Notes: generated by a model not told the origin, from the letters alone. A DNA stretch of 58,136 nucleotides, filler included, from a bacterium (GCA_013360215.1; 4 parts of 4 records of this genome joined end to end with filler, not necessarily neighbours in it), one strand, 5' to 3'. Positions 1 through 58,136 are shown, counted from the whole stretch's first letter. Numbers and translations are program-made.

Positions 1-280
<280 letters not shown>

Positions 281-314
281 TCTTAATTATCCTTCCATAA
301 CTCCTTTCACAGGT

Positions 315-352
315 AACAAAAATCCCCGGCCAATCGGTCGGGGTTTTTGTTT
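315..352. terminator. Intrinsic terminator, probably bidirectional
   Basis: AACAAAAA-TCCCCGGCC-aatc-GGTCGGGG-TTTTTGTT between converging ssb and fic. Confidence 0.8.
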
Positions 353-525
353 ATTGATGACGAAAATAGATGGCAAATGTTAATCCCTTCGCCTTTGGAA
401 GCGGTACATCGCGCCCGGCAAACAAGACGAGGACTGTGGCGAAAAGTCAGCGGCGTGGAGAGGGTACAACAAGCGCGGGATATATTTTAAGAGTAAAGTT
501 TGTGATGGTTGAAGAGTATTTTCTT

Positions 526-1437
526 TTAATCGTTTTCTTCGTAGTAATACGAATAGTCAATTCCTTTCATAAACATTTCCCTATCATTGATTTTGGTTGT
601 TAATGCTTTTTTTAAAAGCTTTTTAAGCGCATCGTTTTTTGTCGGGCTTTGCATCATGGCGTTCATATAGTCGCGTTTACTTATTTGGCTCCAATCTACA
701 CATTTTTTGAGACGCTTTTTTAAAATCAAATCCAGCCAGATTCGGGCGCTACGACCATTGCCTTCCATGAAAGGGTGTGCAATGTTCATTTCTATATCTT
801 TATTTACTATGTCGTCAAAAGTAGTTTCGGGCATTTTTTCTATTTGTTTTAAAGTTTCACCTAAAAAACCTGAAACGGCAAATCGGAAACCGCTTTTTGA
901 AATGTTTTTTTTTCGGATTTGTCCTGCGAATTCATACAAGCCGCCAAACAGATAAGCATGTATCTGTTGCAATCCCTTGGTGGTGCCTACTTCTATGCTG
1001 TTGATGAAAGAGCTTTCAAAAAGGGCATAGGCCTTGGTTTTACTTTTTCCGTCTATACTTTCATTACTGTACGTAAACCATTCGATAAACCGGTTGGCTC
1101 TTGTTCCGGGAAAAGTTTTTCCTAAGGCTATGATACCGTTATAGTCAAGCATGTCAGACATGCGTTTTTTGCCATCCGGTGCCAGTAATTTCAACTGGGT
1201 AGTGGCACTAACCACTTGACTACGCTCTTTTTTGAGCTTGGCTTTCAGGTATTTCCAGTAGTTACGAGCTTTGGTATAATCATCTTGATCGGTAAGCACC
1301 GCCACAATATCTAACACTGAAAACCACCACTTAGCATTTTGTTCGTCCCATACGGCTCGCACTTCACGGTCATTAAAAAAACGTATGGATATTTTGGCAG
1401 TGCTCATAATACGCGTTTGTATATTAACTTTATTCAA
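526..1437 (-). CDS. fic: Fic-family adenylyltransferase with N-terminal BRO/antirepressor-like domain (likely start 1407)
   Basis: [12 protein letters not shown] Fic motif; N-terminus [26 protein letters not shown]. Confidence 0.85.
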
Positions 1438-1508
1438 GTTGCCTTGTAATTCAATGATTCAATGCCGGCAGAACTTTTCATTTTCTCGCAGCCTTCAACT
1501 TTCCTCGG

Positions 1509-1946
1509 CTATATCTGTCCTTTGTATCTTGCATCAAAATCTACCATCCACTCGATTCCATATTTGTCTCTAAACATACCAAAATAGGAACCCCAAGGAC
1601 TGTCAGAAATAGGCATTTCAATTTGTCCACCCTCCGAAAGCCCATGGAATATTTTGTCGGCTTCTTCTTTGCTTTCTGCGCTGACTACAATTTTGCTTCG
1701 ATTCTCATTTTCGTTAGTCCGTCCCAATATTTCGGGTACATCATTGGCCATTAATATACTTTTACCGATCGGTAAAGCGATGTGCATTATTTTATTGGCC
1801 TCATGTTCGGCGACCGGAAAGTCAGCGCTGGCCAAATCTTTGAAGCGAATTATTTTTGCGAACTCGCCGCCAAATACGGATTTGTAAAAATTGAAAGCTT
1901 CTTCCGCATTGCCGTTGAAATTGATGTGGGGATTGATACTCGCCAT
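1509..1946 (-). CDS. VOC/PhnB-like (glyoxalase superfamily) protein
   Basis: PHINFNGNAEEAFNFYKSVFGG...PWGSYFGMFRDKYGIEW. Confidence 0.88.
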   Translation of the reverse strand: MASINPHINFNGNAEEAFNFYKSVFGGEFAKIIRFKDLASADFPVAEHEANKIMHIALPIGKSILMANDVPEILGRTNENENRSKIVVSAESKEEADKIFHGLSEGGQIEMPISDSPWGSYFGMFRDKYGIEWMVDFDARYKGQI

Positions 1947-1977
1947 ACCGGTAACTCTTTCAGTTGATTTAACTTTT

Positions 1978-2104
1978 TAACGTTGAAGCCAAAAATTTTC
2001 ATACTTGGTGGCAGGGGACTCCGGGCTATCCCGCAAACTTCCGGGATACAAAGTGCCAAGTTTCCACGTCAGTCCGTCGGGTACAAAACCCGTGTTATGG
2101 GGCG
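1978..2104 (-). mobile_element. Degenerate attC-like site downstream of the KOW gene
   Basis: Minus strand CGCCCCATAAC-ACGGGTTTTG..., with the R''-like TAAC overlapping the stop codon; distal half eroded. Confidence 0.4.
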
Positions 2105-2304
2105 TTTTTTTTGTTCTTTACGACTTCCACATTTCTGCCAAGGGTCTTAAATCTAACACCATTACTTTGCAAAACAGTGATAGTAATGTGTCCCGTTTTA
2201 CTGGTATTCAGATCTTGCACAATGCCGGCTTTTCCCTTATGTGTGCCACCGATGACAATACAGGAGTCTCCGTTTTTTAGTTTTTTGGTTTTGGTATTGT
2301 CCAT
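2095..2304 (-). CDS. Small KOW-motif RNA-binding protein
   Basis: LKNGDSCIVIGGTHKGKAGIV KOW motif. Confidence 0.75.
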   Translation of the reverse strand: MDNTKTKKLKNGDSCIVIGGTHKGKAGIVQDLNTSKTGHITITVLQSNGVRFKTLGRNVEVVKNKKNAP

Positions 2305-2400
2305 AGTATGCGCTTTCGATGTTTCATTATAAATAATGGGAAATCGTAGAGTACAATTCCGTCGTACCGAAAAGATATGCGGATGAAAAAAAAGGGTGGA

Positions 2401-3990
2401 TTAACACACCTTAAAAAACTTCTTGTTGCTCTCCGCTTGGTTCTTTTCGAGCGTCGCTTCTATTTTTTTGGCGGTTTTGGTGATAGCCAGGCCGCCCAGT
2501 CCGGTACACCGCAATGTATTGGGTATGGCGTCGCCCACCTTTTTCATGGTTTCAATTACTTCGTCCAATGGAATAAGGTGATTATAGTTGGACAAGGCCA
2601 TATTGGCGCAGGACAATGCGTTGGTCGCGGCCATGACGTTTCTATTCAAGCAGGGCGCTTCCACGCGGTCGGCGATCATGTCGCAAATCATGCCTAAAGA
2701 CGACTGCAACGCCATCGAAGAAGCCGCCAGCGCCTGATCGAGCGTGCCTTTTTTTATTCCCACGATACCGGCCGCCGCCATGCCTGATCCGGATCCGCAT
2801 TCGGCCATACAGCCGCCCACCTCGGCCGCAAACGTAGCATGCGCCGCAATAAATACGCCTATGATACCGGCCGCCAGCATCGCTTTTACCATCTCGTCTT
2901 GCGAAAGATGGAGCGCATCGCTCAAACCGATAACAGCCCCGGGTAATGCGCCGCACGATCCCGCTGTAGGGGCCGCCACGACCACGCCCATCGAACTTTT
3001 CACTTCCATCATGGCCGACGTGTATAGTATCACCCGGTTTAATACATCGCCTTCGATCAACTTCTTGTCCTTCATCTGCTGTTGAAATTCTACAGATTGT
3101 GCGCCTAATATACGATCGGCGTAGGTCGTTCCTTTTAGGCCAAGAGCAATGGCGTTTTGCATGATCTCTACGATGGCACGCATTTTTTCAAAAACTTCCT
3201 GCCTCGTGATATTACCGCGCATGCTTTCATAGTCAACGGCCAGTTCCCACAATTCCAGGTTTTTTCCTTTGTTATACGCCAGCATTTCTTCGCATGTGAT
3301 AAAAGGAACGGTTAAGTCTTTTCGGGACATCACCGGCAGGACCGGATTCAGTTTTTTTATAAAAAGCACATCGTCTATGGATTGCAATTCGCGACAGAGC
3401 TGATCGGGGAGAAACTGATTGGATTTGATTTCGATGAAAGTAGATTTTCCTTTTCGCAATCCGATCTCATCGCATGGAAACGATTTTTCGATGAACGAAA
3501 TAATCTCGCCGGGCGACTTCACGTAAACAAGCGTTTGATAAAAGTCTCCGGCCATGCGGACTTGCGCGCCATCGATCTCTATGACTTCGATCATTCCGCC
3601 GCCGGTAGAGATGGCGGTGAGTTCCCTTGTTTCAGACGCATTGCTTAATGTTATTTTGTACGTATTGGGGTGGGTAGCGCCGATGGGATGAATCGCGATC
3701 TTTATGTCTATGCCGGCTTCATCTACGGCCTGCTGATAGTCGGGTAGGCGTTCCTCATAGGCTTCCCATCCCAGAAATCCGCCAAACAACCCCATATCCG
3801 AACCTTGCCCTTTGTGCGTGGTTGCGAGCGAGCCGTCGGGATCAAATTCGATATAAACTTCCCGGATATCACCGTCCATAAGGTCACGGCCTATGCGGCC
3901 TATCCGCAGCGACGCGGCACAATGCGAACTGGATGGTCCTCGCATGACCGGACCGATGACATCGTTGAAAATACTGGGATAGGTTTTCAT
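2401..3990 (-). CDS. sdaA: Fe-S-dependent L-serine dehydratase, fused beta+alpha subunits
   Basis: SIFNDVIGPVMRGPSSSHC (beta); APTAGSCG, AEVGGCMAE, ICD..VEAPC (alpha). Confidence 0.88.
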   Translation of the reverse strand: MKTYPSIFNDVIGPVMRGPSSSHCAASLRIGRIGRDLMDGDIREVYIEFDPDGSLATTHKGQGSDMGLFGGFLGWEAYEERLPDYQQAVDEAGIDIKIAIHPIGATHPNTYKITLSNASETRELTAISTGGGMIEVIEIDGAQVRMAGDFYQTLVYVKSPGEIISFIEKSFPCDEIGLRKGKSTFIEIKSNQFLPDQLCRELQSIDDVLFIKKLNPVLPVMSRKDLTVPFITCEEMLAYNKGKNLELWELAVDYESMRGNITRQEVFEKMRAIVEIMQNAIALGLKGTTYADRILGAQSVEFQQQMKDKKLIEGDVLNRVILYTSAMMEVKSSMGVVVAAPTAGSCGALPGAVIGLSDALHLSQDEMVKAMLAAGIIGVFIAAHATFAAEVGGCMAECGSGSGMAAAGIVGIKKGTLDQALAASSMALQSSLGMICDMIADRVEAPCLNRNVMAATNALSCANMALSNYNHLIPLDEVIETMKKVGDAIPNTLRCTGLGGLAITKTAKKIEATLEKNQAESNKKFFKVC

Positions 3991-4242
3991 CGTTGTTTTT
4001 TCATTCTTAGTTTATATCCGGTAGCATGATGGGACGGCCTCACCGCACGGTGTAAGCTTCTGATTTTTTCATGGAAAATAAGCCGTGAGGGGTTACAAAT
4101 AGTCACATAATGTGGGAACTAAAACCCCATTTGTCAATTGAATTTTCAAAAGAATAGAGCGGCCTCGTAGGAGGCTGACGAAATCATAGGCCTTAGAAAC
4201 GCTTTGTGGCTTGCCGGAGTGGGGGATTGCGGGATTGAATCT

Positions 4243-4698
4243 TTAATTTCGACTAATTAGAGTAGAATGGAGATGTTTTACCTTCCATTGATTTTTTTGG
4301 TTTTCTAAAAATACTGATTCAAGCCATTGTATGGTAGTTTGTTTGCTGTCTTTGGTGATTGTTGACTTGAGTCGGTATGTTACCCATGCTGTATGGGTAT
4401 CTGTTTCGGTGTTGATGAATTCAAAAGTATTGGTACGATTAAAATCGGGATCGGTATTCCTGGTGATGGCTTTATGGATCAAGGTGTCAATATTCCAAAC
4501 CTGTCCGTATTCATACAAAGTAATGTCGGCAGTGCAATGGGCTTTAAGATTTACCGAATCTCGTTTTGATAAAGCTTCAAACATTTTTACAACGGTTTGC
4601 TGAACTTCTTGCCGGTCTTTTGTCAATAGTTGTTGTGCCTGCAAAAATGTCGCAAGAGAAGCTGTAATGAGTAGAAGAAATGCTTTTTTCAATATCAT
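4243..4698 (-). CDS. Secreted NTF2-like/DUF4440 protein
   Basis: Signal peptide; VQQTVVKMFEAL...WLESVFL..WKVKHLHST. Confidence 0.7.
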   Translation of the reverse strand: MILKKAFLLLITASLATFLQAQQLLTKDRQEVQQTVVKMFEALSKRDSVNLKAHCTADITLYEYGQVWNIDTLIHKAITRNTDPDFNRTNTFEFINTETDTHTAWVTYRLKSTITKDSKQTTIQWLESVFLENQKNQWKVKHLHSTLISRN

Positions 4699-4744
4699 TG
4701 ATTTATTTCTTGGTTATCAAAAATTGTGAGGCGTCCGAATGTAT

Positions 4745-4885
4745 AGCAGCCAATGTTTTCCGGCTTGGCGTTCGGGAGGAAATTCGGAGCACAAAAGTTC
4801 AATCGAAGAACTGCACCTGAATCTGCCACAAAACTGTCATACGAAGCACTGTACCCGCGATTGCGCCAAACCGCTGTTACCAGCT
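4745..4885 (-). mobile_element. attC-like recombination site (~140 bp) downstream of hsdR
   Basis: Minus strand: R''-like GGTAAC, inner arms CGGTTTGGCG/CGCCAAGCCG, R'-like ATTGGCTGC (GTT changed to ATT). Confidence 0.6.
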
Positions 4886-4966
4886 ACTCTTCTTTTCTGT
4901 CGTATTGTTCTCTGTTCATGTTGATGTGTCTTGGTGCGTTGGCTGTATGTGTTTGTTGTCCTGTCA

Positions 4967-7375
4967 TTACGCTGCTTTCTGTTTGTAAAGATGTTCTTGA
5001 AATTCTATAAACAGTCTGCTGATGTTTGCCACGTCTCCCAAAATTTCTTTTGCGTCTTCCAATGATTGATACTTGTTAGTCAGCAAGATTGGTAATTTTT
5101 CTTGGTCGAGTTCGTCCACGCCTGTTTCAATGTATTTACTCAAAACGAACGTGATAAACTCTTTTTGTTTGTCGTTGAGTAAGGCAAAAATTGTCGCTTC
5201 TGCTGCTTTGGCTCTTGCTTCTCTTGTCATTGCGATATAGTCGCCATTAAAAACGTATTCCAACACATCATACAAGTCGCTTTTTTCCATATCTACCAAC
5301 TTTTGTAAAGTCAGTAAATCGTCTTTCGGGAAACCTGCTGATTCCAAATTCTCCAACAAAACTTTTCGGGTAATTGGATTGCTCCAAATTTTTCGCAATT
5401 CTTCTTCGTCTTTGAAAAGCTTAGGCAATTCACCAAACAAATTATTCAAAAATTCTTCTGCTGAAATGGGTTTGCCGTCTGCACTCCAAAACGAAGTGGA
5501 AACCATATGTTGGATTTCTCGCTCTTTGCCGTTTTTCAGTTTGATTTTTACTTTTTTCTTGCAAACACATGGTATCTGACCACATTTTTCACAAGGTTTT
5601 GGTGGTTCTATTATGCAAATACAAGGTCTTTCTCCGCAAATGGGGCAATGTTCTGGTGGAACGTATTCGCACTCACACGGATTTTGTCCGCACTTTTTGC
5701 ACGGTTCTTCTTCCAAAGGCTCTCCGTCCCATTCGGGGTCTGAAAAGTGTTTGTAGGCATCAACAAAGTCGTAAATGGTAAAAAACTCTTTGCCGTCAAA
5801 CAAACGTGTGCCACGCCCAACGATTTGTTTAAACTCAATCATTGAGTTGACAGGACGAAGCAAAACGATATTCCGAATGTTCCTTGCATCAACTCCCGTA
5901 GAAAGTTTTTGCGAAGTAGTCAGAATAGTTGGGATTGTTTTTTCGTTGTCCTTAAATTCACGCAACAGTCTTTCACCTTCTTCTCCATCATTGGCAGTAA
6001 CACGAACACAATAAAACGGGTCTTTACTTTTTGCGTTTTGGTTTACCAAATCTCTAATCAAAGCTGCGTGTCCTTGATTGGCACAAAAGATTATTGCCTT
6101 TTCGTTTTGGTTGGCTTCATCTAAAAAGATATTTACCCGTTTGGCTTCTCGTTCTACAATTTCAATGGTGCGGTTAAAGTCTTTTTCTTCATACAACTTG
6201 CCTTCTTCAATTTCGCCTTCCACAATCGTGTCGTCCGAAGTGTAGCGGTAATCGTCCAAAGTGGTTTTGATGCGTTTTACTTTGAAAGGCGTTAAAAAGC
6301 CGTCATTGATGCCTTCTTTCAGCGAATAGATGTAAACAGGTTCACCAAAGTATTTGTAAGTATCAACATTGTCTTTTCGCTTGGGTGTTGCGGTTAAACC
6401 CAATTGCACTGCCGGACTGAAATATTCTAAAATGCTTCGCCAATTGCTTTCGTCATTTGCTCCGCCACGGTGGCACTCGTCAATGATGATAAAATCAAAA
6501 TAGTCGGCTGGATATTCGCCAAAGTAGGGTGTAGGCTTTCCTTCTGCATCCGTGCCACTCATAAAGGTTTGAAAAATGGTAAAGAAAATACTGCCGTTGG
6601 TCGGCACTTTTCCGTTTTTCTTTATCTCGTTGGGTTTTATCCGAACTAAAGCATCTTCGGGAAATGCTGAAAATGAATTGTAGGCTTGGTCGGCTAATAT
6701 GTTTCTGTCGGCTAAAAATAAAATTCTCGGTCTTCGGTTGCCGTCTCGTTTTAAGTTCCAACGGGTTTGAAAAAGTTTCCAAGCTATTTGAAAAGCGATT
6801 GCCGTTTTTCCTGTTCCTGTGGCAAGGGTGAGTAAAATTCTTTCTTTGCTTTGTGCAATGGCTTCAACGGTTCGTTGAACGGCTATTTCCTGATAATATC
6901 TTAACTGCCAACTTCCGCTTTTGTCTTCAAATGGAACATTAGCAAACTTTTCTCGCCACACTTCGACAAGCTCAGTGTTCGAGCTTTTTGGGTAGGTTTT
7001 ATTCCAAAGTTCCTCAGGGCTTAGAAAATCTGTTACCAAACCTTCTTTGCCTGTTATCATACAGATTTGGTAAATGGCTTTTCCGTTGGTGCTGTATGTG
7101 GTTTCTAATTTTAATTTCTCCGCATATTTCTTGGCTTGCATTACGCCTTCGCCAACTTCCAATTCATCACTTTTAGCTTCAACCACTGCCAACTTGATGC
7201 CTTTGTAAACCAACACATAATCGGCAATTTCTCTTTTGCCCCTGCCACCACCTGTTTGAATTTTACCTGCCGTTATGTTGTATTCACGAAGGACTTTAGA
7301 ACCTTCCACAACGCCCCAACCGCAAGCTATTAGCTTTGGGTCTATGAGTTCTGCTCTTGTTTCTGCTTCGTTCAT
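4967..7375 (-). CDS. hsdR: Type I restriction endonuclease subunit R (EcoAI/EcoEI-like)
   Basis: ADYVL..VVEAK nuclease motif, ATGTGKT, DECH, LTATP, QIVGRGTR; next to hsdS and hsdM. Confidence 0.93.
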   Translation of the reverse strand: MNEAETRAELIDPKLIACGWGVVEGSKVLREYNITAGKIQTGGGRGKREIADYVLVYKGIKLAVVEAKSDELEVGEGVMQAKKYAEKLKLETTYSTNGKAIYQICMITGKEGLVTDFLSPEELWNKTYPKSSNTELVEVWREKFANVPFEDKSGSWQLRYYQEIAVQRTVEAIAQSKERILLTLATGTGKTAIAFQIAWKLFQTRWNLKRDGNRRPRILFLADRNILADQAYNSFSAFPEDALVRIKPNEIKKNGKVPTNGSIFFTIFQTFMSGTDAEGKPTPYFGEYPADYFDFIIIDECHRGGANDESNWRSILEYFSPAVQLGLTATPKRKDNVDTYKYFGEPVYIYSLKEGINDGFLTPFKVKRIKTTLDDYRYTSDDTIVEGEIEEGKLYEEKDFNRTIEIVEREAKRVNIFLDEANQNEKAIIFCANQGHAALIRDLVNQNAKSKDPFYCVRVTANDGEEGERLLREFKDNEKTIPTILTTSQKLSTGVDARNIRNIVLLRPVNSMIEFKQIVGRGTRLFDGKEFFTIYDFVDAYKHFSDPEWDGEPLEEEPCKKCGQNPCECEYVPPEHCPICGERPCICIIEPPKPCEKCGQIPCVCKKKVKIKLKNGKEREIQHMVSTSFWSADGKPISAEEFLNNLFGELPKLFKDEEELRKIWSNPITRKVLLENLESAGFPKDDLLTLQKLVDMEKSDLYDVLEYVFNGDYIAMTREARAKAAEATIFALLNDKQKEFITFVLSKYIETGVDELDQEKLPILLTNKYQSLEDAKEILGDVANISRLFIEFQEHLYKQKAA
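6958..6978 (+). repeat. Bulged-hairpin element, in-frame inside hsdR
   Basis: ACACT-TC-GA-CAAGC-TC-AGTGT. Confidence 0.75.
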
Positions 7376-7387
7376 AATTTCTCTTTT

Positions 7388-7539
7388 ATCAAATGACCAT
7401 CAAATAAAATCGGTCTGCCAATCACATAACCATCACATAATAAAGCGTTGATTATCAAAGATTTGAATTGGATATTGGCGCCACCTATCACATAGCCATC
7501 ACATAAGAATTCTGAGGTAGTCAAATAACCATCAAATAA
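7388..7539. repeat. Four 20-bp direct repeats (consensus ATCAMATAACCATCAMATAA) in 11-bp register
   Basis: Copies at 7388, 7421, 7487 and 7520; all offsets are multiples of 33. Confidence 0.85.
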
Positions 7540-7543
7540 GGAT

Positions 7544-8989
7544 TTAAGCCCAAAATGGTATGTAGCTGGCATATTTTCTTGATTTACTGTCTGGGTCATC
7601 TTCTTTAATTACTTTATCATCAATGGCATCTCGAATAATGCGGGAAGCAATTGAATAGTTATGGTCTTCAATTTTGAATCTTTCTCTTAAGCTTTGATTG
7701 GTCATTTTCTCGTTTGATACATATTTCAAACAAGCGTGTTGATAGCAAGCTCTGATTTTTTCTTTTTTATCTAATTCATTCAAAGTTTTATAACAATACA
7801 TTGTAACACGAGTTCTATTCTCTGCAACTACCACATTGATGGCAGGCAGTTGATACAATTCATTGTAAAAAATAACCTTGTCTAATCCACTGCCTTTTTC
7901 TTCGCAAAAACCCATTCTTCGCATAAGGTCTGCTAATTTTTCATTGCGTGATAAGTAAGCATCAATAAATCGGTCGGGTGTAACCAAAGGCGTTCCAGGA
8001 TTAGATATTTCAATTCTGTCAGTAAAAATCTCAACCATTGGAAAACCTTTTTCGGTCAAATCCTGATGGATAAGAGCATTAGCAACTAATTCTCTGATGG
8101 CGATTTCAGGATACATTCGGGTTTCTTTTCTCAATGCTTTTCCTATTTCTTCATTTGCAGGCAATTGGCTGTTTATCCAATTTACTAAACCTTCAAAACC
8201 TAAAGCATAACCTTTGGCTCCAATTTGCTCCCGCTCTGTTTCAACTTTGTTTTTGACCTTGTAAACGATAACACGAACTGATTTTCGTTCCACGCTTTCA
8301 AAATCTTTTAACTGCTTAGCAAAAAGCAAAGCCCCTAATTTGGTAATTGCATAACCATTATTCTTTACTACTAAACCTTCATCCATAAACTTATCAATTA
8401 CGCCTTGCTGATTAGAAGGATACGGCAGTTTCAACAAGTCAAAATAAGCTTCAGTGCTTAGATACTTGGTGATATCCGATGCACTCAGATTGTCTTTTGC
8501 AATTTCTTTTTCAAATGGTATAGTATCCTTGTTCCAGATTTTAGCTTGTTTCTGTGGAAACTCATTCAACTTTCTGGTGATGCTGCTCACACGGATGTAT
8601 GCCTTATGCAGAAATTCAACGGGCTGGTTTTTAGTAGCAGGGATTACATAGATAGAGATGTGTCGGTTTGCGTCATAATCAAACTCATAAACTGCAAAAT
8701 CAATTCTTGGATTTAATCGGGTAAGCAACCAATGCTCTAAATCCTCATTTCCTTTTTTGGCGGTTTTAGCTTTGAAGGTTGTTCCTTTAATAATTTGAGT
8801 TTTGTCTTCTACACCGAAAATCAAATAACCAAATGGCTGATTGTGAATACAAGCACCGTTCGATAAAGCTGAAATACACTCTCCAATTTCTTCTGCTGAA
8901 TGAAAATTGAGTTTGAACTCCACCCATTCACTTTCGTGTGGCTGTTTTACAAGCTCGTTTAATAATTCTATCAATTGTTGTTCATTCAT
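7544..8989 (-). CDS. AlbA_2/Schlafen-like DNA-binding protein with HATPase_c_4 and C-terminal wHTH
   Basis: ESEWVEFK, ISALSN..GYLIFGV, AIRELVANALIHQD, RNEKLADLM..GFCEEKGSG. Confidence 0.85.
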   Translation of the reverse strand: MNEQQLIELLNELVKQPHESEWVEFKLNFHSAEEIGECISALSNGACIHNQPFGYLIFGVEDKTQIIKGTTFKAKTAKKGNEDLEHWLLTRLNPRIDFAVYEFDYDANRHISIYVIPATKNQPVEFLHKAYIRVSSITRKLNEFPQKQAKIWNKDTIPFEKEIAKDNLSASDITKYLSTEAYFDLLKLPYPSNQQGVIDKFMDEGLVVKNNGYAITKLGALLFAKQLKDFESVERKSVRVIVYKVKNKVETEREQIGAKGYALGFEGLVNWINSQLPANEEIGKALRKETRMYPEIAIRELVANALIHQDLTEKGFPMVEIFTDRIEISNPGTPLVTPDRFIDAYLSRNEKLADLMRRMGFCEEKGSGLDKVIFYNELYQLPAINVVVAENRTRVTMYCYKTLNELDKKEKIRACYQHACLKYVSNEKMTNQSLRERFKIEDHNYSIASRIIRDAIDDKVIKEDDPDSKSRKYASYIPFWA

Positions 8990-10146
8990 ACCGCAACTGC
9001 TTTTTCAGTTTTTAGTTCGACAGGCTCACCACCACGCAATTCCCCCGCAAATGCCTTTTGCAAGATGGATTTTTTCAGTTCTTCCAAATCCTCTATTTTC
9101 TTTTGATACACCGCTTCCAACTTTTGCGTTTCGGCCCGCAGGGCATCTAATTGGCGGACGATAGTTTGTTGTTCTTCAATGGAAGGAATTGGAATTGGAA
9201 TTTTATTTAGCATTGCCTGATTTAATTTGGGCTGTGCCATTCCGCTTACATAATCATCTATTCTAATTGAGTTGATATAAACTTCAACAAATTTTTGAGT
9301 GACGGTATTTGGAAACTTCAAAACGTGTGTGTGATTATTTACCCAAGTTTTTCCTGAAATTGAAAAAGCAATCGGATAGGTTCTTGTTAAAAGGTTTGCA
9401 CCATCTTCTGAAACACAAAGTAAATCTTCATTAAAAAGGTAGTCGGCTACGTAATCAACGATTCCTGATGCACCATAATAAGGTATATCTCCGCTTTTCC
9501 TTTGGTTTTTGGTAATCGGAACCCTTTTACTGTCGAGATTTTCCGAAATCTGATTTAATGTTTTTGTTTCCCAATTTCCATTCTCAAACAACCCCTGCAA
9601 ATAACTTTCAAAAAGTTCTTTGGCGTTTTTGAGGTTTTTTATGGCGGCATTTCGACTTCGCTCAATGACCTCAAAGGCTTCATCTAATATGGAAACTATG
9701 CGTTGTTGTTCGGGGAGAGGGGGAAGAGGGATTGGAATTTTATTCAGCATTGCCTGATTTAATTTAGGTTGTGCCATTCCACTCACATAGTCATCAACTC
9801 TAATTGAGTTCAAATAAAGTTCAATAAATTTTTGTGTGTTGAAATTTTTAAAACGTAAGACGTGTGCGTGATTGTTTACCCAAGTTTTACCTGAAATTGA
9901 AAATGCAATTGGATATGTTCTTGCTAATAGATTTGCCCCATCTTCCGAGACACACAGTAAATCTTCATCAAAAATGTAATCAGAAACATAATCAACTATT
10001 CCAGAAGCTCCGTAATAAGGTATATCTCCTTTTGTTCTTTTGCTTTGAGTTATAGGTATTCGTTTACTATCTAAGTTTTCACAAACTTCCCCCAACTTCT
10101 TTATTTCCCAACCCTTCGGCAGGCTCAGTGTATCACCTTGCTTCAC
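8986..10146 (-). CDS. hsdS: Type I R-M specificity subunit with two near-identical TRDs
   Basis: W..K.L, IPIPLPPLPEQQRIV and IPIPIPSIEEQQTIV, SILQKAFAGEL. Confidence 0.93.
   Translation of the reverse strand: MKQGDTLSLPKGWEIKKLGEVCENLDSKRIPITQSKRTKGDIPYYGASGIVDYVSDYIFDEDLLCVSEDGANLLARTYPIAFSISGKTWVNNHAHVLRFKNFNTQKFIELYLNSIRVDDYVSGMAQPKLNQAMLNKIPIPLPPLPEQQRIVSILDEAFEVIERSRNAAIKNLKNAKELFESYLQGLFENGNWETKTLNQISENLDSKRVPITKNQRKSGDIPYYGASGIVDYVADYLFNEDLLCVSEDGANLLTRTYPIAFSISGKTWVNNHTHVLKFPNTVTQKFVEVYINSIRIDDYVSGMAQPKLNQAMLNKIPIPIPSIEEQQTIVRQLDALRAETQKLEAVYQKKIEDLEELKKSILQKAFAGELRGGEPVELKTEKAVAV
9015..9029 (+). repeat. Bulged-hairpin element at the hsdS 3' end
   Basis: GT-TC-GA-CAGGC-TC-AC. Confidence 0.65.
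10112..10130 (+). repeat. Degenerate bulged-hairpin element at the hsdS 5' end
   Basis: CCCT-TC-GG-CAGGC-TC-AGTG. Confidence 0.6.
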
Positions 10147-10173
10147 AACAGTTCCAAAATTGAGTAAGTAATA

Positions 10174-10252
10174 TCGTTGCCTTCGAGTACCTCAGGCAAC
10201 GAGAGCCTCAGGCATCGGGCATTATCGGTGGTTGAGGTTCTCGAAACCACCG
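10174..10252. repeat. Inverted pair of bulged-hairpin elements plus a partial copy, downstream of the GIY-YIG gene
   Basis: TCGTTGCCT-TC-GAG-TAC-CTC-AGGCAACGA (10174-10202, +) and CGGTGGTT-TC-GAG-AAC-CTC-AACCACCG (10226-10252, -). Confidence 0.8.
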
Positions 10253-10270
10253 TATGTAAGTTCTGTTTAT

Positions 10271-10561
10271 TCATTTAATATCTCTATAGGCTTTTGACAA
10301 GTCGGGTAACTTCTCTGTTTGTGAATTAATCAATGCTTCTTTTTTTCTCCTGCTCCAGCCTTGTACTTGTTTCTCTCTGTAAAAGGCCTCGTCAATTCGT
10401 TGAAACTCTTCAAAATAAACCAACTTAACGGGTAGTCGTTTTTTGGTATGGTTTGCCCCTTCTCCTTCTTGGTGTTGTGCCAACCTTAACTCCAGATTAT
10501 TGGTACTTCCGGTGTAATAACTACCATCAGCACATTCCAAAATATACATCCATCCGTTCAT
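10271..10561 (-). CDS. Stand-alone GIY-YIG nuclease (UPF0213/YhbQ-like)
   Basis: WMYILECADGSYYTGSTNNLELRLAQH..GANHT..RLPVKLVY..AFYREKQVQGWSRRKK. Confidence 0.9.
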   Translation of the reverse strand: MNGWMYILECADGSYYTGSTNNLELRLAQHQEGEGANHTKKRLPVKLVYFEEFQRIDEAFYREKQVQGWSRRKKEALINSQTEKLPDLSKAYRDIK

Positions 10562-12036
10562 ATCAAATCTGCAATTCCTTTCAGTATTTCAGCACTTTCT
10601 TCGTCCAATGCTTTCATTTCTTCCAAAATCTCGTGTGGTGAGCGCAGTCGAACCACTTCCTTTTTATTCGGGTTTTTTACGCTCAAATCAAAAGTGTTTT
10701 GGTCAATGTCTTTCACATTTACCGTCCAAGAGTTTTCACTATCGGCAAAGTTTTTTTGTAGTTCCACAAACTCCGCCAAATCGTTTTCATTCAATGGATT
10801 TGTCTTTCCTAAATTGCGGTCGAGGCTCAACTGGTAAAACCAAACCTTTTGTGTGGCTTTGCCTTTTTCAAAAAACAACACTACGGTTTTTACGCCTGCA
10901 CCAGTAAAGGTGCCACCGGGCAAATCCAACACGGTATGCAGATTGCAATTTTCTAACAAGGTTTTGCGTATGGCAACGGTGGCATTATCGGTATTGCTCA
11001 AAAACGTGTTTTTAATAACCACACCTGCCTTGCCACCTGCTTTCAAAATTTTAATAAAGTGCTGCAAAAACAGCGAAGCGGTTTCGCCTGTTTTGATGGG
11101 GAAGTTTTGTTGCACTTCGGCACGTTCCTTTCCACCAAATGGCGGATTGGCAAGCACCACATCATAGCGGTCTTTTTCCTGTATGTCGGCAAGGTTTTCA
11201 GCAAGCGTGTTGGTGTGTATGATGTTGGGCGCTTCCACACCGTGCAAAATCATATTCATTATGCCAATGATATACGCCAATGATTTTTTCTCTTTGCCGT
11301 AAAAGGTGCGTTTTTGCAGTATCTCGGTTTCTTTGGTAGAAAGTCCCTGCCCTGAGCCTGTCGAAGGGGATTTGCTGTTTCGCAAGTAATCGAACGCTTC
11401 GCAAAGGAATCCTGCACTACCAACAGCACCGTCATAAATTTTGTTGCCAATTTTAGGGTCAACCACTTTTACAATGGTGGTAATGAGCGGTCGGGGGGTA
11501 TAGTATTCGCCACCGTTTCGCCCCGCATTGCCCATATTTTTGATTTTGTCTTCATACAAATGGCTCATTTCGTGCTTCTCTGCGTGGGTGCGGAAACGCA
11601 ACTCGTCAATGCGGTTAATCACTTCACGCAAATTGTAGCCGCTTTGTATGCGGTTTTTCAGTTCACTGAAAATCTCACCAATCTTGTATTCAATGGTGTC
11701 GGCACTTTCGGCACTCGTCTTAAACTTTTTCAGGTAAGGAAAGAGTTTGTTGTTTACAAAGTCGGTAAGATCGTCACCTGTCAGGGCTTTGTGGTAGTCC
11801 AGTTTTCCGTCTTTGCCTTTTGGCATTGCCCAAGCTGTCCATTGGTATTTTTTATCAATGATAGGCGTGTAGGTCTTGCCTGTAAGTTCAGCAGCTGTGG
11901 CTCGGTCTTTCTCCAAGTCGTCCAAATATTTAAGGAACAAAATCCAAGAGGTTTGCTCCACATAATCCAATTCACTGCCGCAACCTGCGTCTTTGTGAAG
12001 AATATCGTCTATATTTTTAAAGGTTTGTTCGAACAT
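10558..12036 (-). CDS. hsdM: Type I R-M N6-adenine methyltransferase subunit
   Basis: GEYYTPR, DGAVGSAGFL (motif I), NPPF (motif IV). Confidence 0.93.
   Translation of the reverse strand: MFEQTFKNIDDILHKDAGCGSELDYVEQTSWILFLKYLDDLEKDRATAAELTGKTYTPIIDKKYQWTAWAMPKGKDGKLDYHKALTGDDLTDFVNNKLFPYLKKFKTSAESADTIEYKIGEIFSELKNRIQSGYNLREVINRIDELRFRTHAEKHEMSHLYEDKIKNMGNAGRNGGEYYTPRPLITTIVKVVDPKIGNKIYDGAVGSAGFLCEAFDYLRNSKSPSTGSGQGLSTKETEILQKRTFYGKEKKSLAYIIGIMNMILHGVEAPNIIHTNTLAENLADIQEKDRYDVVLANPPFGGKERAEVQQNFPIKTGETASLFLQHFIKILKAGGKAGVVIKNTFLSNTDNATVAIRKTLLENCNLHTVLDLPGGTFTGAGVKTVVLFFEKGKATQKVWFYQLSLDRNLGKTNPLNENDLAEFVELQKNFADSENSWTVNVKDIDQNTFDLSVKNPNKKEVVRLRSPHEILEEMKALDEESAEILKGIADLI
10635..10656 (-). 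repeat. Bulged-hairpin element in the hsdM 3' end, upstream of the GIY-YIG gene
   Basis: Minus strand GTGGT-TC-GA-CTGCGC-TC-ACCAC. Confidence 0.75.
11350..11368 (-). repeat. Bulged-hairpin element, in-frame inside hsdM (encodes PSTGSG)
   Basis: Minus strand CCCT-TC-GA-CAGGC-TC-AGGG. Confidence 0.8.
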
Positions 12037-12174
12037 TATTTATCTCTGTTTTTATCAATTTGTAAAGTTATCATTCTTGTCTGTGCGTAGGCAAAAAAAT
12101 GGCTCTTTTGGTTTTTGCGAAGGGTCGGCTTGTGTGTCAGGCAAAACCAAATGTACCACTTTTGGGGAGGTACT

Positions 12175-12937
12175 GTTATAGGGCGTTTTTCTTGTCATTT
12201 GTAATAATAATACCAATTGCTTTCGTAGTTTTTGTCAAAATTTTCTTTACTGTCCAAATAAACCTGAATGTCAGTTCTTTTGAAATAATTGAACTCGTCA
12301 AATGGTTTTACTAAGTCAAAGTATTTGTCTGCCCAATTCTTTTTAATTTCAGGCTTGTCATATTCTTTAACTTTCTCGTCTGTAAACAAAAAAAAAGTTG
12401 GAATAGTAAAACCGATAGATATTGTCCAAATATCTTTGTTATCAAACGACTTAATAAATTCTTCTGTCTTGTTTTGATTTATTTTATATGTCGCTTCTAG
12501 TTTTGCAATTGGCTCAAATGCACCATAAGCCACAAAAACATCGTCCGTTAAATAAATTCCGTTCTTTGTTATTTCCGAATATATTTGAAAAGGAACCGTT
12601 ATTTTTTGAAAGTCCTTGTAGCTTAATTATCTCAGTAAATTTTTCTCCAATTGCTTTTTGTTTCGATTTGTCAAAATATGAAATGTCGTGAGTCAAGAAT
12701 TTGTTTTTCTCTTTTTCATATTCAAAGCAAATTTGAATTCTTGGTGTTTTATTGTCCACTGTGTCGTAAATAATATTAATCGTTTTTACGTCAAACGTTT
12801 TGTCAATCCACTCCGCAAGAGGAGCAAACTCGGGCTTCATCCTTTCTGTCCCAAGGATTATTCGCTTTGTTTGAGTGTACTCTTTGTCAGAAGGTAATAT
12901 CATTTTGTTGTTGTCGTCTTTTGAAATGCCCTATAAC
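12175..12937 (-). mobile_element. Gene-cassette-like unit bounded by a perfect GTTATAGGGC/GCCCTATAAC inverted pair; its attC-like site is truncated
   Basis: Minus strand begins GTTATAGGGC (12937-12928) before the ORF and has GCCCTATAAC (12184-12175) just after the stop. Confidence 0.6.
12195..12903 (-). pseudogene. Frameshifted hypothetical cassette gene (ORFs 12514-12903 and 12195-12533)
   Basis: Two overlapping same-strand ORFs fill one cassette; the frame change is near 12555. Confidence 0.6.
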
Positions 12938-13169
12938 TAGTTTATAGCCCTGATTTTTTCATCCTTATCCAGTAAATATTAGATAGATAAAGATGGTTTT
13001 AGGGATTTCTATTATGTTATGTTAGAATGTGCGAGAAAAATTAATAAAGAAAAGATGCGCTTAATCTCTCAGGTACGAACGGCATTTATTTCCCTGTGCC
13101 GTCTTCCGCTGATACCGTACGAAAAAATATATAGCCAATTTATGGAATTGGCTATATTTATTTTTATTT

Positions 13170-13291
13170 GTGCTTATCGGGAAAACTCCTATACGTCATG
13201 GTGCGTGGGGGACCCGGTTTAGTACCCTCCGTCTTCGACTTTGCTCAAGACGGAAGGGTTCTCTTTCATCGGTGAGCCAACCCGATAAACA
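13170..13291. ncRNA. Candidate structured RNA or DNA element (three-way junction) that contains a bulged-hairpin copy
   Basis: Closing stem TGCTTATCGGG/CCCGATAAACA; inner stems CTCCTATACG/CGTGGGGG and CCGGT/ATCGG; hairpin at 13224-13259. Confidence 0.35.
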
Positions 13292-13329
13292 CGTTTCCAT
13301 TTGATAAAAAAATTTAAAACACCGCTGAT

Positions 13330-15411
13330 CTACCAGATGCTGACCCGTTCGTTTTCGGGTCTGTACATCGCGTCGCCGGGCTTGATACCAAAAACTTCGT
13401 AAAACTTGACATTATTGGAAAGGGGACCGATGACGCGGTGCTGTGCCGGTGCGTGTACGTCGGACATGATGCGGCTGGCGAGCATTTCCGGGCGCATCTG
13501 GATCATCCATGCGTACGCGTACGCGAGGAAATACCTTTCGTCGGGCGTCAGACCGGCTACTTTTTGATTGTTTTTGTATTGGGCAGAGCGTTTGAAAGCA
13601 TCGTAGCCCAGTTCTACGCCGCCGAGATCGGCGATGTTTTCGCCCAGCGTCGCTTCGCCGCGCAGGTGCATGCTGTCGAGCACCACGTAGTTATTAAACT
13701 GCGTCACCAGCATTTTGGTTTTGGCTTCAAAACGGGCGCGGTCTTCTTTGGTCCACCAGTTATTCAGTTTGCCCGTTTCGTCGTATTGGCTGCCCTGATC
13801 ATCGAAGCCGTGTATGATCTCATGACCAAACGTGCTGCCGCCGATAATACCGTATAAGATCGCATCGTCGGGCATCGTTTTACCAAAACCCGGGACGATG
13901 ATATTGGCGGCGGGTACCACGATTTCGTTATTGGTCGGATCGTAATACGCATTATACGTTTGCGGGGTGATATTCCACTCCGTGCGATCTACGGGTTTAC
14001 CGTATTTGCCGATCATGAAGTCAAATTCATACACATTGGCGCGCATCACATTGGCAACATAGGTGTCCCGTTCGACGGACAGACGGCTGTAGTCGCGCCA
14101 TTGGTCGGGGTGTCCGACTTTCATCGCCATCGTTTGCAGTTTGAGCAAAGCGCGCTCACGTGTCGCGTCACTCATCCAGCTTACTTTTTCGATACGTTCG
14201 CGGCATACGTCGCGGATATTATTTCCGATTTCGAGTAATTTTTCTTTGGTACCCTTGGGTAGATATTCCTCTACATAGACCTGGCCGATGACTTCACCCA
14301 AAGCGCGATTGGTGCGTTCGACGACGCGTTTCCAGCGCGGTTTCATTTGTTTGACGCCGTACAGGGTCTTGGAATAAAAATTAAAATTTTCGTCCACCAG
14401 CGCTTGATTGAGGTAAGCGGCATACGTGCCGATCACACTCCACCGCAGATAGGCTTTCCATGCGTCCAGAGAAGTATTTTTGACGGCGTTTTCCACTTCT
14501 TTAAAAAATTCCGGTTGTCCTACGATCACGGAATCTACGTTTTTCAGGCCGGTGTTTTGGAAAAAGACATTCCAGTCAAACGACGGGGTGAGTTTGGAAA
14601 GTTCGGCGACACTCATTTTGTTATAGTTGGCATACGGATCGCGCAGGCCTTCGAGCGTACGGCTGGCTTTGGCTAAGTTTTTTTCCAAAGCGAAAATATG
14701 ATCGGCGAAAGCGCGCGCTTGGTCGGGCGTTTCTCCGATGATTTCAAAATTGCGAAACAAATGTTTTTGATACGCTGCACGAATGCCGGTGGTGCGTTCG
14801 TCGTTTTTGAAATAATAGTCACGATCCGGCAAACCCAGTCCGCCTTGATTGAGCGCGACGGCGTATTCGGTCGGTTTTTTATCGTCTTTGTAGATATTAA
14901 ATGAAAAAATCGGATCGCCGTTGATCTGATGCAGGCGTGCGGCTACCGCAGCCAAGTCGCTCATGGACTTCATGGCGTCAATGCGATCCAGTTCCGATTT
15001 TAAGGGCGTGATACCGGCTTTTTCCGATGCGGCGCTATCCATACCGCTGGCGTAAAAATCACCGATTTTCTGTTTATTGCTGCCTTTGGGCGCTTTGGCT
15101 TCTTGCGCGGATTTTTCGCAGATCTCCCGTACGGCGGTGCGTGTCTCTTCGCCGATCGTCAGCCACAATCCGTTGGAGGATTCCGACTCAGGAATAGGAT
15201 TGCGTTTGAACCAGCCGCCATTGGCATGCAGGAAAAAATCTTGGCCGGGGGTGACCGAGCTGTCGCGGTTATTTACCAGCGGATCGGGGAGTGTTTCGAC
15301 GTTTTGGGGTGCACAACCCAGATACATAACCGTGCAGACTATCGCAATAAAAAAACATGAACGTAACATGGTAAAGGGTGCCTTTCTGTATTCAGTATGC
15401 TTACAACGCAT
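13330..15411 (-). CDS. pepO: M13-family (neprilysin/PepO) metalloendopeptidase lipoprotein (likely start 15369)
   Basis: YNAYY, GHEIIHGFDDQG, GENIADLGG, DVHAP; lipobox YLGC. Confidence 0.92.
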   Translation of the reverse strand: MRCKHTEYRKAPFTMLRSCFFIAIVCTVMYLGCAPQNVETLPDPLVNNRDSSVTPGQDFFLHANGGWFKRNPIPESESSNGLWLTIGEETRTAVREICEKSAQEAKAPKGSNKQKIGDFYASGMDSAASEKAGITPLKSELDRIDAMKSMSDLAAVAARLHQINGDPIFSFNIYKDDKKPTEYAVALNQGGLGLPDRDYYFKNDERTTGIRAAYQKHLFRNFEIIGETPDQARAFADHIFALEKNLAKASRTLEGLRDPYANYNKMSVAELSKLTPSFDWNVFFQNTGLKNVDSVIVGQPEFFKEVENAVKNTSLDAWKAYLRWSVIGTYAAYLNQALVDENFNFYSKTLYGVKQMKPRWKRVVERTNRALGEVIGQVYVEEYLPKGTKEKLLEIGNNIRDVCRERIEKVSWMSDATRERALLKLQTMAMKVGHPDQWRDYSRLSVERDTYVANVMRANVYEFDFMIGKYGKPVDRTEWNITPQTYNAYYDPTNNEIVVPAANIIVPGFGKTMPDDAILYGIIGGSTFGHEIIHGFDDQGSQYDETGKLNNWWTKEDRARFEAKTKMLVTQFNNYVVLDSMHLRGEATLGENIADLGGVELGYDAFKRSAQYKNNQKVAGLTPDERYFLAYAYAWMIQMRPEMLASRIMSDVHAPAQHRVIGPLSNNVKFYEVFGIKPGDAMYRPENERVSIW

Positions 15412-15768
15412 AAAAATTAACAGGTTTTAGTAATAAATCAATCCGTATTACGAGGATTAGCGGTCTATCATAAAAATCGAAAAAAGATACGCAAAGCCGA
15501 AGTAAAGGTTACAGGATGTATCGGCTCAGAGCATAGAGGATTAGCCGGAGCGGCTTGTGAATATTTAGTACCCCAAAATGCTAAACGTGCGGTGATAAAC
15601 GGTAAAATCAAAAAAAACGAGGATGGGGCAAATATTGTCAAAAATTGACAGAAAAGAGCCGTCAGCTGACTATAAATTGATCATGTTACGATGATGGAAA
15701 TGATACAAAAAATGAAACGAAAAAGAATTTACTAATAACACATAAAAACAAAACAAGGAGAACAAGTC

Positions 15769-15894
15769 ATGAACAAAGGAAGTCTGAATCGCGCCGTATT
15801 GATCGGTCGTCTGGGCCGTGATCCGCAGGTACGCTATACGCCTACGGGAACGCCGATCACGTCGTTTAGCGTAGCGACGACGCAGGTATTTAAA
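15769..15894 (+). CDS. ssb: Single-stranded DNA-binding protein, N-terminal part (3' end cut by contig edge; absent from ORF track)
   Basis: AAGGAG RBS, then MNKGSLNRAVLIGRLGRDPQVRYTPTGTPITSFSVATTQVFK. Confidence 0.9.
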
Positions 15895-15994
15895 NNNNNN
15901 NNNNNNNNNNNNNNNNNNNNNNNNNNNNNNNNNNNNNNTTAATTAATTAANNNNNNNNNNNNNNNNNNNNNNNNNNNNNNNNNNNNNNNNNNNN
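15895..15994. other. Artificial contig linker
   Basis: N44-TTAATTAATTAA-N44 (six-frame stop). Confidence 0.98.
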
Positions 15995-16003
15995 AACATA
16001 AAC

Positions 16004-16034
16004 AAAAAAGGCGGCTCATCGGCCGCCTTTTTTT
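16004..16034. terminator. Bidirectional intrinsic terminator
   Basis: AAAAAAGGCGGC-tcatcg-GCCGCCTTTTTTT. Confidence 0.85.
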
Positions 16035-16051
16035 ATCATCATTTTCAAATA

Positions 16052-16756
16052 TTACTTCGCTGCAGGCTCTGCGGGTTTTTCGGTAGCTTCCTGACGACCG
16101 GCTTCACGGGCATCGTCCATTTGTTTTTTACGGATAATGCGGCTGAACTGATTGGGCGAAATGCGCACGTTGCCTTGATTGACAAACGTACCGAACACAT
16201 CATCATTATAATACACCCATACATTAAAGCCCGGCAAAAGATCATCGGCCAAGAAGGATTGTTCCAACAATTCATTTGCACGTTTAGGATCTACGCCTTT
16301 TTCTTTCGTCAAAAAATCATAGCCGATTTTGTGATGCGTATCACCGGCTTTGACGACGACAGGACGCGGCAGTTTGGCTTTCATATCTTCCAAATCCGCA
16401 TTGAGCTTTTCGATGGTTTTATTTTTATCAATAATCTGGGTGAGCATACCTTTGGTCGAAATATCCTGTTCTTTGGAAATCATGTCCTGAATCAGTTTGA
16501 GCTGCTCTTTATTCAATCCCATCATAGAATCCGGTAAAACGATAGGCTGTTCGTCAGCTTTGCGGGACTCGTTGTATTTACGAACGGCTTCCGCAATTTC
16601 CATATTGATGGAACCGATCTCTTCGTTTTTCTTGCTGACTTTTTGCACTAAGCGCTGAAATTCTTCGATGTTGCTGGGTTTGCCGCAACTGATCAGGCTA
16701 AGCACAAACGCGCTCAGGATGAGATTCTTTAACATGGTTTTTTCTCCTCGATACAT
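16052..16756 (-). CDS. Hypothetical lipoprotein with coiled coil and possible LysM-like segment
   Basis: Lipobox LISC; heptad-rich region; VVVKAGDTHHKIG. Confidence 0.6.
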   Translation of the reverse strand: MYRGEKTMLKNLILSAFVLSLISCGKPSNIEEFQRLVQKVSKKNEEIGSINMEIAEAVRKYNESRKADEQPIVLPDSMMGLNKEQLKLIQDMISKEQDISTKGMLTQIIDKNKTIEKLNADLEDMKAKLPRPVVVKAGDTHHKIGYDFLTKEKGVDPKRANELLEQSFLADDLLPGFNVWVYYNDDVFGTFVNQGNVRISPNQFSRIIRKKQMDDAREAGRQEATEKPAEPAAK

Positions 16757-16885
16757 GATATTTGGGTTTAGGGTTCACTAACGCGCGATTGTAGGTTTTA
16801 GCCCCGCCAAAGTCAAGGAAATTTAATCACGGAATAAATCACCTGACTCTACGTTAGTAGGCGTGTACCATATAAGGAGAGGAAC

Positions 16886-17947
16886 ATGCCGAAAACAGCC
16901 ATCAATACTGATTTTGTACAGCGTGCGCTGAAGCAAATAACGGAAAATGACCATGGAATACGTCATTTAGATAAACTACAAGAATGGATCACTCAATGCA
17001 GCGATACCGAGGCGACTTCGATCAATTTATACCGATTATCCGAATCGTGGGGCGTGGATATACGCGAACTGACCGCTCTTTTTTTATGGGCTACCAAGTT
17101 CGGGTTATTTGATCTGCACTGGAATATTCGCTGCCCGATGTGCAACGGCAAAACGGAAAACCATGATTCGCTCGGGCATATGCATTCGGGCAGCCATTGC
17201 GTGATGTGCAAAAGCGATTTTGTATGTGAGCTTGATAACACCATCGAAGTGACATTTAGCATCAGCGGCAACGTACGCCCGCTACCGGAAAATACGGGTG
17301 AAGGAAAAAGCGCACCGGCGGATCAGAGGTTGAACGGATTTCAGATCATCAATTCACCGATTTTTCGTAAGTACTTTTCCGATGAACTTCTTTCCGAGCA
17401 GGAAAATTTGTCCGTTCGCCATGTTGCAATCATGTTTACCGATCTCAAAGGTTCGACGCAAATGTATCAGCAACTCGGCGATGCGCGGGCTTTTAAAATC
17501 GTTCGACAACATTTTGACGTACTCGAACAAGCCATCCATGCCCACGGCGGTGTGATCGTCAAAACTATCGGCGACGCCGTCATGGCCAGTTTTGCTAAAA
17601 CATCCGAGGCCGTCGGTGCCGCGATCGATGCCCAAAAAAAATTCCGCACGTTTAACGAAAGTATGCAGTTGCAAGACGGCGTGACGATACGCATCGGTAT
17701 TCACGTGGGTAATTCTTTGATGGTGACGCTCAATAACCGGCTTGATTATTTCGGTACGATGGTCAATATCGCTGCCCGTGTCGAAGCGCTCGGGGATGGC
17801 AATGAAATTCTGATCACGCGCAATGTATTTGATGATCTCGGCGTAAAAAACGAATTGCTGTCACGCGCGCAGAGTATCCAACCGTTTACTGCGCGGCTCA
17901 AAGGAATTCGCGACGAACAAAAAGTCATGAAAGTAGTGTATAACTAA
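16886..17947 (+). CDS. Class III adenylate/guanylate cyclase with N-terminal DUF5939-like Cys-rich domain
   Basis: MFTDLKGST, VKTIGDAVMA, DYFGTMVNIAARVE; CPMC..CVMC. Confidence 0.88.
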   Translation: MPKTAINTDFVQRALKQITENDHGIRHLDKLQEWITQCSDTEATSINLYRLSESWGVDIRELTALFLWATKFGLFDLHWNIRCPMCNGKTENHDSLGHMHSGSHCVMCKSDFVCELDNTIEVTFSISGNVRPLPENTGEGKSAPADQRLNGFQIINSPIFRKYFSDELLSEQENLSVRHVAIMFTDLKGSTQMYQQLGDARAFKIVRQHFDVLEQAIHAHGGVIVKTIGDAVMASFAKTSEAVGAAIDAQKKFRTFNESMQLQDGVTIRIGIHVGNSLMVTLNNRLDYFGTMVNIAARVEALGDGNEILITRNVFDDLGVKNELLSRAQSIQPFTARLKGIRDEQKVMKVVYN

Positions 17948-18078
17948 TTTTTACCGTTCGTTATGCGCTCATAATAATTTGCATATTTTTATTGAGAGAA
18001 TGTTATATTAAAGCGTGATGCATGCGATCACGCTTTTTGTGTTCTCTATATACCCATTACAATAAAAGTACATCCTTT

Positions 18079-19254
18079 ATGAGCAAACCATCCGTCAAAC
18101 CTCAAAACACATTTTTTTCATCCGGTCCTTGCGCCAAACGTCCGGGTTGGAGCGCCGATCAGCTCCCGTCACGTACCGTAGGACGTTCTCATCGCGCTAA
18201 AGTTTCGAAGGCCGTAATCGAAGAAGTCATTGCAAAATCCAAACAAATTCTCGGTGTTCCCGATGATTACCGGCTCGGGATCGTACCCGGCTCGGATACC
18301 GGTGCCATCGAAATGGCGTTATGGAATTTTTTCGGCCACCCTTCCGTAGAATCGCGGGGCATTGATATGCTGGCTTGGGAAAATTTTGGGTATGAATGGG
18401 TCTATGATGTCGAAAAACAATTGAAAATAGTCAACGTACGTCCGATGGTAGTTCCATACGGGCAAATCCCGGATCTCACGCAGGTTGACTTTCACCACGA
18501 TGTAGTTTTTACGTGGAACGGCACAACCTCCGGTGTTTGTGTTCCTGATGCAACGTGGATACCTGACGATCGTGAGGGTCTGACGATATGCGATGCAACT
18601 TCGGCCGTATTTGCCATGCCTATAGACTGGAAAAAAATAGATGTGCTCACGTATTCGTGGCAAAAATCCATGGGCGGTGAAGGTGCCCACGGTGTTTTGA
18701 TCCTATCGCCGAGGGCCATTCAGCGGCTGGAGTCTTTTCCTCCGATCATCGCTATGCCCAAAGTTTTTACGATTTTAAAAAAAGGAAAACTCAACGAAGA
18801 GATCTTCACCGGTGCCACGATCAATACCCCATCCATGTTGTGCATCGAAGATGCCTTGGACTCATTAAATTGGATGATCCGTGAAGGCGGATTAACAGCT
18901 ATGATCGCGCGTTCGCAGCAAAGCTTATCGGAAATAAAAACATGGATTGCCTCATCGCCGCGGTATGCTTTTCTCGCAGAAAATCCGAAAACGATTTCCA
19001 ATACATCCGTCTGTCTAAAATTGAAGTCCGACATGTATCTGTCGCTGTCTCCGGATGCACAAGTCAAATTTGCCAAAGATGTTGCCGCATTGCTCGAAAA
19101 AGAAGGTGCGGCTTACGACATCGGTTCCTATCGTGATGCACCTCCCGGTCTGCGCATCTGGTGCGGTGCGACGATCAATCCGGCGGATGTAAAATTATTA
19201 CTTCCCTGGCTTGATTGGGCTCATGACGAAATTGCACGTACTTTGAAATTCTAA
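18079..19254 (+). CDS. serC: Phosphoserine aminotransferase (Methanosarcina/alphaproteobacterial type)
   Basis: FSSGPCAKRPGW, GRSHR, WNGTTSG, SWQKSMGGEGAHG; upstream of serA. Confidence 0.92.
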   Translation: MSKPSVKPQNTFFSSGPCAKRPGWSADQLPSRTVGRSHRAKVSKAVIEEVIAKSKQILGVPDDYRLGIVPGSDTGAIEMALWNFFGHPSVESRGIDMLAWENFGYEWVYDVEKQLKIVNVRPMVVPYGQIPDLTQVDFHHDVVFTWNGTTSGVCVPDATWIPDDREGLTICDATSAVFAMPIDWKKIDVLTYSWQKSMGGEGAHGVLILSPRAIQRLESFPPIIAMPKVFTILKKGKLNEEIFTGATINTPSMLCIEDALDSLNWMIREGGLTAMIARSQQSLSEIKTWIASSPRYAFLAENPKTISNTSVCLKLKSDMYLSLSPDAQVKFAKDVAALLEKEGAAYDIGSYRDAPPGLRIWCGATINPADVKLLLPWLDWAHDEIARTLKF

Positions 19255-19267
19255 ACCGAAAAATATT

Positions 19268-20857
19268 ATGATTAAGATTCTTATCTCCGACAAACTCAGC
19301 CCTGCCGCTACGGAAATTTTCCAACGGCACGGCATTACGGCGGATGTTCGCCACGGATTGACCAAAGAACAACTGATCGAAATCATCGCGGATTACGACG
19401 GACTTGCCGTTCGCTCTGAAACCAAAGTCACACGCGAAGTGATCGAACGCGCCACACGGCTCAAAGTCATCGGACGGGCCGGTATCGGCGTGGACAATGT
19501 GGATGTGCCGGCGGCCACGGCACGCGGTATCGTCGTGATGAATACGCCGTTTGGCAATTCTGTCACTACGGCCGAACACGCCGTGGCTATGATGATGGCG
19601 CTTGCCCGGCGCATTCCGCAAGCCAGCACTTCCACCCATGCCGGCAAGTGGGAAAAAAGTAAATTTATGGGTGTGGAATTGACCGGAAAAACACTTGCCG
19701 TAATCGGTTGCGGTAATATCGGCAGCATTGTTGCCGACCGCGCACGCGGATTGCGAATGCGTGTTTTAGCGTATGATCCGTTTTTAACACGGGAACGTGC
19801 GGAGTCGCTCGGCATTGAAAAAACCGAATTGGACGACGCGATAGCACAAGCTGATTTTATCACACTGCATACACCGCTCACCGACGCGACACGCCATCTT
19901 TTCGATGCGGCACGATTAGCACGTTGCAAAAAAGGCGCACGAATTATCAACTGCGCACGCGGCGGACTTATTCACGAACCGGCATTGAAATCGGCCATCG
20001 ATTCGGGACATATCGCCGGAGCCGCACTGGACGTGTTTGAAGTCGAGCCCGCCAAAGAAAATATTTTATTCGGCATGGAGCATGTCGTGCTGACGCCCCA
20101 TTTGGGCGCTTCAACCAACGAGGCTCAGGAAAACGTCGCATTGCAAATCGCGGAACAAATGTCCGATTTTCTCAACACGGGTGCGATCACCAATGCGGTG
20201 AATATTCCCTCCATATCCGCCGCCGAAGCCACGGCACTCAAGCCTTATTTCAAATTAGCGCGCCAGATCGGAACATTAGCCGGCCAACTCCAGCAATCGC
20301 CTATTCAATCAATCACCTTTGAATACGAAGGACACGTTGCCGCGCTCAATACTAAGCCGCTCAATTTACTTTTAGCACAAGGTGTCATGGTCGCATTTGA
20401 TCAAAACGTCAACATGGTCAACGCGTTATATATTGCTAAAGAACGCGGCATGACCGTAAGTGAAACTAAAATCGAATCCGAAGGAAATTACAAAACTCTA
20501 ATTCGCTTGCGGATCGTTACCGAAAAAGAATCATTCAGTTGTTCAGGTACACTCTTTGACGGCGACAAACCGCGCATCGTAGAGGTCAATGGCATCACAC
20601 TGGAAGCCGTTCTAAGCGCATCGATGCTTTTCAGTACCAATGATGACAAACCCGGTTTTATCGGTAATCTTGGAAAAATTTTAGGTGACGCGGACATCAA
20701 TATAGCCCACTTTCATCTCGGTCGTAATCAAGGCAAGACTGAAGCGATGGCACTCGTAACCGTCGATTCGCCCGTTCATTCTGATGTCATCAGTACGATA
20801 AAAAAATTGCCCAGTGTACGACGTGTCGTGGCATTAGATTTTTCGGGCGTCGTTTAA
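19268..20857 (+). CDS. serA: D-3-phosphoglycerate dehydrogenase with ASB and ACT domains
   Basis: GRAGIGVDN, GCGNIG, NCARGG, TPHLGAST, DKPGFIG. Confidence 0.95.
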   Translation: MIKILISDKLSPAATEIFQRHGITADVRHGLTKEQLIEIIADYDGLAVRSETKVTREVIERATRLKVIGRAGIGVDNVDVPAATARGIVVMNTPFGNSVTTAEHAVAMMMALARRIPQASTSTHAGKWEKSKFMGVELTGKTLAVIGCGNIGSIVADRARGLRMRVLAYDPFLTRERAESLGIEKTELDDAIAQADFITLHTPLTDATRHLFDAARLARCKKGARIINCARGGLIHEPALKSAIDSGHIAGAALDVFEVEPAKENILFGMEHVVLTPHLGASTNEAQENVALQIAEQMSDFLNTGAITNAVNIPSISAAEATALKPYFKLARQIGTLAGQLQQSPIQSITFEYEGHVAALNTKPLNLLLAQGVMVAFDQNVNMVNALYIAKERGMTVSETKIESEGNYKTLIRLRIVTEKESFSCSGTLFDGDKPRIVEVNGITLEAVLSASMLFSTNDDKPGFIGNLGKILGDADINIAHFHLGRNQGKTEAMALVTVDSPVHSDVISTIKKLPSVRRVVALDFSGVV

Positions 20858-20903
20858 ATTTTAATAGAATACGGCTTACATCGTTTATCAAACCCCTCGC
20901 GGT

Positions 20904-22610
20904 TTGCTTCGCTTGTTATCAATTCAACGAACTTTTACAGAAAGTTCTTTCATGGGTTTTTTGTTGTCCCCAAAGCGGATTAATCCATTACACACCGTAA
21001 TCGCTTTGATATTCGGGTTGCTCCATACTCACTGCGGTTCTTCTATGGTGCCTGCACCAACTGGAACTCCGCTTCGTTTGTCGCAGCTGGACAGCCTTAT
21101 CGTGACATCCGATACGATGCCTTTTTTAGACAAACAAAAACTCTGTGAGATATTAGGCCATTTTCCTGCAGATGCATGGCATCAAAAACCGATCACGCTT
21201 CAAATGTATCCTGATTTTGAATCCAAATGGAGCGCCACTAAAAACACGATTGAATATTCATACGATCGCAGTACACGTACTATCCACCTTGTGGATATGA
21301 AACTGACCCGCTTGCGATTGAATGAAATTATTGCGGCGTATATCGCCGAATTGTGTTATGGGGAAAAATATCCGCGCCTCACCGAGGGGCTCGCTATGCT
21401 ATATTGCGGGACATATTACGGAATGCCTTTACCTTGGTGGGATAAAAAATCAGCGTTGCTCGGCCTGACAAACAAAGAGCGATTAATAACTACACCTGAA
21501 AATTTTGAAAATCCTTTTTTGTACACGATGTTAGCTGTTCAGTTTTGGCAAAAGCATCACGATCAAATTCATTCGATCTTTGCAAATCCCAACCCCTTTA
21601 TTGCAAAATTTGAACCGACTTTGCAAGTGGCGCCACCTGCACACGTATTCCCTCCGGACAGCATTCCGTATTTCAAAGGTGTTTGTTTCGCACATACCAA
21701 CGGTGTCGGCAGCGGCTATATGTCCAAACAATCCCGGACTTCGATGCAGCGTCTTAAGGAAATAGGCGTTGACGCCATTTCACTCACACCATTTGGTTAT
21801 GCGAAAAGCACGACCGAACCTCGTGTACATTTTGTTTTAGATCGTCATTGGGATGAGACGCTCGGAGGTTTATTCAAAGCCGCCGATGATGCGCATGATC
21901 TCGGCATCCATATCATGATGAAACCTCATATCTGGGTACGCGGTGCATGGTGCGGCGAAATTGATATTCGTGACTCAACCGACCGGATCGCATGGGAAAA
22001 TTCATATGCTCAATATGCGACGTATCAAGGCCTCATCGCAGAACTTGCCGGTATGGAGTCCATGTGTATAGGTCTTGAGCTGCCCCGGATGACACGCGAT
22101 ACCGCCATGTGGAAACGCATCATCCGTCACATACGCATGGCATACAGCGGTATCATCACGTACGGTGGGAATTGGTTTGATGAATACGAGCATATCGGCT
22201 TTTGGGATGATCTTGATTTTATAAGCATTCACGCTTACTTCCCGCTCGCTCACACCGTCGCTACACCGCCGGATTCGTCAATCCTGATGGCACGTCAAGT
22301 CGCAGAACGGCTCGCCGTTTTGTCATCGCAGTGGAAAAAACCTGTCGCGTTTACGGAAGTAGGTTTCCCAAGTGGCGCCCGTGGACTCATCAGTCCACAC
22401 GAAGAATTTGATGACGTCCCTGCGGATTTTGACAAGCAGGCTTTCGCTTACCGTACGATTTTAGAAACATATCGGGGTAAACCCTGGTTCAAAGGTTACT
22501 TTTGGTGGAAATGGGAAAGCGCCAATTCAACGTGGAAAGGGTTTGATAAAATGCTGCAATTCCGCGAAAAACCTGCCGAACGCGTGTTACAGGAATTTTA
22601 TTCGCGTTAA
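20904..22610 (+). CDS. GH113-like glycoside hydrolase with a long N-terminal extension
   Basis: MMKPHIW..WCGEI, IGLEL, YGGNW.DEYE...FWDDLDFI.I.AYFPL, FTEVGF, FWWKW. Confidence 0.75.
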   Translation: MLRLLSIQRTFTESSFMGFLLSPKRINPLHTVIALIFGLLHTHCGSSMVPAPTGTPLRLSQLDSLIVTSDTMPFLDKQKLCEILGHFPADAWHQKPITLQMYPDFESKWSATKNTIEYSYDRSTRTIHLVDMKLTRLRLNEIIAAYIAELCYGEKYPRLTEGLAMLYCGTYYGMPLPWWDKKSALLGLTNKERLITTPENFENPFLYTMLAVQFWQKHHDQIHSIFANPNPFIAKFEPTLQVAPPAHVFPPDSIPYFKGVCFAHTNGVGSGYMSKQSRTSMQRLKEIGVDAISLTPFGYAKSTTEPRVHFVLDRHWDETLGGLFKAADDAHDLGIHIMMKPHIWVRGAWCGEIDIRDSTDRIAWENSYAQYATYQGLIAELAGMESMCIGLELPRMTRDTAMWKRIIRHIRMAYSGIITYGGNWFDEYEHIGFWDDLDFISIHAYFPLAHTVATPPDSSILMARQVAERLAVLSSQWKKPVAFTEVGFPSGARGLISPHEEFDDVPADFDKQAFAYRTILETYRGKPWFKGYFWWKWESANSTWKGFDKMLQFREKPAERVLQEFYSR

Positions 22611-22663
22611 TTTATCATAAGCCGGAACCTAAGCGAAACAGCGAACTGTCCGTATTTGAATTC

Positions 22664-22961
22664 ATCCCTCGCCAAGACGCTAAGTCGCAATGAAGAGATT
22701 TATTAATCACTCTGCGGCTTTGCGAGAATAATACAAGCTTATCTAATAAAACTCATTACACCAAATTCTAAGGGCGCCGGGTAAGAACTTCAACGACGTA
22801 CCAGGGCGCACACAATAGAATATATCCCTCGCCAAGACGCTAAGTCGCAATGAAGATTTATTAATCACTCTGCGGCTTTGCGAGAATATTACAAGCTTAT
22901 ATAATAATACTCATTACACCGAATTCTAAGGGCGCCGGGTAAGAACTTAAACGACGTGCCA
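22664..22961. repeat. Tandem ~140-bp direct repeat (period 160), each copy with a REP-like imperfect palindrome
   Basis: Copies at 22664-22804 and 22824-22961; CTCGCCAAGACGC...GCGGCTTTGCGAG. Confidence 0.85.
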
Positions 22962-22991
22962 AGATACCTGTATTTGTAAATTTGCCTTCAA

Positions 22992-23435
22992 TTACTCTTG
23001 AATCTCAGGCTCTACCAGATGCGCAAGATACGACAAAGACTCCTGCCAACCTAAATAACACATTTCAGGCGGAATGACCTCCGGTATATTTTCTTGCGAT
23101 ATGTTCAATTCCGTACCGCACAAAACTTTTTTTAAGACCACCGTAACCATCATTTCGCCGGGAAGATTGGGATCGTCAAATTTATCCGTGTAGCGAATAC
23201 GTTCATACGGTGTAAGCTCCAAAAATTCACCGCCAAACGCATGACTTTTCATCGTTGTGAAATTAGTAAAAGACATTCTAAACGTACCGCCTATTTTTAC
23301 ATCCATGTGATGCACTTTGCACGTGAATCCGTGCGGCGGCAGCCAGCGCGCCATCGCATCGGTATCTGTAAATGCGCGGTAGATTTTTTCCGGAGTAGCC
23401 TTCAAAACGCGGTGTAGACGAATCGTGTTTCCCAT
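22992..23435 (-). CDS. SRPBCC/AHSA1 family protein
   Basis: RLHRVLKATPEKIYRAF..ARWLPPHGF..CYLGWQESL. Confidence 0.88.
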   Translation of the reverse strand: MGNTIRLHRVLKATPEKIYRAFTDTDAMARWLPPHGFTCKVHHMDVKIGGTFRMSFTNFTTMKSHAFGGEFLELTPYERIRYTDKFDDPNLPGEMMVTVVLKKVLCGTELNISQENIPEVIPPEMCYLGWQESLSYLAHLVEPEIQE

Positions 23436-23452
23436 GATTTAATTCCTTTTAC

Positions 23453-24163
23453 TTATGTAAAACGCTCGTTCAGTCTGTACTCTTGATATTCACCCACATC
23501 TATAAAACCGATTTTTTTATAGAGCGGAACACCTTCAACCGATGCTTGCAATACAGCTGCCGTGCAGTCTCTTTTTTTGGCTTCCAGAAGGCAAAACATA
23601 GTCGTCGCCCAACCCAATCCCTTTCTTCGATGCGATGCACGCGTACTTACGTTATAAAGACCGGCCACGTTATTCTCCATCACGACTTCGGCCGTACAAA
23701 CGGGTTCGTCTTCGTAATTTCCTATAAAAAATTCAATAGGGCATTTTTTTTTAGACGCCATCCCAGCAATCATCGTGTAAAATGCGATGACATTTTGATC
23801 AGGTGGCGTCCAATTACTTGCCGTTATGTGAGCAAAACTCAGCACATCGCTATCGGATAAAACCTTTCGCATCGCGAAATTTTCAATAGGCGGAACCTCG
23901 TGAATTTGATTCAAATCAAGCCACATCGCCTTTTCTGACTCGACGAATTCAAATCCATTTTCTTCCAGTATACGAGATTGGGAAGGCGTGCACCGCCCCG
24001 GGCCGACCCAACAAGAAAATGGACGCCGTGTAGTCCGGATATAATCTCTGACGGTATTTATATTTGATCGGGAAAAAACCAAATTGGTGATGATATTAAA
24101 TGTATCACACGCCAATCCCGAATCGCAGATCAATACGTCATCGTTCATCTCCACCTTCATCAT
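23453..24163 (-). CDS. GNAT-family N-acetyltransferase
   Basis: AGLYNVSTRASHRRKGLG, LQAS..GVPLYKKIGF. Confidence 0.85.
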   Translation of the reverse strand: MMKVEMNDDVLICDSGLACDTFNIITNLVFSRSNINTVRDYIRTTRRPFSCWVGPGRCTPSQSRILEENGFEFVESEKAMWLDLNQIHEVPPIENFAMRKVLSDSDVLSFAHITASNWTPPDQNVIAFYTMIAGMASKKKCPIEFFIGNYEDEPVCTAEVVMENNVAGLYNVSTRASHRRKGLGWATTMFCLLEAKKRDCTAAVLQASVEGVPLYKKIGFIDVGEYQEYRLNERFT

Positions 24164-24382
24164 AGGATGACGTTGATGAAAATAACGTATTACACATTTA
24201 ATAAATATTTAAGAATTTTTACCAATTTTTTAGCGATAATTAAGAAAGCTACGTTTGATTAATATATACTTAGATTTTTAGGTTGCGATGTGAAATTTAA
24301 CAGTAGTTGACAATTTAACAATAAAACATTGAACTTATGATTTGCTAAAGTTGACAATTAATATGTATAGTTTCTTAAATAT

Positions 24383-24916
24383 TTATTTAAAAAAACGATA
24401 GTAGTAACTGCGTTTACCGAGACCATTACAATAACTACATTGTTCAAGCCCAAAATACCGCTTAACCTTGCCAGTTTTATCACAAAAATTGCAGTCATAA
24501 ATCTTATCATCAATAAACCATTCTCCGTTTTCTTTAGATAAAATTATAGAAACTTTCTGCGACTCTTCCATGTTATAATCATATTCTTGCACTACCACAA
24601 CAGCGCGACTATCGCTTTGTACCTCAACTTTATCAATTAAGTTTGGAGATAATTCATAAGCCTTTAATCTTTTATTGAAACTATTCTTACGAACTTTATT
24701 GAAGTAATCATTTAATCTTTTAGAATTATAAGGCTCTGAATAGAAAGTATCGATTGTCGTTGTGTCACGCCAAATTTGTAAACTCCATGATGTTTGAATT
24801 AACTTATCTGGAGTTGATCTATCGATCTTCGGTTCTTGCTTCTTACTTTTAGGTTGTTCTATTGTTGAACACGAAACCAAAATAAAAATAAAGAAGATCA
24901 TGACAGCGTTATTCAT
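24383..24916 (-). CDS. Hypothetical lipoprotein with C-terminal DnaJ-type CxxCxxxG pair
   Basis: Lipobox LVSC; CNFCDKTG..CSYCNGLG; AT-rich. Confidence 0.6.
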   Translation of the reverse strand: MNNAVMIFFIFILVSCSTIEQPKSKKQEPKIDRSTPDKLIQTSWSLQIWRDTTTIDTFYSEPYNSKRLNDYFNKVRKNSFNKRLKAYELSPNLIDKVEVQSDSRAVVVVQEYDYNMEESQKVSIILSKENGEWFIDDKIYDCNFCDKTGKVKRYFGLEQCSYCNGLGKRSYYYRFFK

Positions 24917-24920
24917 AACA

Positions 24921-25166
24921 TCATCCCTCTCTTTTAGTTATCCCACCTGCGAGTGCATCGTATATTTTACGTGTCTCGGACTCGTTAAATCCAAGCTTTG
25001 CTACAAAATCATTATAGTCTGCTTTGGTTAAAAGATTTACCTCATAAAGTGTAAATAATCGACCAACCCATGCCAATTTAATATCCTCAGACATCACGGG
25101 TGCATCGTGTTCTATGATGTCTCTAATATCTTCATATTCTTTCTGCTGTTGATGTGTACGTTTCAT
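24921..25166 (-). CDS. Small hypothetical protein
   Basis: 81-aa ORF with an AGGAG RBS, packed tightly between its neighbours. Confidence 0.55.
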   Translation of the reverse strand: MKRTHQQQKEYEDIRDIIEHDAPVMSEDIKLAWVGRLFTLYEVNLLTKADYNDFVAKLGFNESETRKIYDALAGGITKREG

Positions 25167-25170
25167 TGTT

Positions 25171-25983
25171 TTATAACTCCTTCTGCTTTTCGTATTCCCA
25201 AAGCCGTTCGGCCGTCATGTTGCCCTGATAGTCGTGAATCAATATAACATGCCTATCGGCTTTCCTATTACTCAACCTACGAATCAAGCGCCCTCGGTCG
25301 CCGTAATCACCGCGAAGGTGTACCGCATACCAGTCAGATTGGTCAAGCGATATCTTCTGAATGATTCGGCTCGTTTTACCGGCATCAAATATCGGACTAC
25401 GTTTTCTGGTATCAACGATCTCATATTCGCTGACTCGCTCTTCATCAATCAGTGAATCCGGTCGAACCGCAACCCATTCTAATTGTTTTGAATCTTTTAC
25501 ACGATCAAACAAATAATCCCCCGAATTCACGTTATCCGTATGCGGCGGCAAAAGTAATTTTAACAACGAAAATACTACGTTTTCTCCAAAGGTTTCTTTC
25601 TCACCGTGCGCTTTATTCGTATATCCTGTAGTGCTCATCAGCACGAATTTCTTTTTGTTTTGCGCAGTGCTCCATACGTCGGTGATTTTTTTTACGGTAT
25701 TAAAAACAAGTTGATGCGGTTTACCAAATATCCCTTTGAATGTCAAATTATGACCGAGGCAAGACACCACTGCATCGCAATCGTTTATGAGCGCGCTGAT
25801 CTGATCCATAGAAAACTCATGAATATTCCCTCGCACGATTTCTACGTTTGTATGCTCGGAAATTTCACTCGGTATTATCGCCGTCGGTCGTATAATAATT
25901 CTCACGGATATATTCTTGCTAACCAATTGTGATACTACCAATTTCCCTGTAGCCCCGCTGGCTCCGAATACTAAAATTCTCAT
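25171..25983 (-). CDS. NAD(P)H-binding SDR-like oxidoreductase with an apparently foreign C-terminus
   Basis: ILVFGASGATG, DAVVSCLG, WVAVRP; family-like sequence ends at GKTSRI. Confidence 0.75.
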   Translation of the reverse strand: MRILVFGASGATGKLVVSQLVSKNISVRIIIRPTAIIPSEISEHTNVEIVRGNIHEFSMDQISALINDCDAVVSCLGHNLTFKGIFGKPHQLVFNTVKKITDVWSTAQNKKKFVLMSTTGYTNKAHGEKETFGENVVFSLLKLLLPPHTDNVNSGDYLFDRVKDSKQLEWVAVRPDSLIDEERVSEYEIVDTRKRSPIFDAGKTSRIIQKISLDQSDWYAVHLRGDYGDRGRLIRRLSNRKADRHVILIHDYQGNMTAERLWEYEKQKEL

Positions 25984-26119
25984 AAAACCACCTCTCTACT
26001 ATTTATAAATCCGAAAGCAATATATCAAATAAGTTTTATGGATAGGTTAACTTCTTTGTGCGATGTTTTTTGAGAAACCCAAGATGTTACTGATTAGCTG
26101 CATGGCATTTCTACTGAAT

Positions 26120-26157
26120 AAAAAAAACCGGCAAGCTACGTATAACACTTGCCGGTT
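26120..26157 (-). terminator. Intrinsic terminator of katG
   Basis: AACCGGCAAG/CTTGCCGGTT stem followed by a T-run on the minus strand. Confidence 0.75.
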
Positions 26158-26186
26158 ATCTCAATTAGATTATCGTCTGGCCAATA

Positions 26187-28409
<2,223 letters not shown>

Positions 28410-28493
28410 TTAGTATTAAGATTTGAATTGACGAACTGATGATATCATGCGTTTTTTACGTCTTAAAGATACCCATTTGATTTCATAAGTCAA

Positions 28494-28529
28494 ATTGATT
28501 ATTCTTATTTAATAATAGATAATATCTAT
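28494..28529. promoter_or_regulatory. OxyR-type operator between divergent katG and oxyR
   Basis: ATAG-N7-CTAT at 28515-28529 with a degenerate ATTG-N7-TTAT at 28494-28508. Confidence 0.65.
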
Positions 28530-28540
28530 ATTAAAATTGA

Positions 28541-29494
28541 ATGACATTACTGCAACTCACCTATATTGTCGCTGTCGAAAAGTACCGTAGTTTTTCCAAA
28601 GCGGCCAAAGATCGTTTTGTCACACAACCGACCCTGAGCATGCAGATTCAGAAATTGGAAGAAGAATTAGGCGTAACGATATTTGACCGAGGAAAGAAAC
28701 CCGTAGCTCCGACCGACATCGGCCGCACGATCATCGAACAAGCCCAAGCGATTTTGCGCGAAAGCGATAAAATCATCCAGTCCGTAGAATCCGAAACCAC
28801 CGAAGTCGCAGGAATTTTCCGCATCGGTATTATCCCCACGCTTGCACCTTATTTGCTCAATCTTTTTCTGCAGGATTTTATCACAAAACATCCGCGCGTA
28901 GAATTGGTCATCGAGGAATTGCAGACGCGGGAGATCACCGAACGATTGAATCGAAACGACCTTGATGCAGGGCTTTTAGCTACGCCGCTGCACCATAAGA
29001 ACTTAGCCGAAAAACCGTTGTTCTACGAACCCTTCGTCGCATATGTATCCGAAGAACACCGACTAAGCACCAAGAAAAAAATTCACATCAACGATCTGCA
29101 AAACGGCGACATGTGGCTTCTGACCGAAGGGCATTGTTTTCGCAGCCAGACGCTCGCACTATGCAAACAAAAGAAAAACATAACCCCTAAACACAAAGGA
29201 GCATTGCGTTTCGAAAGTGGTAATCTGGATACGCTTAGAAAATTAGTGGAACAAAATTACGGTATGACGCTGTTGCCGTATTTAGCAGTTTCGGAATTAT
29301 CCGATGAAAAGAAGAAGCTGTACATGCGCCCTTTTGCGCCCCCGGCTCCCAAACGTGAGATCAGTTTGGTGTACAATCGTTCTTACCCTAAAAAGAAAAT
29401 TATCGAAGTGTTAGAGCATGCTATTCGCTTCTCCGTGCCGGAAGAAATATTAGAAAAAGATAAAAGCCTTATCGTATCCAGCATTCGCATTTGA
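28541..29494 (+). CDS. oxyR: LysR-family H2O2 sensor OxyR
   Basis: VTQPTLSMQIQKLEEELG, LLTEGHCFRSQTLALC (two redox cysteines); divergent from katG. Confidence 0.92.
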   Translation: MTLLQLTYIVAVEKYRSFSKAAKDRFVTQPTLSMQIQKLEEELGVTIFDRGKKPVAPTDIGRTIIEQAQAILRESDKIIQSVESETTEVAGIFRIGIIPTLAPYLLNLFLQDFITKHPRVELVIEELQTREITERLNRNDLDAGLLATPLHHKNLAEKPLFYEPFVAYVSEEHRLSTKKKIHINDLQNGDMWLLTEGHCFRSQTLALCKQKKNITPKHKGALRFESGNLDTLRKLVEQNYGMTLLPYLAVSELSDEKKKLYMRPFAPPAPKREISLVYNRSYPKKKIIEVLEHAIRFSVPEEILEKDKSLIVSSIRI

Positions 29495-29558
29495 AACAAA
29501 TCTGCACAATGCAGGGAAATCGTTATCTATTTTATCCGGCTTGGATATCGCACACACT

Positions 29559-30311
29559 TTATGGTCGCAGCTCTTCCAATAACTTTTCTTTGCTGACTCT
29601 CCCTATGTGCGACCAAGTGAGGCGATTGTTTTTATATATATGAAACGTAGGCACGGTATGAATATGCAAAGTATCGGCAATCAACGGATGTTCGTCTATA
29701 TTTATCGTAACCACATCAAAAGAATTCATATCTGCGATTTCATGTATAATAGGTTCCATCTGTCGGCATGGCGAACAATTCAGGGTGTAAAAATCAATCA
29801 ACACCGGTTTTTTTGAACGGGTTAAAGAATCAAAACTATCGCGACTCATGCCGTCGTGTTCTGATGTAGTCGTTTTGGGATATCCCGCTGCTCGCCAGCT
29901 TATAAATCCTCCATCCAATTCATACACACGCTTAAAGCCCTTTTTGATCAAGCCGCGTCGCGCACCGGTACTTCGCCCTCCGACAGAACAATATAATAAT
30001 ATCGGTTTTTCTGGATCCCACCGGTCGGCGCGGTATTCAAATAACCCCATGTTGGCCCAGTTGATATTTTCGGCACCGGGAATATGACCGGACAGGTATT
30101 CTTTGCGTGTTCGTACATCGATCAATAAAGCATCTGGACTTTTTTTGATACTATCCGCAAATGCAGATGTCGAAAGAAATGCTGCGTTTTGAAATTCCTT
30201 TTTTTCTGCACACGATGTCAGTACCAACGAGATCATAAATATCAGAAATAATTTTTTTTCAACACTACAATAAAGCATAGATAAAAAGTTTAATTTCAAT
30301 GATATCATCAT
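29559..30311 (-). CDS. Rhodanese + thioredoxin fusion lipoprotein
   Basis: IDVRT..EY..GHIPGA, YCSVGGRS, LDGGFISW; CSPC; lipobox LTSC. Confidence 0.8.
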   Translation of the reverse strand: MMISLKLNFLSMLYCSVEKKLFLIFMISLVLTSCAEKKEFQNAAFLSTSAFADSIKKSPDALLIDVRTRKEYLSGHIPGAENINWANMGLFEYRADRWDPEKPILLYCSVGGRSTGARRGLIKKGFKRVYELDGGFISWRAAGYPKTTTSEHDGMSRDSFDSLTRSKKPVLIDFYTLNCSPCRQMEPIIHEIADMNSFDVVTINIDEHPLIADTLHIHTVPTFHIYKNNRLTWSHIGRVSKEKLLEELRP

Positions 30312-30548
30312 ATCAATTTATATTTGACGCTCACAGAACACAAGAGAAAAGACAGATATCAATCGAATATCAACGTGATTTATAAAAACTTTTCACGTAA
30401 AATGCACACGCTACCCTACATATTTATGCGGTTTATTAGTGTTAGTATTTTGACGGTAAAGTTTTCTCGGAATGTCCGATTTTAGGTATTGATTTGCTTC
30501 ACCATGTGTATTATTTTTTTACTGTAGCACAATTCAAAAAACGTATCC

Positions 30549-30647
30549 GTTCTCGTCGAATGTTCTCGTCGAATGTTCTCGTCGAATGTTCTCGTCGAAT
30601 GTTCTCGTCGAATGTTCTCGTCGAATGTTCTCGTCGAATGTTCTCGT
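30549..30647. repeat. 13-bp tandem repeat (GTTCTCGTCGAAT), ~7.6 copies, running into the contig end
   Basis: Perfect copies read directly from the sequence. Confidence 0.9.
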
Positions 30648-30747
30648 NNNNNNNNNNNNNNNNNNNNNNNNNNNNNNNNNNNNNNNNNNNNTTAATTAAT
30701 TAANNNNNNNNNNNNNNNNNNNNNNNNNNNNNNNNNNNNNNNNNNNN
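30648..30747. other. Artificial contig linker
   Basis: N44-TTAATTAATTAA-N44. Confidence 0.98.
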
Positions 30748-31084
30748 AAAAAATATTACCGTAAAGTTTGAAAGTACCGGGATGGATGAAGCCATCACGC
30801 TGCCGGTACTGGTGAAGCAGAATGTGTATCTGATCTTTAAAGAAGCGGTGAATAACATATATAAGTACGCCGACGCAACGGCGGTGGTGATACGGCTGAC
30901 ACTCAAAGATAAGCAGATCCATCTGGAGGTGGAGGATAATGGCGGAGGTTTCACAGGCGGTGTTACGATGGGCGGAAACGGGATGAAGAACATGAGAATG
31001 CGTGCCGAATCTTTAGGCGGTAAGTTTGACGTCAAATCCGGCCAAGGCGTGACGATTCGGATTGTGATACCAATACGGGATTGA
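30748..31084 (+). CDS. Sensor histidine kinase, C-terminal HATPase (HisKA_3 type; partial)
   Basis: KEAVNNIYKYA, EDNGGGF, GNGMKNMRMRA. Confidence 0.85.
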
Positions 31085-31112
31085 TTATCAATAAGCATAG
31101 GAGTATAATAGT

Positions 31113-31760
31113 GTGATTAGTGAAAGAGAAATGCCCATGATTTGCGTTTCAATCGTCGAAGACGATAACGATATTCGCAATGGTATTACCAAATACCTGA
31201 GCAGCCAACCCGGGTTTAAGGTATTATCATCCGATCCGACGGCAGAACTTTTTTTGGCCCGTATGGAAGAAGGGCCGCGCCCGGATATCGTATTGATGGA
31301 TATTCAATTGCCGGGCATGAGCGGCATAGATGGTATTCGCATACTAAAGCGTAAGTGGCCGCAGGTAGATATCGCGATGCTTACCGTGTATCATGACGAA
31401 GAAAAAATTTTTCAATCTTTATGCGCGGGTGCTTCCGGTTATCTTTTGAAAAATACACCCTTGGTTGAGTTGCGGGATGCTTTGACCGAACTGAACGCCG
31501 GCGGTGCGCCGATGTCGCCGCAAATCGCACGTAAAGTGATTCAGTATTTCAGTCCCAAACCCAAAGAAGATGACGTATTGACGGCTAAAGAGCGTCAGGT
31601 AGTCCAGGGTTTGGTGGACGGACTCAGTTATAAACTGATTGCCGCACAGATGAATGTGTCTATTGATGCTATCCGTTTCCACATCAAAAATATCTACAAA
31701 AAACTGCACGTCAACTCCAAAGGCGAGCTCGTCTCCAAGTTTATTCGCGGACAGATTTGA
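31113..31760 (+). CDS. NarL/LuxR-family response regulator
   Basis: IVEDD, DIVLMDIQLPG, GYLLK, LTAKE..LVDGLSYKLIA..HIKNIYKKL. Confidence 0.93.
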   Translation: MISEREMPMICVSIVEDDNDIRNGITKYLSSQPGFKVLSSDPTAELFLARMEEGPRPDIVLMDIQLPGMSGIDGIRILKRKWPQVDIAMLTVYHDEEKIFQSLCAGASGYLLKNTPLVELRDALTELNAGGAPMSPQIARKVIQYFSPKPKEDDVLTAKERQVVQGLVDGLSYKLIAAQMNVSIDAIRFHIKNIYKKLHVNSKGELVSKFIRGQI

Positions 31761-31957
31761 TTATGAACACGATCATGTAGTGTTTTTTTACTGCACGAAA
31801 GTATTTATTACCATAAATAACTCTCGTGTTCCAAGTGAAAAAATTCTTTCAATTCCTTTCTGTATCGGCCTTTCTCCACCTGTTTCTTTTAGTTATAGTT
31901 GGGGTTCTGATTTATATCCTCATTCTCAGTTTTACCGGCTAACATAAAACCAAGGCA

Positions 31958-32005
31958 CTACATTCAAATACGGTATCGTTTGCGGGAGGCTACATTCAGA
32001 TGTAG
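31958..32005. promoter_or_regulatory. Two CTACAT-N4-ATGTAG-type inverted-repeat sites, 32 bp apart
   Basis: CTACATtcaaATACGG (31958) and CTACATtcagATGTAG (31990), upstream of the TPR-protease operon. Confidence 0.55.
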
Positions 32006-32086
32006 CACTAATGGGTTGTTTTTCTTTTTATCCTATCGTGTACGTGATATCCAAAATCAGTTTCTACATAAAAAAGGTTCATCATT

Positions 32087-32665
32087 ATGAAAATGATAGC
32101 ATGGAGCATTTTGCTTTGTCTGATGACGGCTTGTAGCAGTGGTGGTGCTGGCAAAGAAGATTTATCAAAGGAAGCTCAACAAGCTTTCACTGAAGGAAAT
32201 TACGAAGATGCGTTGGCAAGTTTCTTAAGTCTTGTCGAATCAGATCCTGTAACGGGTTATACCGGTGCGGGTTGGAGCGCGGTGAGGTTGCATGACTACG
32301 CGAATGCCAATGTTTATTTCCAGACAATTGCGGCCGCCAAAGATGCCGATGCCTATGCCGGCTGGAGCCTCACGGGGTGGGCGCTGTCGGATTTTAATTC
32401 CGCGATACAGCGTGCGGATACCGTGCTTTCCAAGGACGCTGATTTTGTGCTAACGTTGGATGACGGGGTTACGGCAGCGGATCTGGTATTGGTTCAGGCA
32501 TTGTGTTATTATGAAAATAATAATTTTTCTATGACGCTTCAAAAAATAAAATTGATAGACAGCGGGTTCAATGCCGACCTCAATGGCTCAGATATTGCAC
32601 AGGTATTGGCGGTTAAGCTGGAGCAGTTATCCGCTCTATTTTCAAAAACGGTGGCGAAAGGGTAA
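32087..32665 (+). CDS. TPR-like lipoprotein
   Basis: Lipobox MTAC; repeated helical AYAGW/GYTGAGW motifs. Confidence 0.65.
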   Translation: MKMIAWSILLCLMTACSSGGAGKEDLSKEAQQAFTEGNYEDALASFLSLVESDPVTGYTGAGWSAVRLHDYANANVYFQTIAAAKDADAYAGWSLTGWALSDFNSAIQRADTVLSKDADFVLTLDDGVTAADLVLVQALCYYENNNFSMTLQKIKLIDSGFNADLNGSDIAQVLAVKLEQLSALFSKTVAKG

Positions 32666-32670
32666 TAATC

Positions 32671-35600
32671 ATGAATTTTTTTACAATACATAAGCACAAT
32701 ACAACACGTATAATAATCTCGAGCGCGTTGATTTTATTTTTCGCTTCGACGCTACATGCACAGAGCCGGGTTTCTTTTTTGACAGGGGAATTCGAAAAAA
32801 GTAGTCGTGAGAGCAACGAAGCCTTTCTGCGCCGTACCCTAAGAGCGGCGGAGGAAATATCATTCAAGAGGTTGAGCCGTGAAACAGACCGCTACGGTAA
32901 AACGCACGAGAGCTTCCAAATGATGTACCGTTCGATCCCCGTGGAAGATGCTATCATCAAAGTGCACTCCGACCACCGGGGTATCTATGCCGTCACCGGC
33001 GAAACAGATTTACCGGCACACATTGCGATTACACCTAAAGTAGAAGAAGTACAAGCGCTATCCAAAGCGACAGGAAATATCGGTGCGCAAGCGTACAAAT
33101 GGCAGGATGCACATGAAGAAAAAATATTAAAAGAAGTTACCGATAATCCTCAGGCGAGCTTCTATCCTAAGGCCGAAACAGTTGTCGTCAATATCGCTAA
33201 AGAAGGTGAACGTCCGGATTTTCGCTTGGCGTACAAGTTTGATATTTATGCGTCCAAACCGGTGAGCCGCGATTGGGTATACGTGGATGCATCCTCGGGC
33301 GAAGTGGTTCGAAAAATAAATCGGATATATCATGGAACAGCTACTGGTACCGCGGCTACGCGGTATGCAGGAACACGCACGATCAAAACCGATTCGATCG
33401 CACCCAATCAGTTCCGCCTCAAAGATATGACCCGCGGCAATGGTGTTATTACCTACAATCTCAATCACAGTGTCAATGATGCGGACTCGACACATTTCGT
33501 GGATAACGACAATCAATGGACCGCCGCTGAATACCATAACGGTAACTCGGACGATGGCGCACTTGATGCGCACTGGGGAGCCGGAGTAGTATATGATTAC
33601 TGGAAAAATGTGCATAACCAAAACAGTTGGGATGGTAACAACGCCCCAATGATCAACTTTGTTCATTACAATACTAATTACCCAAACGCTTTTTGGGACG
33701 GTTACTCCGTGCACTACGGGCAGTATCAATCTGTAAATCCGTGGACAGAATTGGATGTCGTCGGGCACGAATTTGGGCACGGCCTTATGTTTGGGCTATC
33801 CAATCTGAATTATTCAGGAGAAGGGAAAGCGCTGCATGAAGGATGTGCTGATATTTGGGGGGCTCTGGTTGATAACTACGGTAATCAACAATTTGGCATG
33901 AACCGCGACGTGTGGGTATTCTCTGAATCTATTGCCTCATCGAGAGATTTCAATTTTTTGATGACTTATAAATCCATTGATTGGGATTTTTCGACGGGTG
34001 CTACGGGGCATATCAATGGTCAGGTAGCGCGGTATTGGTTTTACCTATTAGTCAATGGAGGTTCCGGTGCGAATAAATTTGGAATAAATTATAATATAAC
34101 ACCGATAGGAATCTCAGAAGCAGAAAAAATATTTTATCAGGCGTTCAAACAATATGTGACGCCCAATTCCAATTTTTCTGATTTCAGACAAGCGACCGAA
34201 CTTGCTGCTCAGGATGTCAATTCTGCACATGTGGCTACGGTCAAAGCCGCATGGGATGCCGTGGGCGTGCCCGGCGTAGTGGGGGCTACTATAGGCTGTA
34301 TGCCATCCGGCACACAGCAAGGTAATATTCAGATTGATTATGTCTCTATCAGCAATAAAGGCGAATTCCCGGTCAATCCGGGATGGTCTTCGGGTGGATA
34401 CATCAAGAAGAACTATGTATTCAATTTGATCCTCGGTAAAAAAGTGAAAATGATGATTTCTTATCCTGACGCCACGGCAAAACATTATGCGATGTGGATG
34501 GATATAGATCGCGACGGTCAATTTGAGGAACCTTCCGAACGACTAGCCGGAGGAACTGTATCGGCCTCTTCATCGGCCGATTCGATTCAGTTACCAATAT
34601 TGCTTGGTGGTTCATCGTCCTATGGTACTGTGCCGGTTCGATTAGCCGTTAGCGCCAATCCAATCGCAGGCGCTTGCGACGATGTCGTCGGCGAGGTGGA
34701 AGACTTTACTGCGTATTTGAGTCCACCGCAGGTGATTGACGGCTATCAACTTAATATCGGTGCTAATGCGGATTCTGAACTTATCGGAAAATTTAAAATA
34801 GGTTCGCTTGAGAGCCCGGTATTGTTTTATCCAAGCGATGGCTTTAAGAATCTTGCAGGATCAAATCTCTTAAACGATGCCGGATACACTTTATGGGCAT
34901 TTGCCGGAGAGTCCTATTCTGTGAATTTTTCTGTTTTTAGATTTTCAGAGTCTGCTATTCTGGCTTCCTATATAGAACATTTTAGCGTATGGATAGATTT
35001 TGATGCCAATAAAGTATTTGACGCCGATGAATTAGTTTTTCAGGGAAGCGGACAGGATTCAGCCGTTGGTTACATAAAAATACCTGCGTTTATAACGCCC
35101 GCTGATTCGAGGATGCGTGTCCTCATGAGTCGCGGTACGCCTGTCATGGATCCTTACGTTACACCGGATTATGGTGAAGTTGCTGATTATAATGTTCGTT
35201 TTTTTGCAAATCCGCTAACAGCCGATGGATACAAAGCGCCGCGTGGAAATTGTTGGCATACTTATGTTACACTGCCCGAATATTTGATAACGGATTCAAT
35301 TACTATCGGCTCATTGACCATGCAAACAGGTCGCATAAAGGACGGTGGATATCATGATCTCATGGCAGCCTCCACACTAACGGTTCCTTTGAATTCAACG
35401 CAAGCCTCTGTGCGTTTGACGCCATTCATAGATCCCAATTTGCAAGCCGTAGACTCGGTGCATTATAATATTTGGGTGGATTACAATGGCGATAAAGATT
35501 TTAATGATGCCGGTGAGCATGCATTTTATCACTACGGGAGATCCAAAGCCAACGGGGTTTTAACGATACCCGTCGGTCTTGCAGCTGGCTTAAGTACACG

Positions 35601-37731
35601 TATGCGCCTCAGTATAAGTTATTTCCAAAATCATGTTAATGCGGATTCTCTGGTTGCGTTTGGTCAGATCATGGATTTAGGTTTTGCGATTCAGGCACCG
35701 TTCACACGCTCAACACCTTTGGTTAATATTAATCTCAATGAGGATTTTGGAACAGCGACGGCGGTGATTCTAAAAAATGGTCTCTCAGGAAATACCACGG
35801 GACTTTCTTTTAATGCGTCAGCTTTATCCGGAGGCGTCACCGTCAATCGGAGCGTGGACACCATTCGTATCGCGAGCGTAGCCGATTTTAACGGTCAAGT
35901 CAAAATCGCGATGACAACTTCGGACGGTAGCTATACACTGTACGACACGATCACCGTCACCGTCAACCCCGTCAATGATGCGCCGTATGTTAGCGCGGGT
36001 GTTCGTGATACAATGCTTAACGAGGACGTACCGAAAACTTTTCTGATGCGCATGAGTGATCATTTTTCGGATGTGGATCAGGATGCGCTTACGATTCAAT
36101 CGAATGTGTTGTCGGGTAGCGCGCAGATCACAGTAAGCGATGATTCTCTGTATATTGAACCGGCGATAAATTTCAACGGAGATGTGGTCGTCGAACTTAT
36201 GGCGTCGGATGGCGATTTGTCCGTATCGGATACGTTTATTGTGCAAGTGACTCCCATACAAGACGCCCCGTATCGTGTGACAGCGTTGCGCGATACGTCA
36301 TTTAATGAAGATGTGAGTAATCAGTTGGTTACTAAACTCACATCATATTTTTCCGATCCGGATAATGATCTTCTGACGTACAACGTACTGATAGTATCCG
36401 GTATCGTATCGGCACGTATAGGTCAGGACTCTCTGTACATCACTGCACAAGCCGATGCTACGGGTCCAAGCTCACTGCGCATTTCGGCCACAGACGGAAA
36501 TACATCCGTGTATGACACGATCACCGTCACGGTGACGCCCGTCAATGATGCACCGCTATTAGCCTTAGCTTTGCGTGATACGACATTGTCACAGACTTTT
36601 ACGCGGGCGTTTATTGAAAAGCTGACCGATAATTTTACCGACGTGGATAATGGCACGCTACAGTATTCGGTTACATCGCTGACGAGCGGGCTGACCGCTT
36701 CGCTGGGCAATGACTCGATCTATGTTACCGGTTCTAATCTGGCTACCGGCACGGCTAAAATCGCCGTACAAGCCAGTGACGGATCATTAACGGCTAACGA
36801 CACATTACAGATAACGATCATCGACGTGACTGCACCATCGGGTTTTGTTGCAGCATTGGCATCACCATTGCTTCCGCGCGTTCGCTTTACGGTCGGCGGT
36901 AATGAAATATTGAATAGCGCCGCATTAACGGTCAATAATGCGTCGGTCACGCTTACCAAGCGGGACAGCAAACGTTATTCCGGTCAATACGATCTCACGA
37001 CGCTGCCGACGTCACTCACCGTGGTTGGCACGGTCACGGATTTGGGTAATAACGTGAGTCCGGCGATCAATCGTACGATTCAGGTGAGCACGCTCAGCAA
37101 ACCGCTGGCGATCCATGGTTTCGAACTCGCACGGGTTTCAGGGGCAAAAGAGAGTATCGTACTGGTAAGCGAAGAAGAAATCGGCATGAATAAATCAGAT
37201 GCGACAATGCAAGCCGTGACGATCAGTTTTGATGAAACGATGACGATTCGTCTGTCCGCGCCTGTACAACATCGGGACAAAGGCCGGTATCGCATCGTGC
37301 GGTGGACGGATGAAGAAAAATATCCCGACTATTCGATGATTTCCGTCTGGCAGGAATGCACGATGCAATACAAAGCTGGCGTGGTCATAACGACGATAGA
37401 AAAGTCCGGCACGTATGCGTTGGTCTACGATTCCGAAGCCGAGGTATTGCCGACGGAGTTTGTGCTCAATCAAAATTATCCCAACCCGTTTAACCCGACG
37501 ACGACGATTCGTTACGATATTGCGGTGTCAGGGCAAGTGTCGCTTATCGTCTATAATCTGCTCGGGCAAAAGGTGCGTACGCTGATCAATGGTTATGCGC
37601 CGCAAGGAACGTATCGTTTGCAATGGGATGGTAATAATGATATGGGCCAACGCGTTTCATCCGGTGTGTATCTTTACCGCCTGGAATCCGGAGGAAAACG
37701 ATTCACTAAGCGTATGATGTTCTTGAAATAG
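32671..37731 (+). CDS. Secreted M4 (thermolysin-family) metalloprotease with FTP/PepSY propeptide, GEVED domains, cadherin/Big_9 repeats and C-terminal sorting domain
   Basis: DAHWGA, NAFWDG, HEFGH, ALHEGCADI, GHING; GEVEDF/GEVADY; VNDAP repeats; LNQNYPNPFNP. Confidence 0.9.
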   Translation: MNFFTIHKHNTTRIIISSALILFFASTLHAQSRVSFLTGEFEKSSRESNEAFLRRTLRAAEEISFKRLSRETDRYGKTHESFQMMYRSIPVEDAIIKVHSDHRGIYAVTGETDLPAHIAITPKVEEVQALSKATGNIGAQAYKWQDAHEEKILKEVTDNPQASFYPKAETVVVNIAKEGERPDFRLAYKFDIYASKPVSRDWVYVDASSGEVVRKINRIYHGTATGTAATRYAGTRTIKTDSIAPNQFRLKDMTRGNGVITYNLNHSVNDADSTHFVDNDNQWTAAEYHNGNSDDGALDAHWGAGVVYDYWKNVHNQNSWDGNNAPMINFVHYNTNYPNAFWDGYSVHYGQYQSVNPWTELDVVGHEFGHGLMFGLSNLNYSGEGKALHEGCADIWGALVDNYGNQQFGMNRDVWVFSESIASSRDFNFLMTYKSIDWDFSTGATGHINGQVARYWFYLLVNGGSGANKFGINYNITPIGISEAEKIFYQAFKQYVTPNSNFSDFRQATELAAQDVNSAHVATVKAAWDAVGVPGVVGATIGCMPSGTQQGNIQIDYVSISNKGEFPVNPGWSSGGYIKKNYVFNLILGKKVKMMISYPDATAKHYAMWMDIDRDGQFEEPSERLAGGTVSASSSADSIQLPILLGGSSSYGTVPVRLAVSANPIAGACDDVVGEVEDFTAYLSPPQVIDGYQLNIGANADSELIGKFKIGSLESPVLFYPSDGFKNLAGSNLLNDAGYTLWAFAGESYSVNFSVFRFSESAILASYIEHFSVWIDFDANKVFDADELVFQGSGQDSAVGYIKIPAFITPADSRMRVLMSRGTPVMDPYVTPDYGEVADYNVRFFANPLTADGYKAPRGNCWHTYVTLPEYLITDSITIGSLTMQTGRIKDGGYHDLMAASTLTVPLNSTQASVRLTPFIDPNLQAVDSVHYNIWVDYNGDKDFNDAGEHAFYHYGRSKANGVLTIPVGLAAGLSTRMRLSISYFQNHVNADSLVAFGQIMDLGFAIQAPFTRSTPLVNINLNEDFGTATAVILKNGLSGNTTGLSFNASALSGGVTVNRSVDTIRIASVADFNGQVKIAMTTSDGSYTLYDTITVTVNPVNDAPYVSAGVRDTMLNEDVPKTFLMRMSDHFSDVDQDALTIQSNVLSGSAQITVSDDSLYIEPAINFNGDVVVELMASDGDLSVSDTFIVQVTPIQDAPYRVTALRDTSFNEDVSNQLVTKLTSYFSDPDNDLLTYNVLIVSGIVSARIGQDSLYITAQADATGPSSLRISATDGNTSVYDTITVTVTPVNDAPLLALALRDTTLSQTFTRAFIEKLTDNFTDVDNGTLQYSVTSLTSGLTASLGNDSIYVTGSNLATGTAKIAVQASDGSLTANDTLQITIIDVTAPSGFVAALASPLLPRVRFTVGGNEILNSAALTVNNASVTLTKRDSKRYSGQYDLTTLPTSLTVVGTVTDLGNNVSPAINRTIQVSTLSKPLAIHGFELARVSGAKESIVLVSEEEIGMNKSDATMQAVTISFDETMTIRLSAPVQHRDKGRYRIVRWTDEEKYPDYSMISVWQECTMQYKAGVVITTIEKSGTYALVYDSEAEVLPTEFVLNQNYPNPFNPTTTIRYDIAVSGQVSLIVYNLLGQKVRTLINGYAPQGTYRLQWDGNNDMGQRVSSGVYLYRLESGGKRFTKRMMFLK

Positions 37732-37820
37732 TGAATGTTTAGTACGGTTCACGTTTGAAGGCATGAGGTTTCCTGTAAAAAACCTTTGGATTCAGATGGT
37801 TTATAAAAAGCAGAGGAAAA

Positions 37821-38510
37821 ATGAAGTGGTTTAAGAGATTAGTGTTTTTGAGTATGGTGTTATTTTTCGGATTATCACTGCAAGCGCAAGAGGATGGGGA
37901 AAGCAACGATGCCGGACATCCTAAAACAAAATTCGGAATCGGTATTTCGATTGGAACGAATACGCACCGGTTTGGTGATGATGAAGATTACAAATTCTAC
38001 AAAACCGGGGCGGTTATGGGTATTTATGTGCCCATTAATATCAATGGCAAGTGGCGCATGGAACCGGAAGTAAGTTTTAATACGATGTCCGGTAAAATAA
38101 ATAGTGAAGAAGGAATTTATTCTTATTCATCCAGCTCGACGTTGAAAATATCACGATATGGCGTGGGTGTTCTTTACCGCAAAAAACGAGAACAGACAGA
38201 AACCTATCTTGGCGTACGCTTTGGTAAAGCCTTTGTAGAAGACAAAAGTAGCTCTTCGTACGAAGAACCTGGTTATGAGAATGCCCGTAGTGAAAAACGG
38301 AATAGATCCGACTTGTATCTCGGACCGGTGGCGGGTGGTGAATATTATTTTTCTCCTTTTTTTAGTATTGGCGGCGAAGCGCAGGTGATCTATACGAAAG
38401 TCGGTCGAACTTATGGTGATGAATACGAGGATGATGAAGACGGTAATATTGACTTCGATGTTCATGCGTGGGATACACGTGCTCATTTGTTTGTCCGATG
38501 GTATTTTTAA
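37821..38510 (+). CDS. Outer-membrane beta-barrel protein
   Basis: Signal peptide, amphipathic strands, GGEYYFS, terminal RWYF. Confidence 0.8.
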   Translation: MKWFKRLVFLSMVLFFGLSLQAQEDGESNDAGHPKTKFGIGISIGTNTHRFGDDEDYKFYKTGAVMGIYVPININGKWRMEPEVSFNTMSGKINSEEGIYSYSSSSTLKISRYGVGVLYRKKREQTETYLGVRFGKAFVEDKSSSSYEEPGYENARSEKRNRSDLYLGPVAGGEYYFSPFFSIGGEAQVIYTKVGRTYGDEYEDDEDGNIDFDVHAWDTRAHLFVRWYF

Positions 38511-38576
38511 AGCATGGGATTATCGTGAACGGATTCTTTTTATTAAGAATAAATTAACCCACTCTCAATGAGAACC

Positions 38577-38619
38577 GGCGGCGTGAACGGGTAGTAACCT
38601 CAGTAACGCCGTTTTTTTT
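38577..38619 (+). terminator. Possible intrinsic terminator
   Basis: CGGCGT...ACGCCG followed by T8; the loop is long. Confidence 0.45.
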
Positions 38620-38813
38620 ATTACCGATGAAAAAACCACATTGTCATGCAGTAGTGTTTCGAAAGGATTAACTCTAAATTATCAGAGCAAATTTTATGAA
38701 AATAGCAAAATAAGCAGGCAACATGGATTTACAATCACCGATGATACAGACGATACTGGTTATTGCCTCGGGCCTTTTGATGATAGGATTGATACTGACG
38801 CTGATTGTTAGTT

Positions 38814-39287
38814 TTACCGGGTAAGTTGAGTTATGTGCGACTCATTTACCGAAATACCCAAATCCGTTTCAATCATCGCGACACGTTTTAATATTTGCGT
38901 GATCAAATCCATCCAAGCATCATGTATAGCGTCGGAACAATGATTATCCGACGACTCTTTTATAGCCGACAACAAAGCGTTCCCCACGTTACGAAAATTG
39001 ATTACATGTAATCCCAGCATGTGACCCTTTTCTATCACCGCATACAATTCATGCCAGGCTCCTTGAGCGTTGGTCGCATTTTTGATCAGGAGCTTCATAA
39101 GATGATCAAAATGTTTTTGTTGTTGATCTGAGCAGAACGGCGTGAGGTGTAAAAACCGCTCATCCAATACGGTCAATCGATTAAAAAATAGAGACGGTAC
39201 GTTTTTTTTCTCTGCAAATCGCGCGTAGCTGGACAAGATTCTTAATACTTTATCTTCGGATGTCAGGAGAGCGGAGGTTATTACCAT
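38814..39287 (-). CDS. Divergent single-domain globin-like protein
   Basis: LFFNRL..LD (B/C helices), KGHMLGL...F..VGNALLSAI, AW..L (H helix). Confidence 0.6.
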   Translation of the reverse strand: MVITSALLTSEDKVLRILSSYARFAEKKNVPSLFFNRLTVLDERFLHLTPFCSDQQQKHFDHLMKLLIKNATNAQGAWHELYAVIEKGHMLGLHVINFRNVGNALLSAIKESSDNHCSDAIHDAWMDLITQILKRVAMIETDLGISVNESHITQLTR

Positions 39288-39541
39288 GTTTTCTTTGATG
39301 GAATAATTAATGGGATAAAAATACGTTTCTTTGGGCAGAGTATAAAAAAGAGTGGTGCGGTCGGTAAACTACATGAACATGCAGGACTGCAAATCCCGGA
39401 TACGGCACATGAATATAAAAATCATCAAACTATTCCCGGCTGGCTCTTGCACTTTTGATGCCTGCGTGTTATGTTGTCCCGATGTAGCAGATTAGACAGG
39501 TAAAGTCATGTTATTCATTCTTGGAAAGGTGTTAATGTTAT

Positions 39542-41377
39542 ATGGCCGCTGAATCGGTCTTGAATCTGGACGAAGTAACGATCCGCTTAGCCGGTGACTC
39601 CGGTGATGGTATGCAGCTTGTCGGTACGGAATTGACGAATGCATCGGCGTTGCTCGGTAACGATGTCGGCACACTGCCGGATTACCCCGCGGAAATTCGT
39701 GCACCCGCCGGTACATTGCCCGGTGTGAGTGGTTTCCAATTGCACATCGGAAGTTTTGATATCCATACGCCCGGCGATGAAGTGGACGTCCTAGTCGCGA
39801 TGAATCCCGCCGCGCTTAAAGCCAATATCAAATCCCTCAAACCCAACGGCGTATTGATCGTCAATGCGGAATCGTTTGGCGAACGCGATCTGAAACTGGC
39901 CAACTGTGCGACCAATCCGCTCGAGGACGGTACGGTGGACGGTTATCAGCTTTTTAGAGTGGATATGTCGTCTCATACCAAAGCGGCGCTCAAAGATACG
40001 GGGCTTGATCACAAATCCATGGAGCGTTGCAAAAATTTTTTTTCACTCGGCATGATAGCCTGGTTGTACAATCGTCCGATGGACGGTACGATCAAATTTC
40101 TTAAAGAAAAATTTGCCAAAAAGCCTTTACTCGCCGAGTCCAATATCCTCGCTATGAAAGCGGGTTATGCGTATTGCGAAGCGACAGAAGCCTTTGCTAA
40201 TTCGTATGAAATCCCTCCGGCCAAGTTACCCGCCGGAAAATATCGCAATATCAGCGGAAACGAAGCGATCGCTTTAGGTTTTGTAGCGGCTTCTCAAAAA
40301 TCGGGATTGGAATTGTTTTTAGGTTCGTACCCGATCACGCCGGCCAGCGATATTTTGCACGGTCTTGCGAAGTATAAAAATTTTGGCGTTAAAACGTTTC
40401 AGGCCGAAGATGAAATCGCGGCGATATGCGCAGCGATCGGCGCTTCATTTGCCGGTGAACTTGGCATCACGAGTACGTCCGGCCCCGGTGTCTGTCTCAA
40501 AAGCGAAGCTATAGGTCTTGCCGTGATGACCGAGCTTCCGCTGGTCGTGATCAATGTACAACGCGCCGGTCCGAGCACAGGGCTTCCTACCAAAACCGAA
40601 CAGTCCGATCTTTTGCAAGCGATGTTTGGACGTAACGGTGAATCGCCCGTGCCCATCATTGCGGCTTCGCGTCCGGCCGATTGTTTTGAATGCGCCTACG
40701 AAGCAGCACGCATTGCAGTCAAATATATGACGCCGGTATTTCTGCTCGCCGACGGATATATCGGTAATGGCGCCGAACCGTGGCTCATTCCCGATTCCGA
40801 TAAACTCAACGAATTTTCTGCGCATCGGACGTTCACCGGTGAAAAGTTTACGCCGTATGTTCGCGATGAAAAAACGCTTGCACGCCCGTGGATTGTACCG
40901 GGTACGCCGGGATTCGAACATCGTATCGGCGGCTTGGAGAAAAAAAATATCGCCGGTACGGTCAATTACGAACCGGAAAATCATGATTATATGGTGCGCA
41001 TTCGCGGCGAAAAAGTGAAACGTATCGCGCAGGAGTGGAATCCGTTATCAATAGACGGACCGGACTCGGGTGATCTTTTGGTGATCGGTTGGGGCGGTAC
41101 CTACGGCGCAATTCGTACAGCCGTTGATCGAAGCCGCGAAAAAGGATTGAGCGTGTCCCGTATTCATCTGCGTTGGATCAATCCGTTTCCGCAAGATCTT
41201 GGCGCGATTCTCAAACGATTCAAACATGTACTGATTCCTGAAATCAATCTCGGCCAACTCCGCATGTTGATCCGTGCGGAATATCTCGTGGATGCGATCG
41301 GACTCAATAAGGTGACCGGTCAGCCGTTTAGCGTACGTGAAATCGAAAATAAAATTACGGAAATTTTAAAGAAATAA
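39542..41377 (+). CDS. korA: 2-oxoacid:ferredoxin oxidoreductase subunit alpha
   Basis: AGDSGDGMQL, SYPITPAS, QAEDEIAA, TSGPG, QRAGPSTGLPTK. Confidence 0.93.
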   Translation: MAAESVLNLDEVTIRLAGDSGDGMQLVGTELTNASALLGNDVGTLPDYPAEIRAPAGTLPGVSGFQLHIGSFDIHTPGDEVDVLVAMNPAALKANIKSLKPNGVLIVNAESFGERDLKLANCATNPLEDGTVDGYQLFRVDMSSHTKAALKDTGLDHKSMERCKNFFSLGMIAWLYNRPMDGTIKFLKEKFAKKPLLAESNILAMKAGYAYCEATEAFANSYEIPPAKLPAGKYRNISGNEAIALGFVAASQKSGLELFLGSYPITPASDILHGLAKYKNFGVKTFQAEDEIAAICAAIGASFAGELGITSTSGPGVCLKSEAIGLAVMTELPLVVINVQRAGPSTGLPTKTEQSDLLQAMFGRNGESPVPIIAASRPADCFECAYEAARIAVKYMTPVFLLADGYIGNGAEPWLIPDSDKLNEFSAHRTFTGEKFTPYVRDEKTLARPWIVPGTPGFEHRIGGLEKKNIAGTVNYEPENHDYMVRIRGEKVKRIAQEWNPLSIDGPDSGDLLVIGWGGTYGAIRTAVDRSREKGLSVSRIHLRWINPFPQDLGAILKRFKHVLIPEINLGQLRMLIRAEYLVDAIGLNKVTGQPFSVREIENKITEILKK

Positions 41378-41444
41378 TTTTTCTGCCCGATCGTTGTTAA
41401 TAACGTCGCGGTGCAGAGTTAAGAAAAAGAAGCAGGTTTATACG

Positions 41445-42470
41445 ATGGTACAGGATATCAAACCCGTTTACGCAAAAAAAGATTTTGAATCCGATCAGGA
41501 AATTCGCTGGTGCCCGGGATGCGGCGACTACTCCATCTTGGCACAAGTACAGCGTACCTTGCCGGAATTTCAAACACAAAAAGAAAAATATGTATTTGTG
41601 TCGGGCATCGGTTGTTCCAGCCGCTTTCCGTATTATATGAATACCTACGGATTTCACTCGATTCACGGGCGCGCGCCCGCGATTGCAACCGGCATCAAAG
41701 CCGCCAATCCGGAACTGACCGTGTTTGTCATCAGCGGCGACGGGGATTCGCTGTCCATCGGCGGTAACCATTTTCTGCACGTTTTGCGACGTAATTTGGA
41801 TATCAATTATCTGCTGTTTAATAACCGGATTTATGGATTGACCAAAGGTCAATATTCGCCGACTTCCGAAACGGGCAAAATTACCAAATCCACGCCGATG
41901 GGCTCACTGGAACATCCGCTTAATCCTTTATCCGTAGCACTCGGTGCCGGAGCGACATTCGTAGCACGCGCGATGGATCGTGATCCCAAAGGACTTCAGG
42001 ATGTGATTCGCGCGGCGATCAAACACCGCGGTACGTCGTTCGTCGAAGTATACCAAAATTGCAATATATTCAACGACGGCGCGTTTGAACATTTAACGGA
42101 AAAAGACACCAAACCCGATAATACGATATGGCTTGAGCATGGCAAACCGCTTGTGTTTGGTGCCAAAAAAAATAAAGGGATTCGCCTTGACGGATTCAAA
42201 CCCGTTGTTGTCAATCTGGAAGACGGTTCGAGCTCTGTCAACGATCTGCTCGTGCACGATATGCACAATACGGATCCGGTGATGGCATTTATATACAGCC
42301 AGATGACCGAAGCGCCGGGACTTCCTACACCGATCGGTGTTTTCCGCAGCATACAAAAAAGTTGTTATGAGGAAGATATGCGTACTCAGATCGCCTTGGC
42401 TAAAGACAAAATGGGACCCGGTGATCTGAAAAAACTTTTGCATAAAGGCGATACGTGGACGGTCGAATAA
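41445..42470 (+). CDS. korB: 2-oxoacid:ferredoxin oxidoreductase subunit beta
   Basis: WCPGCGD, SGIGCS, HGRA, GDGD...NN TPP-binding motif. Confidence 0.93.
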   Translation: MVQDIKPVYAKKDFESDQEIRWCPGCGDYSILAQVQRTLPEFQTQKEKYVFVSGIGCSSRFPYYMNTYGFHSIHGRAPAIATGIKAANPELTVFVISGDGDSLSIGGNHFLHVLRRNLDINYLLFNNRIYGLTKGQYSPTSETGKITKSTPMGSLEHPLNPLSVALGAGATFVARAMDRDPKGLQDVIRAAIKHRGTSFVEVYQNCNIFNDGAFEHLTEKDTKPDNTIWLEHGKPLVFGAKKNKGIRLDGFKPVVVNLEDGSSSVNDLLVHDMHNTDPVMAFIYSQMTEAPGLPTPIGVFRSIQKSCYEEDMRTQIALAKDKMGPGDLKKLLHKGDTWTVE

Positions 42471-42512
42471 CGACCCCCGTGGGCTTTGGGATTTTGAAAA
42501 GGAGAGTTGATC

Positions 42513-43490
42513 ATGAAAAAAGGAAAAATTAGCATAACGTTAGCCGGTCTTTGTTTTTTGTCGTTTACCGGTTGCGGCAAATCGGAATGGGTGACATTTT
42601 CCGATACTAAAAAAGATCAAATCACTTCCATCGTCGAGAGCGGTGCGTCCATTTGGTATGGTACGCGCACCGGTCTTGTACAGTTTGACAAAGCCACCGA
42701 AAAACGTAAAGTCTATACCGTCAATAACGGCCTGCCGGATAACGATATCAAATATGTGACCCGCGATGTAAAAGGTAAAATATGGATCGGTACGAACCTT
42801 GGTTTGTCTTCTTTTGACGGTCAAAACTGGGACGTTTATTCCACCGCCGAATCGAAATTGCCCGGCGATTTGATCAATGGTATCGCGTTTGAGAATACGA
42901 CAGTGTGGGCGGCAACGGGCGGAGGACTTGGGCGCTTCGACGGCACCGAATGGACGCCGTACACCCATACCAATTCCGGTCTTTTGGATGACGTGGCTCA
43001 ATGCGTTGTCGTGGATGCAGCCGGAAATAAATGGATCGGCACACAAGACGGCGGCGTATTCAAATTTAAAGACACGACATGGGTTGGTTACGATACGACG
43101 TCCTATAGCCCTATCAAAATGCCGGTGGTCAATATCAAAAGTATTGCGATCGAAAAATCAGGCATCATATGGCTTGGTTCGGCGCGCGGTCTGATGCGAT
43201 TTGATGGAAAAAAAATAGAACTGTATAATACGACGAACTCCGGCATTCCGGATAATCTTATTCGGGGTTTGGCGATTGACGGCACCGGGAACAAATGGAT
43301 CGCTACGACCAAAGGCCTTGTCAAGTTTGACGGGACAAAGTGGACTACATATACTATTGCCAATTCGAAACTACCGGCGGATCGTGTGACGGCAGTTTTC
43401 GTCGGCGATAAAGATCATATTTGGGTGGGCTGCGAAGGCTGGGGACTCACGGTATTCAGAGAAACCGGCGTGACATTGACAGAAGAGTAA
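42513..43490 (+). CDS. Beta-propeller (Reg_prop-type) lipoprotein
   Basis: Lipobox FTGC; repeats of NSGLP.N.V..I..D..GNKWIGT..GL..FDG..W. Confidence 0.8.
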   Translation: MKKGKISITLAGLCFLSFTGCGKSEWVTFSDTKKDQITSIVESGASIWYGTRTGLVQFDKATEKRKVYTVNNGLPDNDIKYVTRDVKGKIWIGTNLGLSSFDGQNWDVYSTAESKLPGDLINGIAFENTTVWAATGGGLGRFDGTEWTPYTHTNSGLLDDVAQCVVVDAAGNKWIGTQDGGVFKFKDTTWVGYDTTSYSPIKMPVVNIKSIAIEKSGIIWLGSARGLMRFDGKKIELYNTTNSGIPDNLIRGLAIDGTGNKWIATTKGLVKFDGTKWTTYTIANSKLPADRVTAVFVGDKDHIWVGCEGWGLTVFRETGVTLTEE

Positions 43491-43494
43491 TGCG

Positions 43495-44550
43495 ATGATA
43501 CCTCTCTCAGAACGCGAATACATTGTGTTACGCAAAATCGTTCAATCGTTTATCGAAAACGGAACGCCGATAGGTTCACGCACGTTGTCCAAAATTTTGC
43601 CGTGGGAATTGAGTGCGGCGACGATACGTAACATTATGGCGGATCTGGAAGACAAGGGCTTACTTACGCATCCGCACACATCGGCCGGTCGTATTCCTAC
43701 GGATCGAGCATACCGCGCGTATGTGGATGCGATGGCGGGGCCGATATCGTTACCGGCTGAAGACATGGCGACAATATCGGATGCCGTACTGGCGCTCGCA
43801 CGTGACATTTCGCGCATACAAGACGGTGTTGATGAGATTTTATATCACTCCTCCAGAGCCTTGGCCAAAATTTCTAACGAACTCGGCATTATCCTCGCAC
43901 CCCAATTTCATCAGAGCGTATTTGATCGAATGCGGTTTTCGGAAGTTGCACACGACCGGGTATTGATCGAACTTTCCCTGCGTAGCGGATTTGTCAAAAC
44001 GGTTATTCTGGATGTGCGTGACAGTTTGTCGCGTGAACACTTGCACGAGATCAGCTTGGCCATCAACGAACGCCTGAGCGGTCTCACCGTAGATGAAATT
44101 CGCAAATCATTCGGCGAACGACTCCGGGATTTACGTTATCGTTTCAGTGACCGCCAAGAAGCGTTGGTACGTGTGTTGCTCAATTCGGCGGCGCAGTTAT
44201 TTAATTTTAGCACGCGTCAGTCTGTGACGATGGCAGGAACGAATAATATTTTAGCCAAACCGGATTTTGTCGGGCGTACGGAGATGCAGACAATGTTTGC
44301 ATTACTGGAGGAAAAAGAGCGCGTAGCGGGTATCTTGGCCGAGCGTTCGTCGGACCGCGTAACAGTGACGATCGGGGAAGAGAATGGTGTATCTTCGATC
44401 AACGGTTGCAGCATCATCACGGCGCCTTACCGTATGGGTGAAGGCACCGGAACCGTGGGCATCATCGGTCCTAAACGTATGCCGTATGAAAAACTAATTC
44501 CGCTCGTCGAACATACAGCCCGTGTATTGGATAAAGCTTTTTCAATTTAA
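43495..44550 (+). CDS. hrcA: Heat-inducible transcription repressor
   Basis: PIGSRTL, SAATIRN.MADLE, PHTSAGRIPT..YR.YVD, GIIGPKRMPY. Confidence 0.95.
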   Translation: MIPLSEREYIVLRKIVQSFIENGTPIGSRTLSKILPWELSAATIRNIMADLEDKGLLTHPHTSAGRIPTDRAYRAYVDAMAGPISLPAEDMATISDAVLALARDISRIQDGVDEILYHSSRALAKISNELGIILAPQFHQSVFDRMRFSEVAHDRVLIELSLRSGFVKTVILDVRDSLSREHLHEISLAINERLSGLTVDEIRKSFGERLRDLRYRFSDRQEALVRVLLNSAAQLFNFSTRQSVTMAGTNNILAKPDFVGRTEMQTMFALLEEKERVAGILAERSSDRVTVTIGEENGVSSINGCSIITAPYRMGEGTGTVGIIGPKRMPYEKLIPLVEHTARVLDKAFSI

Positions 44551-44595
44551 ACTAATAACTATTTCACCAACTAATTAAAACACGTTTTTAAAACT

Positions 44596-45192
44596 ATGTC
44601 TGACAGTCCGTCTCCCGTATCCGAAGAAACACCCGTCGTAGAAAATACGACCGCTAATGAAACCGTAGCATCCGCGTCGGAAGATCTGGATGCAATGGAA
44701 AAACCTGCCGAGGAACAAGCTAAAATAGAAACCCCGGATTATGAAACCCAGATCGCTGCGCTGAAAGATCAACTGGTGCGTGCGCTGGCGGATCATGATA
44801 ATTTCAGAAAACGTAAAGCCAAAGAATTTCAGGAACTCATCCTGACCGCCAATGAACGGTTGTTGACGGATATTCTTCCTGTGCTGGATGATATGGAACG
44901 CGCAATGAAAGCAGCAAAAGATGTACCTACGGATGATCCCAAGGTGCAGCAATTTGTACAAGGCTTTGAATTTATCTATAAAAAGACGATTAAGATACTG
45001 ACGGAAAAAGGTTTAAAGCCTATGGAGTCGGTCGGAAAAATATTGGATCCCAATCTGCACGATGCATTGATGCAGCTGGATATGCCGGACAAAGAATCCA
45101 ATACCATCGTGGACGAGCATGAAAAAGGTTATTATCTCAACGATAAAGTCATTCGTCATGCCAAAGTGATCGTCAGTAAAAAACCGGAATAA
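44596..45192 (+). CDS. grpE: Nucleotide exchange factor GrpE
   Basis: ADHDNFRKR, LPVLDDMERA, DPNLHDAL, KGYYLNDKVIRHAKVIV. Confidence 0.95.
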   Translation: MSDSPSPVSEETPVVENTTANETVASASEDLDAMEKPAEEQAKIETPDYETQIAALKDQLVRALADHDNFRKRKAKEFQELILTANERLLTDILPVLDDMERAMKAAKDVPTDDPKVQQFVQGFEFIYKKTIKILTEKGLKPMESVGKILDPNLHDALMQLDMPDKESNTIVDEHEKGYYLNDKVIRHAKVIVSKKPE

Positions 45193-45210
45193 GTTTTTTA
45201 TTCGATATTC

Positions 45211-45284
45211 GCCCTCGTAGCTCAGCTGGATAGAGCAGCGGTTTCCTAAACCGTTGGTCGCACGTTCAAATCGTGTCGAGGGTA
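45211..45284 (+). tRNA. tRNA-Arg(CCT); CCA not encoded
   Basis: GCCCTCG/CGAGGGT acceptor stem, AGCTCAGCTGGATAGAGC D arm, GCGGT-TT-CCT-AA-ACCGT anticodon arm, GTTCAAATC T loop. Confidence 0.95.
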
Positions 45285-45374
45285 CAATCAGCAGAAGATC
45301 AATGGTCGTCACGCCAACGGCGTGATCGAGGGTACAATCAGCAGAAGATCAATGGTCGTCACGCCAACGGCGTG
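45276..45374 (+). repeat. 50-bp tandem repeat that begins with the tRNA 3' end
   Basis: TCGAGGGTACAATCAGCAGAAGATCAATGGTCGTCACGCCAACGGCGTGA twice, up to the contig end. Confidence 0.85.
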
Positions 45375-45474
45375 NNNNNNNNNNNNNNNNNNNNNNNNNN
45401 NNNNNNNNNNNNNNNNNNTTAATTAATTAANNNNNNNNNNNNNNNNNNNNNNNNNNNNNNNNNNNNNNNNNNNN
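45375..45474. other. Artificial contig linker
   Basis: N44-TTAATTAATTAA-N44. Confidence 0.98.
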
Positions 45475-46006
45475 TACGATCGGTCCGGTGGTCGTCGAAC
45501 ATCTCCGTAAAATCACCAAACTTCCGCTGGATGTTCATCTTATGATCGTCGAACCCGAAAAATATATCACCGCTTTTCGTGATGCCGGCGCCGATATCAT
45601 ATCTGTACATCAGGAAGCGTGCCCTCATCTGCATCGCACACTCCAGCAAATACGCCAATCCGGGGCTAAAGCCGGCGTGGTGCTCAATCCGTCCACTTCG
45701 CACGACACGCTGCAGTGCGTACTTGATGATGTGGACTTGATCCTTGTTATGTCCGTTAATCCGGGATTTGGCGGTCAAAAATTTATTCCCCAAGCGGCAC
45801 ATAAAATACGCGCATTGCGAAATATGCTGGGCTCACGTAAGGTGTTTATAGAAGTGGATGGCGGAATAAATAATGAAACAGGATTGCAAGTTATTCAAGC
45901 CGGTGCGGATGTGCTGGTAGCCGGTTCGTATGTATTCGGCGCAGAAAATCCAAAGTCCAGAATACAATCGCTAAAACAACTACACGCTTCAACAACCGGC
46001 GTTTAA
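45475..46006 (+). CDS. rpe: Ribulose-phosphate 3-epimerase (5' partial)
   Basis: LDVHLMI, HQEA, MSVNPGFGGQKF, EVDGGIN, LVAGS. Confidence 0.95.
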
Positions 46007-46075
46007 TTTTTGAGCCGATCAAAACAAGTATTTTATAATTTTTAAAAATACGTTCTACGCTTAAGGGTATAATTT

Positions 46076-47092
46076 ATGATGCCTTTGCCTCCGTTTGAAT
46101 TTGCAGCGCCCGCGACATTAGATGAGGCCGCCAAATTATTGGATCAGCATAAATCGCATGCCAAAATTTTGGCCGGCGGTACGGATCTCATTCCGAGCAT
46201 GAAAAACAAATTGTTTGAACCGCAAGTGCTGATCGGCATCGGTAATATTCCCGAGATGAAAAAAATCGAGTACGATCCTCAAAAAGGACTCACTCTCGGC
46301 AGTTTGGTAACCATCACGGATATCGGCCATCACCCGCATATCACCACTCATTATCCCGTTCTTTCCGATGCGGCACGTAAAATTGCAACTCCGCTTTTAC
46401 AAAACAAAGGCACGATCGGCGGCAATATTCTTCTCGACACGCGTTGTTATTATTATAATCAATCGCATTTCTGGCGTAAGGCCATCAATAATTGTCTGAA
46501 AAAAGAAGGCGATGTATGCCGTGTCGCTCCGAGCGGTCATCGCTGTTATGCGATTTCTTCAAGCGATACTGTACCGGTATTGTACGCGATGAATGCGTCG
46601 GTAACACTGGTCCATGCGCACGGTCAACGCACCGTACCGCTGCGCGCGTTTTATGAAAACGACGGAATGAAGTTTAACAAATTGGAACCCGGCGAAATAT
46701 TATCTCAAGTGCATATACCGGTGTTACCAAAAGGGTTTCGCGGTGCTTACATGAAACTGCGCCGCCGACAGACCATTGACTACCCCATGCTCGGTGTTAT
46801 GATCGGTTTGCAAATGGATGATAAAAATATTTGCCGCGATGCGCAGATTGTTTTAGGCGCCGTATTTTCTATGCCCTACGAAGTCAAAGCCGCGCAGGAC
46901 ATGCTCACCGGTCAAACCATTACCGAAGACCTGATCGAAAAAGTCGCTGACATCGCACACCAGGAGGCCAAACCTCTGGATTTGACCAATTTCCGACCGG
47001 CCTATCGAAAACGTATGGTTCGCGTTTTTGTTAAACGTATTTTGAATGTTTTGACACAAAAAAACACCTACGTGGAAGAAATTTTAGCTTAG
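46076..47092 (+). CDS. FAD-binding subunit of the xanthine-oxidase family, 4-hydroxybenzoyl-CoA reductase beta (HcrB)-like
   Basis: LAGGTDL, GTIGGNI, Cys-rich insert DTRCYYYNQS.FWR..INNCLKKEGDVCRV..RC. Confidence 0.8.
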   Translation: MMPLPPFEFAAPATLDEAAKLLDQHKSHAKILAGGTDLIPSMKNKLFEPQVLIGIGNIPEMKKIEYDPQKGLTLGSLVTITDIGHHPHITTHYPVLSDAARKIATPLLQNKGTIGGNILLDTRCYYYNQSHFWRKAINNCLKKEGDVCRVAPSGHRCYAISSSDTVPVLYAMNASVTLVHAHGQRTVPLRAFYENDGMKFNKLEPGEILSQVHIPVLPKGFRGAYMKLRRRQTIDYPMLGVMIGLQMDDKNICRDAQIVLGAVFSMPYEVKAAQDMLTGQTITEDLIEKVADIAHQEAKPLDLTNFRPAYRKRMVRVFVKRILNVLTQKNTYVEEILA

Positions 47093-47116
47093 TTTTTTGA
47101 ATCACATATAAGATCT

Positions 47117-48385
47117 ATGAATATTCTCGTTATAGGGTCCGGCGGACGTGAACATGCTTTGGTTTGGAAAATCGCCCAATCGCCGCGTGTTAAAAAAATC
47201 TATTGTGCTAACGGCAACGCCGGCATACGATCGTTAGCCGAATGTATTGCCATTAAGCCGGAAGACATTCATGCACTCGCTGATTTTGCCGCATCTCACA
47301 CAATTGATTTGACTGTCGTCGGTTCAGAAACTCCGCTCACACTGGGTATTGTTGACCTTTTTGAATCACGCGGACTTAAGATTTTCGGACCCTCCGCCAA
47401 AGCGGCCGAAATCGAAGGCAGTAAAGCCTTTTCCAAACAATTGATGAAAAAATACGGTATTCCTACCGCAGCCTTTGAAACATTTGATAACGCCGATCAA
47501 GCGAGATCATGGATACGATCTTACGACAAACCCTGCGTCGTAAAAACAGATGGATTAGCGGCCGGGAAAGGCGCTATCGTCTGCATGAGCACGTCCGAAG
47601 CGCTTGACGCGGTGGATCAAATCATGTCGGGCAAACAATTTGGTTCCGCCGGATCACAAATCGTCGTTGAAGCATTTATGGAGGGTGAAGAAGCTTCTAT
47701 TTTTGCCGTAACGGATGGAACGGGTTACGTCGTACTTCCGGCCGCACAAGACCATAAACGCGCACTGGACGGAGATCTCGGAAAAAATACCGGCGGTATG
47801 GGCGCCTACGCACCGGCACCCGTCGCCACCCATGTGGTGATCGAACGTACCAAAAAAGAAATTATCGAACCCACACTGGCCGCTATGGCCCATGAAGGTC
47901 GAACGTATAAAGGTGTGTTATATTGCGGCATCATGGTGACTCCCGATGGTCCCAAAGTGGTCGAGTTTAATTGCCGTTTTGGCGATCCCGAATGCCAAGT
48001 TTTGATGATGCTGATCTCATCCGATATCGTCGATCTTTTCCAATCTGTCGCGGATAACAATCTTGATCCGTCCGCCGTAACCATAAGCGATGCCCATGCA
48101 GCTTGTGTCGTAATGGCCTCCGGCGGCTACCCGGACGCGTACGCCAAAGGAAAAATCGTCAACGGATTACATACGCCATTACCTGAAAATTGTGCGGTAT
48201 TTCATGCGGGAACGGATTGGAATGGAAACAACATTATCACCAATGGCGGCAGAGTCTTAGGCATTTCCGCTACAGGCGCCGATCTAAAAAAAGCTTTGGA
48301 TACTGCCTATACCGTAACGCGAGAAATTCATTTTGAAAATGCATTCTATCGCAAAGATATCGGACATCGTGCTCTAAAAAAATGA
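47117..48385 (+). CDS. purD: Phosphoribosylamine-glycine ligase
   Basis: IGSGGREHAL, DGLAAGKG, QDHKR..NTGGMGAY, EFNCRFGDPE. Confidence 0.96.
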   Translation: MNILVIGSGGREHALVWKIAQSPRVKKIYCANGNAGIRSLAECIAIKPEDIHALADFAASHTIDLTVVGSETPLTLGIVDLFESRGLKIFGPSAKAAEIEGSKAFSKQLMKKYGIPTAAFETFDNADQARSWIRSYDKPCVVKTDGLAAGKGAIVCMSTSEALDAVDQIMSGKQFGSAGSQIVVEAFMEGEEASIFAVTDGTGYVVLPAAQDHKRALDGDLGKNTGGMGAYAPAPVATHVVIERTKKEIIEPTLAAMAHEGRTYKGVLYCGIMVTPDGPKVVEFNCRFGDPECQVLMMLISSDIVDLFQSVADNNLDPSAVTISDAHAACVVMASGGYPDAYAKGKIVNGLHTPLPENCAVFHAGTDWNGNNIITNGGRVLGISATGADLKKALDTAYTVTREIHFENAFYRKDIGHRALKK

Positions 48386-49932
48386 AACCACTATACCATA
48401 TATTTTTTTGCACCATTATTGCAGCAAGTATCGGCGGAGTCATCGCGTTGGCTCAAGCACCGATGAAACTCAGTTACGGTACGGCTAACAAAGAAGTCAT
48501 ACCTGTTTTCACGGGTGATCAGGAATACGTTTCTATTAAAGAAGTGATCGCACTGCTGGATGCCGGTTTTTTTGAAAATACCGCCAAAAAGAAAATGGTG
48601 TTTACTTCCAATCAGCACCAATTTAAAGTCACAGGTTTAAATGCGTTTGTCGTCGTAGATGAAAAAACAACCTTACAAATGCCGGTTATCACGCAGTACA
48701 TAGATGGCGCTATCTTTGTTCCGGCTGTTTATTTTTTTAGCGCTATCAATGCATATCTCTCTACGCCGGTCGTCATCAATGGCGAAAAAATAATCGCAAA
48801 ATCCGCACCGGCAATCAAAGATACGATTAAAACCTCGGCTGTCAGTATTTCCCCAAACCTGAAAGACGTTATTTTCGAAAAGAAGAAAAACGGTCTTTTG
48901 ATGCGCATCAAAACGGACGGGCGCTTTCAATCGTCAGACGTTGAAATTTGGCGTAATAAAAACTGGTTATACGTGACGGTCTCCGGCGGGTATCATTCGG
49001 ACTTGTTGGCCAAAGACATCAAACTATCCGAACAGTACAAACTGATCAAAGAAGCGTTGATATTTCAGCATAAAAACTCGACACAGTTTTCATTTCAGCT
49101 TAATTCCGATATTGCCGGTTACGATATCTCCGTGGATGATAAGAAGGATGAGATTTACGTCGCATGGCGCATTCATCAAAGCAGCGATCTGGAGTTTGAC
49201 AATGGCGGATCAGGGACCGGTGCGATTGATAAAGACCAATGGAAGATCAATAAAATTGTGATTGATGCCGGCCATGGTGGCAAAGATCATGGCGCTTCGG
49301 GCAAAGGTGGGACGAAAGAAAAAGATATTACGTTGAACATTGCCCTCAAAGTGGGTAAGATCATTGAAGAGCGGCTAAAAATCCCTGTCGAATACACACG
49401 TGATACGGATACGTACATCACGCTTAAAGGACGTACGCAATTCGCCAATCAAAAGAACGCTAAATTATTCGTCAGTATCCATTGTAACTCCAATAAAAGC
49501 CGTAAGGCCCATGGATTTGAAATCTTTTTTCTATCGCCAAGCCGCAATGCCGAAGCGTTGGCTGTCGCGCGAAAAGAAAACGAAGTGATTGATATGGAAG
49601 ACGATAAACATCATTACGGCGATTTTACTGACGAAAAATTTATTCTCGCCAATATCATGCAAAGTGTTTTCGTCAAAGAAAGCGAAGAATTAGCTTCTTA
49701 TGTTTCCAAAGGTATTGATAAACAAGTGGACATCACCAATCGCGGCGTAACACAAGCGCCGTTTTATGTATTGATGGGCGCCTCCATGCCTTCGATACTC
49801 GTCGAAACAGCATTCATATCCAATCCGGACGAAGAAAAATTCCTCAAATCGGAAGCAGGTCAGAAAAAACTTTCCGAAGGTATCGTGGACGGCATCAAAA
49901 CGTTCATTGATATATACGAGCGAAGCAACTGA
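48382..49932 (+). CDS. N-acetylmuramoyl-L-alanine amidase (Amidase_3)
   Basis: IDAGHGGKD, EKD, FVSIHCN, SILVETAFISN. Confidence 0.92.
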   Translation: MKPLYHIFFCTIIAASIGGVIALAQAPMKLSYGTANKEVIPVFTGDQEYVSIKEVIALLDAGFFENTAKKKMVFTSNQHQFKVTGLNAFVVVDEKTTLQMPVITQYIDGAIFVPAVYFFSAINAYLSTPVVINGEKIIAKSAPAIKDTIKTSAVSISPNLKDVIFEKKKNGLLMRIKTDGRFQSSDVEIWRNKNWLYVTVSGGYHSDLLAKDIKLSEQYKLIKEALIFQHKNSTQFSFQLNSDIAGYDISVDDKKDEIYVAWRIHQSSDLEFDNGGSGTGAIDKDQWKINKIVIDAGHGGKDHGASGKGGTKEKDITLNIALKVGKIIEERLKIPVEYTRDTDTYITLKGRTQFANQKNAKLFVSIHCNSNKSRKAHGFEIFFLSPSRNAEALAVARKENEVIDMEDDKHHYGDFTDEKFILANIMQSVFVKESEELASYVSKGIDKQVDITNRGVTQAPFYVLMGASMPSILVETAFISNPDEEKFLKSEAGQKKLSEGIVDGIKTFIDIYERSN

Positions 49933-50095
49933 TCTTTCTCACCTAACCGCCAAGCCCTGCCTTCATAAAATCAATCTTAACAATATACCGTATTTATGGT
50001 ATTGTGAAGCCTACGTAGATATGCGTATGTTAGCGCTGAATGATGGTAATTGGTTCTTATCATCGAAAAAATACAACTCTCGAATAAAATAGTTT

Positions 50096-50341
50096 GTGCA
50101 AACTCACATGACGCAGTCAACACCTGTATTATCGGAAGCGCTACGTAAACATTTATCCATTGCGGCTAATGAAAAAAACCGTGAACTAGGAATGAAATAT
50201 TATTCTGAAAATATGGATGACTACGATTTTCTAGGATATAACAATGAAAATGATCACGTGGCTTTCGTTTTTCGTTGCCGTCGTTCATTTTCGTCGCTAA
50301 CACTTAAAGTTCCCCGCAAACAAAGAACAGCTGAAAACTAA
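50096..50341 (+). CDS. Small hypothetical protein
   Basis: 81-aa ORF followed by a terminator. Confidence 0.5.
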   Translation: MQTHMTQSTPVLSEALRKHLSIAANEKNRELGMKYYSENMDDYDFLGYNNENDHVAFVFRCRRSFSSLTLKVPRKQRTAEN

Positions 50342-50375
50342 AACACCGTTTTTACGGTTAGCATAAATCCCTCTC

Positions 50376-50408
50376 AAATCCCGATGTATAACACGTCGGG
50401 ATTTTTTT
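50376..50408. terminator. Intrinsic terminator
   Basis: AAATCCCGATGT...ACGTCGGGATTTTTTT. Confidence 0.75.
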
Positions 50409-50409
50409 A

Positions 50410-51555
50410 TCAGCGGCTATACACTTTTAATACTTCAAAAAGACGATCCATGTCGCTTTTTTGATTATAAAGATAAGGAGCGACACGAATAGCGTTTCCC
50501 CGAATACTTACGTATATCTTGTTTTCTGATAATTTCTGCCCGATGTCAGACGGCATCGAAGTTGCATGACGAATGCCCAACAAATGCGGAATGCGTTCAC
50601 TATCGGAAGTCGTTACCCAACCTAAACTATGTGCACTTTGCGCAGCATACGATGTCAGATCAAGCAGGCTTTCGGATATTGCTGAAACTTCCCACGTTAT
50701 GATTTGACGTAATCCGGCGATGGCCATGGGCACATTGATAAAATTAGAAAACTCACCCATGTCATAGCGCCGCGCACCTTGACGAAATTTGTCCGTGTAT
50801 TCGATTAACCGGGAAAAATTTTCACTGCCAAAACGATTGAGCCAAGAATATTCGATCGGAGTGCCTTCCTGCCATTTCGGATCAACATATAAATATCCCA
50901 ACGAATAAGGTCCGAGCAACCATTTGTATCCTACCGAAATCAAAAAATCAGGGCGGATTTTTTCTATAGGAATCGGAAATGCGCCCAGCGATTGGCTTGC
51001 ATCAATAACCAGTGCAGCCTTGGCAGAACGAGCTTTTTGCGAGACACGCTCCAAATCAATTCGGGCACCGTCCGTCCAGTGGCAATTAGGAACGGCTACT
51101 ACGGCTGTTTTTTCATCAATATTCTCACAGATGGCTTCCGTCCAATTCAGCTTATTAGTTCTATGTACGACCCGTAGCGCTGCACCGCAATCTTTTGCTT
51201 TATAATACCATGCGTAATAATTCGACGGAAACTCTTCGTGCAAAACCACGATATTTTGGTCCGAACGCACCGTTATGTTTTTTGCCGCTATCGCCATGCC
51301 ATAACTTACTGAAGGAATGATCGCCATATCATCCGATGCTACGCCGACAACCTGAGCGATAAGCCCGCGTAGCGTCTCGCCATCTTCAAACCAATGTTGT
51401 GGCGTATAATTCCATGGTGACGATTTGGCACGTACCGATTGTAAACCGATTTCGGTCATAGCGCGAAGTTGTGGAGCAAAAAACGCATGATTGAGAAAGG
51501 TCACCTCATCAGGGATATCAAAAAGATGCTTTTGCAGCGGTAGTTTTTTGGTCAT
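50410..51555 (-). CDS. Aminotransferase class V, PLP-dependent (cysteine desulfurase/lyase-like)
   Basis: FLNHA, DASQSLG, GYKWLLGP, IRVAPYLYN. Confidence 0.85.
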   Translation of the reverse strand: MTKKLPLQKHLFDIPDEVTFLNHAFFAPQLRAMTEIGLQSVRAKSSPWNYTPQHWFEDGETLRGLIAQVVGVASDDMAIIPSVSYGMAIAAKNITVRSDQNIVVLHEEFPSNYYAWYYKAKDCGAALRVVHRTNKLNWTEAICENIDEKTAVVAVPNCHWTDGARIDLERVSQKARSAKAALVIDASQSLGAFPIPIEKIRPDFLISVGYKWLLGPYSLGYLYVDPKWQEGTPIEYSWLNRFGSENFSRLIEYTDKFRQGARRYDMGEFSNFINVPMAIAGLRQIITWEVSAISESLLDLTSYAAQSAHSLGWVTTSDSERIPHLLGIRHATSMPSDIGQKLSENKIYVSIRGNAIRVAPYLYNQKSDMDRLFEVLKVYSR

Positions 51556-51670
51556 AATATTTCCAAATGATTTTTATAAAAATGTCCCAAAAGTTCTAAT
51601 ACGTACCCGTTAAATAAAAACGGAATAAAATATTTCACTTTTGGGACAATCGTTATTCGTAAATATAAAA

Positions 51671-52507
51671 CTATTTACCGAACACCTCTTTAAAAAGCGC
51701 TGCCATATCCGCCCATGAATCGGCGTCAGCCTTAGCATTATAAGCTAAAGGTAAATTGAATTTTTTACCCAGTGAATCAACCGCCGGGTTGGTAAAGCCG
51801 TGTACGGCACCGTCATAGGATTTGAATGCATAGTTGACTTTAGCTGCATCCATTTCTTTTTTGAAACCTTCGATATCTTTTTCAGAAACAAATTTATCGG
51901 CAGCGCCATTACATACCAGGACACGACTTTTCACTACCCCCTCTTTCGCCGGTTCTGCTGCACCCAGGCTTCCGTGAAAACTCACGACCGCTTTCATATC
52001 AATACCCTGACGGGCCATATTGAGTACTACGCCGCCGCCAAAACAATATCCGATAGCCGCGATATGGGATGCGTCCACATTAGGATTATTCTTCAATGTT
52101 TCGACCGCTTTTTCAAAACGTGCTTTAGCGCCTTTGAAGTTCTTCATGGTTTCGGATGCAAATTTTCCGGCGTCTTGCGGATGCTCTGCTTTTTTTCCAT
52201 CGCCGTACATATCTACCGCTAAAGCCACATATCCCATTTCAGCAAGCATTTTAGCGCGTTGACGGGCATATTCATTGTGACCCCACCACTCATGCACGAC
52301 GATCACACCGGGACGTTTGCCCGTTTGCGCTGCATCATAGGCGATAAAACCTTTCATGGTAATATTATCCGCCGCATAACTGATCTCTTCACCCGTAATG
52401 TTTTTAGCCGCGACGGTCGTTGCTTCCGCTTTTGCCGGTTCTTTTTTGGCCGGTTGACAGCTCATCAAAACAGCCAAAGCCATGACGGCGATACGATGGA
52501 TTCTCAT
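51671..52507 (-). CDS. Dienelactone hydrolase family lipoprotein
   Basis: VHEWWG, GYCFGG, FHG, HGFTNP; lipobox LMSC. Confidence 0.9.
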   Translation of the reverse strand: MRIHRIAVMALAVLMSCQPAKKEPAKAEATTVAAKNITGEEISYAADNITMKGFIAYDAAQTGKRPGVIVVHEWWGHNEYARQRAKMLAEMGYVALAVDMYGDGKKAEHPQDAGKFASETMKNFKGAKARFEKAVETLKNNPNVDASHIAAIGYCFGGGVVLNMARQGIDMKAVVSFHGSLGAAEPAKEGVVKSRVLVCNGAADKFVSEKDIEGFKKEMDAAKVNYAFKSYDGAVHGFTNPAVDSLGKKFNLPLAYNAKADADSWADMAALFKEVFGK

Positions 52508-52558
52508 ACGCGCACTCCTTGTGTTAGGGTTAATATTTTAACAGAGAAACTGTAAAAC

Positions 52559-52915
52559 CTATAAGGATTTTTTCCAAGCGTGCAATTCAAAGAGAAGATG
52601 TTGCGAGGCCAATTGATATTCGCCCTGATAAATTTCAGTGGCTTGCTTTTTGAACCCGCTTAGAGCCAGATTCAAAACGATACCGGCTATTTTATGAAAA
52701 TGCGCATGCAATTCGCGAACCGTAGTGTAAAAATGATCGTCTTTGTAATCCGTTTCGATCATGTGAATCCATTTCCCAAACGCGCATTGATCATCAACGG
52801 ACACTTTATCCACAGCCCACACACTATGCCCGGTTTCAATCGCCGCCATGAGACGTTCTTTCCACAGCTCGTGAGCCGCGATGGCATTTTCTATTTCTTC
52901 CAACAGCGCGTGCAT
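52559..52915 (-). CDS. Stand-alone CZB (chemoreceptor zinc-binding) domain protein
   Basis: AHELWK, CAFGKWI, LHAHFH (3 His + 1 Cys). Confidence 0.85.
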   Translation of the reverse strand: MHALLEEIENAIAAHELWKERLMAAIETGHSVWAVDKVSVDDQCAFGKWIHMIETDYKDDHFYTTVRELHAHFHKIAGIVLNLALSGFKKQATEIYQGEYQLASQHLLFELHAWKKSL

Positions 52916-52918
52916 CAA

Positions 52919-54058
52919 TCAATTCTTATCCGCTTTTACGCGATCCATAAATTGATTAAAAAGATAATCGCTGTCATGCGGTCCGGGACTGGCTTCCGGA
53001 TGGTACTGGACGGAAAAAAGCGGCAACTCCCGATGCCGAAATCCTTCGAGTGTGCCGTCATATAAATTGAAATGAGTCAGTTCGATTTCTTTCTCATTCA
53101 ACGTTTTAGGATCAACGGTAAAACCGTGATTCTGCGAAGTAATCTCGATGATCCCTGTGGCTAAATTCTTTACGGGATGATTCGCTCCGCGATGGCCAAA
53201 TTTTAATTTATATGTTTTTGCACCTAAAGCGATTCCAAGCAATTGTTGACCAAGACAAATACCGAATACCGGTTTTTTACCGATAAATTTTTTGATTTCA
53301 GGGATGACATAGTCAACGGCTTCCGGGTCGCCGGGTCCATTGGATAAAAATATTCCGTCCGGATTACTTGCCAAAATTTCATCCGCTTTTGTTTTGGAAG
53401 GAAATACTTCGACCACGCAGCCGCGTTCGACAAATTTTCTCAAAATATTTTGTTTGACGCCAAAATCATATACCGCAATTCGATACGGATGAGTTCCCGT
53501 AATATTTTCCCGGAACTGCCACATTTCCGCATTCGGTTCAGACCATTGATATTTAGTTTTACAAGTTACGGCATCCACATGGTTAGCACCTTCCATCCGC
53601 GGCGCATTTTTCACTTTTTCCAATAACCGCTGCACGCTTGTGTCCGTCGTCGAAATAATCGCACGCATCGCGCCGAAGTTGCGGATATGGCGCGTGATAG
53701 CGCGTGTATCCAAACCCTCAATGCCCATGATACCGTTCTTTTTGAGCAGGTCGGATAACGAGTGGGATGAACGCCAATTGGACGGATAATCGCAAACTTC
53801 TTTGACGATCAACGCTTTGGCTTGCGGTCCACGCGATTCAAAATCCTCGTCGCTGATCCCATAATTACCGATCAAAGGATACGTCATGACGATCATTTGG
53901 CCGTAATACGACGGATCGGAGACGATCTCCTGATAACCCGTCATGCTGGTATTAAATACGATTTCGCCGGTCGCCTCGCCATCCGCACCGAAAGACCGCG
54001 CCTCATAAAATGTGCCGTCTTCCAGCACAAGCAATGCTTTGCTTTTGTTTGAATTCAC
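52919..54058 (-). CDS. carA: Carbamoyl-phosphate synthase small subunit
   Basis: GEIVFNTSMTGYQE, LSNGPGDP, GICLG, QNHGF, QYHPE. Confidence 0.96.
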   Translation of the reverse strand: MNSNKSKALLVLEDGTFYEARSFGADGEATGEIVFNTSMTGYQEIVSDPSYYGQMIVMTYPLIGNYGISDEDFESRGPQAKALIVKEVCDYPSNWRSSHSLSDLLKKNGIMGIEGLDTRAITRHIRNFGAMRAIISTTDTSVQRLLEKVKNAPRMEGANHVDAVTCKTKYQWSEPNAEMWQFRENITGTHPYRIAVYDFGVKQNILRKFVERGCVVEVFPSKTKADEILASNPDGIFLSNGPGDPEAVDYVIPEIKKFIGKKPVFGICLGQQLLGIALGAKTYKLKFGHRGANHPVKNLATGIIEITSQNHGFTVDPKTLNEKEIELTHFNLYDGTLEGFRHRELPLFSVQYHPEASPGPHDSDYLFNQFMDRVKADKN

Positions 54059-54059
54059 C

Positions 54060-54797
54060 TTATATCCTCTGTAATATTTTTTTTGCAATGTTGGGGTAAT
54101 CGGTAATCAATCCGTCCACACCGAGATCGATCATGCGCTGCATTTCTTTTTCATCATTGACCGTCCAGGGATATACTGCGCAACGCGCTTCCCAGGCTCG
54201 CTCCATCAGCAATGCATTGACACCGACGGAATTGGGATGCCATGAATCTACAACAAGCCCTTTAGCTAAGCGATGATTGAGGTTGGGCAACCGTTTTTCA
54301 TAAATAAAACCCATGCGCATGTCGGGATCAATGCGTTGGCATTTTTTGACGACAAGGGGATTGAATGACGAAATCACCACTTGTTTGCGCATATGCATAT
54401 TGTATATCAAATCAATGACCCGTTCTTCGATTTTTCCGCGCAAGGGCATTTCGCTTTTGATTTCGATATTTACAAAAACAGGTTTACCTTGAAAAACCGT
54501 CAACACTTCCTTCAGCGTAGGGATGCCTGTTTGAACACGGTCCGATCGCAACGTAAGTTTTTTCAACTCTTCCAATGTTTTGGTTCGCACCATGCCGCGC
54601 CCTGTAGTCGTAAGCCGGTCTAGGCGAATATCATGAAAGACCACCAGCTCTTTATCGCGCGTCAGGCGTACATCCAGTTCGACACCGTCATACCCTTCAT
54701 CCACGACAGCCTGAAAACCCGGTAACGAATTTTCCGGAAACCCGGAATATGTCACACCGCGGTGCGCCATGATCATGATATGCTTCGGAGCGATCAC
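54060..54797 (-). CDS. Glycerophosphodiester phosphodiesterase
   Basis: AHRG, PENSL, VELDV, FHD, NIEIK, WTVN, GLITD. Confidence 0.92.
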   Translation of the reverse strand: MIAPKHIMIMAHRGVTYSGFPENSLPGFQAVVDEGYDGVELDVRLTRDKELVVFHDIRLDRLTTTGRGMVRTKTLEELKKLTLRSDRVQTGIPTLKEVLTVFQGKPVFVNIEIKSEMPLRGKIEERVIDLIYNMHMRKQVVISSFNPLVVKKCQRIDPDMRMGFIYEKRLPNLNHRLAKGLVVDSWHPNSVGVNALLMERAWEARCAVYPWTVNDEKEMQRMIDLGVDGLITDYPNIAKKILQRI

Positions 54798-55951
54798 GTA
54801 TTTTTGCCTTCGATGACTTTTTGATAATAATCTATGTACTGTTGCACGACACGGTCCGTACCGAAATTATCAACAACCCGTTGGCGTGCGTTGGCGCGAA
54901 ATCGCTGGTACAATTCCTGATCCGTAAGTATTTTGACCACATCCGCAGCCATCGCATCGACATCGCCGATTTTTTCGAGATAACCGGTTTCGTTGTGAAT
55001 ATTCACTTCCGAAAGTCCGCCGGCATTGGAGGTGACACAGGGTACACCCGCCGCCATGGCTTCCAGTGCGGCCAAGCCAAAACTTTCTTCTTCGCTTGGT
55101 AAAAGAAAAACATGCGCACAACAAATCAATTCAGCAACCGCTTCTTGTTTACCCAGAAAAACGACATGCTCATCCAATCCGAAATCTTGAACCAGCTGTT
55201 CGCACATGCGCCGCTCCGGACCGTCACCGATCAAGAGCAACTTGGCATTAATGTTTTCTCTTACTTTGGCGAAAATTTTCACCACATCACCGACACGCTT
55301 GACCGGACGAAAATTACTGATGTGCATGATCAGTTTTTCGTGATTGGGCGTGATGCGGCTCAAAAAACCATGTGAACTGTCTTCGGGTTTATCGTGGGGA
55401 CGATATTTTTCCGTATCAACAAAATTGGGTATTACTTCGATTTTTCGGTTGGGCTTAAATTCGCCGTACGTGCGGTTACGCAGATATTTTGACACCGACG
55501 TAGTACCGTCGCTTTCGTCAATACTGAACTTAATCAGATTTAAAAACGAACGATCCATGCCCAGCAATGTAATATCCGTTCCGTGCAACGTCGTGACGGT
55601 TTTTAAGTCTTTGATGCGATTGTTTTTTCGGATGATCTGTTTTGCCAGATACGCGCTTGGCGCATGCGGTATGGCATAATGTACATGCAGTAAATCCAAA
55701 TCCTCAAATTCCGCGACTTCAGCCATACGTGCCGCCAATGAAAGCGAATACGGCGAATGATCGAATACCGGATAATTCATCACTTCGACGGCATGAAAAT
55801 AAATGCGGTCACGAAACGTATTGAGACGAAAAGGAATATCGGAGGTGATAAAATGAATATCATGGCCGCGCTTGGCAAGTTCGATGCCCAGCTCGGTCGC
55901 TACGACACCGCTGCCGCCATACGTCGGGTAACACGTTACGCCTATTTTCAT
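54794..55951 (-). CDS. bshA: N-acetyl-alpha-D-glucosaminyl L-malate synthase
   Basis: CYPTYGGSGVVATELG, HVHYAIPHA, TTLHGTDIT, HISNFRPVKR, ESFGLAALEA. Confidence 0.94.
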   Translation of the reverse strand: MKIGVTCYPTYGGSGVVATELGIELAKRGHDIHFITSDIPFRLNTFRDRIYFHAVEVMNYPVFDHSPYSLSLAARMAEVAEFEDLDLLHVHYAIPHAPSAYLAKQIIRKNNRIKDLKTVTTLHGTDITLLGMDRSFLNLIKFSIDESDGTTSVSKYLRNRTYGEFKPNRKIEVIPNFVDTEKYRPHDKPEDSSHGFLSRITPNHEKLIMHISNFRPVKRVGDVVKIFAKVRENINAKLLLIGDGPERRMCEQLVQDFGLDEHVVFLGKQEAVAELICCAHVFLLPSEEESFGLAALEAMAAGVPCVTSNAGGLSEVNIHNETGYLEKIGDVDAMAADVVKILTDQELYQRFRANARQRVVDNFGTDRVVQQYIDYYQKVIEGKNT

Positions 55952-55960
55952 ATAATCAAT

Positions 55961-56194
55961 CTACCGTTTTCTAAAAAAAACATATACGACGTATAACACA
56001 ACGATCACTGGCAGACCATACTGATTGATTTCCGGTGACGCCCACTGAAACAGGTTAAGCACGATCAAAAGAAGGAGCGCTCCGATGACCGACCAACCAA
56101 AAATCTGCCACATACGTTTGCGACGCGTATCGGATGCGGCTTCGCCGGATGTTTCTTCATCTTGTATATCCGGTTGTGACGTATCTTCATTCAT
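55961..56194 (-). CDS. Small two-TM membrane protein
   Basis: Two hydrophobic segments; lies within the operon. Confidence 0.6.
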   Translation of the reverse strand: MNEDTSQPDIQDEETSGEAASDTRRKRMWQIFGWSVIGALLLLIVLNLFQWASPEINQYGLPVIVVLYVVYVFFRKR

Positions 56195-56197
56195 AAT

Positions 56198-56668
56198 TTA
56201 TCGGCTGATTTTGATGATTTTGAGTTCGAGTTCACCGGCCGGAATTTTGACTTTGGCCACATCGCCGACTTTTTTTCCGAGCAATCCTTTGGCAATAGGC
56301 GTATTCACCGATAGTTTGTTATTTTCCCAATCGGCTTCATTATCCGGAACTAACGTATAAGTCAGTTTTTCTTTGGTTTTAACATTTTGCAAATCAACGG
56401 TCGCAAGGATATATACTTTGTCAGTGGGAATTTCGTCTTCTTTGACTATGACGGCATTCATCACTTTCATTTCCATTTCATTGATTTTGCTTTGCAATAA
56501 CTGCAGCTCTTCTTTGGCCGCATGATATTCCGCATTTTCTTTGAGATCCCCGTGCTCCCGCGCCACCTGGACACGATTGGCAATTTCGGGACGTTTAACA
56601 TTTTTAAGATGTTGAATCTCTTCTTTGAGCTTTAATAAACCCTCGTGGGTCACATAGAACTTGGACAT
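56198..56668 (-). CDS. greA: Transcription elongation factor GreA
   Basis: AREHGDLKENAEYHAAKE, S..TPIAKGLLGK. Confidence 0.95.
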   Translation of the reverse strand: MSKFYVTHEGLLKLKEEIQHLKNVKRPEIANRVQVAREHGDLKENAEYHAAKEELQLLQSKINEMEMKVMNAVIVKEDEIPTDKVYILATVDLQNVKTKEKLTYTLVPDNEADWENNKLSVNTPIAKGLLGKKVGDVAKVKIPAGELELKIIKISR

Positions 56669-56689
56669 TCGCTGACAGACTCCTTTTCG

Positions 56690-57904
56690 TTACGCTAAAA
56701 TAGGGAATATGGATGATTGCATCGGTGTGCCGGTCACCAAAACATCTTTTTTGTCTCCGACATACACATTCACTTCGGTACGCACGCCGAAGTCGCCTAC
56801 AAAATAAATTCCGGGTTCGATCGAAAAACATGTACGCGGAATAATGCGGCGATTATCTTTGGTTTCAAGATTATCAATATTGGCGCCGTTGCCATGCACT
56901 TCTTCACCGATCGAGTGGCCGGTACGGTGAATGAAATATTCTCCATAACCATGCTGGACGATATGCGCACGGCAAACATCATCGATTTTCCAACCCGGAA
57001 GCGGACGATCGGCGGCGATTTCTTCTTTTATAAAAGCGATCGCGGCATCGCGTGCGCCGACAACCACATCAAACACTTTGGCAAATTTTTCGGGTACCGT
57101 TTTGCCGACAAAACCCATCTGCGTATAATCGGCATAAACGCCGCGCGGATGATTTTTCTTGGCCCACCAATCAATGAGCACCAAATCCCCTTCATGGATT
57201 TCTTTACAATGATCTTTTGTCGGCTCATAATGCGGATCGCCGGCATTTTCATTGACAGAGCAATTTGGCAAGTCGCCCGTGGTTAACCCGCGTTCGATAA
57301 ATTGGTTGTGAATAAATTGCTGTACATCGTATTCGGTGACTTTTTGGCGACCGGTTATTTTTTCACGAATAAACCCCCACACTTGCGGAATGATATCCGT
57401 CAAGGCTTTACCGGCTTCGACGTGCAATTGCAATTGCTGATCATCCCAAGTCGAATCAAAATATTGAACCAGATCGGCGGAAGAAACGATTTCGGCTTGC
57501 GTGGTTTTTCTGACCAATTCGATTGTACCGGCATCCACGATAGCCACATACGGAATGTTACATTCAGGCGAATATTCCATCGCAATTTTTTTATGCCCTG
57601 CGGTGACGGCCTTTAATCCGGCTTCAAGATCCTGCCAACTGGAAAAGATCACTTTTTCACCCGGCAACGTATCCAAAACATAACGCTCTATGCCGTGAAC
57701 AAGTTTTTTGGGTGTACCTTGCGCAGGAATGTAATAAAAAAATCGGCGCTTTTGTGTCAAATGTTCCGGTATGCTCAGAATGCTAGATGCGACCGGATTG
57801 TTTTTTCTAAAACTGTACAGCAGCCACCCGTCGTACCCGTTACGCGCAATATCTTTTTGTATTCTCTCAATGCGCTCATTGATGTTACCAGTTGATTGTG
57901 CCAT
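56690..57904 (-). CDS. M24-family Xaa-Pro peptidase
   Basis: PHYEP, ADYT, HRTGHSIG.EVH, SIEPGIY, GVRTE. Confidence 0.9.
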   Translation of the reverse strand: MAQSTGNINERIERIQKDIARNGYDGWLLYSFRKNNPVASSILSIPEHLTQKRRFFYYIPAQGTPKKLVHGIERYVLDTLPGEKVIFSSWQDLEAGLKAVTAGHKKIAMEYSPECNIPYVAIVDAGTIELVRKTTQAEIVSSADLVQYFDSTWDDQQLQLHVEAGKALTDIIPQVWGFIREKITGRQKVTEYDVQQFIHNQFIERGLTTGDLPNCSVNENAGDPHYEPTKDHCKEIHEGDLVLIDWWAKKNHPRGVYADYTQMGFVGKTVPEKFAKVFDVVVGARDAAIAFIKEEIAADRPLPGWKIDDVCRAHIVQHGYGEYFIHRTGHSIGEEVHGNGANIDNLETKDNRRIIPRTCFSIEPGIYFVGDFGVRTEVNVYVGDKKDVLVTGTPMQSSIFPILA

Positions 57905-57914
57905 AATATCCTCG

Positions 57915-58136
57915 TTAAAAATGTCGAAATCCCGCCGGTTCTAAGATTTTACGATTGCCTGATGCATCGGTGATCACTACCGATGTGCCGGCGACGATCG
58001 TACCGATGGCGTGAATATTGGTTTTTAATATTTTCTTTGCTTTGACAAATTCCTTAGGAGACATGGTAAGTAATAACTCATAATCTTCGCCGCCATGCAA
58101 TGCCCACATCATAGAATCTTTTTTCAGCACATCGCT
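57915..58136 (-). CDS. thiL: Thiamine-monophosphate kinase, C-terminal part (partial)
   Basis: ALHGGEDYELLLT...IG...GFRHF. Confidence 0.9.
   Translation of the reverse strand, partial: SDVLKKDSMMWALHGGEDYELLLTMSPKEFVKAKKILKTNIHAIGTIVAGTSVVITDASGNRKILEPAGFRHF

Follow-up and report, generated by a model that had tools for sequence, protein, structure and literature searches.

How does a bacterial type I restriction-modification (R-M) operon come to carry a small GIY-YIG nuclease gene in its midst and a series of related hairpins within its own reading frames? The operon in question lies on a 15.9-kb contig (positions 1-15894) of the window, that is, of the whole stretch of 58,136 nucleotides that was analysed, which joins sequence from four records of a 3.72-Mb genome. 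We consider it likely that the nuclease and its hairpins form a module of the Ssn kind (Chenal 2025, PMC11893778), drawn from a different branch of the GIY-YIG family, and that this module sits as a 415-bp cassette in the hsdM/hsdS junction of an R-M operon that was itself acquired horizontally. The insertion of the cassette, the linkage of gene and hairpin across phyla, the correspondence of nuclease tail with hairpin subtype, stem covariation, and the in-frame insertions and same-length patches in HsdM, HsdS and HsdR are established observations.

The cassette and the hairpins of the window

The cassette, which comprises the GIY-YIG gene and an inverted hairpin doublet (10147..10561, minus strand), was delimited by alignment with cassette-free hsdM-hsdS junctions (loci L085-L088, L092, L096 and L087). 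Its position is exactly that of the hsdM-stop/hsdS-start overlap, and TGAA is present as a repeat at both of its junctions. Indeed, in L084-L088 the HsdM genes are 90-93% identical to that of the window and the junction is without a cassette. The nuclease gene (10271..10561, minus strand) has a start codon that overlaps the hsdM stop and encodes a protein of 96 residues. Pfam family PF01541 (E 2.8e-19) spans residues 3-74 and Pfam shows no second domain within the 96 residues, while a comparison with NCBIfam matched the window nuclease to no family. The AF2 model of the protein (pLDDT 84) gives good confidence for the core and poor confidence for the tail, with pLDDT 68 and 48 in the last two blocks. 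A GIY-YIG homing endonuclease (I-TevI, Seg) was considered and rejected, as the protein has 96 residues in one domain, without a linker-joined DNA-binding domain, and TIGR01453 gave no match.

A search for the regex core TCG[AG]N3-5CTC enclosed by a perfect stem of 4 bp or more returned six hairpins in the contig, at 6958-6978, 9648-9667 and 10174-10202 on the plus strand and at 10226-10252, 10635-10656 and 11350-11368 on the minus strand, whereas 300 shuffles of the contig gave a mean of 0.04 hairpins and a maximum of 1. Three looser copies in the same contig bring the number to nine. One of these is intergenic (13225..13258, plus strand) and C-like in subtype, with a long stem in a shifted register. 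An earlier note on this DNA had listed eight hairpins with a shared core. Five of them were recovered exactly as described, but in the one at 13224-13259 the core T is base-paired (13228-13254 forms an 8-bp stem), the copy at 10112 has an imperfect stem and that at 9015 a stem of 2 bp, and the list had overlooked the ninth copy, at 9648-9667 in hsdS. Its statement that the other three contigs of the window hold no copies was borne out, the same regex finding no hairpin with core and stem there. In the whole genome, 21 hairpins occur among 1207 matches to an N4-5 core, and widening the core to N3-6 gives 25 hairpins with stems of at least 4 bp.

Hairpin subtypes and nuclease tails across 80 loci

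The proposal that the copies belong with the small GIY-YIG gene was upheld in the loci of 80 relatives (744 kb), which are the closest relatives of one protein (76-100% identical) and are not independent. A hairpin lies within 700 bp of the nuclease gene in 79/80 loci, and 291 of the 373 hairpins around these genes fall within 500 bp. Stems of at least 4 bp accompany 300/440 cores near the gene, compared with 73/288 far from it and 21/1207 genome-wide. The relatives belong to Bacteroidota, Chloroflexota, Planctomycetota, Spirochaetota, Pseudomonadota, Ignavibacteriota and Fibrobacterota. Such a spread at 76-100% identity speaks for mobility, as do the cassette-free junctions of L084-L088. Within 700 bp of the gene the hairpins are mostly downstream (201, against 99 upstream), and in many loci the nuclease ORF continues into them, giving an in-frame, hairpin-derived extension. 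Both features would suit a role in RNA, where the hairpins would terminate, stabilise or regulate the transcript of the nuclease and the coding copies would be by-products. Such a role is nonetheless very improbable: the two orientations are about equally frequent on each side of the gene and both occur within coding sequence, a T-run is missing, Rfam at gathering thresholds detected tRNA alone in the whole window and no family matching the hairpins, and insertion polymorphism in unrelated genes is unfit for cis-regulation.

Alternatively, some other enzyme, such as a Y1/HUH transposase, might move the hairpins as REP- or MITE-like repeats, the GIY-YIG gene being no more than a favoured landing site or a passenger. 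The genome does carry a Y1_Tnp gene, its sole one (C32:154047-154391), and many hairpins are remote from any GIY-YIG gene, as seen in the 73 stems at far cores and in 14/80 HsdM loci that have hairpins within hsdM but no GIY-YIG gene in the examined flank. However, the whole-genome hairpin listing places no such hairpin on C32, where the Y1_Tnp gene sits, the head sequences of REPs are absent, the pairing of gene and hairpin holds across phyla, and the hairpin subtype tracks the tail type of the GIY-YIG protein, as described below. We therefore regard a different mover as improbable.

Each hairpin combines a stem of some 5-10 bp with a TC left unpaired on the 5' side, a GA:TC step and a tiny loop at the apex. 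In 148 copies picked by the core alone, pairing extends to 77.8% of cells, whereas slid partners give 27-45%, and the observed covariation was reached by 0/500 shuffles. The earlier view that the outer stems vary yet stay complementary is thus correct as far as covariation goes, but the stems are not free to take any sequence: they follow the consensus GGTGNCT / AGNCACC, and the covariation is concentrated at three positions. The two apical columns (15:18) likewise covary, being G:C in 103 and C:G in 38 of the 148 copies; they are not claimed here as a base pair, since they have two common states only and enclose 2 nt.

The hairpins fall into three subtypes (A, B and C), each paired with one C-terminal tail of the nuclease. 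Subtype agrees with tail type for 76/83 upstream and 164/166 downstream hairpins; since the downstream hairpins lie right next to the tail, linkage could account for part of this match, and it is only the upstream figure that argues against linkage as its source. Mean identity of the core domain is 0.808 inside tail types and 0.827 across them, and some pairs of nucleases have cores that are 97% identical yet unlike tails and unlike hairpins. In a tree of residues 1-74 (79/80 rows, one being too short; 74 columns; many forks unresolved), the well-supported branches require at least 4, 3 and 3 type changes.

The tail of the resident nuclease, ...LSKAYRDIK, is of type A. Both arms of the doublet are of subtype A, the first (10174..10202, plus strand) having a 9-bp stem and being cognate to the resident nuclease by the subtype/tail match, and the second (10226..10252, minus strand) having an 8-bp stem. 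The genome encodes a second nuclease of this kind on contig C14, which shows 49% identity, ends in a type C tail, has type C hairpins on either side and lies in a cassette between hsdR and hsdS. In the window, 7/9 hairpin copies are of a subtype that is non-cognate to the resident nuclease. The notion of one hairpin family served by the resident enzyme consequently had to be given up, as the copies divide into three subtypes, and the tail goes with that of the doublet at 10174-10252 alone. The analogy drawn earlier with REP sequences and RAYT proteins is, by contrast, apt, in view of the gene linkage and of the way in which subtype tracks the nuclease tail.

By analogy with SsnA, the nuclease most likely binds the hairpin in single-stranded DNA and cuts beside it; recognition of the hairpin's top probably falls to the C-terminal tail, which is flexible and begins at about residue 80. 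Nicking followed by templated repair or recombination would then spread hairpins to neighbouring sites and carry the cassette from one related operon to another. A point against this reading is that a hydrolytic GIY-YIG nuclease cannot rejoin DNA.

Hairpin copies in the restriction-modification genes

Every hairpin copy in coding sequence preserves the reading frame, as had been noted before. The 24-bp insertions suspected at these sites were found at HsdM site 1 and at both termini of HsdS, while HsdR has a net gain of 18 nt and the hairpin at the C-terminus of HsdM is a same-length replacement. In hsdM (10558..12036, minus strand; 492 aa; Pfam N6_Mtase and HsdM_N), DNA alignment places the 24-nt in-frame insertion of site 1, encoding PSTGSGQG, at 11344..11367 (minus strand), with a subtype B hairpin at 11350-11368; 57/121 homologs have no insertion of any kind here. 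The C-terminal hairpin, of subtype C (10635..10656, minus strand), encodes VVRLRSPH and by alignment has replaced native sequence of the same length.

The adjoining hsdS gene (8986..10146, minus strand; 386 aa) has a GTG start and consists of two near-duplicate halves, with Pfam Methylase_S in two stretches. Junction alignment identifies a 24-nt in-frame insertion near its N-terminus (10111..10134, minus strand; DTLSLPKG) that has a subtype B core, although the stem of this copy, at 10112, is imperfect (3/4 pairs). In the central conserved helix, a subtype C hairpin (9648..9667, plus strand) encodes IERSRN as a same-length patch. At the C-terminus, comparison with homologs reveals a third 24-nt in-frame insertion (9013..9036, minus strand; RGGEPVEL), again with a subtype B core and flanked by an EL..EL duplication; five homologs are without it and end ...AG--------ELKTEK.... 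With its core present and a stem of just 2 bp, this copy, at 9015, is a decayed one.

Beyond an AlbA_2 / HATPase_c_4 gene (7544..8989, minus strand; Pfam) lies hsdR (4967..7375, minus strand; 802 aa), which by Pfam has an EcoEI-type C-terminus. Homolog alignment shows here a segment that is both replaced and lengthened, by a net 18 nt (6959..6994, minus strand; PKSSNTELVEV), and that coincides with the subtype B hairpin at 6958-6978. Among 30 aligned homologs, 20 are 6 aa shorter and 8 carry other insertions, most of them visibly hairpin-derived.

Target-site duplications are just hinted at in these sequences, as TGAA at the cassette, GAAYT at the C-terminus of HsdS and GGT at its N-terminus, and the alignment of HsdM site 1 contains no clear one. 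In a phylum-level search of 20 genomes, the hsdM of the window was absent from 14 genomes of the same family. Public contigs from four runs of four studies were compared with positions 8900-12100, and none joins across the cassette or a hairpin in an empty-site form; as contigs drop rare variants, the missing form says nothing about activity.

In the R-M genes, most hairpins belong to subtypes B and C, which the resident enzyme, being of type A, does not match. Probably they were left by other nucleases that the mobile operon has met, or arose from the second, type C nuclease of the same genome.

The position of these copies invites the suggestion that the module serves restriction: the hairpins would mark the borders of the target-recognition domains of hsdS, the nuclease would promote domain exchange or control incoming ssDNA, and its place before hsdS would be functional. 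In line with this, HsdS is the downstream neighbour in 24/80 loci and a type I R-M gene the immediate neighbour in 38/80, covering both EcoEI-type and EcoR124-type HsdR families; the second cassette of the genome lies between hsdR and hsdS; and the window HsdS has its hairpins at the N-terminus, central helix and C-terminus. Across 18 cassette-adjacent HsdS genes, hairpins are found at 0.42-0.51 of the length in 10/17 full-length members, and in 3 they are N-terminal; the remaining gene, L001, is truncated by a contig end and has the same central copy. A public contig from another study even contains the same locus with its second recognition domain (9178-9580) swapped for 394 other letters. 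However, the borders of this swap (9177, 9581) are at least 67 nt from the nearest hairpins, and type I systems ordinarily exchange domains in conserved hsdS regions without any need of a hairpin. The remaining 42/80 copies have no type I neighbour, the 80 loci share the non-independence described above, and R-M operons are mobile and dispensable, such that hitch-hiking and tolerance could yield the same picture. We consequently judge a service to restriction to be rather unlikely. A bolder version, which we think quite unlikely, treats the nuclease-hairpin pair as a short-patch DNA 'writer' tied to restriction, in which nicks would be repaired from other copies, stamping hairpins of 18-24 nt or same-length patches nearby, the hairpins at hsdS borders would be exchange points that speed the appearance of new specificities, and the swappable tail would be a natural specificity module for nucleases that act on ssDNA hairpins.

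Should the preferred reading, an Ssn-kind module carried by a mobile operon, be correct, nature would offer three enzyme/hairpin specificities set apart mainly by a short tail at the C-terminus, and with them a direct handle on how a protein of 96 residues reads a DNA hairpin and perhaps on its re-targeting. For annotation, it accounts for short odd peptides and length differences in near-identical proteins such as HsdM, HsdS and HsdR. It also suggests, in a form that can be tested, that modules of this kind are connected with the way in which type I restriction specificity evolves.

Relation to known systems

Rickettsia palindromic elements resemble the coding copies described here, as in-frame palindromic repeats in protein genes that add short peptides; they are much longer, and they are not known to have a partner enzyme. 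There is a likeness also to REP/RAYT (REPtron) and IS200/IS605 systems, where hairpins, often in inverted doublets, surround the gene of an enzyme presumed to act on ssDNA, although that enzyme is an HUH tyrosine transposase and the partner in the present case a GIY-YIG hydrolase. The consensus of the 148 copies lacks the GTAG or CGTC head given for REPs by Di Nocera et al. 2013 (PMC3733652). In the literature outside subscription journals we found no account of this hairpin or clade, no Ssn follow-up since 2024 on this branch, and no paper that joins GIY-YIG with repetitive extragenic palindromic repeats or deals with YhbQ/UPF0213 GIY-YIG proteins; when the hairpin-derived peptide strings were searched for, all among the matches listed were unrelated. 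Among solved structures, those nearest in sequence across residues 1-80 are UPF0213 proteins deposited as hypothetical (PDB 1zg2, BH0048, E 1.6e-16; 1ywl, EF2693, E 2.8e-11; profile E 2.2e-22).

The pairing of hairpin and GIY-YIG nuclease, which the earlier note had proposed, had already been published. Chenal 2025 (PMC11893778) describes Ssn nucleases, single-domain GIY-YIG proteins with hairpin repeats on either side of the gene, draws the comparison with REP and IS200, and reports that SsnA binds its ssDNA hairpin and cuts beside it. The window module resembles the Ssn systems, as presented there, in its single-domain GIY-YIG protein of about 95 aa, in flanking hairpin repeats that are also scattered genome-wide, and in its spread across phyla. 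The same genome in fact encodes two Ssn genes of the published type on contig C19, and the hairpins there fit the SRM pattern; the window nuclease is only 38% identical to these proteins. The published SRM pattern gives 0 matches across the 80 loci, whereas the same regex does recover the C19 hairpins, and the Ssn analogy is thus one of architecture alone. For three genomes that carry the clade of the window nuclease, Supplementary Data 4 of that paper records neither an SsnA homolog by tblastn nor SRM enrichment; for cd10448 they are marked YES by psiblast and NO for a CDD score >100, and the protein flagged may be another gene.

In sequence, the window nuclease is much nearer the UPF0213 structures than the Ssn type (E 1.6e-16 against 0.0056). 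The hairpins differ too: the conserved part is here the bulge and apical loop, and in Ssn/SRM, as published, a 5' GTC tag and a fixed stem. In the window branch, again set against Ssn/SRM, the loop sets the subtype and coding insertions are common. If the preferred reading holds, the Ssn concept, which is one year old, reaches a second GIY-YIG branch with a differently built recognition hairpin. The nuclease-hairpin pairing as such is that already published as Ssn/SRM (Chenal 2025, PMC11893778), and it is met here in a different GIY-YIG branch with a different hairpin.

Hairpin structure and linkage to the nuclease gene

Relatives of the 96-aa GIY-YIG nuclease, 76-100% identical to it, occur in the genomes of 80 species from seven phyla. 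Around these 80 genes we found 373 hairpins in 744 kb, 291 of them within 500 bp of the gene. At least one hairpin lies within 700 bp of the gene at 79 of 80 loci (the flank is masked in the lone exception), stems of at least 4 bp accompany 300 of 440 core matches near the gene versus 73 of 288 farther off, and the nuclease gene is usually bordered on either side by a plus/minus doublet. In many relatives (loci L004, L006, L016, L018, L054 and others) the nuclease frame lacks its usual stop and continues through the hairpins, which lengthens the protein by tens to hundreds of residues, with a maximum of 514 aa in L018.

Structure was analysed in 148 distinct copies, picked at random from 282 and chosen by the 11-nt core alone, with the consensus nnnGGTGnCT-TCGAGAGCCTC-AGnCACCGnn. 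The proposed pairing leaves 77.8% of cells paired, against 27-45% with slid partners, and the observed covariation score was reached by none of 500 shuffles; this pairing excess and covariation mean that the hairpin is real. It had been suggested that the outer stems vary while the shape is kept; the stems are, however, conserved sequence with a few covarying positions and are not free.

Scanned for the core TCG[AG]N3-5CTC with a perfect flanking stem of at least 4 bp, the first contig (C29, present in full at 1-15894) yields six hairpins and, as the earlier note had stated, the other three contigs of the window yield none; 300 shuffled versions of the first contig averaged 0.04 hairpins and never held more than 1. 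Across the genome (3.72 Mb, 56 contigs, 44.8% G+C), 21 of 1207 matches to the N4-5 core are stemmed, and permuted control cores give 2-8 hairpins. Five of the eight hairpins originally listed are recovered by the scan, but three are looser copies, at 13228-13254 (first T of the core paired), 10112 (imperfect stem) and 9015 (stem of only 2 bp), and one at 9648-9667 had been overlooked. By the subtypes defined below, the nine window copies comprise two A, four B and three C. Contigs from two independent public runs break at 10183-10217, inside the hairpin doublet, probably because the repeat disturbed the assembly.

Hairpin subtypes and nuclease tails

The hairpins have three core subtypes, A (TCGAG-NNC-CTC), B (TCGAC-NNG-CTC) and C (TCGRC-NNNG-CTC), and the nucleases have three C-terminal tails, A (...AYRD, 48/80), B (...KNY, 17/80) and C (...LAEC.N.TH, 13/80), with two of 80 unclassed. 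Subtype equals tail type for 164 of 166 downstream hairpins, although part of this match is due to linkage because the tail-coding end of the gene adjoins them. The match also holds upstream, where 76 of the 83 hairpins within 300 bp agree, which argues for a functional tie between tail type and hairpin subtype. The catalytic core does not track the tail split, since identity over residues 3-74 averages 0.808 within tail types and 0.827 between them; some nucleases have cores that are 97% identical, yet their tails and hairpins differ. In a tree built from residues 1-74 (79 of 80 rows), based on few columns and with many forks left open, well-supported branches require at least four, three and three type changes. 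Confidence in the structure model is lowest for the tail.

The restriction operon and its insertions

Pfam assigns the window operon, all on the minus strand, as hsdM (10558-12036), the GIY-YIG gene (10271-10561), hsdS (8986-10146), AlbA_2/HATPase_c_4 (7544-8989), a 75-aa ORF without a family (7372-7599) and hsdR (4967-7375). It looks horizontally acquired, since none of the 14 same-family genomes searched carries a close hsdM. HsdS consists of two nearly duplicate halves, so its recognition sequence is predicted to be symmetric. HsdR residues about 540-625 (about 5500-5760), which separate the helicase part from the EcoEI-type C-terminal domain, are cysteine-rich with a repeated C..CG..PC.C pattern. 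Among the 80 loci, a type I gene lies immediately beside the nuclease gene at 38, HsdS is its downstream neighbour at 24, and other restriction genes occur at six further loci. A contig of public run X11, from another study, carries a near-identical locus in which the second hsdS recognition domain is replaced, 403 letters at 9178-9580 being exchanged for 394 others.

In loci L084-L088, whose HsdM genes are 90-93% identical, hsdS starts at an ATGA overlapping the hsdM stop. In the window, 415 bp (10147-10561) are inserted directly 3' of ATGAA at this junction and hsdS restarts at GTGAA after the cassette, so that TGAA is repeated.

The predicted 24-bp insertions within coding sequence were found at HsdM site 1 (PSTGSGQG) and at the HsdS N-terminus (DTLSLPKG) and C-terminus (RGGEPVEL), but not in HsdR (PKSSNTELVEV), where a six-residue stretch is replaced with a net gain of 18 nt, nor at HsdM VVRLRSPH, a same-length patch. 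HsdS IERSRN is likewise a same-length patch, and more of these occur at two sites in the HsdS central helix at other loci; hairpins in cassette-adjacent HsdS genes cluster at the centre and ends. Among 121 homologs at least 89% identical, 57 have no insertion at HsdM site 1 and 64 have 3-19 extra residues there, in several frames and both orientations. Of 30 aligned HsdR homologs, 20 are shorter at the site, two are too distant, and eight have other insertions, most of them visibly hairpin-derived. Read directly, only one of the six frames through the type B core (TCGACAGGCTCA) is interrupted by a stop.

Other cassettes and the published system

A second cassette (L166, C14:132800-137200) lies on another contig of this genome, where the hsdR and hsdS genes of a different type I system flank it. 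Its nuclease is 49% identical to the resident one and has a type C tail and surrounding type C hairpins; a 32-nt hairpin lies in frame within the 938-aa hsdR. About five ~47-nt units, each of which includes half a hairpin, are repeated in tandem 3' of the nuclease gene. A conserved element longer than the hairpin, about 58 bp in length, is present in three intergenic copies (C10:68822-68849, C49:42006-42033 and C14:136991-137018), with a type C hairpin (8-bp stem) at its centre and conserved flanks.

A nuclease-plus-hairpin system of this kind, Ssn/SRM, has already been described (Chenal et al., 2025; PMC11893778). Two near-identical 95-aa GIY-YIG genes (L164, C19:37417-37638; L165, C19:6139-6360), 38% identical to the resident nuclease, have flanking hairpins that fit the SRM pattern as published, and thus the published type and the branch studied here are found in one genome. 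The window branch is set apart from the published system by its enzyme lineage, the design of its hairpin and its insertions into coding sequence.
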